Below are positions 1 to 64,000 of a stretch of 64,000 nucleotides of DNA, one piece after another. The number at the start of each line of letters is the position of its first letter. Position 1 is the first letter of the stretch. Under the pieces are notes generated by a model that saw only the letters and a program-made list of their open reading frames with translations, had not been told where the DNA came from and did not search any database. The stretch is from Phaeosaccion multiseriatum (taxonomy: Eukaryota; Protista; Ochrophyta, other classes), in NCBI GenBank assembly GCA_965112735.1, contig OZ218959.1, positions 372,001 through 436,000 on the forward strand, given 5' to 3'. Both the position numbers and the translations under genes were made by a program.

Positions 1-467
1 GCGTGGGCTGCTCGGCGAGGGGGTGCGAGAGTCGTCCGTGGGTCTCGATGGCGAAGGGTGGTGAGGCGGGCCAGCTCTCCGTCGTACGTATTGGCGTACT
101 GCCGCACCTTGCGGGTCTCGCTGGCTGCTGCTGCGGCGTGGGTTGGATCACGGGCGCCAGAGAGGGCGGTGTTGTGGAGGGGGGGGGGGGGGGGTGGGTC
201 CGACGCTGGTGGAGACGAAGTTCTTCTTGACCATGATGTCATCGATGAAGGAGAGCATGCCGGGGTGGGTGGGTGGGTAGAGCGATGGGTGGGTGGACGG
301 GTGGGTGGGTGAATGGATGGAAGGCTGGGCTGGGTGGATGGATGGATGGAAGAAGGCTGGGTGGATGGATGGATGACTAGGTGGGATGCCTTCCGTCCTT
401 TCGTTACGTGATAGACGTCTTCCTCGTCGTGTGCTCTGCCTCCTTCTTCCCCCCTGCTCCGTCCCAT
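1..467 (-). CDS. 5' part of a spliced gene of unknown function, running off the window start
   Basis: Possible exon [21 protein letters not shown] ends at a GTAACG donor. It is followed by a (TCCA)n-rich intron-like segment and then coding-like [20 protein letters not shown]. The frame breaks in a long G run near 180-195 and the expected acceptor is not a clean AG. Confidence 0.3.
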
Positions 468-659
468 GCAACAGCACGTTGTTAAGCCTGCGCCTAGGGA
501 TGAGGTAGAGCCGCCGCCCCTCCCCAACCCTTGCCAGGTACTCTTGGGAGGGTGGTTGGGGCCCTCAGCAGAACATGTCACAAGATTTGTCCATACATTA
601 CATACACACAAGCACTCACTCCTTTTAGTGGCGCACAAATTAACTTACGTAACGATGTG

Positions 660-1651
660 TTAAACGAAGTCAATTCCCAGAGAGTGTCCCAGGGGGGTGC
701 GTCCCACCTCGGCCTGCCTGGGCCCCAGAGAAGAGCGCCTTCCCCTGAGCTTGTCCACAACGCCCTGAATTTTCCACATCTCGCTCTCCACCCTCCCCGC
801 TAGAGGGGGATGTGCATGGGGCGAGGAGGGGGAGGAGGAGGAGGAGGAGGAGGAGGAGGAGGAGGAGGGAGCGAGGTGTAGATGCTGGGTGGTCTTGGGA
901 CGTCCCTCCTTGCCATGTGCTTGGAGGAGCCGTACCAGGCCCACGAAGGTCTTGCCCCTCACGGCCTTGGATCGAGAGGAGGAGAGGAGGGAGGAAGGGA
1001 GGGGATTAGTGGAGGAAGCAGAGGAGGGAAACAGACAACAGCGGGGAGACGGAGAGTGTCCGAGGGGGTGCAGCCAGCACCACTACCGCTCACCTCCGAG
1101 GCAGTTACAAGCGCCCGCCTCCTCCTGCGCTCCTCGCTGTCCCTGCGCTGCTCCGGCGACGCGAAGGCCCATGTTCCGAAGTGCTGCGCCGCTCGCAAAT
1201 GCCTCCGTAGGCCCTCCGGAGGCCTCTGCACGGTGAAGCGCACCTCCCTCGTATCGGGGAGGATGGCGGTGCACAGGCCAGCAAAGGGCAGGAGGCGGAG
1301 GAGAGTGCGGTCGAGGAAGCGGGCGTTGATTCGTCCATCTCTGAAGGCAGTGAAGGTAGCCACCCCTTCCACCTCGCTGCGCTCCAGCACGTCTGCGTAG
1401 AGGGGTCTGTAGACCTGCTCCTGCCTCTGCCCCCGCCCTTGCCCCCTTCCTCTTGGGCTGCTTGGGGCTGGCAGAGGAGCGACTCTGACCCACTCAACGT
1501 ACTGCTCCCGGAAGGCCACAGCGTGGTGGGCAAGGTCCCACAGGGGGTAGTCCCTTTCCTCTTCGGCCCCTCCCGGTCCGCCTGTTCGTTTCCGATACGG
1601 TATGCGTGTCCCCTGCACCGCCCCCCGGTGGTACACTTTTTGCTCCAGGAC

Positions 1652-1684
<33 letters not shown>

Positions 1685-3376
1685 CTGCGGCTGCTCTGCT
1701 GTCACTGTCTCGGTTGAGGGAGGCACCGGCACGAGCCGCCTGTGTGTGAAGAAGTCCCCGCACAGGGTGAGAACAGAGGCGTCGTGGTGCACCTCCACCT
1801 CCACCTCCACCTCGCCTCGCTCGGGCGGTGCCGTCTCGATGACTCTGTACGTTGCCTCCTCTGTCCACTCCACAGACACCGGCATGGTGATGCAGAAGCG
1901 CTGCTGCTCGCTACCCTTGCTGCTGCTACTCAATGAAGGGCAGCTCTCGTCGCTCGGACCAAGCCACTGCTCCGCCTCTGCCAGTGACAGCGACAGCACG
2001 TCATTCGGCGTGAGAGGCGTGTGGGCTGCCGCCCTCGTGCTCGCACTCCCGTCACTGATATCACTGACGGTCGCCCATTCGTAGTCCTCTCCAGCCGCCA
2101 CTGCCTGTGGCAGAGCGGTCGTGACCACCGCGAGGTCTTGACAGCCCACCCCCGCCTTCCCTGCCTCCCCTGCCTCCCCTGCCCAGTCTGCCTGTTGGCA
2201 GTCACGCCGCTTCTTTCTCAATGCGCAGAGAGCCATTCGAACAGGCTCTCTCCAGCAGGCGGGCAGCGTGCGAAGTGAATGCTTCTGCTGCACCCACACC
2301 CACATGAAGTGCGCTGTAGAGGCATCATCATCAGCAGCAGCAGCAGCAGCACCACCACCACCACTACCACTACCAGCAGCAGCAGAGGTGGAGAGATTCC
2401 TCTTCCTCCTCCGCCCCACTGCCCTCTGCCCCCCCGCGCCGACGTTGATTGCTCCTTCTTGGCCCTCTTGGTCTCCCCCCCAAAGTTTCCGCTGGTGCCT
2501 TTCGTCCTTAACCCCCCACGGTGAGCCTCCATACCCCACCGAGAAGCCTCCAAAGAGAGCAGGAGTGGTAGCCGCAAAGTCCACCTCCTCCTCTTCCTCC
2601 TCCTCCCTCATGGTGCTGCTGCCGTCCCCGCCCTCGCGAGCGGGCAGCCTCGTCTGACTCACGAAGCGTACCGTGACCGAGGCTGCCATCTCGCCCACCG
2701 TGACACTGGCATTGCCGCTCAAACTGTGCAGCGATACTGCCTCAAGCCCGATGCCGGCCCTTGTGCGAAACACTACCTTGGAAGCGTGCGAATCGAAACC
2801 TTCCCCACGCTGCTGCTGAGCAGAGGCAGCCGTGTGCCTTCTTGGCAAGCGCCACTGGGCAAAGCGGGTGTCACAGGGATAGGTGGACCCTGCCGATTCT
2901 TCTCCCTCAGACCCGTTGGCTGCCAGCAAAGCGGCCGGCGAGAAGTCTCCGGTTCGAAACGCCGTCCCTCCCTCTACACGACGTGTCTGAAGGTGGTAGT
3001 AGAAGCAAGGATTGCTGCTGTAGTGGTTTCTAAATTGCAAAGCCACAGCCAGGAGAGGCCGCAGGGGAGCGAGAGCGCACTCAGACAAGCTGCGGCGGCA
3101 CTGCCCACTACTGGAGATGTGTGTGAAGCACGTGCCTGTAGCTTCAAGCACGATCGCCTCCGTCTGCCCCAGCCGCCGCTGCCCCTGACCCTGGTGCTTT
3201 CTACCCCCCTCTTCACATTTAAAGCACGCGATGACGGCACCCGAGGCGAGTCTCACAAGTCTCTTACAAGTCTCCTCCCTCCCTCTCCGCTCCTCCTCAT
3301 TGTAGTCGCTGCTGCTGCTGCTGCTGCTGCTCATACTGCCGCTGCTCCTGCTGCTGCTGCTGCTGCTCCAGTCCAT
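660..3376 (-). CDS. C5orf34-like protein (DUF4524/DUF4520-type), spliced
   Basis: Long ORF. N-terminal 'IVLEATGTCF...LAVALQFRNHYSSNPCF' and C-terminal 'ATFTAFRDGRINARFLDRTLLRL' resemble the two conserved C5orf34 regions. GTGAG donor at 1093. The terminal exon(s) contain 'RVESEMWKIQ' and stop at 660. Confidence 0.65.
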
Positions 3377-3995
3377 TGCAGCACATCCGAGTCGAAGAGA
3401 CGCACGCACAGTACGACGGCACGACGGCGGTTTGAAATAGACAGGCGCGCAGCCAGGAAATAAAATCCAGGCTTCGGTCAACAGGTTGTCGACGCTGCAT
3501 GGAGGTCGAAGTCAGGCGGACCGTGTAATGTGTAACGTTAGAAAATATGAAAAACCCTTTTAAACCGCAAAATAAGACCCACAAGTGGATTTTAAGATTT
3601 TTGGGGCTGAATAAGGCTTGCTTCCGAGGATTAGTAGACGCTGCTCTCAAGGCACAGTGTAGTTTAGGGTGTTGTCTGTGCGGGTACGGGAGGTTAGCGG
3701 AATCCGTAAGGGGCTGGTGGGTCAAAAAGCGCCGCGAACGAAAAACCCTTTTTGAGGCCTCTAAGACCCACTAAAGTGGGCATTAGGAAACAGGTTTTTG
3801 GTCTACCATTGTTATACAGGAAGGAACCACAGCGCGCTGGGCGAGGCCAGAGTCCACTGTGCCCCCCTCTAACAGGACAGCGTAGTCTGGCCTCCAACAT
3901 CTCCCCCTTCATCTCGTGCTTGACCATTTCCCAAAAAAACGTTAGACCCACTCAAGTGGGTTTTCGGGGTGGTTTAGGGATACACAAACAAGAGC

Positions 3996-4722
3996 ATGGC
4001 CACCAAACCAGGGATAGGGGTCGGGGGACTCTTTGCCATGCTTGGAAGCCTGGCATCAGCCCAGGCCACAGCTCCGACTCCCTCCACCTCCACCTTCAGC
4101 ACCTTCACTACTGCCTCCCCGAGCATGGAAAACTCCATCGGCACCACTGTTGAAGTGTACATTTACAATTTGGCCGAGAGTAGTGGTGATTCACTGTACA
4201 TCAAGGCATGGGAGTCGCCGGCCTATGGGGGGGGCATCACTGAGTATGGAGACTATCTCGAGGTTGGGGAGTACCTTCAGGTAAGAAGCCCATAAGGGCG
4301 AGGGGGACGCCGCGCCACTGCCATCTGGGGTGGGGGCACGGCGCCTCTGTATTCGTGCTTTTCTGCATGTGCCGATGGCACTCCATCATGCTGACGGCAA
4401 TCCCCGACTCGGCCGCCTCCTGCCTCCTGCCTCCTGCCTCCTCCCTCTCGGCGACAACAACACAAAGGTGTCCTTCTCAGATGCAGGCCTGCTGGACGGG
4501 CGCTTCTTTGTGAGTACAAACGCCAGCAGCGCATACCAAGAGGGCCCCTTCTTCGTGCTGGGCGCCGAGGCAGTCGACGAGTCCACCATGGAAACGCAGT
4601 TTAGCTTCGTGGACGAGAATGGGGGGGACACGGACTGCCGAGCTGCCTCGAGCTGGGACGGATCTCTCATGGACGACGGGCAGGTGCAGGGAACGGCGGT
4701 AATGACAGTGGAGTGCTCGTAA
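3996..4722 (+). CDS. Small secreted Ser/Thr-rich, acidic hypothetical protein (exons 3996-4280, 4468-4722)
   Basis: Signal peptide-like N-terminus (LFAMLGSLASA-Q), S/T linker, GTAAG donor at 4281 and an in-phase AAG acceptor before VSFSDAG. Two C-terminal Cys. Confidence 0.65.
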
Positions 4723-5258
4723 CAGCGTATGCATACCTGGTAGGCAGGAGGGAAAGGAGGGGCGATACGATGGATGCAATTGGCGACGACGAGGAGAGGA
4801 GGGGCGCCCTGGGGGAGCAGCAAGATCAAGCGGCCCTTCTATCTCATTCTCTTACCCCCACATAGAGAGTATATATATTATCTATATAATATGTATATGT
4901 ATGTATAGATTGAGTAAAGTGCCCTCCCTGCTTCAGCCCGTGCCGTAGACAGACACGCAAGCAAGCCTCACGCGGTTTTACTTGTCCTCGTTTCTCTCTA
5001 CCTCCTTGTTCCTCGGAGTGTATCTACATACAGCTATGGATAAGAGGAGTACCTTTCCTGCCTTGGCCCCTGAGGCAGAAAAGGCACGCAAGCCTCACGC
5101 GGTTCTACTCATGTAGAAAAACGCGGGCAGCGCCTACAGCGAGCCGAGCGGCCGGGAAGCCTCCAATGTCTACCCTCCTCTCGCGCCGCAGGGAGTGCGG
5201 CTGTTCTATTTAGTACCCTTCCCCGTCCCTGGTGCTATTCTCCTTCCTGCCAAGCGCT

Positions 5259-8200
5259 TCAGAGAGCGAAGGTCTGGTCGGAGCGTTTCATGTAACGCCT
5301 CTCCTCTTCGTTGTACGCAAGGTCTTCGAAGATATCCTTGTCCTCCTCTTCCTCTTCCTCCTCCTCGTCCTCGTCATCATCGTCCTCCTCGTCGTCCTTG
5401 GTCTCTTCCTCGTCATCTTCGGATTCGGAGTCCTCCTCCTCCTCCTCCTCCTCCTCCTCAGACTCCTCAGACTCCTCCTCCTCAGACTCCTCCTCCTCAG
5501 ACCCCTCCTCCGATTCCCCGTCCTCCGCAGAGGTGGTAAGGCTCGCACCCCTCTTCTGTCGTTGAGCGCTAGCAGAAGACACAGCCACACTGCTGTCATC
5601 CTCCTCTTCCTCGTCATCGTCATGACCTCCCCTCGCCCCCAGCTGATGCGCCCGCAGGGCGGCCTTCGGAGAGCTCAGGAGCGAGTCCCGCGAGTCCGGC
5701 ACGCCGTTATCGAGGGGATACACGGCGTCAGCGCCCGCTCTGCTGCTGGCGAAGAGAGGGAGGTCTACCCCGCTGTTCTTCCAGCGCCTCTCCTCGTCCG
5801 ACGGCAGGCCCTCGCCCTGTCTGTTCTCGTACGAGAAGATGACGAAGGCCGCCCACACGCACACAAAAGCGATGACGTTCCAGCCCAAGAGATTGGCGTA
5901 GCTGCCGGGCCCCATGGCGAGCGCCGACAGGTCCACTCGGCCGGGGTAAGAGTTGCCCACCGTGTATGCGATGCCCATGCACGCGCCGATCCAAAAGGGG
6001 ATGTGGAAGCCTGCAGGACGTCGGGGTGAGCACGGGTCGGGTCAGTCGGTCAGTCAGTCAGTCGGTCAGTCGGTCAGTCGAACTAGGCTAGACTAGACCA
6101 GGGTGGCTGCAGAGAAAAGAGAAGGAGGTGGTGCTCACAGACACATGACACATGGCAGACCACAGATGCCCGCCCGCTAGGCAACTTGGTGATACGGTAC
6201 ACGGTACTCACAGAGCGGTCTGTAGCCCTGGAGGAACTCGAGCCCAATGATCGGCGGGCCCAGGCCCAGCACGACAGTCCCGCTCACGGTTGTGGCGTTG
6301 AGCTCCGTCTGCTCGGACAGGAGCGTCAGAGTGCCCACCACAGCCACGAACACCATCATCACCCGGCCGGAAGAGATGTCCTTCGTCTCGGCCTGGCTGA
6401 GCGCCCGAGGCCTGCCCGTCGTGATGAAGCCCATGAGCTCGGGCCCCATTAGTTTGGACACGGAGACGAAGGTAGAGTCTAGGGTGGAGATGGAGGAGGT
6501 GATGAAGACGGCGTTGACCACGGAGAAGAAGGCGGTCCCTACGGTGCGAGCCACGTCGGCGGGTGTGCCTGCGCTCACGGCGGCGGAGTGCATTGCGTCG
6601 GTGTCGAGGGTGGCCAGCATGTTGCCATATACGCCCTACGGTAGAGCAGAGTAGAGCAGTTGGTGATACAGAGCAGAGCCGAGAGGACCAGGGAGGGGGT
6701 GTGATGTGTGAATGGGATCCTCGAAGACAAAACACCACGTCCCACTTCACATGGAAGGTAGGAGGAGGAGGAGGAGGAGGAGGAGGAGGAGGAGGAGGAG
6801 GTCATCGTCCTCTCTCTGGGTCTTGCTTGCCCTTCACTTACCAGCAGCGAGAAGAGCATGATGAACACACCCGCCAACGCCCCGCCCAGCATGAAGGCCT
6901 TGACCTGCCATCCAGAGCCATCCAGAGCCATCCATCAGACAGTCAGACAGAATTGAGAGACAGACACACGTGAGAACTGGGGGGGCAGGGGGGGGCTTCT
7001 TCATGTCCTTGTTCTTGTTGTTCTTCTTCTTTCACTCCCGACAAGAGGTAGCACAGCACGCACCATTTTCTTGGGCTCGATGAGGAAGGCCCGGTCGGTG
7101 AGCACGGGGTCCATAAAGCCGTAGGACAGACTCCCCTGCATGCATGACACGATGAGAAGGTCGAGCCCTCCCTCAAGAGACCAGCGCTTGCGACTCGGCA
7201 CGGGGTTCCACGACCACAGAGAGCACTCCCCCTCGTGTGCGGTGCCGCGGCAGTCCAGGCTATCGGCCTTGTCTCCCACAAAGTACAAGATGACTGTGAG
7301 CAGACCCACCGCCAGGACGGCCTGGAGGGCGTCGGACGTCTGGGGGGAGGGGAGGATGGCAGTGGATGGACGGGAGGGGGGTGGCAGGGTATGGACGGGA
7401 GAGGAGTGGAATACAAGTGAGGGTGACGGCACGACAGAGGGCCTTCTCAGAAAGGACACCCTTTTGCTGCTCATTTGGGGCCGGCCGCTTTCGCTTCCCC
7501 CCCCCCCCCACCTTTCTGTAACCGTCTTTCCCTCTCTCACTCTTCTCAAGCCTCCCCCATATGCCTCTAGCATCCTCTGCCTCACCAGTGAGCTGCGCAT
7601 GCCCCCCGCCATAACGTACACCAGGGGAATTGCCGTTGAGAGGATCGCGGCCGCCCACCAACCCGTCGACTGAGGGAGGGAGGGACGAAGACATGGAGGC
7701 AGGGAGAGTGAGTCAAATGTCCGTCAGCCAGTGTCCTGTGCATCAGCCGTTCCGCCCCACGCACCTTTACCTCCCCGTAGAAGGAAGCCACCACCAGAGA
7801 GTTGCTCCACACCTGCGGCGACAAAAGGGGAGGACGGGGAGGGTCATACACAGTCGGTGTCAAGAGGCAGGCCCGACACGTAGGCCCTGTCAGAGATGGG
7901 CAACCGTTCATCTGGGCAATCGAGGGCACCCACGCGGCAGGGCTGGCAAGGTGGGTGGGGTCGTACCTCTTGGTAGAGCCTGAAGAGCAGCAAGAGATGC
8001 ACAAGGAGAGAGCGGTGGGGTGTGAGTAGGAGATGGGAGGAGGAGGGGACGGGTGGTCTTGGGGTGGTCTTCAACTGCCTGCCAGGGCCGAGTCTGGAGG
8101 CGCAAAGCATGCATCAATCTCACCTGTAGAGCACGGTAAGACCGAACACAACACAGGCCGAGCTTCCGTAGCGGTAGTTGACGGCTTCCGGCAGAGACAC

Positions 8201-8980
8201 GAAACCCTTGAGGCGGAGCCTACACACGACTATCGCCACGGAGGCGAAAGAGAGGTACCAACCGGCGTAGGCAACCCCTCCGATGATGCCAAAGCGGGCT
8301 CCGAGCTGTGTAGACGCGCGCACGAGAGAGAGGATAGGGGTAAGGGAAGAGCAAAAAGAGGGGTAAAACAGAGAGCGGTGCGGTGTGAGTAGGATGTGGG
8401 AGGAGAGGGGGGAGGGAAAGTGAAGGAAAAGAGGGGGAAGCAGAGCAGTCTCCCACACAATATATACCTTGGCGGAATTCTGAATACTCTTGGCAAAGAT
8501 CCAGCTGATGAAGGTGGAGCTTGTGAGCAAGAGGAAGGAGTTGTTGCTTTCATCCTTCTCAGTCAAGTCCCCCTTGAAGAAGGTTGCGGCCGTGGTGGCG
8601 ATCGGGCTGAGGCCGATCGTGATGGCTCCGTATATAGCCAGCCACTGCCATTGCAAGTCCTAGGGAGATGAAGCAGGGCGCAGCAAACGTGAGTGAGTGC
8701 CACTGGTAAATTCGGTGAGAGGGTGGGTCTGTGAGGACAGGACGAGAAGGTGGGGGCATCGCCTTACCAGATCAAAATACCACATGAAGATCTCAGCTAC
8801 GGCGAATAAAACCAGCGTGCACAGGAGCCAAGAGTTCCACACGCGCTTCTTCAAGCCCTTAACCCAGGAAGACCCGCCATCGCTCTCCTGGCCACTGGGG
8901 CTCGCGAAACTCAAGCTGTCCTGACTCGATCCCAGATCAAAAACTGTCGCGGGCGGAGCATGCACAGGCGTTCGGCTCAT
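5259..8980 (-). CDS. Sodium:solute symporter (SSS/SLC5-like) family transporter with acidic C-terminal tail, about 10 exons
   Basis: Hydrophobic exons join in phase at GT-AG sites. Motifs: SWIFAKSIQNSA, FGIIGGVAYAGWYLSF, SLPEAVNYRYG, LYQEVWSN, YVMAGGMRSSL-TSDALQ, ITSSISTLDSTF. The substrate cannot be determined from sequence. Confidence 0.85.
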
Positions 8981-9119
8981 CTTCCTTGCCTGCTCTTTAA
9001 AAATAAAGAACTCCCCTTCCTTGTCTCTTGTTTGGTTGTTCCTTTGCACGCTGTGGTGTGCAAAGAAGATCCGGCCATCAAATTCAAATCGGCCCCTCGC
9101 GCACCCCCGGGCTCAAATC

Positions 9120-9270
9120 GTAAACGAACGTTTCGGCCCCCTGACATGCTTCTGAGGCGACCCTGCTTCCTGCTTCTGGGGAAAGCCATGCAATAAGGCA
9201 ATGGTTGCTTCCTGCTTCTGGGCTGGCCTGTCTCAGAACCATGTCAGGGGCTGAAAGTTTGAAAGTTTAC
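9120..9270. repeat. Inverted-repeat (MITE-like or hairpin) element
   Basis: About 30-nt imperfect arms (tttcggccccctgacatgcttctgaggc / gtctcagaaccatgtcaggggctgaaa) enclose two direct copies of tgcttcctgcttctggg. Confidence 0.7.
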
Positions 9271-9452
9271 TCACCCTCGTTCACACACGAATACATGTGA
9301 ACAACCAACAGTTACCGGTACTAAGCGATTAAGCTTCACCGCAACATGACAGCACGCGCCCAACCAGCCCCTCGGCCTTTCGCCCTCATTCGGCCATAAC
9401 CCCCGACCCCACCCAGCCTGATTGCCTCATCGCCAGAGCCCCGTGCCATCAC

Positions 9453-9611
9453 TCGACCCCTGACGTGCTCCCTACTACCTGCTACCGGCCGACCGGCCGG
9501 CCGGCCAACCATCAGCTGCCACCGCCGGTGTGAGCTGGCTGCTACCTGCTGCCTGCTACCGCGGCGTGCTATCTGCTACCGAGAATCGCTCGGTAGCAGG
9601 TCAGGGGTCGA
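9453..9611. repeat. Inverted-repeat (MITE-like) element
   Basis: Arms tcgacccctgacgtgct / agcaggtcaggggtcga, internal ctgctacc repeats and a subterminal hairpin ctgctaccgag-aatcg-ctcggtagcag. Confidence 0.65.
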
Positions 9612-9901
9612 CAATTACCACCCAACAAGAGAGCCGAGCTCGCGGCAACTCCTGTGGAACTTTATTTTTTATTTATTTAGTTTTTTATTTTAAAAATAAC
9701 TAATCGTATGTAAAAATGTGAATGGCACAGCGCTCTTGGTCGCTGTCCGTGGGGCTGGACCAGCACTGCAGTCCCGCTTGACCGCTTGTTTCACATCCGG
9801 TGCGTCCCACCACTCTATGCTCTATGCTTGCTTGGGCCTCCTCCGCGGCTCTAAACCTCCCCTCTCGACATGATCCATCGTCCTCTTCAATAGCAATTCA
9901 C

Positions 9902-11560
9902 TCACTCCCCCTTCTCCCCCTTCGCCCAGAACCTCTTCTTCTCGGTGGCGCCTTGGTCAAACGTCATATGCTCGGGCTTGGGCTTCTTGAGCTTCATACC
10001 GTTGTCTCCTGGCTCGAACGTCACAATCTGGGGGCACATGGGCAGGCACGTAGGGCAAGCAAGGGAGAGTTAAGGATGGTGCACGTACGTGTAAGTTGCA
10101 TCACTCTCTCGCCCACTCCCTCACTCCCACTCTCTCCGTCCTTCACCCACTCCCTCACTTAAATCCCTCACTCAGTCACTCCCTCCTCGTACTCCTCACC
10201 TCCGTGCACCAGTTGTAAATCTTGTCGCAAAAGGCCTGCATGGGGAGGATGGTGAAGGGCTCCTCCAGTTGCGTGGCCAGCTCCTCAATTCCGAACAAGA
10301 AGACTGAAATGACGGCCGTGGCGGGGATCATGGCAATGTGGTTCCAGCTGTTGCCGAAAGGCTCGTAGAGAGCAAAGGGCACGAGGAGCAGCCAGGCCGT
10401 CAAGAAGCGTGCCGTGTGGCGCGAGTAGAAGAGAGGCACGGGGCTCGTCAAGAGACGCTCGGAACTGCCCAAGTTGTCTTCGAAGATGGTGGCAGCCCTG
10501 TGGACTTCGTTCTTTCGCATGAAATGCATGGGAAGGTTCTCAATGGCCACGGACAAGTCCTGCAGGGCCCTGTTGGGTCGGTGGGCAGCGCGAACAATGG
10601 ACTCAGCCTGCCCTTCCGGCAGCTTCTGGTAAAGCTCTCTCTTGAAATCGTTTTCGTCCTCGTCCTCGGGGCTCAAGTGGCGCTTCATGCATCGCACAAA
10701 GGCCCAGGTGCAGAGCGCGAGGGTCCTCAGGTCCTCCTCGCGCTCCTCGGGGGATACACTGGAACGGTCGTACATGGCGTTTCCCAGACGGACGAGGTCA
10801 CGCGTGTGGTTGATATTCATTCCCCAGTTCTTTCGGGCCTCGTCCCAACGCTGGTACGACGTGTTGGTGCGGAACACTGTTGTGGAGAGGACAGAAGAAT
10901 GGTGAGTGGTACAGGGGAAAAAAGACGTGAAGCTCTCTCTCCCCTGATACACATACAAGGACCAAAACAGGTACATTGGTGTATGCACAAGGAACAATGC
11001 CGGAAGACGGTACAGAGGACAGAAAATAAGTACCGAGCAAAAATTGATGATGCGCACATACCGAGAAGAAGGCCCAGCGAAGGACTACTGAGAGTAAATG
11101 GGGCCAAAGGCAGCCCCAACAGAGAGGTCGAGAAGAGCGCCGTGTGCTTGACTCCTTCAAAGTCTACGAGTCCCCCCGCCAATCCGTTGAAGAGGCACAC
11201 GGCCGTCGCGACGGCCGTCGTCGTCGCCACTTCCCTACCAATATTCTTGTAGATTCCGGAGGTCAACATGCTGGAAAAGTAGTACTGGAACCGCTCGGGA
11301 GAGCGGTGCTTCCTCCAGTCATCGTGCGAGTACACAGTGCGTCGGTACTTGCGAGACTCCTCGCCGTACTGAATGTCTTTGATGGGCGGCATGACAGGGG
11401 GTGCGATTTTGGTGTTGCCCTGCAGCGCGGTTCCTGACCGCGAGAGCACAGAACCGGTCGCCTTCCCGACCCGTGTCAGCGAGGGCTGGGGCACAAAGGC
11501 GGAGCAGCCCCCTGCCAGGGTGGCTAGGCACACAGCCACTGCAGCGCTCCGCATCAGCAT
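9902..11560 (-). CDS. Plastid-targeted bestrophin-like anion channel (BST/VCCN/UPF0187), copy 1; exons 11560-11062, 10876-10200, 10027-9902
   Basis: Motifs LLLVFRTNTSYQRWDEARKNWG, SERLLTSPVPLFYSRHTARFL and LFGIEELATQLEEPF. Signal peptide with GCSA-FVP cleavage. Confidence 0.93.
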
Positions 11561-11886
11561 GGCAAAAGGGGACAGGAAGAAAATGTGCGGAGAGTTTCGG
11601 CGGCCGCGTATGTCACAGATATGTCAGTGATCATCCGAAGGCGGGGCTTACGTAAGATTGTCTCTTTCTTTCCTTCCCATTCCCTTTGAGCTTTTAATAT
11701 TTAATAGGTGTCTCGGAGGTGAGTGAGCTCTCTCAATCAACGGTTTAGTGGTAACTGGTTATAAAAATACAATAAATAAAAATCGCGGCCCCCTCCCCCC
11801 TCGTCTTTCATACCTCCGGCGCTCACCAGCCGGGGAGGGCGCGTGAAGCTGCCTGCCACCGCGCACGCGTGAAACCGTCACCATAC

Positions 11887-13663
11887 TTAGCCCGTGGTAA
11901 GCGGGCGGCTGTCCCTCTCGACCGCCATGCCCCCTGCGTCCCGCCAGAACTGATCGCTGTTGTCGTACTGGTCAGTGTTGTCGTACAGTTGGTTGCTGTT
12001 GTCGTATACGTCCGAGAGCTGTGGCCGACCGTAGTCACTGCCTGCCACTTGGCCCATATAGTCACTGCCCCCCACTTGGCCCATGTAAGCAGGAGCAGCC
12101 GCAGCCGCCCCGCCCATGAGGTCACTGCCCAAGACTGCCTGCATGTGCTCCGCCTCGGGTGGGTTGACGTGCATGCCGTTGTCATCACCGGGAGAAAAGG
12201 TTACAATCTCCGTGCACCAGTTGTAAATCTTGTCGCAAAAGGCCTGCATGGGGAGGATGGTAAAGGGCTCCTCCAGTTGCGTGGCCAGCTCCTCAATTCC
12301 GAACAAGAAGAGTGAAATGGCAGCAGTGGCGGGGATCATGGCGATGTGGTTCCAGCTGTTGGCGAAGGGCTCGTAGAGAGCAAAGGGCACGAGGACCATC
12401 CAGGCGGTCAAGAAGCGTGCCGTGTGGCGCGAGTAGAAGAGAGGCACGGGGCTCGTCAAGAGACGCTCGGAACTGCCCAAGGTGTCTTCGAAGATGGTGG
12501 CAGCCTTGTGGATCTCGTTCTTGCGCAAGAAATGCATGGGAAGATTCTCAATGGCCATCGACAAGTCCTGCAGGGCCCGGTTGGGTCGGTGGGTGGCCTG
12601 AATAATTGCCGTGGCCTGCTGCTCCGGCAGCTTCTCGTAAAGCTCGGTCTTGAATGCCTCCTCGTCCTCATCCTCGGGGCTCAAGTGGCGCTTCATGGCC
12701 CGAACAAAGGCCCAGGTGCAGAGTGCGAGGGTCCTCAGGTCTTGCTCGCGCTTGGGCTGGTTGGGGACGCCGGAGCGATCGTACATGGCGTTCCCCATAC
12801 GGACGAGGTCACGCGTGTGGTTGATGTTCATGCCCCAGTTCTTTCGAGCCTCGTCCCAACGCTGGTACGACGTGTTGGTGCGGAAGACTGTTGCGGAGGG
12901 GAGAGAAGAGAGGGATCTATCAGAAGCTGCAGAGAACCAACACATAACATCGGTGCGGACACAATACGGAGGGAAACAAAGACTGTGGCGAGACCACAAG
13001 AATAATGTGCAAGAAAAGCAGTGTGTGTGTGTACGACTGAGAGAAGAGAAGGAAGAGCCTACGTAGAGAAGAAGAAGCCATTGTAGGGCTCGAACTTGAT
13101 CGAGGATGTATCAACGATGGATATAAAAAAAGGAACAATGCCCACGTACCAAGAAGAAGACCCAGGGAAGGACTGCTGAGAGTAAAAGGAGCCAACGGAA
13201 GCCCCAGGACAGGGAAGAACGGGCTCGAGAGCAGCGCCGCATGCTTGACTCCTTCGAAATCCTGGAAGCCCCCCGTCAAACAGTTGATGAGACACACGCC
13301 CAACGAAATTGCCGTCGTCAACGAGACTTCACGACCCAGGTTCTTGTAGATTCCGGAGGCGAACATGCTGGAGAAGTAGTAGAGGAACCGATCGGGAGAG
13401 CGGTGCTTCCTCCAGTCATCGTGCGAGTAGACAGTGCGTCGGTACTTGCGAGACTCCTCGCCGTAGGAAATGTCCTTGATGGGAGGCATGCGTGGGGGAG
13501 CCATGCGAGTGTTGTCCTTGAGGGCGGTGTTGAAGAAATTTCCCTTCCCACCGCGTGAACTGACCCCACATCCAAGCCGCGGCACCGTGAGCTGGGGCAC
13601 AAAAGCGGAGCAGCCACTCGCCAGAGCGAGTAGGCAGGCGACGATGGAGGCAGCGTGCATCAT
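11887..13663 (-). CDS. Plastid-targeted bestrophin-like anion channel, copy 2; exons 13663-13150, 12887-11887
   Basis: Same bestrophin motifs and CSA-FVP leader as copy 1. Extended tail with YMGQV and YDN repeats. Confidence 0.93.
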
Positions 13664-14327
13664 GGGTTTTTCTTTCCTGTAAGCAAGAACCGCGCGCTGT
13701 GCTTGGTAAATGTGGAATAATGAATCGTCGCAAATGGCGACTACTTGAAACGTGCACTTCAATGAAATAAAAAAACGCCGCCCCGTGTATAAACAGACAT
13801 AATTAATTAAACCCCCCCCCGTCTTTTCAATTTCCTTCACCGTCCTTCCGCCTGCCTGAGCGTGGCGAAGGCGCCACCTCGCAATAAATTAATTAATAGT
13901 GTGTGTATGCAAGAAGGAAGGGGGGAAATCTGACCTATGCCCCCCCCGCCCCTCTCTCTCTCACTCTCTCTACTGCTCAAAACTTGTCCACCACATGGGT
14001 CTGAGGGTCCATTATGCGTACTTGATAGTGACCTCGTGGGTTGGCCTCGTCACGGCTCCAATCGGCTTCGGTTTGTTGTATGCTGGCTCCACCGCGTTCC
14101 CAGACAAACTGTTCACTGGTAACAACGAGATGGATGCCCTGGTTCGCTCGCCCCCCTGCTGTGGGACGGGGCCCAATGCAGGATATCTCGCTGAAGCCCG
14201 CTAGGACCGCGCTTCCTCTGGCCTCCGTCGCTGGCCCGAAAGGGAGGAAGGCGGGGATGCTCACACCAAGCTCCTGCTCGTGTGTGCGTCACCACCGCTC
14301 CCTCACCTGTTGCCATCACCAGGGGGT

Positions 14328-15966
14328 TTAACCCGTGGTCAAGGGGCGTGACTCGCTGATGCTCTCCACAATCTCTACTGGGGAGTCCTGGAATGCCCTG
14401 CCGATGGGAGCCTGAGGCTGCATCCAGACTTCGCTGTTGTCGTACACTGGCTGCTGGTACTCCGGCTGCTGGTACTCCGGCTGCTGGTACTCCGGCTGGT
14501 ACTCCTGTTGGTACTCCATGGGCTGCTGCTGAGCACCACCACTGACGAGTATGTCCCGCATGTGCTCCTCCCTGGGCAGCTTGACGGGCATGCCGTTGTC
14601 ATCGCCGGAATCGAACGTTACAATCTCCGTGCACCAGTTGTAAATCTTGTCGCAAAAGGCCTGCATGGGGAGGATGGTGAAGGGCTCCTCCAGTTGCGTG
14701 GCGAGCTCCTCAATTCCGAACAAGAAGATTGAAATGATGGCCGTGGCGGGGATCATGGCGATGTGGTTCCAGCTGTTGGCGAAGGGCTCGTAGAGAGCAA
14801 AGGGCACGAGGGCCAGCCAGGCCGTCAAGAAGCGTGCCGTGTGGCGCGAGTAGAAGAGAGGCACGGGGCTCGTCAAGAGACGCTCGGAACTGCCCAAGTT
14901 GTCTTCGAAGATGGTGGCCGCCCTTTGGATCTCGTTCTTTCGAATGAAATGCATTGGGAGGTTCTCGATGGCCCTCGACAAGTCCTGCAGGGCCCGGTTG
15001 GGTCGGTGGGTGGCCCCAACAAGGGCCGTGGCCTGCTGCTCCGGCAGCTTCTCGAAGACCTCGATCTTAAAGTCCTCCTCGTCCTCATCCTCGGGGCTCA
15101 AGTGGCGCTTCATCGCCCGAACAAAGGCCCACGTGGAGAGCGCGAGGGTCCTCAGGTCCTCCTCGCGCTCCTCGGGGGGCACACCCGTACGGTCGTACAT
15201 GGCGTTCCCAAGACGGACGAGGTCACGCGTGTGGTTGATATTCATGCCCCAGTTCTTTCGAGCCTCGTCCCAACGCTGGTACGACGTGTTGGTGCGGAAC
15301 ACTGTTGTCGAAGAAAAGACAAGAGAAGTGTTGGAAGTAGAAGAACAGGGCGGTGAGGAAGAAAGACAGAGAACATGCAGCTGTGGGGAAGAGAGAAAGG
15401 CAGTGGCCTGTGCATTTGCTCATGTACAGAAGAAGAACCAATGTGCACTTACCCAGAAGAAGGCCCAGAGAAGGGCTGCTGAGAGTGAATGGAGCCAAAG
15501 GCAGCCCCAACATGGGAAGGAACGGGCTCGCGATGAGCGCCGCGTGCTTGACTCCTTCAAAGTCAGTGTAGCCTCCCGTCAATGCGTTGAAGAGGCAAAC
15601 GAACGTGGCAATGAGCGTCGTTGCCGTGACCTCCCGACCCAGATTCTTGTAGATTCCGGAGTTGGTCGTGGAGGAAAAGTAGTAGAGGAATCGCTCGGGA
15701 GAGCGGTGCTTCCTCCAGTCGTCGTGCGAGTACACAGTGCGCCGGTACTTGCGAGACTCCTCACCGTAGGAAATGTCCTTGATGGGAGGCATGGGCGGCA
15801 CCCTCGGTCGGGTTGAGCTAAGGGAAGTTCGGCTCACCCCGTTCTTCCCCACCCGCGTGAACCCCGCCTTGCCGACTCCCCCACCCACCATGGGCTGGGG
15901 CACAAAGGCGGAGCATCCCCCTGCCAGAGTCACCAGGCACGCAGCAACAGCAGCAGTCCGCATCAT
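14328..15966 (-). CDS. Plastid-targeted bestrophin-like anion channel, copy 3; exons 15966-15453, 15301-14328
   Basis: Same bestrophin motifs and CSA-FVP leader as copy 1. Extended tail with (EYQQP)n repeats. Confidence 0.93.
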
Positions 15967-16424
15967 GCTAAATCTGGGGCAGGAAATGTGCCAAACAAAG
16001 AAAAAACAAATTGTAGGAGGGGGGTCTCCGTGCGTAATGAACATCTGGTGGCAAGTGAAACTTCCAATTGACTTCAAGTCAAAATTTACCGCTCACGGCC
16101 TTGTGTGAGTGCCGCTCGACCCGTGATCCCCGCGCAAACTACTACCCAGTTCATGGCAGCCGCGAAGGTGGGTGAGGCGGAGGAAGGGCGGAAGAGGGGA
16201 GCGTCACGGAGTAGAGCAGAATGGAGAGCCAGCCCCTGCAGCCTCTTCTCTTCGTTGTGTCCGTCCGTCGTGTGGAGCCGCAGGCTTACTGGAGGCTGAC
16301 TGGAGGCGGGTTGTGCCATTCAAGGGGCCTTCGGTCGGGCCTGGGGCATACAGTAATCGTCTGGCCGGCTCGAGACAGCACCCCTCGCTCCCGAGAAGCT
16401 AGTACTTCCTTCCTGCCCATGTGC

Positions 16425-16491
16425 TCAACCCCTGATACACTTATCGCCCAAATTCTCGATAGCGGATAGCGGATAGAGTATCAGGGGTTGA
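16425..16491. repeat. Short inverted-repeat element
   Basis: Perfect 14-bp arms tcaacccctgatac / gtatcaggggttga, flanked by atgtgc and atgtgt. Confidence 0.7.
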
Positions 16492-16522
16492 ATGTGTCTC
16501 CCTGCATCTCTGCTCTGGATCA

Positions 16523-17745
16523 TCACCGGATAGAGCTCCGATCGTACAGGCGCATGGGAGGGTCCTCCGAGGCCTTGACGTGGGCCCACTCCTCTGCGGG
16601 CAGATGGTACCTCAGCGTGAACACCTGGCGGCGAGAGGCGGGGAAGGCCTCAGCATGGAGCGTTGTTGCACGGCTGAGACAGAGGTACATGGACAGCGAG
16701 AGCCAACTCTGTCACGACCAACCACCGCGACAAAGCTACGTGCTCCTAACTTCGCCCGGTGTCCCTCCCTCCCTTCCTCACACCCACACACTTACTCCCT
16801 CACTCCCTCACTCCCCCACTCGCCCACTGACTTACCCGCACGCCCTCCCTGCTGCAGAGTCGCCGCACTAGGCTGCCCACCTGGTCCACGAGCGTGGGAT
16901 AGATGTACAGGTAGATCACCGTTGCGGTGGCCAGCAGCTGCTCTACAGCCGCGTTGCTTGGGTCAAGGGATGTCACGTCGGTACAGCTCCACGTGACGAG
17001 CTCTTGCCCCACCCCTTCCTTCGCGGCAATCTCCCGCGCCACAGACACGCACTCTGATGACACGTCCACGCCCACCCCTCTGCAGCCGAGCACCTGATGA
17101 ATGAGTGAAAGAGAAGAGGGGAGTGAGCCAAATACCGGCATGACAAGGGAGAACCTGCGCGTGGCTGGGCCCGGACTCTCTGCACTCGTCCAACCCAGTC
17201 GGTCAGACAAGTCGAGTCTCTCAGTCTCTCCGCACACTCGCACCTTGGCCGCAGCGAGAAGTACCCTTCCATCTCCGCATCCAATGTCCGCAATCACGTC
17301 AGCCGACGTCACCTCTGCTCACGACACAGGCCGCGAAACGACACAGGTTAGGTGGCTTGACAAAGTCGTCATTGTGCTCAACGTTCAGCACGTATACGTA
17401 CCTGCGAATGAGAAGAAGCGCATGAGGCCCTCGACGGAGCTGGGGAGATACGGGCTTTGCCAGCAACGTCCTTCCAGCTGCGAGTAGAGAGAAGAGGAGA
17501 GGGCGAAATGAGAAACTTCGTCTTTGATCAATTGCGTGATGTGCACTCGCCTTTTCCTCAATGGCTTGGTCCAGATGGCCATCTTCGAGAGCGCTGTACA
17601 CACCTCCATACGTGTCCTCCAGGTGCCTCGTGTAAGATTGCGCGGCGATCACCATGTTGTTCCTACTGCTACTGCTGCTGCTGTGCGCCTCGGTGCTTGC
17701 CATAAACCCGACAAAGTCATCCACACTCTTTCTTTTCTTCTTCAT
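16523..17745 (-). CDS. Class I SAM-dependent methyltransferase (FAM173-like small MTase), 5 exons
   Basis: SPYLPS pre-motif, motif I DVIADIGCGDGRVL, post-I GVGVDV, ATVIYLYIYP and terminal VFTLRYHL. Exons join in phase. Confidence 0.85.
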
Positions 17746-17837
17746 TTATTTGAACGACTCTTTGTGATGACAAATGGAACAGTTGGTCATACGATGGTGC
17801 TTAGTGCTTCCTTCCCAGTTTAGTGCTCTACTTCCCC

Positions 17838-19776
17838 ATGTGGATGCAAGGTCTGGCCTTGGCGCTGCTCCTGGCGATCAGCAGTACTCCGAGTGCAACG
17901 GCGTGGCAGCAGCACCTTCGGCCTCCTTCAGTAGCAGGCGCTCGGCAGCACCAACGTCAGCAGCATGGAAGGAAGGAGGTTGGCAGCTTTGGCAACCACA
18001 GTTGGAGGAGCAGGAGCGCCGGCAGAGGTCGCAAGCCATGTGCGACGCTGATGTCGACCCCATCCCCCTCGTCGCCGGTCGTGGCCCTGACGAGAGAGCG
18101 AGGCAAGAACGCCAAGTTGAAGCGCATGCTCGAGGAATTGGGCGTGACGACATTGGAGATCCCCTGCATCGCGCACACGGACGGGGAGCAGGTGGACCTC
18201 CTGCCCGACGCCCTTGCTTCCGGGGACTTTGACTACGTGGTCGTCACCTCTCCAGAAGCTGCCAAGGTGGGTGGCTTCTGCTGTTGCTCCAACCTGGTGT
18301 GATGCCTCTTACATCGTGCATGCCGTGTTACTGTTTGCAGGTGTTCTTGGAAGGATGGACGAAGGCAGACAAGCCGGTCATTCCTGTCGCCTGCGTGGGC
18401 AAAGCCACGGGCCAGGTAAGGCCTGTTTGGTGGGTTCGACTTTCCTACCATGTACACTCATCCCCGCACCCGCAGTCGTCTGTCGTCAAAGCTTGGGTGC
18501 TGGGCTGCCATGGCTGACGTTGCCATCCTGTTGCTGTGCTTGCACATGCAGAGCTTATCGGCAGGCGGAGTGTCGCCTGCGTTCACTCCCTCGCTGGCCA
18601 ATGCCGAGACACTCGCCCGGGAGCTGCCCATCCCGCCCCAGGGCAAGCGAGGTGAGTGGGCAGGGTCAGGGCCGGAGTCAGGACCAAAGAGGGAGCCGAG
18701 AGTCAGCAGTAGCACCATCCTTTTTCGTATCCAGTGTATAATAACCTAAATGGAGCGTGGTCTGAGTGAGATCGCTGCTCCCTCCGCCGATCGCTTGCAG
18801 CTGCTTCACCTCAGTCTGTCTTCCTGCTGCCGCAGCTGCTACCGCTACCGCTGCTTCTCCTGCTGCTGAGCCCTCTACCCTATCCCGTACCGTGGTGTCT
18901 CATCTCCCACCTCCTCCCCCTGCAGCCTCAGGCCCGGCGGTGCTCTACCCCGCGTCTGCCAAGGCCGCCAACACACTTGTCAACGGGCTGAGCGACAGGG
19001 GCTTTTCGGTGACAAGGCTCAACACTTACAACACGGTGCCGGCAGAGTGGGGGGCGAAGGACGAGGAGGAGGCCGCCGGGTGAGTGACGCGAGCAGAGAG
19101 GCCATACATAACCACGGAATATGCAGGGGCGAGAGAAAGAGACATGCTCTCAGGTGCTGCAGTGTTACATGCACAAAGGGGAAGTAAGTCCCGAAATATT
19201 CTTTCGCCCCAAACCCTCTTGCTCCGGCCTCTCTCTGCCACGCGCTGCTCTCGGCCCCTCAGTTGCACTGTGGTGACTTTCGGCAGCCCAACGGCCGTCA
19301 AGACGTGGACCAAGTAAGTAGAGAGCAGAGACCTTGCTGCCGAGCGAGGGGCTTCCTTCCATTCACACCCCCTCTCCTCTCCGCCGTTGCTGTGGCACTC
19401 GAAGGGAAGCAAAAGAGGCCGGGTTGCTCGTGATAACGTATCCACATACCCCAGATGCAACTGGCACGTCTCTTGCCCCCCTCTTTACCTACGCCCTTGT
19501 GTCCATTTGTCCTTGCCTCCCTGCCGCTCCTTCCCACTTCCCACTGCCATCTGTGTGCTCTCTCCCTCTCTCTCGCTCACGCTCTCTCTCTCTCTCTCTC
19601 TCTGTCTCGCTCTCTCAAGACGCCTGGGCACGGACGGCTTTGCGGCGGCGTGCATAGGCCTCACCAGCGCAGACGCGTGCCTGAAGCAGGGCTGGGGCAA
19701 GGACCAAGTGTTTTACCCACCAAAGCCGGGCATGGCCGGATGGCTCACCGCTGTCCGACAGGCGCTTGAAGGCTGA
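17838..19776 (+). CDS. hemD: Plastid uroporphyrinogen-III synthase, 6 exons
   Basis: [71 protein letters not shown]. Signal peptide with ATA-W cleavage. Confidence 0.93.
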
Positions 19777-20654
19777 GTCTTGCAAGCCCCGCTGCTTTGG
19801 ATGAGGCGGGACGGGCAGCGCCTCGAACAGCTTGGCAGTGAAGGGAAGAGGGTGGGGGGCCTCTGGGCAGAGGCGGTGTGGAGCTCTCGCCGCATATGCC
19901 GAGACCGTCAGCAAGGCAGCAAGGTGATGCTTCGCAGCTCCTGCATTCCGCTTCAGCTTCAGCTCCCTCGCACTGGCCTTGCTGTTGGGCAGGCGGGCGG
20001 AAACGCTCCCGGTCACTGCCACACACAAAACCACTCAGCCCATGCGCATCCGAAGCACGTGCTATCTGCGCTCTGTCTCTCTCTCTCTGTCTCTCTCTCT
20101 CTCTGTCTGTCTGTGGGCTCCTTGTTGCTTCGGTTTGCAAGCTCTCACGGGAATGTGCCTCACCTTAGATTCTCGCTGCCGTTGTTGAGCTTCACATGTC
20201 GACTCCCCCTTCAACGCTTCACGGCCTCGGGAGACTTGACTCGTTTCGAAGAAGGGCAGCAAAGCTCTACTTTTATACGGGACTCGACAGAGGGGGGAAG
20301 AACGATAAGAGAGAGAGAGAGAGACCGAGAGAGAGGAAACGAGGAAGGGAACGTTCCCCTGCACAAGTGCAAAGGGGGCGGGGCCTCGCACAACCCAACT
20401 CGAGCAGCAGAGCAGCAGAGCAGCAGAGCAGCAGAGCAGCAGAGACGGGGGTTGGGTGGGGGGTGGGGCAAGCAGCGCCCACAGAGCTGGGGGGTACAGC
20501 GTTCCCGTTCCTTCAGCTTAGTTTGTATTTACTTTAAAATTTAATTTTGAATTGAACTAAGTACCATTACTTCAATCCAAGATGAATCAGGACTCCAAGA
20601 AAGAAGGCCTTGTCAAGACTCAATCCATCAATCAACAAGCCAACTCAATTTCAT

Positions 20655-20916
20655 CTACGGATCGAGCTGCTTGAGCTTGGCGCGGAAGGTCATGACGACG
20701 GGCTCGCTGCTACTGTGGCCGTGTTCTCTCCAAATAAAGCGACTCACCGCCCCCAGGCACAGCCCCGGCCCCAGCACCGTGCCTTCGCACAGCAGCTCCA
20801 CCTCCTCCTCAGGGGCGCCCAACGCACCAGCACCAGCACCAGCACCGCCATCAGGCCCGTCGGGGCTCGCTCCTTCATCGGGCCGTGCCGCGGGTCGTAC
20901 CTTGCTGCTCTTCCTT

Positions 20917-20973
<57 letters not shown>

Positions 20974-23900
20974 ATCACCAACTGCTGCTGCTGTTGCTGT
21001 TGGTGCTGCTGGTGTCGCTGGCGCTCCTGCCTGGATAGCTCCCACTCCCTTCTCAAGTGTTCGTCGTTCAGCACGTACGCCAGCACCTTCTTCATCCTGA
21101 GCGTGGATGGGGCCGTGAGCGGTTGCTGGCCCCCCTCCTCCCCGCCGTTCGCCTCCCCCGCACCCCCACCCCCACCCCCGCCACCTCGCCCTCGCAGCAC
21201 GGCCCCCACTCGCCTGACACGACTGCTTCTACTACCCCCTATCCTCCCACTGCCACCGCCACTAGCTCTGCCGCTGCCTCCCCCTGCCCCCTCCTCGTCG
21301 GCCCAGGTGGGCTCTGGCGGATGAGGCATCAACTTGAAGAGTACCTTGGCCGTTTCCTTCCCCTTGCAAAGCCCGTCGAGCACGCAGCCCAGCACCCAGC
21401 GGGGTAAGTAATGCTCCCCCTCCTGTGCCGTCAGCCCGCCCGCCGTACCCTGCGTCAGCACCTTCTCCCGCCCGCCTCCCCCGACCTCTGCCTCGGTGAT
21501 CCACAGCCACGTGTCAGCTGCCATCCGAGCAGTCCTCTCCCTCTCCCGCACAGCTCGGTCCTCTGTCCTACCCCTTTCTGGAGGCTGTTGCTGCTGGTCC
21601 TGCGGGTCCCGCTGCTGCATGACCTTTTGCTGGTGGTGAAGCCTTTGCCGCTCGTCGCCGCTGTCCTCGTCGCCGCTCTCGCCGGATGACGAGTCAGCCT
21701 CCCGCGCCCCGCCCGACTGCTGTACCACCAACCGCTGCTGCTGCTGCTCCTGCTGCTGCCGCACCCCCTTCTTGCTACTGTTAGCCCCACCTGCGTACCT
21801 CGTGCCCACGCCGACGCCTCCCTCGCCACTCTCACTCGCTGCCCTTCTTAGAAGCATCTCTCGCTTGTCACCCCACCTCGTTAGCAGCCCGTCCAGCAGC
21901 CGCTGTCCCAAGTTAACCTTCACGTCTACGTCTTCTGCAGGAGGGAGGGGAAGGAGGAGGAGGAGAAGGAGGAGGAGGAGGAGGAGGAGGAGGAGGAGGA
22001 GGAGGAGGAGGAGGAGGAGGAGGAGGGCCACACCACAAGTGATGGACGCTGCGGCGTGAGAAGCAGCTAAGGAGCGAAGGTAGGGCTGCGGAGAAGCAAA
22101 ATCCTAAATAAATAAATATCTATCGATCTATCTTTACAATTTACACCGTCCAATCCACTGCCATCCATCCATCTGTCTATCTGTCTGTCTATCTATCTGT
22201 CTGCCTATCTATTCCTGGCGAGGAAGTAGTACCTCCTCCACCACATTGGGTTCCTCAATCACCCACTCACTCACTCACTCACTCACCTAGCGCAGGCAGC
22301 ACTGGCTGCAGCTCTCCCCCTCCTCGGGCCTCCCTTTCTGTAACGGCATCACAAATGGCTGCGTCGTCGGCGTGCATCTCCCCGTCGAAGGCCTCCCTCT
22401 CGGCAAGCAGCACCCGCGGCACTCCCAGGCGACAGTCTACAGAGAACCAACTTCGCACGCAGAGCATCTGGAACAGCTCTGCGTGCCCGCCACGCACGCA
22501 CACACACAGAGTCAGGGAGGGAGAGACAGAGAGTTGCGGGGTGAGACAGGTGCAAAAGACTGATGGAGAGAGGTGTGAGAGAGAGAGGAGGGGGGGGGGG
22601 GGGGAGGGAGAGAGAGACAGGGACAAATAAGACAAGAGTTAGGAGAGATAGGGAGAGAGAGAGTGAGGAGAGAGAGAAAGAGAGAGTGAGTGAGTGAGTG
22701 AGTGAGTGAGAGAGAGAAAGAGAGAGTGAGTGAGTGAGTGAGTGAGAGAGAGAGGAGAGAAAGAGAGAGAACGAGAGAGAAAGAGAGAAAGAAAGAGAGA
22801 GAGAGAAAGAGAGAGAGAGAGGGAGAGACCAAGGGGTGATACGCACCTTGTGCCTTGTCCTCCAACACCGTCCCCGGGGGGTACTGCACGACCTGCCTTC
22901 CCTGTGTAACGTCCCACAGCCCCACTAAGGGCGGGTTCGAATCGTCCTCCGTCAGCAAGTGCTGCCGATTGCTCAGCACCTGACCATGAGTGGTGATGAG
23001 TGGGTATGAGTAGGTATGGGCATGAGTGGGTATGAGTGGGTATGAGTGGGCATGAGTGGGTATGAGTGGGCATGGGTGGGTTTGAGTGGGCATGAGTGGG
23101 CATGAGTGGGCATGAGTGGGCATGAGTGGGTATGAGTAAGTATGGGCATGGGTGGGTATGAGTGGGTATGAGTGGGCATGAGTGGGCATGAGTGGGTATG
23201 AGTGGGTATGAGTAGGTATGGGTGGGTATGAGTGGGCATGAGTGGGTATGAGTGGGTATGAGTGGGTATGAGTGGGTATGAGTGGGTATGAGTGGGCATG
23301 CGTGGGTATGAGTGGGTATGAGTGGGTATGAGTGGGTATGAGTGGGTATGAGTGGGTATGAGTGGGCATGGGTGGGTATGAGTAGGTATGGGTGGGTGGG
23401 CATGAGTGGGTATGAGTAGGCATAGGTGGGTATGAGTGGGTGGGCATGGGCGCGCGCGCTAAATGGCTGTGTGTACTTGTTTAGCCTTGGCCTTAGCTTT
23501 AGCCTTGGCCTCTGTTTGGAGGGAATGGGACAGACCAAAAGGGACTGACACAGAGAGATTGACCACCGACCTTGCAGCGCTTCACCCCCGGGCGGCCCTT
23601 GATGATCACGGCAGGCTTGTAAGGCTGCATGCGACTGGGCCCACGCTCCCCCCTGGGCTCGTCCCCCCCCTCCTTCCCCCTCTCCTCCCCCTGGCCGCTT
23701 CTCGTGCCGGTCGAGGAGGCTCCCCCCGCCCCTACCCGTCCCCCTGCAGTGTACAGCTTCACGTCTGCCTCGACTGTAGCCACCCACAGCCCACCCCCTC
23801 CGTTAACGGCCACCAAGTCCAGCACAGAGGTGTTCCCTGTGTGTGGTTCGAGGGAGGAGGGACGGTGGAAGGAAGGAAGGGAGGGAGGGAGGGGAGGGAG

Positions 23901-26828
23901 GGGAGGGTGAGTGGGTGGAGGCAGTGGGGCGAATTGAGGCGCCCCCCCCCCCCCGGAGAGACAAAGACTAACCGCAGAAGCAGATATCAAGCAGATGTCG
24001 AGCGAGGGGTCGGTGACATCCATCCCCAGTCACACACGCACGCACGCACGCACACACGCCCACCCCACCCCGCCGCCAAGCAACAAGCCCCCGCCTATCT
24101 ACCTCTTGTGTTGGCCACGAGGCTGCTCACGCCAGTGCGGAAATCTGTCCTATGAATGGCCCCCGCCCGCCCTGCGCTGAAATACACATCGAAGTTGGAG
24201 GTGTTGGGGTGCACGCTCCAAATGGCGGCTCCCAAGGTGCCATGTTGGCGGTGGAGCGTCGCCAGAGTGGCCGAACCGGACCTCGGTCTCGAGCCGGCGA
24301 AGGGCAATGCGGCGGTGCCGGCTCTCTCGGCGGCTGCGGCGGCGAGGGAGGGGTGGTAGATGCCCAGACAGCACTGCTGACGAATGTCCCACACACGCAT
24401 GGTGCCGTCGCTGGAGCCGGAGACAATCCTGGTGTCTGCTTCGTCTGCGGAGAGAGAGAGAGAATGGGCGGGGGGGTGGGAGGCGATATGGGCAAGACCC
24501 ACATAGAGAGTTCAGAGAGGGGCGGATAGACAGACAGACAGACACACACACACAGAGAGAGAGAGATGGACAGATATCACTCACTCACTCACTCACTCAC
24601 TCACCCAGCACCAGGCAGCGGACGTTGTCCTGATGTCCGTCGAGCTTGCATATCTTCACGCCAGCACGAGCATCAAAGAGGCGAATCATGTCATCTGTGC
24701 TGCCCGTGGCCACCAAGGAGCCGCTGGAGCTCACGCCCAGGCAGTACACGCTGTGCTTGGCGCGGTACAGCACCCGCTCGGGGGCTGTAGGTACGTGGGT
24801 GGCGGGTGTCAGGACAAGCGCCGGGTAGGTGGGTGGCGGGTGTCAGGACAATGCACGAGCAAGAGTAAGAGAAGACACCGGCAGCATTAGCAAGCAAGCA
24901 AGCACGCACGCACAGACGGACGGACGGGTGAGAGAGAACGAAGGCTGAGTGAGAGAGAACGTAGGCTCTGAGTGAGCGACGGCTGCACCGACTCTTGACA
25001 CTCCCTCTCTCGCCTCCACCGACTCTTGACTCTCCCTCTCTCGCCTCCACCGACTCTTGACACTCCCTCTCTCGCCTCCACCGACTCTTGACACTCCCTC
25101 TCTCGCCTCCACCGACTCTTGACACTCCCTCTCTCGCCTCCACCGACTCTTGACACTCCCTCTCTCGCCTCCACCGACTCTTGGCTCTCCCTCTCTCGCC
25201 TCCACCGACTCTTGACTCTCCCTCTCTCGCCTCCACCGACGTGGGTGGAGCTCCGCATCGGGGTGGTCGGGCTAGGGTGTGTGTTTGATATGATCATACG
25301 AAGGGGTGATATGACACAAGCGGGACATGTGCGCTGCTACGCGTGGTGGTGATACAGCACCCTCACCTAGCTCTGGAGCCCTCCCCTGCAGCCCCCCCCC
25401 CCCCGCTGAGGCCTCGCAGCGTCCCAAGCCCCCCGCTAACAACAATGGGGTCCAGTGCTAAGCGACCGGGCCGGAGAACCACATCGCGCATGGAGGGAGG
25501 AGAAGAGCCATCTGCAGGGGGGAGGGAGGCAGAGGGAGGGAGAGAGGGAGGGAGAGAGAGCGCATGAGAGAGGAGGGAGAGAGAGGGAAAAGAGAGAGAC
25601 ATGGAGAGGGAGAGGGAGAGAGAGAGGGAGAGAAAATACGGAGAGGGCAGAGGAGCGGAGCTGAGGAGCCGTGCTGCGGTAGTAGGAGTGTGGGCGTATC
25701 GGCCGGTCGTTTCACCCCCCCATACTCTCCCAGGCCGCAACTCTCCCCCGTGCGGCACACCACCCCGCGCCCATCCCCTCCCACCTCCCTGCCTCCCTCC
25801 CTCGCTCACCCTCGCCTTCTTCCCCCGCGTGGAGCACCAGCGGCGCAGTCAGGGTGGGCAGATCCCACAGACACAGCTTCTTATCCAGCCCGCCCGAGAC
25901 AAGCACTCCAGAGGCAGGCGCGTAACCCAGGCACTTGACGTAGTCCTCGTGCCGATCGATGGTGGCCAGCGGCCTCACGCTTATACCAGGCCTCCTGGCT
26001 CTGCTGGTGTCGCTCCCTTCTCCGCTTCCTTCTCCGCTCCGCCTCCTCCTCCTCCTTATTCTATTCTTATTGCCCTGGCCGGCGCGTTCTGTGCCGCCGT
26101 CCTCGTCCTCGGTCCGTGCCTCGTCGCTGCTGCTGGAGGAGCTGCTGCCCCGCCTGCTTCGTATGCTGTTACTTCTACTGACGCCATTCGCCACATGGCC
26201 GGCGAGACTCGGGGGCAGTGGCTGCTGCTGCCCTTCCGCCTGCCGTAAGTCCCACAGTTTGATGGTCCCATCGTTAGAGCAAGAGATGGCCATTCTCTCG
26301 TCCGCGACTTGCACATCATTCACCCAATCCGTGTGCCCTCTAAACACCGCCTTGCAGAAAGGCTGCTGCTGCTGCTGCGAGCGCTCTTGCTCGGCCATCT
26401 CGGCCGTTTCGCCCCCCTCCCCTTTGTCAACGCGACCCCCTCCCCCCCCCTCTTCCTTCCCCCCATCTTGTCCTGTCCTACGGGACATCTTCCACTGCCG
26501 TATCGTCCCATCTCGGCCTGCTGAGAGAAGGTGCTCTCCATCCCTGCGGCCGTCCCTGGTGAGTACTCTAAGCTTGTTGACACCGAAGCAGTGTCCGTTC
26601 TCCTCCTCTTCGCTCGCCCCCCTCTCGTGTGCAGCCAAGGGCTTGAGGCTGTACACCAGCGCACGTCTGTGGCGCTGCTCAAGCGGGTAGGGCGAACAAG
26701 AGGGAGGGGAAAGCAAAAGCATTTAAGGAGATGGACAAACAAGAGCAAGGGGATGCGGCTTTTGTTGGACATGACACACGAACCTGCTGCTGCTGATGGA
26801 CCCTTCGATCGTTGTGGTTGTAAGCCAT
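20655..26828 (-). CDS. WDR48: WD repeat protein 48 / UAF1 (USP1-associated factor 1) homolog, multi-exon
   Basis: WD40 repeats GHCFGVNKL, SAGRDGTIRQW, HTDWVNDV, HEDYVKCL, SGGLDKKLCLWD, HQDNVRCL, SGSSDGTMRVWD. Also IKGRPG..LSNRQHLLT, WFSVDCRLG, VNLG, and a C-terminal SUMO-like domain (LRMKKVLAYV, VELLCEG...FIWR). Confidence 0.9.
22985..23445. repeat. Intronic 10-mer minisatellite (GAGTGGGYAT)n
   Basis: About 45 tandem copies of gagtgggtat/gagtgggcat inside a WDR48 intron. Confidence 0.95.
24986..25240. repeat. Intronic 31-mer minisatellite, about 8 copies
   Basis: Tandem ccgactcttgacactccctctctcgcctcca. Confidence 0.95.
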
Positions 26829-27348
26829 GGCAGCTCATTTCCCTTCCCTTTTGTGTTGGTGATGGGTGTCGAGCTTTTGCTTCATGTGTTTGGGTACCCA
26901 AAACCCCTACGTAAATATTAGCTGCTCAGATGGTGGGCAAGAGAGGCGCGAAGAAGGGTTGAGGCAACGAGAGGTGGACGCGGAAAGGTGAGGAGAAAAG
27001 GAGGCTACGACGGGGGTGTGCGGCTGCAGCTGCTCGTCTGCTCTGATTCGTGGCACGTATGGGATTGTCTTCTTCGCCACGGGAGCCTGTGAGAGGGGGT
27101 GAGGTGACCTTTGAGTGGGGCAAGCGCGTGGGCAACTGATGCCTGACTGACTCAAAGCTGTCGCTTCTGCTACTGCTGCTTCTGCCGCCGCTGTTGTTGT
27201 TGTTGTTCCTGCTGCTGCTGCTGCTGCTTCTGATCGGTCTCTATCTTCTGCGCCCCCCAGCGAAGATATTACCATCGCGAGGAGGACAACCCTCTCGGCT
27301 TTCTCCCTGTTGAGGACGGCGAGGGACGCCCTAGCTCTGTGGGCAACG

Positions 27349-30300
27349 ATGCGCCCGCTGATGGGCAAGGCGGTAGACGAGGACGGGGAGGTGCAAGAAG
27401 CAAGGGGGGAGCTCACCGATGATTCTTTGGCCGAAGCAGACAATGTTGGTTTTACCGGAGGCAATGTTGTTTTCCCCGGCGACAGTGGCGCTGGCGAGGG
27501 GGAAGGGGGAGACGGGGGCGGGTTTGAAGATGCAGAGACCTCCGGGCTCCAGCAGGAGGGGCGAGATGGGCAGCCGCAGGGGGAGACGGTCGTTCCTGAT
27601 GCTACTGAAGGTGAAGGAGGCGAAGGAGGGGAGGTGATAGGAGGGGAAGGAGGGGAAGAGGTAGGAGGCGAAGGAGGGGAGGTGCTTCCAATGTCTCCCG
27701 TACCAGGCGGTGACGATATTGGCGGCGACGGAAGGGGGCTAGAGGAGCACCAGCCGGGGCCGCCGTATGGGCCAGGGCAGGGCTTCCCGTCGCCGGAGGG
27801 GGGGAGAGATGAAGGGAGCGGCGGCTATGACCGCAATCAGGAGGGAGGAGAAGGCCAATACGCCAGCCACGAGGGCAGCGTATTAGACGGGGGGGGGGGG
27901 GGGGAGATCGAGGTGCCTGAGGTGGAGGAGGGTGGGCAGGAAAGCGGGCTGGGCAGCGACACAGACGAGCGGAAGAAAGACCCAGGCACGTACAGAGGCA
28001 CGGGGGAGCGGAGACCCTCTGGCGGCTCTGGAACCTCCCGGAGTCGCTTCAACTCGGACCAGCGCAAACTGTACATTGGAAACCTGAACTATGTGACCGA
28101 CGAAGACGCGCTGCAAAAGGCCTGCGCCTCCTACGGGCAGGTGCTGCACACAAAGATTATGAGGGACGCGAGGCAGAACAAGTCCAAAGGCTTCGGCTTT
28201 GTGGAGTTCTCTTGTGTGGAGGACGCGTTGGCTGCAGTGAAGGGCCTCGACGGCACAGACATTGACGGGCGGAAGGTGCGAGTCAACTCCCGCAGTGCCA
28301 CGCCCAGGAAGGGGGCTCTTGCGGCAGCAGGGGGCGCGGGAGGAAAGCAGCAGAAGGGGCCCAAGGATGGGAAAGACTACTACAGAGGAGGAGAAGGAGG
28401 AGGACGAGGAGGAGGAGGGTCAGGGGGCGTGGGTCATCGCAATGGGAGGGAGGCCGACGGCGCCGCACTCTCCCGTCCGCGCAGTGAAGGCCGGCCATTG
28501 AGCGGCGGAGTCAGAGACAGAGACAGAGACAGGGATAGAGACAGAGACAGAGACACCAGAGACAGCAGCACGTGGGACAGCCGCGCAGGAGGCCAGAGAG
28601 GGGGGGACTACGGCAATGGCCAGGGAGGAGGGGACTACGGTGCCAATGGCAGTGGCAGTGGCGGGCGGTACCACGACGACGCGGGCAGCAACAATACGCG
28701 GCCTCCGAAACGGCGCTACTCGTCGCCTCCCCGAGGGGGTGCGGGGGGGCCGGGGGGGCGATCGGCGCCAGCTGCGCAGTCGCAGTGGCAGCATGAGAAT
28801 GGCAATGGCGGCAGCTACGGGGGAGCACGCGCAACAGGGCGTGATGCATACTCGTCGAGCTTCTCAATGAACCAGTCTTCGAGCTTCTCTTCGACCTATC
28901 CGCCGCGGGCAGATTATCCGGACGAGCGCCAGGAGAGGGGGGGGGGGCGAGGAGGAGGCAGGCCTCACGACGGCGGATACAGTAGGGACGGCGGCAGGGG
29001 CATGATGAGGAGCAGCAGTAGAGACCGAGGAGGAGGAGGAGGAGGAGAAGGTGGAGGCGCCACTTACGCCAGCACATACCCAGCGGGGGGCGGCGGGGGC
29101 AGATACGACCGAGAGAGGGGAGACGACAGAGTGCGAGGAGGGCGAGGGGACAGCAGAGATCACGAGCAGTTGCCGTATTCCTCCTCGAGCTCTCGGCCTT
29201 ACTCGTCATCGGGGGGGGGCTACCACGATCCAGCGGACGATGACTACCACGGGAGGGGGGGTCGGCCGCCGCAGCAGCGCAGACGGCTGGATGATGAGGG
29301 CCCGCTACCTCCTGCGCATTCCAGGGGGGGCAGGGGCGGGGGTGGCTATCAGTCGCATTCCGCTCAGTACTCGCCACCGCAGCAGCAGCAGCAGTTGGTG
29401 ATACAGCAGCAGTATGCAAGGGACGCTTATCCTGCCTCTTCGAGGGATGCGGCATGGGATTCGAGGGGCAGAGACAGGGAGAGGGAGAGGGGAGGGAGAG
29501 ACGGCAGGGAGAGAGAGGGGGACCGAAAGAGGATGTACTCACAAATGGAGACGGACCGCCTGCCTCCCTTAGAGACAGATCGCCACCCTTCGCAGTACGG
29601 TGGCAGCGGCGGTCGAGGCATCGGAAGCACCATTAGGAGGGGCAGGGACGACATGGATGGAGCAGGTGGGCGCGGCGACGGCGGAGGAGGGGGAGGGAGA
29701 CATCATCAGCAGCCACCGCGGCAGCAGCAACAGCCTCTACGCGGGGACAGCCGCGGCCGCACCGCCGCTGGCGACTCGTATTACGATGACGAGCGGTACG
29801 GGGCCAACGGCGGCAGCAGCAGCGGGGCTGGTAGGGGAGGAGCAAGGAGAGGAGGAGGAGGAGGAGGAGGAGGAGGAGGAGGAGGAGGAGGAGGAGGAGG
29901 AGGAGATGGGGCGTCGTACTCGCGCTCTCCCAAGGACTCGCTGCCGGGAAGGGCAGCCCCTCACCTGGCGGACAGTGGCGGTTACGACGACAAGGGTAGC
30001 TCGTCGGCCTACGGGCACAGCCAAAGCTACCCGTCCTCCCCGCTCAGTCCGCGCAGCCCTCGAGGAGGGGCGCCGCAGCGACAGGGAGGCTTTGACGACA
30101 GAGGCGACAGAAGTGATCGAGGACGCTCGCTGGAGCGGGGAGGGACAGGAGGGGCGGGAGGGAGTGCGTATGGCACCGCGGCCCCTCTTTCTCCTCTCGA
30201 ATCAGCGCAGTATGCACCATACGATGACGGAGGAGGAGGAGGAGGAGGAGGAGGAGGAACGGGGGGAGGAGGGCGGAGCAGCGCTCGATCGCCGTCCTAC

Positions 30301-31056
30301 GACAGGAGTACTCCTTATGCCCCGGCATCGGGTGGGGTGGGTGGGGCGGGGGGGCGGCAGGAGCGAGGGTACAAGAGGGGCTCGCGCCATATGGACTATG
30401 ATGCGCCGGTAGATATGCCGCCCGCCCAGCACAAGGCGACTGAGTATGAGTCCCCCGTCGCTGCAGGGGGAAGCTATGCCGACGTGGAGGGGGAGGAGGT
30501 CCACTCGGGTGGCAGGGCGGGGCGGGGCGGGTACCCTTCAGGCAGGCAAGGAGGAGGAGGAGGAGGAGGAGGAGGAGGGGGGGGGGCAGTGGACCGAGAC
30601 TACGATTATGACCAACGCAGGGGCGACGGAGGGCCCCGGCAGTCGGGCAGGTCGCAAACCAAGGGTGGCACCAGCACTCCGTCTGCTCCGCTCTCGGGGG
30701 GTGGGGGTGGGGGAGGTAGGAAGGCCGACTATCGATTGTACGTGGGAGGCCTTGCCTGGGCCACCTCCAAGCAGGCGCTGCACGATCACTTCTCGCAGTT
30801 TGATCACGTGCTTGACGCCAGCGTGGTGTACGATCGCAGCGGCAAGAGCAAAGGGTATGGCTTCGTGTCTATGAGTAGCGAGAGAGGGGCGGAGGAGGCC
30901 ATCCGCGTGCAGCACGGGGCAGAGCTGGACGGCCGCACTGTCAAGGTATGCGCTGCGGACACCAAGCACCAGAGGCAGGACAGCAGCGGAGGGTATGGCC
31001 AGACGAGCCAGAAGGGCAGTGGCGATGGTGGTGGTTCAAGGGGGGAGTACGTTTGA
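27349..31056 (+). CDS. RNA-binding protein with two RRM domains separated by a long RGG/RD/G-S-Y low-complexity region; apparently intronless
   Basis: RRM1: KLYIGNL...SKGFGFVEF. RRM2: RLYVGGL...SKGYGFVSM. Uninterrupted ORF of about 1235 codons. Confidence 0.9.
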   Translation: MRPLMGKAVDEDGEVQEARGELTDDSLAEADNVGFTGGNVVFPGDSGAGEGEGGDGGGFEDAETSGLQQEGRDGQPQGETVVPDATEGEGGEGGEVIGGEGGEEVGGEGGEVLPMSPVPGGDDIGGDGRGLEEHQPGPPYGPGQGFPSPEGGRDEGSGGYDRNQEGGEGQYASHEGSVLDGGGGGEIEVPEVEEGGQESGLGSDTDERKKDPGTYRGTGERRPSGGSGTSRSRFNSDQRKLYIGNLNYVTDEDALQKACASYGQVLHTKIMRDARQNKSKGFGFVEFSCVEDALAAVKGLDGTDIDGRKVRVNSRSATPRKGALAAAGGAGGKQQKGPKDGKDYYRGGEGGGRGGGGSGGVGHRNGREADGAALSRPRSEGRPLSGGVRDRDRDRDRDRDRDTRDSSTWDSRAGGQRGGDYGNGQGGGDYGANGSGSGGRYHDDAGSNNTRPPKRRYSSPPRGGAGGPGGRSAPAAQSQWQHENGNGGSYGGARATGRDAYSSSFSMNQSSSFSSTYPPRADYPDERQERGGGRGGGRPHDGGYSRDGGRGMMRSSSRDRGGGGGGEGGGATYASTYPAGGGGGRYDRERGDDRVRGGRGDSRDHEQLPYSSSSSRPYSSSGGGYHDPADDDYHGRGGRPPQQRRRLDDEGPLPPAHSRGGRGGGGYQSHSAQYSPPQQQQQLVIQQQYARDAYPASSRDAAWDSRGRDRERERGGRDGREREGDRKRMYSQMETDRLPPLETDRHPSQYGGSGGRGIGSTIRRGRDDMDGAGGRGDGGGGGGRHHQQPPRQQQQPLRGDSRGRTAAGDSYYDDERYGANGGSSSGAGRGGARRGGGGGGGGGGGGGGGGGGDGASYSRSPKDSLPGRAAPHLADSGGYDDKGSSSAYGHSQSYPSSPLSPRSPRGGAPQRQGGFDDRGDRSDRGRSLERGGTGGAGGSAYGTAAPLSPLESAQYAPYDDGGGGGGGGGGTGGGGRSSARSPSYDRSTPYAPASGGVGGAGGRQERGYKRGSRHMDYDAPVDMPPAQHKATEYESPVAAGGSYADVEGEEVHSGGRAGRGGYPSGRQGGGGGGGGGGGGAVDRDYDYDQRRGDGGPRQSGRSQTKGGTSTPSAPLSGGGGGGGRKADYRLYVGGLAWATSKQALHDHFSQFDHVLDASVVYDRSGKSKGYGFVSMSSERGAEEAIRVQHGAELDGRTVKVCAADTKHQRQDSSGGYGQTSQKGSGDGGGSRGEYV

Positions 31057-32890
31057 GGATGTGATGTGGTTGCGCAATGGAGCGACGTGAGGGAGGAGGG
31101 GGGAAGCGTCGACACTGGGCTCTCGGCGCTGCTGTGCTGCCTGCGCAAGTCTCTTTTGTCCATGCTCTTCGGCAAAGAAAGGGGCCGACGGCGGCAACCG
31201 TTCTGCTGGGATCGTTCTTCTTCGAGCGCCATTCTGAGACTTCTTTCTTCTTTCGAGCCCTTCGCTTCCCCTTCCCCCTTGGGGAGGAGGGCGTAAGGAT
31301 TGTTTTGCTTCTTTTGCTTTGCCGCTCGGAGCAAGTGGAATTGTGTCAGATGCGTCAGAGAGGAGAGTAGAGCGAGGGTGTGAGAGCCGGGGACCACTCA
31401 TTCTTGTGTGGGTATTCGGAGACGTTTGCTTCAGAGGCTTGAGAGCCCACGGTGGGTTATGGGCAGCGGTAAAGAGGGGTTGCATCAAGAGGAGCGGCGG
31501 CTTGTTGGAGAGGCGAGCACGCGAAACTCGATTGAGACTCTGCGAATTGAGAGGGAAACAACTGTATGTGAGCTGCAGGTAGAGCGGGGGCGATTGGCGA
31601 GTAATGCTGCGGCGTTTTCGACTACAGCGAGGAGAGGGAGAAGGGGGGGGCACGAGTGGAGGCGCACGGATATTCGCATAGGTAATTTGTTTTGTTTGGA
31701 TTTTCGGACAGGGTTTATTCGTTTGCTCCTTCACGGAGTGTTTCGTGGGGGAGGGGGTGAGAGAGAGAGAGAGAGAGAGACGGCTTGCCTGGGTGTAACA
31801 GGCGAGCGCTACCGCACGCAGTGAAGTAATTGACGGACGCTCAGACGATTTACGCCGGGTTTTCGGTTCGGTTTTCATCGAGAGACGACGATCGTGCTCT
31901 TTCCTGCTGATGTCGAGTTTGGCCAGCGCAGCGGCTCTGCGCTGGGCATTCGTCCTCCTTCAGGTGCCATCCTTGTGATCCCCGTCCGCTCGCACTCGGG
32001 CCCTCTCTCCTACTTATTCTTCGACTTTTGACTTGGCCTTCAGGCGCTCGCGCTTCTTGTGCCCAGGCCTCTCGAGAGGAGGCGGAAAGACACTTACGAC
32101 TCGCTGTATGCATTTGCGAAAGAGAGAGGACAAGCAAAAGAGGCAGGGCCATTCCCTTTTGTGCCTTTATCTGCCTCTCCCGCCTCACTCCTTCTGCCGA
32201 CTATTTCGGGCGGGGAGAGCCCACTTTGGGACCACCGTCACGCCTACAGTAGTCAATCAGCTATATCAAACACGTTGTGAGCGTGTGACTGGCTGTGCGT
32301 GCTCCTGTCCAGACCCATTGCCAAGGGACGTCAAAAAGCAGTGCCTACGAGGGGGGCTGGCTGCGGGGACGGCTTTGAGAAGCAGAAGCAGCATTCAGAG
32401 CGTGTAGCCATTGCAGAGCGCTGCGCGTCCATCCAGAACAGGCCCTCCTGGCCCATCCTGCTCGCGTTACAGGCTGCAGACTCTGCTTCTGTACGATTCA
32501 ACACCCCCCCTCCCTCCCTCTCTCTCCCTTGTGCCGTCCGCACTGAACTTTTCCCCGGAGACGAACGCTCGAGAGATGTAGAGAATAATACAAGGGGCAC
32601 AGAGAGAGAGAGAGAGCGCGCGCGCTTCGTGAATGACTGCTAAGTCTCTTTTTACCCCAAGGGATCTTCTGGAGACTACAAGATGGGGAAGCGGCTGAGG
32701 GGCGGGCGGCGAAGGGCTCACATTGGCTGGCATTTGGCCGGCTTCTATACAGCCAGAGACGATGGCATTTCCATAGACCCCCTGGGCGAGAGCCTGCCTC
32801 TGTGTCTGCTCCCCGCGGGGCTTATATATATGGGTTACTCTGCTTCTATTTGTGTGCTGTGAGAGACGGAGAGGATGAGAGGATGGCTTG

Positions 32891-35539
32891 TCATTTCTTC
32901 AAGCAGTCGTAGTGGCCGGGCCGGTAGAGCAGCGTGAAGGCCGCCTCCTCTCCCCGCACCTCCTCGGGCAATGTAATGAGCATCAGCCGCTCGCCGAAGT
33001 CCTGCACGCACGGGCAAGGGGCACGCACGAAGATACGACGATGGAGACGTCAGAGCCGAGGGGGAGATATGAGAAACGATCGAAGATGCGTTGCTGCTGC
33101 TCAGAGACCCAGAGAGAGAGAGAGAGAGAGAGAGCACGCCTTGAGTCCACCCCATCCCAGAAACACAAGACTAGAGAGGGAGGCATTGATAGACAAGAGA
33201 GGTTCCCTAAGCGTTCGTAGAGACAAGGAGGGAGGCATTGGACCGAAAGAACGAGCTTACTTGTCCGTCTAGGTACTCCACGCCCACCCTGACGGAAAGC
33301 GCCTCGCACAGGGCCATCATCTGCACCTGCTCGCACTCCTTCCCGTTGGGCTCCACCTCTGCAGTACATGTACATTCGGACGTCGCGCGAGGGACGGAGA
33401 GAGGGAGGATCGAGGGGGCTCGGACTCATTCAATTTCCTGTTTGAGTTTGCTTCTACTACGAAGTACTTCTTTTTACTAGCCTGAGCCTACCCAAAACTA
33501 AACATGTGAAGAGGTGGCGACTTACCTCTCGCGCAGAAAGTGGCCACGTCGGGACAGCCCGTGGCCTCAATGAAGGGCAGGAAGCGCTCTGCGTGCTGCT
33601 TCAGGAAGCCCGAGGTGAGCAGGCGACAGTACCATACCATGTATCTTCGGGACAGAGGAGAGAGGAGAGAGGAGAGAGGAGAGAGGCGGGCCGAGAGGCG
33701 TTTACTTCTGTTGGCACGCGCTGGTACGTTCGCAGGTGCGGAGTGTTTTTTTAAGCTTGGTGAAAGACACGTGTGTGTTTAAGGACTTACTCTGCGGTGC
33801 CGCCTTCCTCCCGAAACTCCGTCTGAACATTGCCCATCAACACGGCGTTGTGAAGTGAAGCAAACAATATGAGGGTAAGAGACAGAGACACAGAAAGAGA
33901 GAGAGGGGGGGGGGGAGGGAGAGAGAGAGGGATTGAGCGGCAGAAAAAGGGAGAGAGAGAGAGAGAGAGAGAGCGGAGACCTCGGCGACGAGAGGACCAG
34001 CTAATGCAATTGAACGTGTCCAACCGAAATGAGACAAAGAACCAACGTCTCACCTCCAAAAGCGACAGTGTTTTGGAGGGCAGGGCCTGCAGCTCCTCCA
34101 CGAAGGGCTCCCAGAAGCCGTCTACTACCATCTCGTTGTAGCCCAGGGCCACGAGCTTGGCCTTGCTGTCCACTACGGCCGCTGTGAGTCTCTTGAGCTC
34201 GGCCTCCGCTGCGCTGCGATCTGACTCGGCCTCCGAGGAGAGCCCTAGGGCAAGTGAGTGAGTATGTGAGTGAGTGCGTGAGTGAGTGCGTGAGTCAGTG
34301 AGTGAGTGAATGAGTGAGTCAGTGAGTCTGTGAGTGACTGAGGCAGTGAGTGAGTGAGTGCGTGAGTGAGTCAGGGAGTGTGTGAGTGAATGAGTATGTG
34401 AGTGAATGAGTGAGTGAGTGAGTGAGTGAGTGAGTGAGTGAGTGAGGCAGTGGGTGAGTGAGTGAGTGAGTGAGTGAGTGAGTGAGGCAGTGAGACAGTG
34501 AGTGAGGCAGTGAGTGAGAGTGAGTGAGTGAGTGAGTGAGTGAGTGATTGCGTGCGTGTACACGCGCAATCGGGTGACGTGGTTTTTTTTGAGCTGGTGC
34601 CGGTGTGAGAATGCACACTTTTGCTAGACAGACTAGCTAGACTGGCACCTCCTAGTGCTAGACAGACCGGCACCTCCTAGACGCACAGCTCCCCACGTGA
34701 ATAAAGCAAGTCAGCTGAGAGATGTCAGTCAACCAAACAGGTGCCTCCTCCTGCCAAGTGCCTCAGATCGAGCACGGATAGCCTCCGGGGTGGGCTCAAG
34801 CCTGCGGGTAGGGAGGAAGGGAGGAAGTGCAGAATCGTAGGCGTCGCCCCTCCCCCCCCAACGTCGCCGACTCACCTTCTATTATCACCTCACACCAAGA
34901 GAACAGGAAGGCTCGGTAGAAGCAATTCCCGTCCCCTCGCACCCTTCGCAGCGAGGAGTAGCGCTGCAGATCATGTGGGGGGAGAGTGAGGCAGCAGTAC
35001 AGCGGCAGCAGAACAACTCAGAGAGTGGTACGTTGGGTTAGAAGGAGGATAGCCTCTCCCCTCCAGTTTGCTCCAGGGCCTACCTTGGACAGATCGTCGA
35101 TGCCCCGCAGGAAGCCTGGCTTGGGATTGCCTTCGTACAGCTTCTTCAGTGCTGAAGGCGGCTCAGGGGCACCAATGAGCTGAAGCAAGAGAAAGAGGGA
35201 TGGGGAGCAGCACCAGGAGGAGGTGATGGGCGGAGACGAGTTGATGGGAGGAGGAGGAGGAGATGAAATAAAGAGAGCAGGAGAGCGCACTCAGAGTGCT
35301 AAACGCGAAGAGAGCACTTGCTTGCCCCGATCCAATGAGATTTAGACCCAGCCCCGCTTCTAGAGGAGACGTCACGGAGATGCAGAAAGGAAAAGGTTTA
35401 CCTCGGCCTCCTCTACGCTTCTCGCAATGTCTCTCTGCTGCTCTTCCTGGGCTTTCATTTGTTCCAAAAGCTCATCCCCGGTCTTCGAGGGCTGATCCTG
35501 AGCTTCTTTCACTTCGGTAGGGATATCCGCGGGCTCCAT
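32891..35539 (-). CDS. OTUB1: Otubain-type deubiquitinase (peptidase C65), about 8 exons
   Basis: The catalytic exon at about 34890-34965 reads RYSSLRRVRGDGNCFYRAFLF. Other exons give YMVWYCRLLTSGFLK, EVEPNGKECEQVQMMAL, VEYLDG and LLYRPGHYD. Confidence 0.93.
34250..34548. repeat. Intronic (GTGA/TCAC)n microsatellite
   Basis: Degenerate tetranucleotide array directly visible in the sequence. Confidence 0.95.
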
Positions 35540-36065
35540 GTCTTTTTTTTGCCAATCTATTGCCGGAGGGGAATCGTTGGGTCAGCCAGCTGTGAGTGGC
35601 CCTGGAGAACCAAAGGGGAAATTTAAAATTTAACGAGCCCTCGCTCGACACGATATCTCGACACACACTCACACACACATATATATATATATTCCAAATG
35701 CCTTTATATTCTGCTTATATTCTTATATTCACCAGACCCGCAGCATGGCGGCGTACCTGAAGGGCCCCACGTTTGCCCGACATTGGGCTGTTTGTACACA
35801 TTGGCGTGCGTGTGTGCATGCTGTGGCCAATGAGTGAGATCAATGAGAGGACTAGAGCGAGGGCGAGATTGAGTGCGTGTGCGTGCGTGCGTGCGTGCGT
35901 GCGCGTTGGGCGTCGAGAGCCTCACAACTTGCTCGGCGGAAGCCAAGGCCAAAGTCAGTTGTAGTGTATCTGCGTGGCCGTGCGTGTGAGGAGCGAACCG
36001 CCCGTCCTGTGTGTGACAGTCTGGCCATTAGCCTGCTCCTCTCTTGTTCCACTTTGTGCCTTCTG

Positions 36066-38508
36066 TCATGAGGGAAGTTGAGTCTCCTCGACCTCTCTCT
36101 TTGCTTCTCCTCCTCCTCTTTCTTCTATTGCACGCTGACGAGTCTCCTCGACCTCTCTCTTGGCTTCTCCTCCTCCTTCTTCTATAGCACGCTGACAAAC
36201 GAGACTAGTCGACTCCCTCATGGCCAACGCCGGCCCTGCATCTACGCTAAGGCGCCGGTCTGGCGGAAGCGCCGAGTCGGTGGCAGCCCTGTCTCCCGAC
36301 GAGCTTGCACCCTTCGCGATGGGTGGCAGCGTTCGCCGCAGACCCACAACAGCGGCGCCACCTTGCGAGTCTGCTGCGAGTGGGCTGGCTCCTGGTCCTA
36401 GCGGCTGTGCTGCAAGTGGGGCCGCTCCCTTTGGTCCTAGAGGCGCCAACACATGTGCTCCCAGTGCTCCCGGTCCTAGTGCTGCCAGCGGCTCTGCTGC
36501 CGCCAGTGGATGGCCTGCCGAGGGTTGTTGGTGTTGCTGGTCACTGCTGCGACATTCCGTCTCAAACGTCACTCGGGAGGCGGACGGCTCCTTTCCTGCG
36601 CGATGCTTTCCTGCCCCTGCTCCCACGAGGCACGACCGAGGGGCCTGAGGAGAAGGAGTCGACTCTGACTCACCAGGCAACCCCGCGGTGATTCCGACGT
36701 CGAGCTCACTGCCACGAAAGGTCTGCCCCATATGGTCCAACATCCATGAAGTCTCATCTTCCCCACTCAGCGTGAGGTCTGCCTCCCTCGAGTGACGTGC
36801 GGTGAAGGAGCTCATGGTGTCGACATCCCCCCCGTGTGTAAGAGACAACTCGTCCACGGGGAGGGACGAGGTGGGCCCACTGCCTGGGCTCAAAGGCATA
36901 TGCTGTACCCTGCTTACGACCCTTAGCGCCATGAGAGCTCGCTTGCTTTTCTTTCGAGACGTGCTTAGAGGAGGCGTTCTGGCACATCCTTGGCCTCCAG
37001 GGTCCTCAGCGGTTTCCGGTGCGGCGTCATGCTGCTCTTGGTCTTGGTGGTGGTGGTCGTGGTGCTGGGGGTGGTGGTGGTGGTGGTGGTGGTGGTGGTG
37101 GTGGTGGTGGCTAGGATGCTGTTGACGGTGGTGCTGTTTCTTCATGCAGGGGAGCCGAATCATTCGGAGCTCGCTGCCCCCAAGATGAAACTGATCGATC
37201 GTGGGTATAAAGGTGAGCAAAGTCAAAAGCAAGTGGGCCCTCTCACTGAGAGGGGGTACCACATAGAAGAGGAGAAGGAGCAGCACCAGCAAGGCCCTCT
37301 TGGTCGCCTCTTGCCCCGCCACATGTACAAGCCGTCTCATCACGACCGCGTTGGTCTGTGAGGCGGTACCGCCGCTCAGGTAGCGCAGCATAAGGTGCCG
37401 ACAGCAGAGCATGGCTGCTCCGTCTCGGCAGAAGACTAGACCCACCGTACCCACAATGGCAGTGGTCGGGATGGTGGGGTCTACAAACCCGTACAGGCTG
37501 CAGAAGGTCAGCAGAGAGAGTCCCTGTAAGGCAATCACAGCGATGTACACTCTCTGAATCTTCCTCTTGTGCTTCGACTGCATGTGACGTGTGACAACAT
37601 GCGAGGGTGGGGGGTGGGAGAGCATTCGCGCGTTAGGCTACCCGCAAGCCCGAAGATGTGTGCGGTGATGCAGGCCCAAGCCACCGACGGCCAGGGGAGG
37701 CTCAAGAATATGTAAAGGATGTAGAGCCAAGGGCGAACACCGCTCGACTCCCGACTTGACTCACCGCACGTATGGACAAGGCTACCTTGAGAATTCGCAA
37801 CAAAAATGAGGGAAAGATCAGCGTGACAAACAAGCCGATGTCGCATACATGCCCAAAGGCAACGACCCTGCTGTTCGCGTACACATCTACTCCCTTAATG
37901 CCTTTGTACAGCAAGAAGGGGCAGCGCAGTGCGTTCCAGAGCGCCGCCTACGTAGTCGAGAAGAGCGGGAGGAGGAGGAGTGAGTGGGAGATGGGACAAG
38001 ACGTTCGGCGAAAAGCGGGACGTGGGAACGAGGAAAATCCGTTCGGTACCTGTCCAGACACCAGCGTGAACAGCCACTTCAGCCTTTTGCGCCGTTCCCT
38101 TTCCTTCGTCGGTGAGCGCCTTTTTCGGACACAGGTGCGCTCTGCTGGCTGGATTTGGCCCGACCTTTTCTTTAACCACAACATCGCGCTGCCTCTGGGG
38201 GTCTGCTCCGCCTCTTTCCCATTGAGTGGGCTGCGGGTGCTCGGGGGCGCTGGTGCTCTCGCCCCTCCCGACGACGGAGCTCCCGCTCCTTTTCGTCTAG
38301 TCTTTGCACTAACTCTGTTTCCCCTCCTGGCTCTCCGCTCGTACCTACGCCAGGCTACCCACGACCATATTGCGCAGGCCACAAAACTGATGACAGCAAG
38401 CACGAAATCGAGGCACCAGCCGAGAGTGTCCAGGTGGTGCGCGTGTTGCATGCAGTACCTGTGCCCGTCTCTTTCCTCCGATTGGAAGCAGAAATCGATT
38501 GCATGCAT
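36066..38508 (-). CDS. Multi-pass membrane protein (about 7 hydrophobic segments, GPCR-like layout) with a His-rich, low-complexity C-terminal tail
   Basis: Hydrophobic segments lie in successive ORFs. One clear intron at about 38049-37948. Two further frame changes are not cleanly explained by normal introns. Confidence 0.5.
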
Positions 38509-38742
38509 CGGCCTCGTCTCTGGTGGGCTGTGAGGAGAGAGGAGGAACAAAAGGATCGGCTCAACCTTGTCCCCATCGCGTGTCTCCTCTCTCCTTGTCG
38601 AGGGTTTTAATTTTCTTGTTTACTTGATGCCTGGTTATCCCTGGTTGTCGTCAGGAGGAAAAATAGACGTTCGAAACGGCAGTTTCCGCATCGTCATGGG
38701 GGCCCTTGTTGTTCTCGGTCACCCCACACCCGGATCCGGATC

Positions 38743-39170
38743 ATGGCTCCTCTCCGCGCATGTATCTCCCTCGCCGTTGCTGGTAAGTGCGCTGTGTCGG
38801 ACCATCTTCACCTCTCCTCCCGTGCTTGGCCTTGCTGGGTACATCGTAGTGCTGGAAAGGTGTGGGGCTGAGAGGCATTCAAACCTCTCCCTCCGTCTCT
38901 TTCTCCTCTTCCCTCCTCTCCCTTTTCTCCCGCTCACCCTGCTGCTGATCACGGTCTGCCGCATCCTCAGAAGTAGCGGGGTGGTGACGTGAGGAAGAAT
39001 TTGAACGGAAGCAGATAGCAAACTAGGAAGGACCTAACGAATCTATCGCTACCCTCTTCCCTTTTCAGGCGGCCTCGCCTGTAGTTGCCAGGGCTTCGCC
39101 TTTGCCCCCAGCACTGCCTGCGCTCCCTGCAGTGGCCATGGGCGTCGAGAAGTCGCAGCGGGACCGCGCA

Positions 39171-39221
<51 letters not shown>

Positions 39222-41094
39222 GGAGGAGGAGCACCCTGCAGCTTGGAGCGACGGGGTCGGGTTCGACGTATGCACAGCGCCTGGCGGCGGCACAGGCGCT
39301 GAAAAAAAGCGGGGCAGCAGCACCTGTGCTACCACCGCCTGCGGCAGCCCAGCCGGCCACGTCAACCACGCCCACCTACACGGGGCCAGTCGCCTCCACC
39401 CCCCGCGAGAAGCCCTTCACCGAGGCGCTGTACGAGCAGATCCGCGCGGCTATCAACGTGCTGACGGACCGCATGAATCGCGAAGCGCCCATCACGCAGA
39501 CGGAGCTCGACCGCTTCTCCGCAGCGGTGGACATCATACTGGAGGACGCGGCAAAGCCCGACCAGGTTCGCTGCCGGGGCGGAGGGCAGGGCGAGGGGGG
39601 GTGAAGGAGGGGAGGGTGGCACGCTACACCCGCGCCACTCGCCTCTAATAGAGAGGAACGGGCTGAAGGGGGGTGACGGGGATAGAACCGAGGACCGAAG
39701 TCACTCCTCGTACCGGTGTCGTGGGCTACCGAAATTGCTGCCAGCACCTTTTTGCTCCTCGGCCTCGTCCTCACCATCCTTCTTCCCCTCCTCCCCACCA
39801 TCCTTCTTCCCCTCTTCCTCACCATCCTTCTTCCCCTCCCCTCCCCCCACAGCGCCCAGGCCGATCGCCCCAAGCGGGCATCCCCCCCGCGCCCCCCGCA
39901 CAGGCTGTCGCAGCCTCCCCCGCCAGTGCCGCACCCTCTGGCTTCCCTGTTGGTGCACACACCTCCCCCGCTGCAGCCTTCGCCGCCGCTAAGAAGGCAG
40001 CAGAGGCCGCTCTCATGGGAGGTTCGGAGGTGCCCGCGGCCCAGCCACAAACAATGCCCCAGCCACAAGCAATGCCCCAGCCGGTGGTGGCGCCCGTGGT
40101 GGACACCAAGGGTGAGTAGGGATGGTCCCACTGGCTTGGTTTTTGCTTGGCTTGGCCGTTGTCCTCCCTCGCCTCGCCCCCATCTGCCTTGCCCTTTGCC
40201 TCTGAAGCGAAGCACGCACCATGTTCGAGAAGACTACTCTTGCAATCCTGACTGACGTTCCCTCGACTCGAATCTGCTTTTGCTGTCGACCTGCTCGACT
40301 CCGCATGTCAACTTGCTCGACTCTGTATGTCGACTTGCTCGACTCTCTAGAAGGCGTGCCCATGAGCCAGGAGGACCAGTGGGACCTCCAGACAGACGAT
40401 GGAGCAGGGTACAGTGGGCAAATGGGGGTACCAGGTGGGTACGGAGAGAGGGAGACGCGTGGGGAGGGAGGGAAGGAAGGAGGGAGGGAGGGAGGCCTAC
40501 AGCTTGTTTGTTACCTGTGGAGCCTTTGTTCTAACTTGCTGTTTGTCTGCTGTGCCGTGCCCCCCCCCCTCTGCGAGCAGTGGGTACGAAGAACACGTAC
40601 GTCATCGAGGGAATGGAAGGTACGAGAGAGAGGGGGGGGGGGGGGGGGGGGGGGGGAGGGCGAGAGATCGAGAGGGAGGAGCAAGAGAGGGAGACAGAAT
40701 GTGGGCTCGTTGGTCATGTGTGGTGGGAGGCTCGAGGACGTGGGAGGGAAGGAAAGGGACGCGCTGGCTTTTTCTTACGTCTCTCCCTCTCCCCCCCCCC
40801 CCTCTCTCTCCCTCTCTCTCCCTTTCTCTCTCCTCTCTCCCTCTCTCCCTCTCTCCCTCCCTCCCCCTCCTTCTCTCTCTCTCTGCCTCACCCCCAGGCA
40901 TGACCCCGGAGCAATACACAGAGGCCCTTCGACAGAAGATCATCTTCCGTGCACAGAACGTTCGCAAGACGGGCGTGTACGGCAACCTCGCCTCCAATCA
41001 GTACCTCGACAAGATCGACACCAGCAAGGCCAAGGGGAACACATATAAAGCTGTGGGGAAGACGCCGGAGGAGCAGGCACTGGTGCCTTCTTGA
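38743..41094 (+). CDS. Plastid-targeted hypothetical protein, about 6 exons
   Basis: Spliced leader peptide MAPLRACISLAVAGGLACSCQG-FAFAPS, a helical domain (PFTEALYEQIRAAINVL...), a Pro/Ala linker, and a C-terminal domain GTKNTYVIEGMEGMTPEQYTEAL...GNLASNQYLDKI. Confidence 0.75.
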
Positions 41095-41861
41095 TTGATT
41101 GAGGATGGAGAGGGCTCCGAGGGGGGAGGGGGGAGGGGGGAGGAGGAGGACGACGACGACGAGGAGGAGGAGGAGCAGGAGGAGGAGGAGAGAGGCGAGC
41201 TGCGGGTTGGGAGAGAGAGAGAGGGAGGGTGTTGGTGACCCAGACGGGCCCCGCGAAGGCACTCTACGCAAGCAGCCAAGGAAGAAAGCAGCTGCGCCGT
41301 AACACGTTGGGAGTATAGTTGAGCAGTTGGTGATACATTAGTAGCGGCGTGCAGCGCCAGTTGGGGATGGATACAGCATGTGCTCGGGCCGCAGACCCTG
41401 GGGGGGGGGGGGTGGTGGCACATGAGAGGCATATGGCATATGGCACATTAGTTAGAGGCACATGGGCAAGTCTGTCTCCCCTCTTTTTTTTATTTTTCAG
41501 CCGATGCGAATGATGTGATTGCAACAAATACGATCAAAATGAGCTGAGCGCTCGAGTAATTGCTACTTCGCTGCTCTGCCCGCGCTGGAGCAACCCATAT
41601 CTTCAGAAGGAAGGAAGGAAGGAAGGAAGCGAACCCTCGCAGCTGTCGGCAGTCTCCGTGTGCCCTCACGGCTCCGGAGGAAGGCTCCCGGTCTGGATCC
41701 GCCTGACCACCGCATTAGCACGCAAGTACACGGCAACTGAAGGAGGCGGTGTTGTGCCCACCTCTCTTCTTCATAGCACAATCAATGCACGGATGAGAGA
41801 GAGCACTTTGTACACCATTCTTCTTCTTTCTAAAGATCGAAGCACTAACTATCCTCAGACC

Positions 41862-44568
41862 TTACACGTCGATGCCCACCTCTTTCCTCAGTCCTCGAAT
41901 GAGGTCCAGTACCTCCGTCCACTGCCATCTCCTATTCTTCTTGGACACAGGTTCAATCATAGCCCCTATCATCTGTAAGGCAAGCTTCTGATGGTTCACC
42001 AGCCGCCCCACCTCCAAGGCCTCCGTAGGCAGCTCCTGTCCATCCCCCACGCCCACCTCAGATGACAAAAACTCCACCCCCTCTGCCACATCTAGGCAGT
42101 CGATAGCAGGGCCATACTCCCCCTCCCCTGCAGACAGAGGCAGCGGAAAGGCCTTCTCTCTGAGCAGCTTCTTGAGGACGGTTCGCTTCTTGCGCTGCTT
42201 CTCCTCCTCAAACTCTCTCTCCATGTCCATATTGTCTCTCTGCACCCTCTCGTTGAGCGGCCCATAGCCAACCTGTACCCTCTGCAGCAGCCACTCAATG
42301 CCCTCCTCCACACGCGGGTCCGCCTCCCCTCCGTTCCTCGCAGCGTTGGCGGCGCAGCACTGCACCATGACGTCATCACCGTAACCGTTTCCGCCTTCGG
42401 ACAGACCTTCTTCTGTAACGCTCCCCTTCTTTGCCAGCGCCTTCAGCTCCTCCACTTTGTCCTCGAAGGTCAAGCCACCACCACTGTCACTACTGCTGCC
42501 TCCTTCCCCACCCCCCCCCGCCTCCACCCCGGGGGCAAGGTCCGCCTTGTTCTGCAGCAAGAGCAGTGGCTTTCCCCTGAGGTATCGGTGCTCCAGCGTG
42601 GTCGTGAAGAGGGCCTTCGCTTCCTCCCATCGCTGGTCCTTGCCCCCCTCCCTGCTGCCGTCAAACATGTACACAACGCCATGCACGTCGTGGTAGTAGT
42701 TCTTCCAGATGGATCGAATGTTGGAGCCGCCGCCCAAGTCATAGAACTTCACCTGCGTAGGGGGAGGGGGGGGGGAGGAATGCAAGGCATATGAAGGAGG
42801 GCACGTATTTCCTCAGTCGTGCCGCACACACCGCACACACTGGGCACACAAAAGAGCAAAAGAGAGATGGAGAGCCCACTTCTCGCCCTCTTCTCCCCTC
42901 CCTCCTTTCGCTCCCCTCCCTCCTCTCGCTCCTTTCCCTCCTCTCCCCTCCCTCCCCTCTCTCCTCTCCCTCACCTTAAGAGTGTCACTGAGCATCATAG
43001 TTACTGGTTTGAAGCCCACCGTGGGCCTCACACGTGGATCAGCATCCCCCTGCAGAGTCCGCAGCAGAGTGGTCTTGCCACTGCCATCCATACCGGCCAG
43101 AAGCAGCACCGCGATGCGAGGTGTCAGGACAACAGGCCGCTGAGGGCTCATCAGCTCCGAGTCGGAGGGTATTGGCATAGCGGAGCCCTCCACGGCAAGA
43201 TCCCATGGTTGCGTCTGGGTCTCTGTCACACCGTTCGGCCCTGCCTTGTGGCTACTGCTGTTGTTGCTACTACTGCCAGACCCCACCACCTGAGCTTCCT
43301 TTGGTGACCCCCCCACTTTCCGCTTCGCCGACAGTGGACTGTCGACCTTCTTCCCCCCTGCGTGGAGCGCAGAGGTGGAGGCGGAGATGTTGTCATCCAA
43401 GTCCCGAGCTGCAGCCAGCCTGCTGCGCGCTGTAGAGGGCCGCTCCAGGGGCGAGGTGGACTGCGGCTGCTGCTGACTGGGCACTCGGAGGGGGGGCACA
43501 GCCACGTGGAGGGGAAGGCTTGAAGCTGAGGGGGAGGGACGTACGTCATGACTGGAGCTACGCCGCACCCCTGCTGAAGAGCCCCTCCTCTCCCCCCCCC
43601 CTGCCGTCGCTGATGTTCCTCCTGCTGCTGCTGCTGCTGCTGCTGCTTCCCCTGTCCCTACCCCTGCTGCCGCTGCCGACAGACCAATCATCTCCTGCAG
43701 CTGCTGTAAGAGGTAACCGTCAACGTCTGTGGGCATGGCTCGGAGGACTTTGTTGATGAGCGTGGAGAGCACGGGCCCGATCTCGTCTGCCATGTAGATT
43801 CTGTCTTCACGCCGGGCTGGCCGCGCGCCGCTGCTGCTGCTGGCACTCTCTGTCCGTGCTGCCGAGGGCTGGCCATTGAGGCTACTGCTGCTACAGCTGG
43901 CAGCTATACCACTGCCAACTTGCCCCCCCTCCTCGCCTTCACCGCTTTTAAGGCTACGGCTGTTGGCTTCCTGTCGCTCCACAAAGAAGGCCAGCATGGC
44001 CCGCTTCACATCCTTGGGCCTCTTGAGCAGTAAGTGGGTGATGACGCCTCGCATAACGGGGTCGACATGCCTCGACAGGTACATCTGGGTGCCTTCTACC
44101 CTCCGGCGCAGGCGAGAGGAAGAAGCTGGCACAGATGACACAGAGAGAAGGGGGAGGGGGGCGAGGAGTAGTACACGCACGTCACTTGCAGATTCGCAAG
44201 ATGCAGTGGGTTCACAGTGCAGACGAGGCGTAGGGAAGTGTAGGCCATCACAGCCCCCACTCCTCTCCCCACTCAGCAGATACGAAGGACGCACCTGCAG
44301 CGGCGCCGCCGTCTCCAGCCGAGGTACCCCCCTCCCCCGCTCTCCCCCGGCGCCTCTGCTCCCGGAGCTTCCGGATACCTGCCAAGCCGCCACGAGTCTC
44401 CCCAGGCGGTCTCGATCCAGTCCCCACGCCGACAGACGCGGCAGCTAGCCCCTGCCCCTTTCCCGCATTCATACCCATTGAAGATCCATACTTGTCTCCG
44501 GCATCTCCAAGCCCGCACTGTCTCTGCTGCAGATGGTAGTGGTGGTCAGTGTCTGGAGCCGGCATCAT
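41862..44568 (-). CDS. ARL13B: ARL13-like ciliary small GTPase with two N-terminal RIIa/Dpy-30-like helical domains, 3 exons
   Basis: P-loop GMDGSGKTT, PTVGF, FYDLGGG (Gly replaces the catalytic Gln, as in ARL13), IRSIWKNYY, NKAD, then a coiled coil (LNERVQRD...EEEKQRKKR). Confidence 0.85.
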
Positions 44569-45515
44569 TGCGGCTGCGGCTCCGCTGCTTCTCCTGCCCC
44601 TGCCCCCCGCTCTTCTACTGCTGCTCCCTTCTCCCCCTCCTGCTGCAAATCGAAACAAGGGATCGGTTACTCGTGCGATCTGTGATTGGAAATTGTAACA
44701 CCAACTTGTGAGCGACTTCTCGACTTTCGGGTCGATATACCGATACATGTATCGAGACGTGTGCTCTATTTTTTTTTCCTGGGCGGGGTCTTTGATGTGC
44801 ATCGCGCAGTGTAAGGGCGGGGTCTTTGATGTGCATGCATGTTCCAATCTTCGTCCCCATCGTCGAAGTCGCTGACAAGAATGCGTCCAAGGCTGCGTCC
44901 AAGGCTCGTCTCTGCGTGGACACCAGCAGCGACGATTGATGACGCTACGCAGGAGGCCATCTAATCGAGCTACGATGACGCGATGACTTTATGTCCTGCT
45001 CTGGCTTGTCGCTATCTTTGACTTTGATTTATTCAGTGTAGTAACTTCAAGAAGAAGGGGAGAGGGGGTTGAAGTCAACTGAAGGCCCGAGAGGCCTGAG
45101 ACTGAGACGGGGCTGTTCCTCCCGAGCCGCGTCGAGACAGACAGCACAGCACAGCACAGCAAAGCACCGCACGGGACTGACTCTCTGTGCGAGCAGCGAT
45201 CGAGCAGCCCCCTCGCGAAGCTGACTGGAAGTGCGCAGCTGCTGAGCACAACGAAGCGGACATGGGTATACTACTACCTGTTATCGTCTGCCTCTCTGAC
45301 GGCGTGCCCTGTCTCAATGAAGCAGGCACGTCTGTCTGCCTCAGACGGAAGGAAGGAAGGAAGGAAGGCGACGGCGACACGCGCTTTGTACAGTCATAAG
45401 TCATTTGCCTGCCTGCCATTCCCTTGAAGCGAGCTACACCCCTCACGAAGGGACCTCCCTCCTCCCGCAGCCTGCGTGGACAAGAACGGCCTGGTCACTA
45501 CGTTGCTTGCGCTCT

Positions 45516-48500
45516 TCACTTCCAGTCGCCGTCAAAGCCCTGAAATCCGAGCAGCATGAAGGCGTTGTAGTAGCGTTTCTTGGCCACCTTGCTACACCAA
45601 TTCCAAGTGCTGGTCAGCCTGCCATCAATACAACTTCCTCCGTCGTCTCCGTCCCCGTCAAAGCCATGCTTGAAGTAGTCGCTCAGGATGTTCATCTGAC
45701 ACCCCCTCACACCACCCCACTCCTTCTCGAGATACCTAAGCACCACCGGGTCCTCTTGTGCCAGCGCCTCCAGTCCATTGACAGTGTCAGCCACGGGCCT
45801 GAGGATGCGAGGAATCTGCGTGTACTTGTCGATGAACATGAGTGCATTGGGTACATCCCGGTCACCCAAGTGCACTACGCTGAGCCCCACCCACGCGCCG
45901 CATTCGGACTGCACTCTCCCCAGGATGTTGCGCATTTGACTGCTGATGGATGGACACGATTGCACGCGATTCAAGCCCTGGCCGGTGTTGGCCAGCCTGC
46001 AAGCGCCAGAGGGACAAACCACGGAACAAAAACAATATCCGAACAGGGAGGGCGTCAGCAGAGATGAGATGAGGGAGAGAAACAGAAATAACGGATGGGG
46101 TGGGGTGAGAGAGAGAAGAGACAGGAAAAGAGCCGAGTCAGTCAATCAGTCAGTCAGTCAGTCAGTCAGTCAGTCGCTCTGCCTCCGAGTCATCCAGCAA
46201 GGCCAGCCAGCCAGCCAGTGAGCCAACCACGAACCTGTAGCTAGCCCTGCCCGACAAGAGGTCGCTGTCCGCGTGGTACCAGAGGCGGAACATGTTGCGC
46301 ATAGCCTCTGCCCACAGGCGCAGGCTCTGCGTGACGAAGGTGTACTGAGTGGCGTGGTCGTGGTTGAGCTTGGCGCCTCCGCGGTTAATAGCGCTGCCAA
46401 ATCCGTAGCTGCTGCCCGACAGGTACGAGTCGTATCTGTCGTCCGTCGGTCCGGAGGCAAGGAGGAGGAGGAGGAGGAGGAGGAGGAGGAGGAGGAGGAG
46501 GAGGAGCGAACACAGCAACACAGGAGGAGCAAAGAAGTAACCCAGGCAACACAGCAGGTTAGAGTCGTATGGATGTATGCATACCACGTCCTTCGCTACA
46601 TAGCAGCTAGATGCCAGACAAAGACAAAGACAAAGGCAGAGTCCACCCTTGCTGAGGAGAGGAGCCTCAGCTTCAAAAGAGGGAACGGCTGATCGATCTA
46701 CCGACCGAGGTGACGACAGCATCACGAGACTGCTGCCCCTAGACCTCATCTCCTACCTCCCCGAGTGAAGTGTGCATGTGTGTGTGCGTGTGTCTGCCCC
46801 CAGTCCCCCCCCCCTCACCACAAACTCACTTGCTATACATGCCTCCCAGGCCCCTCCCCCCGCTCCCCTTAAGCCTGAGCGAGTATCCGTCCTCCGCCTG
46901 TTGGGGCCTAAAGTTCTCCTTGAGCAGCCTCAACACCCGATCCACAGGCGCCATGTTGAAGGCAAGGTAGTTGTGTGCGTCTGAGATGGAGTCAATAACC
47001 CTGCACACATCCGCCTCCGAAAGGGTGGGGGAGGTGTAGTCCGTGATGAGCGCCTGCCTTGCCGCTCGCTTCTCTGCCACAGAGGCATCCACTTGTGCTC
47101 TGGAGGTGCTGCTTTGACTCGAGGATGGCCCCCCTGCTCCGCCCACAATGCCCTCGTGAGTGGCGGCGAGGATGCGCGAGTCTCGCAGCAGCTCCAGGCC
47201 GTTACGCGCTTTGAGGAAGGTCGTCACCACCTGCACGCACGCGCACACGCACACACGCACACACACCGACAGAAGGAGTGATATTGTTAACACGTTTCAA
47301 GTCCTTGACACAACAACGACCTGACGTCATTTCACGCACACACGCGCATACTCACGCACGCACACACTCACCTGCACTTCTGCCACGAGCTCGTAGCCCA
47401 GGCGGTCCTTGTAGTACTGCGCGTCCTGCAGCATGTACATCATCTTGCCGTAGTTGGAGCGCATCTTCTCGGGGTTCGTGATCTTGTAGCGCCGCCCCAC
47501 CTCGAAGGCCCTGCTCACACATGGATAGATGGATGGCAGCGGACGGACGGATGGACGATGACCGCAGATGGCAGCAGATGGTAGGGTTAGTTCCCGATGG
47601 CGTTAACATACGGGCATGGTGGGTGGCGTGAGTAGACAGACCCAGTCAAGAGCGGGAAGAGAGGAGCGCACATGTTCACTCGTCCAAGGCGGGGGCCCTG
47701 GCTACTTGTTGGGTCCGCCCCTTCCCCCAACCCCCCAAGCACCCCCACCTTCTGAAGAAGTCTTCATTGTCCATCTTGCTCCTGCCCCCTCTGATCAGCC
47801 TCTCCCCTCCGCCTATGTTGCCTGCCACCGCCAGCCCCGTCAGCAGGCTCAGCATCTTGTCGAGCTCTTCTCGGATAATCTTGAGCTTGTTGTAACGGCT
47901 GAACGTGTCCACCTGCATCGTGTTGGGGGTGGGAGCAATGCCATGCCCAAGCACGAGTACACGAGCACCAAGTCAGGCGGTGCTTTGCTGCGGAGCAACG
48001 ACTGGGACGGAAGAGAAACAGCGAATACGCGAGTGCGTGCATGTGTGTGCGTGCGTGCGTCGCGTCCCTCGCTCGTCACAACATGGCATGTGACGGATGG
48101 CAGACGAAGGCATATGGGCAGGCAGACAGGCAGTGCCCCGCACTCATCCGCACCCCTTCTCCTCTCGGTACCTTATCGGTGTACTCTGACACCTCCAGCG
48201 CGTTCTCCAGCAGCGTCAGCAGCCTCCGCTCCTCTGCGCTCAGCCTCAGCGGCACGTACTCGCACACCTTGAGCATCGACGCGTCGAGCAGCCCCGCCTC
48301 CCTAGGGCCCTTCTTTGCCTTCTTCTTCCTACTGCGGCGCTCGGTCTCGTCGTCGTCTTCTGAGCCGCTGTCCACTACTCTATCGGTCAAGTCCTCCTCC
48401 TCCTCCTCCTCAGCCTCCTCCTCCTCCTCCTCCTCCTCCTCCTCCTCCTCATCATCATCATCATCATCCTGATCATCTTCGTCCTCCTGCTCCGGCCCTG

Positions 48501-50116
48501 CTACCCCCTCTCCCTCTCCTTCTCCCTGCCTGTGCTTCTGTATGCCATTGGCGCTCTCTGCGGTGGGATCGTCGTCGCTATCCATCACGTCTGCTCCTCC
48601 ATCTGCGTCGCCATTTGTTGCAGGGGCAGAGACAGTGTCCTTATCCTTGACGAGCCCAGCCCCACCTGCTTCTGCTGCTGCTGCTGCTGCTGCGTCTTCT
48701 ACTGTTTCTGCACCATCCGTGCCGAGCGAAAGGAAGGGACGAGAGGAGACGGTTGCGAGCGATGAGATGATCTAACTGCGTGGATAGTGAACACAAGAGG
48801 TGGGAGACGAGCGAGAAGCCTCGCCTTGCCGGCGCCGAAGCAAAGGGAGGAAGGAAACACCACACGTTTGGTACCAGACAGGCGTGCAGACTGAAGCCTA
48901 CAACGGGCAACGTCCCGCCGGACCCGTCCTCCCAACTCACCGTCTACCGCTGCGGCTCGTGGTGGTGTCTTCTGAGTGCTCCCCTCCCCCCCCTCCCCTT
49001 GCCCGTTGAGCTGCCTCCGCTGCTCCGTCTCCATGAGCTCGTCGTCTGGACTCTCCATCACCTCGCCCAGGAGGGCCTGTGGTACCGTGCACGTGGGAGG
49101 GAGGGGAGTTGAGTCGCTCGCTCTGGCTTGATCAGTACCGAACGTGTCATAAATCACCCTACATGCGTAAGGCGTCGCCTGTCACGCCTGGCAGGGGGGT
49201 GGGGGTGTTCAACATACAGCTCCAGACAGCAGCTCTACACGCGGCTTCGCACGGGTGGAAGGCTGGCACCCCTGCCACTTCACTCGTGGCTCAAATCTCT
49301 AAGCCCATGGGATCCCATCCCTTCCTCATCTCTCCCCAGTCCGGCAACAAGTGACGGAGGTTTTGTACAAAGAAAAAGAGAAAAGGGGGGCGCGGAGCAC
49401 AGCAAGGCCCGGCAGGAGCGGAAATTCATCCATATCCCTCACCTGCGTGGTGTGATCTGCCCTCTTCCCTCGGCGGTGCTGATGCCCCCAGCAGGGGCGG
49501 CAGTAGGGCTCATCGCAGTTGAGGCAGATGAGCTCTGCTGTCTGGTCCTCGCACTGGATACATGTCAGGCCCGCCTCTTGCTGCTGCTGCTGTGCGTCCC
49601 GATTACTATCTGGTGGACCAGCGGGAGGAGGTGGGGTGTGGTCGCGAGTCTTCAGGGACGGTTTGGAAGGTGGGGGGGGGGGAGGGAGAGGGGGGTAGGG
49701 GAAGGGCAGGGAGAGGAAGACAGCGAGAGAGCCGATTAGTGGTCGCCAAGGATGCTCTGCCAATGGCGAAGATAGAAGGATTGGGGCGGAGGATCAAGAG
49801 AGAGGGGGAGGGAGTGCTGGAAGGTGGCACAGGCACGCAAGGGGACAGTGAAGGAGAAACGTAGAGGTAACATGCAGTGAGAGAGAAAAGAAGCAGCAGC
49901 TGCTGCAGTAGCGGCAATAGCATGCATCGAATGCAGCCGCCGGTGCCGTACGAAGGGAGTAAAAAGCAGCAAAAGGGGAAGAGGGAAGAAAGAGGGAGAG
50001 GGAAGATGGGAAAATGAAGCAACTTTTCGGCGCCTTACCTCTTCGCTGCTGCTTCTACGGATGTGGCGAACCTTCTCCCTCAGCGACTCAGCGTACCCGC
50101 CCTCTCTATCGTCCAT
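45516..50116 (-). CDS. UPF0652/DUF2009 family protein with N-terminal B-box zinc finger, multi-exon
   Basis: B-box CIQCED...CLNCDEPYCRPCWGHQHRRGKRADH. Family motifs [87 protein letters not shown]. Confidence 0.9.
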
Positions 50117-50752
50117 GCTTGCCCTTGTCTCTTTTTCCCTCGTTATCGCTACACTGATTTCTCCTAAGCCAATTATAACCCCGGGGGCCGCACCCGTTGC
50201 TCGCCTCCTCCCGCAACTCTCCCTCTCTCTCTCCCCCTCTCTCTAGTTTTTCCCTACGCAGCTCTAACAAAAGCAGCCGTGGATATAAGACAGGTACAAG
50301 GAGGAGAGAGTATAGGGAGGAGCAAGCACTAGGGGAGGGACAGGCAAGCAGAGGGAGCAAGGTACGAGGAAAGAGGGGAGGAGAGAAGGAGGCGCCTCTG
50401 CTTGCGCGCAGACGGTGGGGGGTCGAGGGATTGTGGATGCCAACCAAACGACTCTGTTTGGTTGGGCCTGTGATTGTGGCGAACGGGAGCAAGTGAAGGA
50501 GCGGAGAGAGCATCCACTGCCTGTGGTTGCTGCTCTGCTCCCAGGCCTGCTCTGTTGCAGTCCACGCTCTGTTGCAGTCCACGCTTCCACTTTATTGGGG
50601 GCGCAACCGTCGCTCTCGCTCACTTCGCTGCTGCTACTGTGTAGCTGATCCTATGAACCACATTGTGACTCGTCTCAAGCCCCTCCAACCCTCCCCTCCG
50701 GCGCCCTTCTCACCCACAGGCCAGCTCTCTGTCCTCTGAAAAGGCGACAGCC

Positions 50753-51055
50753 ATGGCGTCTTCTCCGCGCAGCCGTGACACATGCGGGCCAATGTCTCGC
50801 AGGCCGTCCGACCTGTCTCGCTTGGGCAGCGCACGCAACCTGCGCAGCGAGAAGGAGCAGGCAGACCGGTTGTGTGGCCTCATCTCAGAGAGAGACGCAG
50901 CCATCAACGCGCTAGAGTACGAGGTTCAGCGGCTGACCAACGAGTTGCAGTCGGCCACCAAGGTAGGTATACAAGTCTCAGGATGATGAGCCCCGTGGGC
51001 GAGCACTGTCAATGGGGGATTTGCTTCGGACGATCTGCGCCTCACACCGCTGCTC

Positions 51056-51086
<31 letters not shown>

Positions 51087-53886
51087 GTCCCTCCCTCCCG
51101 CACACCCCTCTCCTGTCGTCCTCGTCCTGCAGGTGGTGAAGCGCGAGCACCCGCTGGAGCCTGTGATCCACCTCGTAGACGAACAGGGAACAAGAGGTAT
51201 GACTACGTACGCGCACACACGCGCCCAGGACCCTCACCCCTAACCTCACCCTCTCCCTCACCCTCACCCCTTACCTCACTCACCCCCTCCCCTTCCCCCT
51301 CACGCCCCACGCCCCACCCCTCAACCCTCATCCCCCTCTCTCAGGGACACACATGGGCCGTACGGCCTCAATGGCCACTGCCACGGCTCTCCGTGACATG
51401 GGGCCCACTAAGAAGAAAGACGAGCTCGCACAGAAGCTTGTGGGGGTGTTCAAAGCCCCCAAGGACCATGCTGCTTACCTCACTTCGAGGCTCTTCGCTA
51501 AGGATATCATGAAGCTGTGCAAGCGCGTGTCCGGCATCTTTGAGGCAGAACCCCGCTGTCAGTTCGTGCAGAGCCCGGTCTATGTGTTTGGGGATATTCA
51601 TGGAAACCTGGAGGTATGTGTGTAAGGAGAGAGAGAGAGAGGAGAGAGGGGGGGAGAGAGGGAGAGGTAGAGAGAAAGGAGAGAGGGAGGGAGAGAGAGA
51701 CACGGAGAGGCCGAAGAGCGGTGGGCATTAGTTCTCCCATTCGCTGCCCATTGTGTTGCTCTCTCTGCCTATCCCGTTTCCTTCCTCGTCGCCTCGCGTC
51801 AGGATGGGAAGGGCATGAGAAGAACTCCACCACTAGCCTCGCTCGGGCAGGGGCTGACTCCTGTCTCTCCCTCTGTCTCCTTGCCTGCCTTCCTGCCTGC
51901 TTCCCTTCGTCTCTCCACCTGCTTGCCTGCTGGCCTACCTGCCTGCCTTCCTGTCCACACAGGACCTGCACTTCTTCGCAGACAACATCTGGAAGCTTGG
52001 AATGAACCTCACAGCGGGAAAGTTCCTCTTCCTTGGCGACTATGTGGATCGCGGCTTGCTGGGCTTAGAAGTGCTGGCCTATCTCTTTGCTCTCAAGATT
52101 GAGCACCCCGACAAGCTCATCATGCTGCGCGGGAACCACGAGCTACGCGATGTCAATGGCTGGGTGGAGTACTACCGTGAGAAGTCCTTCCTATGGCAGT
52201 GTCAGCATCGCTTTGACGACGAACTCGGGGAGGAGGTGTGGGAGGCTTGTAACGCTGTGTTCGACAGACTGCCCTTGGCCGCGGTCATTGACCACGACAT
52301 TTTCTGCGTACACGGGGGCATCCCCCGGCCAATGGTTGACTCCTCTTCACGCATCCAAGACTTGCTGACCGTGCCGGCAGTGGCTGGGGTATGTCCACCC
52401 AACGAGCTTGAGACGTTCGAGTCACAGCAGATTGCGTCTGATTGTTTGTGGAGCGACCCGGCCAAGGAGGACCAAGAGCGGGCACTTGATGACACAGGCT
52501 TCGGCGAGAGTCTGAGGGGGGGGGGTGCTATTTGCTTCGGAGCCAAGGCGATAGACGACTTCCTTAAAGAAGGGAACCTCAGCTATATTGTGCGGGCGCA
52601 CGAGGCTCACAGCGAGGGGGTTTCACTCTCCAAGGGGGCCAAGGTGTTTACGGTGTTTAGCACCAGCAAGGATCACGGGCAGGGCAAGGGGGCGATGTGC
52701 GGATGCATACTCGTAGACTTTGACAAGATTCAGGTGAGGGAGGGGAAGGGCTGCATTGATTGGAGAAGGAGAGGGCTGGATTGACTCCTTGACTTATCTA
52801 CCTATCTTACTTGCAGGGGACTTAATCGACTGTTCGACTGTCTGCACATCTTCGGCGGACAACAGGCAGGGCCTGAATTGCTTTTTCGACTCGCTATCTG
52901 TCAAGTCTGTATTGTATTGGATTGGATTGGCTCGGGCAGAGAGGATTGGGCGTGTGTCAAGTCTGTATTGGCTTGGGCAGAGAGGATTGGGTGTGTTTCA
53001 AGTCTGGATTGGCTTGGGCAGAAAGGGTTGGGCGTGTGTCCGCGGGGGCGTGGATGCTCGGCTCCTGTCCTGCCCGCGCCCCTCTTCCTCTCCCGCAATC
53101 TCTGTGTAACGCCATGTACTCACACTATACTCTCTCTCTCTCTCCCTCTCTCCTCTCTCCCCCCCCCCCCCTCCCCCTCTCTCTCTCCCTGACCCTTCCC
53201 AGGTGATCAATCGCTCGAGCCGTTACCGCAACAAGTATGTGCACCGCCGAGACTCCTTGTCCCTCGCGAATCTCTCTCTCGACGACAAGGAGAAGCTTGC
53301 GCACATCGGAGTAGTCACAGAGAACTACGCAGCATCAGCCAGGTTAGTAAGTCAGTAACAACGTGCGTGAGTGCGTGCGTGAGTGGGTGGGTGCGTGCGT
53401 GCCTGCGTGCGTTCACACTACACTGTCTGGGCGCCCCCCCGGGGGACTGTAGGATGCAGTGCAGTGCAGTGCAGTGCCGTGCCGTGCCGTGCCGTGCCGT
53501 GCGGTGTCTCGTTGCCGTACTCCGAGAGCGAGACTGTAGCACACCTCCCTCTCTCGCACCCTTACCTCCTCTGTCTCCCCGCCTCGCTCTGCTCTGCTCT
53601 GCCCTGCCCGTATGCCTCTGCTCTGCCCATACGCTACACCTATCCATCCATCCATCCATCCATCCGTCTATTGACCTATGTGTCCATCCATGCATTCATC
53701 CATCCATCCATCCATCCATCCATATACCTCTGTCTGTGCCTGCTCAGGAACGAGGACGACAGCGACGAGGACGAGGACGACTTCGAGGGCTACTACGATC
53801 ACGCCGTAGGGGAAGACAACTCAAGCGACGAGGAGACGAAGGGGGGCGGCGGCGGCGGGGATGGCAGCAGAAGGACCTCAAGGTGA
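50753..53886 (+). CDS. PPP-family Ser/Thr protein phosphatase with N-terminal coiled coil, about 6 exons
   Basis: Metallophosphoesterase signatures [26 protein letters not shown] and RAHE. Confidence 0.93.
52898..53040. repeat. Intronic tandem repeat, about 40-nt unit, 3 copies
   Basis: Repeated tcaagtctgtattggcttgggcagagaggattgggYgtgt. Confidence 0.85.
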
Positions 53887-54910
53887 CCCACCTCCGGCCT
53901 TCGACCTCATGCGAGGCCTTTCCTCCCGCCTACGTAGGCATACGTTGGCTCGGGCATGGGCAGGGGCATGCACAGGCATAAAGGCATACAGGGGTATACA
54001 GGCGCATACAGGCATATAGTCCATAGGGTATGGGCAGATAGAGTCCGTTGGCCTTAGGACTGCTGCTGCTGCTTGGAGAGCTGCGCCTTGCGGGGACGAC
54101 AAGGACAGTGGGGGCGGTGCCATGCACATGCAGGCGTATGGGCAGAGCAGAGCAGAGGCATATGGACAGAAACCGAGCAGTGCCGATACCGATACCTTAC
54201 TACCGGGGTGGGGCAGCCAACGTGTGTGCGGAGGTCAGCCAGTCAGTCAGTCAGTCTGTCTGTCTGTCTGTCTGTCAGTCAGTCAGTCAGTCAGTCAGGC
54301 ACCAAGGAGGGAAGGGGAGGGCCGCTGCGGTGGATGGAGGCACACGGGTATGCACGCCCCAGGGGGGGAGGCCGTTGGCTGGGACCGGGTGCTGGGCTTT
54401 GTGAATGCCCTATATAGGGTGGCACTGGATGGCAGCCGAACCGACAATGACACAATTAGACCGTCATTTTGTATCTCATAAAAAATAAAGTGTTTCTTCT
54501 GCTGTACTACTTGTGTTACGCAATATTATATAACGCAACGTCTCCACGACGCATCCTTTAAGTTAACGCATCCTTTAAGTCTCCACTCCTGAGTCTCCTC
54601 CGCACACACACACGCACACACACACTCATGAGCCTCAGTCTTACAGAGGGCATACACGTCGGGAAAGCGCTCCGCTTACCCATAACAGATGCCCATGACA
54701 GATGCCCACGACAGATGCCCATTGCGACACCCCATCCTTTGATACGCCAGAGTGACGCCCTTCCAGCGCCTTCCAGAGAGGCTCTTGTAGTGCCATCTTC
54801 TACCCACAACACAACACAACAAGAAGAAGCCTTCCACTGCCATCCTCTACCCGCTAGACCCATCCACTGCCATCTTCTACTCACAAGAAGAAGCCTTCCA
54901 CTGCCATCCT

Positions 54911-57900
54911 CTACGCCCCCTCCGCATTGGCAATCTCCCTCTGCATCAACCCTATCCTCTGCATGAGCTTCAAAGCGTCGTCCGTTTGGCCCCTCGTCTT
55001 GAGGAGTAGGGCAAGTAACTTGTCCCTGTGCAGGCGCTGCTTGACGAGTTCGAGGTAACCCGCCAGGTCAAGCTCGCCCGACTGCACCAGGCTGACGAGG
55101 TCGTAGAGCTGCTTCTCCAGGGTTAGCTGTTGGAGATACGCCAGTGAGCACAGCGAGAGACGGAGCAGCAGTGGCAGTGGGCCATAGAGAGGGGAGGGGA
55201 GACGGGGGAGCATTTAGGAGTGAAACCGAGCAGCAGTGCGGGCGGGTGTAGAGCCGGCTGGAATGCGGCGGCCACGGCCCTTCTCCCTCCCTCAGTCCAT
55301 CCCTCCCTCCCTCCGTCCGTCCTTCCTTCCTTCCTTCCTTCCTTCCTTCCTTCCTTCCTTCCTTCCTTCCTTCCTTTCTTCCATCCTTCCCTCCTCCCTC
55401 CCTCCCTCCCTCCGTCCGTCCGTCCTTCCCTCCCACCCACCCTCCCTCACCTTCCTCACTCGCTGCGACGTGTCCGTGGGGTCACCGATGGCGGCGATCT
55501 CTGCCTCAAGCACATCGTTAGAGAACATGTGCTGAGGGGCGAAGGGGTCATTCTTTTCATCCGCAGTCAAGATAGCGAATGCATCATTCTCCTCCTCCTC
55601 TTCTTCCCCCTCCTCCTCCTCCTCCTCCTCCTCCTCCTCCTCCTCCTCTCCATCCTCCTCCTCCCCCGCCTCCTCGCCCTCGTCCTCGTGCTGGTCACTT
55701 TCAACCATGGCCTCCTGCCCCCCCCCCGCCCCTCCTCCTCCCGCCCCTCCCCCTCCGCCGTCGCCCTCCTCCGCTGCCCCGAGGAACCATTGGCCGATGA
55801 CCAGCTCCTTCTCCTCCGAGCGCGACACCTCATCCGCCTGAATGGGGGTGTTGAGCCTGATACACACGCTCAAAGACCCTCCCAGCTCCCGTCGACCCTC
55901 CGACAGCAGAGGCGCGTCAACTGAAACCTCGCACTGAGTCAGGAGGGGTTGCAGCGGCACTAGCACCCTGGCTACTACCTCCTCCCCTCCGCTGAAGATG
56001 AAACCTCCCTTGCGTCTCTTGACCTCCACGTGTGCCTGTGGGTAGTGATGGAGAGAGCAGAGCGACAACAGAACGACAGCAGAGCGTTAGTAGCAGCGGC
56101 AGCAGAGGTCAATCAATGCGAGTGTTCGATGTCGAGGCATTGGGGTACCTCTGTCTGGCGAGAGAGAGAGAGAGATGGGAGAGAGACAGAGATATAAAGA
56201 GATGGAGAAGAAGAGGGTGACGGAGAGAGAGAGAAAGAAAGAAGAGAGAGGCAGAGCGATTCAAATGTACCCCCGACCGTTCCCTCTCCTGAGAACATTC
56301 CCCCCCCCGGGGGCCTTACCTTGCGGTGGTTGAAGGCAAGCCTCGTGCTGGTGCAGCGCTGGAGCTTGGCTTTGCCGCTAAAGGCAAAGTCGGCCTCGTC
56401 CTGCCCACCCTCAACCTTCAGCACGGGAGTCTCGCCCGCGCCCACACTCCTGTCCTTATCCGCGTTCATCTCGTAGCTGAGGAAGAGACTGAGAAGTCAT
56501 ATGGGCAGAGGCATTGCATGGGGCAAGGGCAGGGGCAGTCATATGGGCAGGGGCATGGCATGGGGCAGGGGCATTGCATGGGGCAGGGGTAAGGTCACGC
56601 AGTAGAGTGAGGTGTGAGTGAGACGCCACAGGGCACCGTGTAGAGAGTAGAGAGAAGAGCAAGGACAAGGAAGCAGGTATAAGAGGCACAATCGAGGGGG
56701 GCAGCGAGAGGGGGGGGGGGGACGGACGGACGGAGGGAGGGAGGGAGGGAGGGAGGGAGGGAGGGAGGGAGAGGAGGAGGCACGGGGCAAGGTGTCTCAC
56801 CTGTGCTTCTTGTCCTTCTCATCAAGGACGTTGGAGAGGCCGGAGATGAGGCCAAACTCAAACTGCACCTCGTCCTTGGCCACCTGAAGGAAGGGAGAGG
56901 AGGGAAGGGGAGGGGAGGGGAGGGGAGGGGATAGGAGGGAGGGGGAGGGGAAGGGGAAGGGAAGGGGAAGGGAAGGGAAGGGGAGGGGAGGGGAGGGAAG
57001 GGGAGGGGAGGGGAGGGGAGGGGGTGGTAAGCGAGAGAACAGGGGGGGAGTGACACGAGAAGCGCAGGGGCAGGGGCAGGGTGCACGGAGCAGGGGGCAT
57101 ATGGGCAAGGGCAGCAAGCGACCGCTGGGGCACTCCTCCGGAGCTCCCTCCACAGCAGACACTGAGCCTGGCCCCTTGTCACCCCTACACGCGGCGACCC
57201 GCCTCAGCGCTCAGTATTGAGCACTGCTGATGCTCCTCTAACAGCCACACACCACACACCTCCGGAAGCACGTGTATTCTGTTCCTCTTGACCACCTCCC
57301 AGTGCCAGTCCGGAGGGCGCGCCCCGGGGATGGTCTGAAGCTCCCTTGTTTTCTGTAACGCCTTTTGCAGAGCCTTGTACTGCGCAAGAGAGACGCGGGG
57401 CGGGGTGTGGCGTGCGAAGAGAGTAGGTGTCATGTCGTGTGGTGTGTGGGTGCGTGAGTGAGCGAGGCCCGCACAGGCAGGGGGCAAGTGGCGCAAGTGG
57501 AGCAAGTCAGCAGGTGAGCACGTGATCAAGTGCTTGCAGGGAGGCAGGCATCGACTCCCCCACCCCTCCACCCCACTCACTGCCTCACCTTCCTCCCCTC
57601 GAGTAGCGCTGCCTCCTTGTCGATCTTTATCAGCGCCTTCGCCCTCTCGGCGTAGCTCTGAGCGTGCATGATTGGCGGGAGTGCGTGCGTGCGTGAGCGC
57701 GTGAGGGGGGAGGTGGGTGGGGAGGGGGGGGGCAGCGCTTGACACACGACACTTGTCTTGCTGCCTAAGAGGGAGAGAGACAGTCAGTCAGTCAGTCAGT
57801 CAGTCAGTCAGTCAGTCAGTCAGTCAGTCAGTCAGTCAGTCAGTCAGTCAGTCAGTCAGTCAGTCAATCAGTCAGTCAGTCAATCAGTCAGTCTATCCCC

Positions 57901-60712
57901 TCGAAGCAGTCCTTGCCTCCCTCTCTCTGCCCCCTGACCTTGATGGCAACAATGAGTGCTTCCTCAAAGGCGCGAAAGGCCTCTGCCTGGTGGGGCCCTG
58001 ACGTACTCGAGTGCAGCACAACGCTGAGGACGGCATTGGATGGCAGTGGATGGATGGAGGGAGGGGGGGAGGGGAAAGGAGGGAGGAAGGGGAGAGGGAG
58101 TTCGTTGTTGAGGGAGGGGCAGGCAGGACAGCCCTATCCCCCATCACCTCCCACATACAAACACCAGCCCAGGACAGCGGCAAACGTACAGCGGCAAGCG
58201 CACAGCGGCAAGCGCACAGCGGTCTCTCTTCTCTCGACCCACCCCCCATCCACCGTCATCCCTTCCCCTCTATCCCCATCCACTGCCATCCCCTGTACCT
58301 TGGGGACCCTTGGGTGCTCTTGGAACCCGATCGTGAAGCTCTCCTGCGGGGGTCGGACTGCTGCTGCTGCTGCTGTGAAGATTTCCGCCGCTGCGTGGAG
58401 GGCCGCCTGTCCGACCCCGCTCCTTTCCTCTCTGACGAGGAGAGGGAGAGAGAGAGAGAGAGAGAGAGTAGAGCTCTGAGTTAGACTTGGGGACTTGGGT
58501 GCTGTGGACAGATCTCGTTACGGTGTGCACGCATTGTGAGTGAGTCAGTGAGTGAGGTAGTGAAGGAGGGGGTGAGTGAGTCAGTGAGTGAGTCAGTGAG
58601 TGAGTCAGTGAGTGAGTGAGTGAGTGAGTGAGTGAGTGAGTGAGTGAGTGAGAGGGGGAGTGAGTCGGTGAGTGAGTGAGTGAGTGAGTCAGTGAGGGAG
58701 AGGGTGAGTGAGCCAGTGAGTGAGTGAGTGAGTCAAGGGAGTGAGTGAGGGAGGGAGTGAGTGAGTAGACCCGTCTCCGTCTCAGCCACGGACGGTGATA
58801 CCATACCCCCTCACCTTCAAGCGCCCCCCCCCGCCCCTCCCCCTCCCCTTGCCCTCCCTCCATCTGTGACTCCAAGTGCTTCGCTCGCTTGAGCTGTCAT
58901 GGCCATAGCCGTAAGGGGGGACGGGAGGGGAGGAGAGCAAGGGGGGGGGAGGGGAGGCAGATGGCGAGTCACGCACGCACACACAGAGGGTCAGGGCGAG
59001 GCGAGCGAAGGCCTGGCTCTAGCAGGCATGCTTTCCTGCGCCACTCTCTCTGCCTGGCGCCCTCTCTCTCCCTCTCTTTCTCTCTCTGTGTGGTGAGCGT
59101 GCGATTTATGCGTGTATGGGCTCTCCTCCCCTCCACTTCCTGTCCCTGTGGCCATACCTGTTCCAGCGCCTCATCCGTCTTCCCTTCCTTACTGAGTCGC
59201 AGCGCCGATCGCTTCAGAGCCAGAGCTTGCTGGCGGAGGCTGTTGTGGGCCGCGGGGGCAGGGGCGGCCGGAGGAGCAGCAGCAGCAGTAGCAGCAGCAG
59301 CAACAGTGGGACGACGAGGAGGAGGAGGAGGAGGAGGAGGAGGAGGAGAAGGAGCAGTGGTTCGCGCCGGGCGGGGGGGAGGGGGCGGGGCAGCATTGCC
59401 CGCGACAGAGAGGTGGACCGTTTGGGTTTCTGCCACCTTGGAGAGAGAGAGGGCAAGAGGGCACACAGAGCGAGCAGCGGACACGCACGGACCATGGGGC
59501 GGTGAGACGCGTCCTCCTATCCAAAGGGGAGGGGGGAGGAGGGAGGGGGGAGGCGCAGGGAAAGTGCAGACGCGGAAACCCTCCCGCCCGCTCTTCTTGT
59601 TTAGGCGATGGATCACGGATCTGCCTGCCCATGTGCCTGCCCATATGCCTGCCCATATGCCTGCCCATATGCCTGCCCATATGCCTGCCCATTTGACTGC
59701 CCATGTGCCTCCATCCGTCTGTGTGTCCTGACCCCCCTTACCTGGTGCACGGCGTCGAGTTTCCTGCGCACCCCAAGCTCCTGCTCCAGGGCCTTCGCGC
59801 TTCGCATGCACTCGATGGCCTGGATGGAGGCACATGGGCATGGGCAAAGGACGGGGCAAGGACGGGGCATATCAAATGCAATGAGGACGAGGACGGACGG
59901 TTTCCCCACATGTCAGAGGCAAATGGGCCACCGCAGGAGGAGCAGGAGGAGTTAATGAAGGGGGGAGTTTGGCGAAGTACAAAGAAGAGAGAAGGACTAT
60001 GAACATGAGCACCAACACGCTATGGTGTCAGATGGAAGCTCTCTTGACTCACCCCTTCCATGTCTCCTTTGTGCTTTAGATCCATAGCCTTCCGCTTCGT
60101 CGCCAGTACTCTGCGCTGCAGCTCTGCAATCTCAGAGTCAACGACAGCCCCTCCTGCTTGCTCTACCTTCGCCGCTTCTGGAGGGGGCATCGGAGGTTTC
60201 TTTGACAATGCTCCAGAGGGTTGCTGCTCCCCCGTCCCTCCGTCTGTGACTCCCCCCTCCTCCTCCTCCTCCCCCTCCTCCTCCCCGAGACCGTCCTCGA
60301 GGCCTTCTTCCTCTCCGACGCCAGCACCTCCATCATCATCATCATCATCATCATCAGCATTCTCTCCCATGAGGTCCCCGAGCTCGGCCAAAAGAGAAGG
60401 GTCTTCTAAATCTAGGTCCGGGTCTATCTGCGGTACATATTCGCCCCCCGCAGCGAGCTGCATGGCTTTCTGGAGCGCCTCATTGGCCTTTTTCTCAGCT
60501 GCTGCCTTTGCTGCGGCCTCGTCTGTTGCACCTGCCCCTGCCGCTTTCACTCCGCTCCCCCCTCCGTCATCCCACCCTAAGGCGTTGAGCTCAGCGAGTA
60601 GGGACGGATCGTTCTCATTGAACGCCATGGGCAGTGACGGGTCCCCCTCTTCAGCACCCAACCCTGAAGCGCTCTTGGCCTTCGCCTCCTTCTCCTTCTT
60701 CCGTCGGAACAT
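54911..60712 (-). CDS. Coiled-coil and C2 domain protein (CC2D1/Lgd-like) with DM14-like helical repeats, multi-exon
   Basis: Two DPSLLAEL motifs, helical repeats (KRKAMDLKHKGDME-AIECMRSAKALE; KRSALRLSKEGKTDEAL), PPDWHWE, C2-end motif VPLQPLLTQCEV...RRELGGSLSVCIRLNTPI, and SNDVLEAEI. Confidence 0.8.
57781..57892. repeat. Intronic (CAGT/CTGA)n microsatellite
   Basis: About 27 near-perfect tetranucleotide copies. Confidence 0.95.
58535..58765. repeat. Intronic (GTGA/TCAC)n microsatellite
   Basis: Degenerate tetranucleotide array directly visible in the sequence. Confidence 0.95.
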
Positions 60713-61384
60713 CTTCCCTGGCAGTGTCTTGTTTGGAAAGAAGAAAAGAAGGATCAGCGGCCGGACTAGCTTTCAACCAGATGTAGGAATAGCAAAACAC
60801 AGGCAGGATAGTGGGGAACAAGCGACACCCGACCCATCCAATCCATCCATCCTGACTGTACCTGCTTAAAGCTTTAAAGCGAAGAAGGGGCCAAATAGAG
60901 AAAGAGCGAGAGAGTTGGCGATTCAATAACACTCACAGATGCGATCACAGTTTCAATTTCAATTTTTTCCCTTCCCCCACTTGCGGATCAACTTGAGAGA
61001 TGAATAGTATCATTAAGCTCAGCCGGTCCCTCCCCCCCCACGCGTGTGCTGTTGTCGTTGCTGCCGTTTTTGCCTTCTCCGCACCCGTCGCGACACGAAC
61101 TCCTTGTCCTTGTCCTTCCGCCTGACCTCCTTCGGCCTGGCTCTAGCTCTAGCTCTAGCTACCTCTGCCGTTTTTGCCTTCTCCGCACCCGTCGCGACAC
61201 GAACTCCTTGTCCTTGTCCTTCCGCCTGACCTCCTTCGGCCTGGCTCTAGCTCTAGCTCTAGCTACCTCCACCGTTTTTGCCTTCTCCGCACCCGTCGCG
61301 ACACGAACTCCTTGTCCTTGTCCTTCCGCCTGACCTCCTTCGGCCTGGCTCTAGCTCTAGCTCTAGCTCTAGCTACCTCCACAA

Positions 61385-64000
<2,616 letters not shown>

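Follow-up and report, generated by a model that had tools for sequence, protein, structure and literature searches.

Three intact bestrophin-like genes, A (433 aa), B (504 aa) and C (495 aa), lie head to tail on the minus strand at 9902-15966 of the window, by which we mean the whole 64,000-nucleotide stretch of Phaeosaccion multiseriatum DNA analysed here. The array is compact, with the three genes inside 6.1 kb. All three are transcribed and spliced, and all three are under purifying selection. The explanation that we favour, and hold to be probably correct, is that these are three expressed tandem nuclear genes for plastid bestrophin anion channels, which would serve as differently regulated isoforms and whose cores would undergo gene conversion. 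Beyond this we infer the membrane, the ion, a role in CO2 concentration and the specialisation of the copies, the CO2 role from homology only.

Gene models, transcription and targeting

Coordinates refer to the minus strand unless we say otherwise. Gene A (9902-11560) has three exons, at 11062-11560 (exon 1), 10200-10876 (exon 2) and 9902-10027 (exon 3, including the stop), and its match to Pfam PF25539 falls on exons 1 and 2. Gene B (11887-13663) has exon 1 at 13150-13663 and exon 2 at 11887-12887; gene C (14328-15966) has exon 1 at 15453-15966 and exon 2 at 14328-15301. We looked for a fourth bestrophin copy across the whole window and found none. The long antisense open reading frames that cover the cores, such as those at 10338-11252 and 14899-15816 on the plus strand, we take to be by-products of high GC3 and not genes.

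Evidence for transcription comes from X5, an RNA-like run on this organism from a separate study and sample, which represents a second strain with its own SNPs. The predicted first introns are intron 1 of A (10877-11061, 185 nt, GT..AG, phase 1) and the single introns of B (12888-13149, 262 nt) and C (15302-15452, 151 nt). Because X5 contigs jump by exactly 185, 262 and 151 nt at these three places, we conclude that A, B and C are all transcribed and spliced. The contig over gene C extends about 58 nt upstream of the ATG. Gene B has the highest contig depth among the copies in X5, and the expression ranking B > C > A that the depths give is a mere hint, since contig depth measures expression poorly.

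Intron 2 of gene A (10028-10199, 172 nt) is predicted solely from its GT..AG ends, its phase 0 and the conserved tail regained by removing it; exon 3 was recognised because it is homologous to the tails found in B, in C and in other diatoms. A degenerate (GTGA/GGGA)n simple repeat makes up the 5' half of this intron. The intron has no counterpart in B, in C or in any bestrophin gene of the five other diatom loci that we compared (L001-L005), so it was likely gained in A. We rejected an introner or transposon origin for it: the matches across the window are just (GTGA)n/(GGGA)n simple repeats, and they define no element.

The preliminary description of this locus, which was made from the letters and open reading frames, had raised two concerns, a triplet created artificially by assembly or haplotypes, and expression of a single copy. 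Contigs of X1 and X3 span both spacers (11339-12229 and 13436-14478) with even depth, which excludes the artefact, and each of the three genes has its spliced X5 contig. Depth on unique pieces is single-copy-like, about 86-146 in X1 and about 425-570 in X3. Some variant or paralogous sequence is seen as loose contig ends at 12088 and 15032/15062. Apart from these ends, nothing beyond the general risk of repeat-rich assemblies speaks for an artefact, and the copies are about 9% apart in the core and unalignable elsewhere. The idea that one or two of the copies are dead is at odds with the intact frames, with a dN/dS of about 0.3 and with the spliced transcripts of A, B and C in a strain that carries its own SNPs. 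We put the chance that the triplet is artefactual or partly dead as negligible.

All three proteins begin with a plastid presequence. That of A (11387-11560) has 21 aa of signal peptide up to a CSA|FVP site, after which come 37 transit-like residues that include neither Asp nor Glu. In B (13484-13663) and C (15787-15966) the signal peptide is 20 aa long, the CSA|FVP site is the same, and the transit-like part that follows measures 40 aa; its acidic residues number one in B and zero in C. The cleavage context GCSA|FVPQ is common to A, B and C, and the hydropathy of the h-region is 2.6-3.1. Of 44 full-length homologues, 38 carry a similar presequence, in which a small-x-small|Phe site precedes a transit-like stretch poor in acidic residues.

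Pore, tails and upstream regions

We ran all similarity searches exon by exon, not on the joined spliced proteins. In every copy exon 1 matches positions 2-68 and exon 2 positions 70-287 of the 288 in the Bestrophin_2 profile (PF25539), which stands for the UPF0187 family of BST, VCCN1 and KpBest channels. Exon 2 alone gives E-values of 4e-51 to 7e-53 and 175-180 bits in the three copies, where the cut-off is 27. The best solved relative is the plant channel MdVCCN1 (7EK1, E 8e-22), followed by bacterial KpBest (E about 5e-9). A neck triad of Pro, Leu and Phe (SSPSLGLLL|VFRTN) aligns by sequence to P184, L188 and F192 on TM2, the pore-lining helix of MdVCCN1; the triad and the entire stretch LGLPLAPFTLSSPSLGLLL plus VFRTNTSYQRWDEARKNWG are invariant across A, B and C.

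The aperture position varies among the copies. The codon that aligns to Ser301 of MdVCCN1 and Ile180 of KpBest encodes Met in A (10518-10520, within PMHF-M-RKN), Leu in B (12526-12528) and Ile in C (14943-14945), and two independent alignments, one to 7EK1 and one to KpBest Ile180, agree on the assignment. Thus the aperture Ser301 of VCCN1 is not kept, and neither is the Glu195-Tyr332 hydrogen bond: the Tyr is retained, and the Glu195 equivalent is Asn, here and in all the diatom sequences. For the Arg cluster of VCCN1 (R88, R96, R100, R103), the alignment begins at R100, which is Glu here, and R103 is Lys; the earlier residues are unaligned.

The C-terminal tails take different forms. Gene A has a short tail of 41 aa (9905-10027) with a basic KKRFW end, an ending that resembles those of many diatom homologues (KRFF or RFW). 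The 106-aa tail of B (11890-12207) is rich in Tyr, Asp and Gly and includes a 27-nt unit repeated twice (12032-12084), and the 98-aa tail of C (14331-14624) has (P)EYQQ repeats, with 3-5 copies of a 15-nt unit at 14449-14517. Both end in SRPLTTG.

The A-B spacer (11561-11886, 326 bp) holds the 3' UTR of B, which an X5 contig follows to about 11737, and all of the promoter and 5' UTR of A; it has no similarity to the other spacers. The B-C spacer (13664-14327, 664 bp) contains the promoter of B as well as the 3' UTR of C, covered by an X5 contig at 13860-14478. Read depth is very high over a (CT)10/poly-G simple repeat in this spacer, at 13940-13971. The three upstream regions share no word of eight or more nucleotides. 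They have four 7-mers in common (shuffle mean 0.37), one of which, CACATTT, sits 18-51 nt before each ATG; in C it lies inside the 5' UTR and so cannot be a start site. The CO2-response motif TGACG[TC], an element defined in Phaeodactylum, occurs 0, 0 and 1 times within 300 bp upstream, which is no enrichment over a background of 0.78/kb. This count lends no support to a CO2 response, although it tests the point weakly.

Divergence, probable gene conversion and the age of the array

The copies are alike in the middle and different around it. The 225-aa cores have 88-90% protein identity and 90-92% DNA identity, and exon 1 has 70-73% protein identity. The introns and upstream spacers, at 40-56%, are unalignable, and so are the C-terminal tails. 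We found dN/dS values of 0.27-0.39 among the copies. Synonymous divergence drops from 5' to 3', and this drop suggests gene conversion: dS is about 0.9-1.8 over the presequence, 0.40-0.54 over the rest of exon 1, which belongs to the mature protein, and 0.19-0.24 over exon 2 (Fisher p 7e-4 for the gradient on codons invariant in amino acid). One 75-nt run is identical across A, B and C, with a run test that is marginal (p 0.04), and GC3 is raised in exon 2 (0.80-0.84 versus 0.71-0.74). Taken together, the 3' part of the core has probably been kept alike by gene conversion. Stronger constraint at the codon or RNA level in the most conserved part is another possible source of a dS gradient.

On the genes themselves the preliminary description holds up. 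It had reported three intact head-to-tail paralogs of the bestrophin family (BST/VCCN1 type), with similar cores, diverged introns and leaders, and a CSA-FVP plastid signal in each. We find intact frames on the minus strand, a match to PF25539 over the full profile, the core identities and unalignable introns and spacers given above, and a heterokont-type bipartite presequence in A, B and C. The dN/dS and gene-conversion analyses that it had suggested are those of the preceding paragraph.

The closest relatives, among the best 120 matches, are diatom bestrophins with up to 89% identity, and all the named ones are diatoms. Judged by these matches, the ochrophyte of the preliminary description would be a diatom or something very close to one. 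PtBST1-4, TpBST1/2, CrBST1-4 and VCCN1 are not among these 120 proteins, and our tree is drawn without them. At least three other diatom contigs, all metagenomic, carry local bestrophin clusters, so the tandem arrangement is not unusual and such arrays are common. Paralogues group by locus, with support of 100/99 at L005, 100/99 for g3+g4 at L001 and 88/84 at L002.

The preliminary description had proposed an independent local amplification. The clade A+(B+C), at a support of 80/51, points weakly that way, and an older array that has been converted fits equally well. Such an array may even be shared with other diatoms, its young look being the product of concerted evolution; we think this somewhat less than an even bet. 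It would account for introns, spacers and presequences that are saturated (dS about 1 or more) beside a core dS of 0.2, for the 5'-to-3' gradient, the long stretches of identity and the higher GC3 of the homogenised part, and for the grouping of paralogues by locus at every other multi-copy locus. However, the flanks have no synteny with the five other diatom loci, and the g1 and g2 genes of L001 are old (dS about 1.9) and yet unhomogenised. Copy number and orientation also vary between loci, as expected from repeated independent duplication. Synonymous sites proved unusable for ordering or rooting the duplications, being saturated relative to L001 and L002 and differing in composition (GC3 of 0.80-0.84 versus 0.53-0.55).

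Function and comparison with known channels

By homology, A, B and C would encode subunits of pentameric thylakoid-membrane channels permeable to HCO3- and/or Cl-. Channels of this kind in diatoms and Chlamydomonas supply bicarbonate to a lumenal carbonic anhydrase, which sets CO2 free at the pyrenoid. The preliminary description's background on Chlamydomonas BST1-3 and the diatom BSTs agrees with published work. The PtBST and TpBST proteins build up at low CO2; TpBST1/2 and PtBST3 reside in the pyrenoid, where the C-terminal extension of PtBST3 directs it (PMC11142338). Knockout of PtBST1 lowers the affinity for inorganic carbon and raises non-photochemical quenching, and its authors discuss a role in regulating the photosystems (PMC11142338).

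The same knockout phenotype lends something to a different reading, in which A, B and C are VCCN1-like thylakoid Cl- channels whose main task is to set the proton motive force and photoprotection rather than to supply the pyrenoid with bicarbonate. Plant VCCN1 is the closest solved structure, and Cl- conduction that adjusts the proton motive force is a further role of bestrophins of the VCCN1 type. Upstream of the genes the CO2-response motif is not enriched, and no other genes of a CO2-concentrating mechanism occur near the array. Against this, hallmarks of VCCN1 are lost (Ser301 to Met, Leu or Ile; Glu195 to Asn), the N-terminal charged helix is just partly alignable, and the diatom relatives that have been characterised build up when CO2 is low, with PtBST1 needed for high inorganic-carbon affinity (PMC11142338). 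We consider Cl- conduction unlikely as the main task. The Cl- and bicarbonate roles are mutually compatible.

Returning to plastid anion channels kept as isoforms, the copies are most likely a few isoforms that differ in regulation, and possibly in placement, rather than mere dosage copies, because their promoters and UTRs are unrelated and their presequences, aperture residues and tails (41, 106 and 98 aa) differ. The preliminary description had offered dosage increase or hetero-oligomers. Its dosage part is now the less favoured, with promoters, tails and the aperture residue pointing to specialisation. It had also called the array a module, which does not fit the neighbours, a C5orf34-like gene, a methyltransferase and a DUF3337 protein, all unrelated. 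Hetero-oligomers would have a place in a more elaborate division of labour, which we regard as a long shot. Conversion would hold the pore helix and the subunit interface identical, so that heteropentamers are possible, the aperture would tune selectivity or conductance, and the tails would sort the isoforms. The Tyr-rich tails of B and C, with their SRPLTTG ends, might lead to the pyrenoid-penetrating thylakoid, as the PtBST3 extension does, and short-tailed A might stay in stromal thylakoids. If this were true, concerted evolution would be the norm among bestrophin arrays of diatoms, with the by-locus grouping seen at four diatom loci as its mark.

In algal CO2 concentration, bestrophin channels have been proposed as a key step, and they are candidates for transferring that mechanism to crops by engineering. 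The array described here adds three well-defined, expressed genes of this family from an uncharacterised, diatom-like genome; together with the three metagenomic diatom contigs it shows that diatoms commonly have bestrophin genes in local arrays, with paralogues that group by locus. As one pore position and the tails are where the copies chiefly differ, they lend themselves directly to comparisons of selectivity and of sorting within the plastid. The array is a real yet fairly ordinary expansion of a known gene family, and it refines the current picture without changing it.

Among known systems, bacterial KpBest (PDB 4WD8 and mutants) shares the fold family by sequence, and its hydrophobic Ile180 aligns with the Met/Leu/Ile position; it differs in being prokaryotic, with no targeting sequence or tail, and its identity to A, B and C is low. 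Plant VCCN1 (MdVCCN1, PDB 7EK1; Hagino et al. 2022, PMC9076864) has in common the TM2 neck Pro-Leu-Phe and the TM3 Tyr (PLxYxR). Unlike it, the copies here have Met/Leu/Ile for Ser301, Asn for Glu195, no clearly conserved voltage-sensing N-terminal helices, and long variable tails. The Chlamydomonas proteins BST1-3, which interact with one another, share more than 80% identity, come from clustered genes and have been proposed as pentameric thylakoid HCO3- channels (Mukherjee et al. 2019, PMC6708349). Like A, B and C they are three near-identical plastid bestrophin-like paralogues close together, but spread over a 130-kb region (PMC6708349), whereas here they are within 6 kb and strictly head to tail. 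Targeting here is also by signal peptide plus transit peptide, unlike that of BST1-3, and the expansion is independent of theirs because this lineage is a different one, with a red-type complex plastid. The diatom PtBST1-4 and TpBST1/2 (Nigishi et al. 2024, PMC11142338) are alike in Pfam family, plastid presequence, several isoforms per genome and variable C-terminal extensions. Centric diatoms have two BST isoforms and pennates more than three, and the consecutive model numbers of TpBST1/2 (4819/4820) and the close model numbers of PtBST3, 5 and 4 hint at local clusters there as well (PMC11142338). Compared with TpBST1/2 or PtBST1/2, at about 66% similarity (PMC11142338), the three copies here have cores that are far more alike (88-90%).

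The genes, their introns and their transcription

Reading the minus strand over 9850-16100 for gene models, we find three bestrophin-like genes, all in one orientation across 9902-15966, the head-to-tail paralogs of the preliminary description. Gene A occupies 9902-11560 and encodes 433 aa in three exons; B (11887-13663) and C (14328-15966) are two-exon genes that encode 504 and 495 aa, respectively. They have in common a phase-1 intron with GT..AG ends at the identical codon, a Val between ...SLGLLL and FRTNTSY, with lengths of 185 nt (A), 262 nt (B) and 151 nt (C). Gene A has a second, predicted intron of 172 nt in phase 0 (10028-10199, minus strand) at TE|IVTF, a site at which B and C are uninterrupted and the codons are also contiguous in all bestrophin genes of L001-L005, five other (metagenomic) diatom contigs. 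The splice signals, the phase and the restored tail (IVTFEPGDNGM...PEH...KKRFW), a match to the tails found in B, in C and in many diatoms, argue that this intron is real. A degenerate (GTGA/GGGA)n microsatellite (TRF: period 4, 21.5 copies) makes up its 5' half, and similar simple repeats are found at 16765-16824, 22665-22753, 34416-34548, 58607-58764 and 63011-63108. Repeats of the GTGAGT kind bring 5' splice sites with them, and the second intron of A therefore looks like one born out of a simple repeat. Long plus-strand ORFs antisense to the cores (10338-11252, 12346-13005, 14763-15356 and 14899-15816; at most 305 aa) are not genes: they are mirror images of the sense genes, produced by high GC3, and even give "homologues" in L001.

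Sequencing runs X1-X4 of this organism come from one sample and include about 0.9 of the stretch's sampled words; X5, a run of the same organism from a different sample and study, includes 0.49. X5 is labelled "DNA?" by guess, and we treat it as RNA from its behaviour alone. Contigs of X1 and X3 bridge the A-B (11339-12229) and B-C (13436-14478) spacers, and depth on unique pieces is even (86-146 in X1, 425-570 in X3). The X5 contigs, with 16 single-letter differences from the window, omit exactly 10877-11061, 12888-13149 and 15302-15452 (CT..AC on the plus strand), and include UTRs and scarcely any intron; exons 2 and 3 of A have no X5 coverage. From this exact intron skipping and UTR coverage, it follows that a second strain transcribes all three genes, and not one only, and splices them as modelled. 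The bridged spacers, the even depth and the spliced contigs of the second strain together rule out a haplotype or assembly artefact, and the triplet is genuine. Contig depth in X5, a poor measure of expression, hints at the ranking B (about 1100-1400), C (355-440), A (10-70).

At a (CT)10/poly-G repeat in the B-C spacer (13940-13971), contig depth in X1 and X3 rises to 10-30 times the local level, with many loose ends. This simple repeat occurs genome-wide, and the excess depth does not mean that the locus has changed in copy number. Elsewhere, X1, X3 and X5 contigs match up to 12088, adjoining a 27-nt repeat of the B tail, and up to 15032-15062, within the C core, and then diverge into unlike sequence. 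These ends may correspond to a tail-length allele and to a contig of another paralogue, respectively.

The promoters and UTRs of A, B and C are unrelated. The A-B spacer has only 326 bp, which must contain the B 3' UTR (to ~11737) and the entire A promoter. The sole sequence common to the three promoter/5' UTR regions is the heptamer CACATTT (11581-11587, 13708-13714 and 15984-15990, minus strand), 18-51 nt before each start codon and present in only four copies on that strand in 9000-17000; that of C lies within the transcribed 5' UTR. Just beyond both array ends, the motif TCRRCCCCTGAY (9243-9611 and 16425-16491; 5 occurrences vs 0.16 expected) appears as inverted pairs (9453+/9600- and 16425+/16480-) and one lone copy (9243-), which look like small MITE-like elements.

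Presequence, pore and tails

At the N terminus of each copy is a hydrophobic 20-21 aa signal peptide with the end GCSA|FVPQ, followed by 37-40 residues, of which 0-1 are acidic, 4-6 basic and 5-8 hydroxylated, until a conserved MPPIKDI motif. The same layout is found in 38 of 44 full-length homologues. The classic heterokont plastid presequence has a Phe at +1, and the predicted presequences of A, B and C are of this type, in keeping with the plastid signal reported for each copy.

All exons were searched singly. In each copy, exon 1 matches positions 2-68 and exon 2 positions 70-287 of the 288 of Pfam PF25539 (Bestrophin_2), the latter with E-values of 4e-51 to 7e-53, which identifies A, B and C as true members of the bestrophin family. 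Among relatives of solved structure, the apple thylakoid chloride channel MdVCCN1 (7EK1) comes first, with E-values of 8e-22 (exon 2) and 4e-5 (exon 1), and the bacterial KpBest is second. In the MdVCCN1 numbering (Hagino et al. 2022, PMC9076864), neck residues P184, L188 and F192 are the Pro, Leu and Phe of SSPSLGLLL|VFRTN, and neither this stretch nor the whole surrounding helix differs among the copies. Tyr332 is retained, but Glu195 is replaced by Asn, and the column of aperture residue Ser301, where the KpBest alignment also places aperture Ile180, has Met in A, Leu in B and Ile in C. By these alignments, A, B and C appear to lack the VCCN1-specific features. Across 101 homologues this column has 47 M, 23 I, 23 L, 5 V, 2 T and 1 A, and the Met/Leu/Ile series is a lead for bench testing.

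All tails begin with the diatom-wide IV(T/S)(F/W)xPGDNGM...PEH motif and are divergent afterwards. The A tail has a short, basic end (KKRFWAKGEKGE), comparable to the KRFF or RFW termini that many homologues have. In B and C the tail is roughly 100 aa long, has a high content of Tyr, Gln and Asp, terminates in SRPLTTG and includes internal repeats of recent origin (27 nt x2 in B; 15 nt x3-5 in C). Since the C-terminal extension of Phaeodactylum PtBST3 directs that protein to the pyrenoid (Nigishi et al. 2024, PMC11142338), the different tails may by analogy correspond to different places in the plastid, and tail-dependent sorting is a second lead for the bench.

Divergence among the copies and origin of the array

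Highly similar cores with diverged introns and leaders had been described, and the regional comparison agrees. The exon 2 core (225 aa) has 88-90% protein and 90-92% DNA identity among copies, and exon 1 has 70-73% protein identity; introns and spacers, at 40-56%, are unalignable, with zero spacer-to-spacer blastn matches. The dN/dS values proposed as a check are 0.27-0.39, and all three copies are therefore under purifying selection. By region, dS falls from 0.9-1.8 for the presequence, through 0.40-0.54 over mature exon 1, to 0.19-0.24 for exon 2. At amino-acid-invariant sites, all three copies have identical codons in 51/83 cases in mature exon 1, 62/82 in the first half of exon 2 and 84/97 in the second half (exon 1 vs exon 2, Fisher p 7e-4); a random draw from the genes' own codon usage gives about one third. 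Identical runs reach 75 nt in all three copies and 105 nt in A and C. Codon bias linked to expression must act alike on all exons of a gene, and for this reason we read the pattern as a sign of gene conversion in the 3' core. Taken by itself, the run test is marginal (p 0.04), and stronger local constraint, rather than conversion, is a possible source of the dS gradient. Conversion of the 3' core would perhaps be GC-biased, GC3 being 0.80-0.84 in exon 2 vs 0.71-0.74 in exon 1.

Among the best 120 matches, all named proteins are from diatoms (Stephanopyxis, Chaetoceros, Seminavis, Fistulifera, Amphora, Entomoneis, Aulacoseira and Pseudo-nitzschia), with a highest identity of 83% across the query, and of 89% for P0074, a database homologue. 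Clusters recur: L001 has four bestrophin genes in 7 kb (three head to tail, one inverted), L002 has two with a single unrelated gene between, and L005 has two in tandem. L003 and L004, which end nearby, have one each. We found no flanking genes common to the window and L001-L005. In a tree of 36 cores, paralogues cluster by locus (L005 100/99, L001 g3+g4 100/99, L002 88/84), and the window genes form an A+(B+C) clade with weak support (80/51); synonymous sites are saturated against L001 and L002. Both repeated independent duplication and concerted evolution fit these data. Of the two, the independent local amplification of the preliminary description is rated higher, and an old array kept homogeneous is somewhat less likely, not by much.

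The two youngest copies of L001 (a 272-kb contig), g3 and g4 (10001-13152), are tail to tail with dS 0.47 and dN 0.037, and are without the intron that g1 and g2 have in common with the window genes. In L003 (2504-4978) and L004 (2216-4250), the bestrophin gene is tail to tail with a gene having guanylate/adenylate-cyclase and phosphodiesterase domains. As cAMP is a known CO2 signal in diatoms, the recurrence of this arrangement may have a biological meaning or none.

Comparison with known bestrophin systems

Upstream of A, B and C, the Phaeodactylum CO2-response motif, an element defined in Phaeodactylum, occurs at background level only. Neighbouring genes encode a C5orf34-like product, a methyltransferase and a DUF3337 protein. 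The triplet as first described is confirmed, and its interpretation as a candidate pyrenoid/CO2-concentrating module is supported in part. In Chlamydomonas, the paralogues BST1-3 lie in a 130-kb region, share more than 80% identity, interact, and are low-CO2-induced and required for the CO2-concentrating mechanism (Mukherjee et al. 2019, PMC6708349). Diatom BST proteins accumulate at low CO2; PtBST1, PtBST2 and PtBST4 are located in stromal thylakoids and PtBST3, TpBST1 and TpBST2 in the pyrenoid, and loss of PtBST1 results in lower inorganic-carbon affinity and higher NPQ (PMC11142338). Model numbers, consecutive for TpBST1/2 (4819/4820) and close for PtBST3, 5 and 4, hint at local clusters in model diatoms too. 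By analogy with these systems, a role of A, B and C in CO2 concentration may fairly be inferred, and the locus, ordinary in kind, joins the Chlamydomonas BST1-3 and diatom BST genes.

Follow-up and report, generated by a model that had tools for sequence, protein, structure and literature searches.

The window, a stretch of 64,000 nucleotides, contains three tandem bestrophin genes, all of which lie on the minus strand and encode proteins predicted to be targeted to the plastid:

9902..11560, minus strand: bestrophin copy 1; exons 11560-11062, 10876-10200 and 10027-9902; 433 aa; GT..AG introns
11887..13663, minus strand: bestrophin copy 2; exons 13663-13150 and 12887-11887; 504 aa
14328..15966, minus strand: bestrophin copy 3; exons 15966-15453 and 15301-14328; 495 aa

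The spliced full-length proteins were used for alignment, for the estimation of dN/dS and for the tree, and single exons were used for database searches and folding. Exon 2 of all three copies matches the PF25539 profile at 175-181 bits, against a cut-off of 27 (E-values of 6.5e-53 for copy 1, 3.8e-51 for copy 2 and 7.1e-52 for copy 3), and the first exons show a weak match to positions 2-68 of the same profile. An AlphaFold2 model of exon 2 of copy 3, in which the pLDDT of the domain is mostly 80-96, has the bestrophin fold. The structure closest to this model is that of VCCN1, followed by KpBest; the match to VCCN1, a thylakoid bestrophin-like channel of Arabidopsis (7EK2; E 4.4e-9, 27% identity), is limited to about 255 alignment columns, against 323 residues in the model. 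Read by eye, each protein begins with a hydrophobic signal peptide that leads into an ASAFAP-type motif of the form ..G(G)CSAF/VPQ (..GGCSAF/VPQ in copy 1, the slash marking the end of the signal peptide). By sequence, copies 1-3 are plastid (thylakoid-type) bestrophins and putative anion/bicarbonate channels. Upstream of these genes there is no enrichment of the CO2/cAMP-responsive elements TGACGT/C.

Tails beyond the bestrophin domain

Beyond a shared P-x-x-EHM anchor the three proteins end in tails that are specific to each paralog, as had been stated in a preliminary description of this DNA. All of the tail strings quoted there are present in the sequence, and the short basic tail of copy 1 is set apart from those of copies 2 and 3, which are built on different repeat units:

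9902..10027, minus strand: copy 1 tail (41 aa), encoded by a separate exon; net charge +2, without Tyr
11887..12207, minus strand: copy 2 tail; 106 aa with 6 Tyr and 1 Trp, net charge -12
12112-12130, minus strand: copy 2, weaker third copy of the 27-nt repeat
12031..12084, minus strand: copy 2, two copies of the 27-nt repeat, (Y)MGQV[G/A]GSD, 89-92% identical
11995..12009, minus strand: copy 2, VYDNS island, 14/15 nt identical to copy 3
11947..12006, minus strand: copy 2, three copies of an 18/21-nt repeat, YDN[ST][ND]Q
11944..11946, minus strand: copy 2, Trp (QFWRD), 19 residues before the end
11887..11910, minus strand: copy 2, terminal SRPLTTG and stop
14328..14624, minus strand: copy 3 tail; 98 aa with 6 Tyr and 1 Trp, net charge -12
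14448..14519, minus strand: copy 3, 15/12-nt array encoding EYQQ, EYQP and three EYQQP
14433..14447, minus strand: copy 3, VYDNS island
14424..14426, minus strand: copy 3, Trp (SEVWMQ), 32 residues before the end
14328..14351, minus strand: copy 3, terminal SRPLTTG and stop

In copy 1 an intron falls exactly at the junction between domain and tail, and the protein ends after the anchor in ...TEKKRFWAKGEKGE, with RFW eight residues before the end. The exon that encodes this tail lies outside the interval 11887-14580 with which the preliminary description was concerned.

The tail of copy 2 carries YMGQV[G/A]GSD twice, then three YDN units and then QFWR, and that of copy 3 carries five EYQ(Q)(P) units followed by VYDNSEVW. 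The 15-nt repeat of copy 3 is present 3.3 times at 100% identity, or up to five times if looser copies are counted. All of the repeat units, which measure 12, 15, 18, 21 and 27 nt, are in frame, and it is on these DNA-level repeats that the six Tyr of each long tail are placed, 4-9 residues apart. The idea that aromatic residues are separated here by linkers is borne out by the regular spacing of the six Tyr, and the copy 3 tail is predicted by AlphaFold2 to be disordered, with a pLDDT of 44-54 and no secondary structure beyond the EHM helix. Among 115 homolog tails, those of copies 2 and 3 rank in the top 7% by Tyr count and are the most acidic of all.

Apart from such bulk properties, the tails of copies 2 and 3 have in common only VYDNS and the terminal SRPLTTG; outside these two islands, 18 of 67 aligned residues are identical (27%). 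SRPLTTG followed by a stop codon, which is TAA in both copies, is found at only two sites in the 67-Mb genome, those of copies 2 and 3 (a reversed-pattern control gives 0). Between the two copies the codons for this heptapeptide differ at 7 of 21 bases, and all seven differences are silent, including a switch of Ser codon family; the peptide was preserved in 82 of 2,000,000 random sets of seven changes (p ~4e-5). The 3' flanks of the two genes are unrelated. Seven silent changes within an identical SRPLTTG point to selection at the protein level rather than to recent copying, and both islands have been retained under such constraint. Of the retention of YDNS..W and SRPLTTG that had been claimed for these tails, VYDNS and SRPLTTG therefore stand. 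For the Trp that follows YDNS, homology between copies 2 and 3 is alignment-dependent: MAFFT puts the FW residues of copies 1 and 2 in register, opposite RAF in copy 3.

Origin of the long tails

The tree groups copies 2 and 3 to the exclusion of copy 1, (c1,(c2,c3)), with supports of 0.94 and 0.92. Among the sister proteins, P0001 and P0004 are each encoded by the sole bestrophin gene on their contigs of 22.5 kb and 9.8 kb, the two contigs that were examined. An RF[LW]NR end, which resembles the RFW end of copy 1, is found in P0002, P0004 and P0021, three of the four sister proteins. Because the sister proteins have basic ends of this type and the long tails are without public counterpart, the latter are private and derived. 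The tandem triplication is lineage-specific, and the short basic tail of copy 1 is the ancestral one; a long acidic tail was gained before copies 2 and 3 separated and was then extended independently in each through in-frame minisatellite slippage. By the perfect 15-nt repeats and a dN/dS of ~0.56 for the tails, most of the tail is young and loosely constrained.

This raises the possibility that the tails are for the most part neutral low-complexity outgrowths produced by replication slippage, with no targeting role, and that the heptapeptide fulfils some minor unrelated function or has survived by luck. The perfection of the 15-nt repeats and near-perfection of the 27-nt repeats, the dN/dS value and the 27% identity outside the islands would all be expected from such a process, as would the huge variation of bestrophin tails over the 115 homologs and the finding of no tail homolog in public proteins. 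We nevertheless regard neutral outgrowth as unlikely, because it leaves unexplained the seven silent differences in an identical terminal heptapeptide and the equal Tyr and Trp counts and net charge that were reached with different repeat units, and because such tails matter by experiment in two other algae.

Comparison with other proteins and known systems

When exon 2 of copy 2 was compared with 5.8 billion proteins, 851 matches were obtained, and the best 120 of these lose homology just past the GDNG/PEH anchor. A word search with the copy 3 tail alone returned one match, to an RCC1-domain protein (E 8.6, 28% of the query, 95% identity), and an HMM of VYDNS..SRPLTTG, searched over 1.8 billion representatives, matched no more than three repeat proteins, rich in Gly/Ala or in Asn; public search sets of this kind may leave out very near relatives of this alga. 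Two of the three repeat proteins carry QFWRDSGG, by chance. Within the genome, searches with the two tail proteins recovered only each other (E 0.006-0.008) and noise, SRPLTTG without a stop codon was matched 10 times and the control 5 times, a chance-level result, and paired YDN units were found in copy 2 only. Two copies of YAKFSY lie at G000:C9:80832-81011, where no obvious bestrophin ORF was seen by eye within 6 kb. Four bestrophins are clustered on a metagenomic contig (L019) of another alga, but only their domains match the window and their tails and flanks do not. It had been proposed that these could be pyrenoid matrix- or shell-binding motifs that target each paralog differently. YDNS-type and SRPLTTG motifs were found in no other protein of the genome and in no public homolog, so that they do not form a shared pyrenoid address of the kind that the Chlamydomonas motif represents, and tails without a counterpart in public homologs or in other proteins of the genome are not a shared targeting code.

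The Chlamydomonas protein BST4 (RBMP1) is a thylakoid bestrophin with a long disordered C-terminus, as is predicted here. This region is stromal, carries Rubisco-binding motifs and is needed for localisation to the tubules, and its short Trp motif is critical. The motif of BST4, which many pyrenoid proteins have in common, is basic, of the W-R type, and binds green-type RbcS, whereas the tails described here are acidic and Tyr-rich, have an unfitting context around their Trp and carry motifs that are private to two paralogs. The Chlamydomonas-type Rubisco-binding motif is reportedly [D/N]W[R/K]xx[L/I/V/A]. It is absent from copy 2, where QFWRDAG has F before the W and G at +4, and from copies 1 (RFWAKGE) and 3 (EVWMQPQ); the requirement for WR is given in the BST4 paper.

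Copies 2 and 3 are like PtBST3 of Phaeodactylum in having a paralog-specific, Tyr-rich and repeat-bearing extension on a red-plastid bestrophin with a sister isoform that is without it. Here copies 2 and 3 have extensions of 106 and 98 aa where copy 1 has 41 aa, and these long extensions consist of Tyr-rich low-complexity sequence with internal repeats. When residues 407-519 are removed, PtBST3 is lost from the pyrenoid and spreads over the whole thylakoid system; its extension, as read from Suppl. Fig. S3, is Tyr-rich and contains a repeated SYLNPNP unit. The analogy to BST4 that had been drawn for these tails is strengthened by the fact that the stromal C-terminus of BST4 and the Tyr-rich extension of PtBST3 are both needed for localisation. 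PtBST3 differs, however, in belonging to a divergent bestrophin subgroup, in its SYLNPNP repeat and ..PPRRLP end, in having no Trp and in its diatom host, and by eye its extension has nothing in common with the tails described here beyond a Y-x-x-P pattern. The RbcL of this alga is 91% identical to that of Vaucheria; the alga is not a diatom by RbcL, and the diatom precedents are therefore cross-class analogies.

TpBST1 and TpBST2 of Thalassiosira, along with PtBST1 and PtBST2, have the same subfamily-type domain end, FCDKIxxWCxEIVSW..GDNG, as copies 1-3, and the domains of copies 1-3 are 75-82% identical to the top homologs of the TpBST1/PtBST1 type (75% to P0082/P0083, which match PtBST1). 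Their consecutive gene numbers suggest that the TpBST1 and TpBST2 genes are adjacent. Both of these proteins are pyrenoid-localised and have acidic Tyr/Trp end peptides, ..MTYWR and ..EEQYY respectively, and the tails of the non-pyrenoid PtBST1 and PtBST4 are without Tyr. The tails of TpBST1, TpBST2, PtBST1 and PtBST2 are nonetheless short (~15-30 residues past the GDNG-type block) and are without repeats, VYDNS or SRPLTTG. In PYCO1, a Rubisco linker of Phaeodactylum, repeated Tyr motifs mediate homotypic contacts and a Trp motif mediates binding to the Rubisco small subunit, which is the same aromatic-sticker logic that had been proposed for the present tails. PYCO1 itself is soluble and is built on repeats of KWSPR and GTGYNP, and neither KWSP[R/Q] nor GTGYNP is found in any of the three tails.

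A possible role in placing the channels

By analogy with these systems, the tails probably determine the position of each channel within the chloroplast. The reading that we favour, with a probability of roughly 0.4, is that a private triplication has given rise to tails in copies 2 and 3 that are paralog-specific docking or sorting modules for pyrenoid-associated thylakoids, a role that is proposed because the C-terminal extensions of PtBST3 and CrBST4 act in this way. According to this model, the tails of copies 2 and 3 would face the stroma, as does the C-terminus of BST4. The spaced Tyr and Trp residues would engage in weak multivalent contacts, and the terminal heptapeptide may make a specific contact with a stromal partner, be it Rubisco, a linker or a shell protein. 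Such contacts would keep copies 2 and 3 on pyrenoid-associated thylakoids (a pyrenoid being assumed for this alga), with copy 1 in the bulk thylakoids.

The conserved element, which includes two Thr, forms the free C-terminus itself, and the short EHM helix that adjoins the channel core is conserved across the family, features that would also suit tails that regulate the channel instead of placing it, through acidic gating or auto-inhibition, through phosphorylation of the Thr-Thr pair or through a C-terminal protease or PDZ-type turnover tag. C-terminal regions of animal bestrophins regulate gating. However, AlphaFold2 does not confidently place the tail against the channel, the tails matched no kinase or PDZ motif, and a precedent among plastid bestrophins was not found in the literature examined, all of which makes a regulatory role rather improbable. 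It is very hard to believe that the tails are a gene-model artefact, with real mRNAs that end or splice soon past the bestrophin domain and leave the tails untranslated: although the domain/tail junction of copy 1 coincides with an intron and long open frames are expected in DNA of 59% G+C, the tails look like coding sequence in that their GC3 (0.73-0.82) is close to that of the domain (0.78-0.81) and unlike that of the flanks and the one intron measured (0.47-0.63), GC2 periodicity is likewise equal in tails and domain, all repeats are in frame, and the peptide just before both stop codons has been kept through silent changes.

The present locus bears on how algae with red plastids place bicarbonate channels on the membranes supplying the pyrenoid, and on which part of a tail such as that of PtBST3 carries the targeting element. 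It offers a natural three-way comparison in one genome, between an ancestral short basic tail and two derived acidic Tyr tails, and as there are only two small conserved islands to mutate, the question of placement is directly testable. If copies 2 and 3 are indeed docked or sorted by their tails, aromatic-sticker bestrophin tails would arise repeatedly, and quickly, by repeat slippage, and would provide a compact tag for engineering the placement of channels; if they are not, the locus would be one more case of hypervariable disordered ends.

A more specific proposal is that a xanthophyte/brown-alga-like ochrophyte independently evolved a thylakoid sub-domain address, made up of a six-Tyr acidic arm and a selection-locked SRPLTTG, that binds the form ID Rubisco matrix or a scaffold. 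We consider this doubtful. Were it true, it would represent a third, sequence-unrelated origin of a bestrophin tail as a pyrenoid tether, after BST4 and PtBST3. Prediction of a tail in complex with Rubisco, as had been suggested, lent weak support to the favoured reading, in which Rubisco is one candidate partner, and this is also the verdict of the docking tool. The tool passes 51 of 78 solved complexes and 2 of 108 mismatched pairs; passes at scores of 0.60 or below comprise 5 of the 78 solved complexes and all 4 of the mismatches that passed (of 180), and by this calibration a pass at the score obtained here would more often be wrong than right. The alga's own RbcL and RbcS docked with the last 66 aa of copy 3 scored 0.45 (median of three runs), against 0.00 for the best control, although RbcL modelled on its own leaves accessible some surfaces that the holoenzyme buries. 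At least 27% of contacts agree between the runs, and the pLDDT of the partner is at least 36.

Three bestrophin genes and their tails

Three bestrophin genes, all on the minus strand, occupy positions 9902-15966 of the window. The gene models were built on open reading frames and canonical GT..AG introns in an assembly of 67 Mb and 22 contigs, where the window is contig C10, 372001-436000. Single exons served as queries in database searches and fold predictions, and the joined proteins entered local analyses only.

Bestrophin gene models (ORF and intron models; window positions)
Copy 1: exons 11560-11062, 10876-10200 and 10027-9902, minus strand; 433 aa
Copy 2: exons 13663-13150 and 12887-11887, minus strand; 504 aa
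Copy 3: exons 15966-15453 and 15301-14328, minus strand; 495 aa

Exon 2 of all three copies scores 175-181 bits against the Pfam profile PF25539 (Bestrophin_2), and the first exons match the beginning of the same profile. AlphaFold2 predicts a confident helical core for copy 3 exon 2, and the model comes closest, among solved structures, to VCCN1, a thylakoid channel, with KpBest of Klebsiella next. Each protein begins with a signal peptide ending in ..CSAF/VPQ, a predicted plastid address of the ASAFAP type, as in red-lineage algae. Two more PF25539 loci, divergent and with multiple introns, lie elsewhere in the genome (contig C2, 3514730-3518344; contig C12, 3175649-3178876), and neither has an end like the tails of copies 2 and 3. 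Downstream of the bestrophin match on C2, a Lys/Glu-rich stretch is encoded by an ORF (2603-3334 of the C2 stretch).

The Pfam domain ends at ..NWCTE and is followed by a conserved block, IVTF.(S/P)GD(D)NGM, and then by a P-x-x-EHM anchor that forms a short helix in the AlphaFold2 model. All strings quoted in the preliminary description were found in the sequence. The copy 1 tail comprises 41 residues with a net charge of +2, no tyrosine, and RFW eight residues before its end. It forms a separate exon, because a 172-nt intron (10028-10199) falls exactly at the domain/tail junction (..NWCTE/IVTF..), where copies 2 and 3 are uninterrupted. The tails of copies 2 and 3, of 106 and 98 residues respectively, each carry six Tyr, one Trp and a net charge of -12. 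In the copy 3 exon 2 model, pLDDT is 44-54 from residue 251 on, with no secondary structure, and this tail, the only one modelled, is predicted to be disordered.

The peptide repeats of both long tails are also repeats at the DNA level. Copy 2 contains a 27-nt unit twice (89-92% identity), with a third copy that is weaker, and an 18/21-nt unit three times (82-88% identity), while copy 3 contains 3.3 copies of a 15-nt unit at 100% identity, or five units of 15/12 nt if looser ones are counted. All units are multiples of three and the repeats are thus in-frame minisatellite expansions, of which the perfect ones are young.

Origin and distribution of the long tails

A FastTree phylogeny of the domain groups the copies as (c1,(c2,c3)), with supports of 0.94 and 0.92, and places as their sister group four public homologs (P0001, P0002, P0004 and P0021), two of which, P0001 and P0004, are the sole bestrophin gene on their own contigs (22.5 kb and 9.8 kb, respectively). 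Three of the four sister proteins have basic ends (..RFGRFLNR, ..ARFLNR or ..RFGRFWNR), as does copy 1 (..KKRFWAKGEKGE). On the simplest reading, the triplication would be private to the P. multiseriatum lineage and copy 1 would have retained the ancestral type of tail; a shared ancestor of the other two copies would have acquired a long acidic tail with VYDNS and SRPLTTG, after which the Tyr repeats would have expanded separately in each of them.

In every search made, with very close relatives possibly outside the records covered, the long tails turned up at this locus only. SRPLTTG followed by a stop codon occurs in the genome in these two genes only (control 0); without the stop it is at chance level across the genome (10 matches against 5 in the control). 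Paired YDN units are found in copy 2 only, and the copy 2 and 3 tail proteins, searched against the genome, recover each other and nothing else. In the best 120 of 851 public homologs of copy 2 exon 2, homology ends directly after the GDNG/PEH anchor. A word search of public proteins with the copy 3 tail alone gave no relevant match, and a profile of the terminal 40 residues retrieved only three unrelated repeat proteins from 1.8 billion representatives. Four bestrophins in mixed orientation, with tails that all differ, form a cluster on a 272-kb metagenomic contig of another alga (10001-16750 of the stretch L019); this contig matches the window in the bestrophin domains only, and its flanks are without a match.

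Among 115 homolog tails surveyed from the same best 120, sequence is hypervariable, yet certain ends recur (..SFEEFLKSQGQ, ..RF[FLW]x[RK], ..WGQP and ..RWAAAS) and look like undescribed short linear motifs. The median number of Tyr per tail is 1, with six or more in only 7%, and copies 2 and 3 have the most acidic tails of all. Trp is present in 17 of the 115, exactly once in each and invariably in the final 43% of tail length, in most cases among the last 1-18 residues; a single late Trp is therefore a habit of the family and not peculiar to this locus. Relative to composition-preserving shuffles, Y-x-x-P (z ~3.9) and Y-x-x-x-P (z ~3.7) are enriched and Y-P is depleted (z -4.2) in the tails of the 120 homologs, values uncorrected for relatedness and internal repeats. 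Elsewhere in the genome, a minus-strand ORF (50-1111 of contig C9 80300-86300) encodes a disordered protein in which [RS]YAKFSY..TES occurs twice and ..NTWGEADY.. follows late; on inspection by eye, this 6-kb stretch showed no evident bestrophin ORF.

Constraint within the tails of copies 2 and 3

MAFFT and codon alignments of the two long tails reveal two shared islands, VYDNS and SRPLTTG. VYDNS is identical at 14 of 15 nucleotides, and the segment that starts with it and runs to the C-terminus measures 40 residues in copy 2 against 39 in copy 3. The preliminary description had counted YDNS..W among the retained elements; VYDNS is indeed shared, but homology of the Trp depends on the alignment: one alignment pairs the FW of copy 2 with the RFW of copy 1 and, in copy 3, with RAF instead of VW. 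SRPLTTG forms the final seven residues of both tails, followed by TAA. Its codons differ at 7 of 21 bases, all silently, including Ser AGC versus TCA and Leu CTT versus TTG, and in simulation only 82 of 2,000,000 random seven-change sets preserved the peptide. In the part of the tails that lies after the anchor and before the final heptapeptide, identity is limited to 18 of 67 aligned residues; no relationship is seen between the 3' flanks, and introns in corresponding positions are ~50% identical. The silent differences, together with the dissimilarity of the remaining tail, flanks and introns, therefore indicate that SRPLTTG was kept by selection on the protein and not by recent copying.

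Near-neutral drift of the tails draws support from their overall dN/dS of ~0.56 (dS ~1.2), which fits loose constraint outside the islands, but the preservation of SRPLTTG through silent changes speaks against it, and we regard it as unlikely. A tail role in regulation or turnover seems less probable again. An artefact of the gene models is highly improbable, given that GC by codon position in the tails resembles that of the domain (0.65, 0.35 and 0.80 at positions 1, 2 and 3 of the copy 3 tail, against 0.54, 0.43 and 0.81) and not that of the flanks and the one measured intron (0.47-0.63), that every repeat unit keeps the reading frame, and that the peptide before both stop codons is conserved via silent changes; the same features suggest, indirectly, that the tails are translated. 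That these are derived, slippage-built tails on two of three private paralogs, with two selected islands, is well supported.

Among the three copies, dS is ~0.3 in the domain and ~1 in the transit peptides and tails; the contrast could stem from strong codon bias (GC3 ~0.8) or from gene conversion restricted to the domain.

A possible role at the pyrenoid

The Tyr/Trp tails were originally proposed to be pyrenoid matrix- or shell-binding motifs, and two experimental precedents bear on this. The C-terminus of Chlamydomonas BST4 is disordered, faces the stroma, carries two Rubisco-binding motifs and is required for localisation to pyrenoid tubules; in yeast two-hybrid assays the protein binds RbcS, and a WR-to-EE mutant does not. 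Phaeodactylum PtBST3 resides in the pyrenoid and spreads over the whole chloroplast without its C-terminal extension (residues 407-519), which is Tyr-rich with a repeated SYLNPNP unit (Suppl. Fig. S3); its authors did not pin down the targeting motif. According to OCR text, ..MTYWR and ..EEQYY are the ends of TpBST1 and TpBST2, both located in the pyrenoid, whereas Tyr is missing from the tails of PtBST1 and PtBST4, which are not pyrenoid proteins; across six diatom bestrophins, the association of tail Tyr with pyrenoid location is a hint, not a rule. In PYCO1, the Phaeodactylum Rubisco linker, a Trp sticker (KWSPR) binds RbcS and a Tyr motif (GTGYNP) serves homotypic contacts. None of the BST4, PtBST3, TpBST or PYCO1 motifs occurs in the tails of this locus; the likeness to these proteins is one of architecture and composition, not of sequence.

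No public sequence is more than 91% identical to the RbcL of this genome; among the named matches Vaucheria comes first (91%), then Chrysoparadoxa and brown algae (89%), then raphidophytes (88%), which places the host among the ochrophytes, closer to the xanthophyte/brown-alga group than to diatoms. Despite this, the bestrophin copies share 75-82% identity with diatom proteins of the PtBST1/2-TpBST1/2 type.

Complex prediction with the genome's own RbcL and RbcS and the C-terminal 66 residues of copy 3 scored 0.45, 0.48 and 0.44 in three runs, against 0.00 for the best of three controls, and was graded 'weak support', with at least 27% of contacts shared between runs and a partner pLDDT of at least 36. 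Of 78 solved complexes, 51 reach the pass mark, as do 2 of 108 mismatched pairs; passes at or below 0.60 comprise 5 of the 78 solved complexes and all 4 passing mismatches (of 180), and by the predictor's own account a pass of this size is wrong more often than right unless the pairing was probable to begin with. The score vanished once RbcL was replaced, but RbcL on its own exposes surfaces that the L8S8 enzyme keeps buried. We take the docking as no more than a small nudge towards Rubisco contact.

From the two precedents and the signal of constraint, we give a probability of about 0.4 to the reading that the tails of copies 2 and 3 would mediate paralog-specific docking onto pyrenoid-associated structures; direct binding of Rubisco by the tails is less likely than such docking. 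It should be noted that rbcL and rbcS are found on two contigs (C18 and C21) with identical scores, presumably two copies of the plastid genome or an assembly duplicate.
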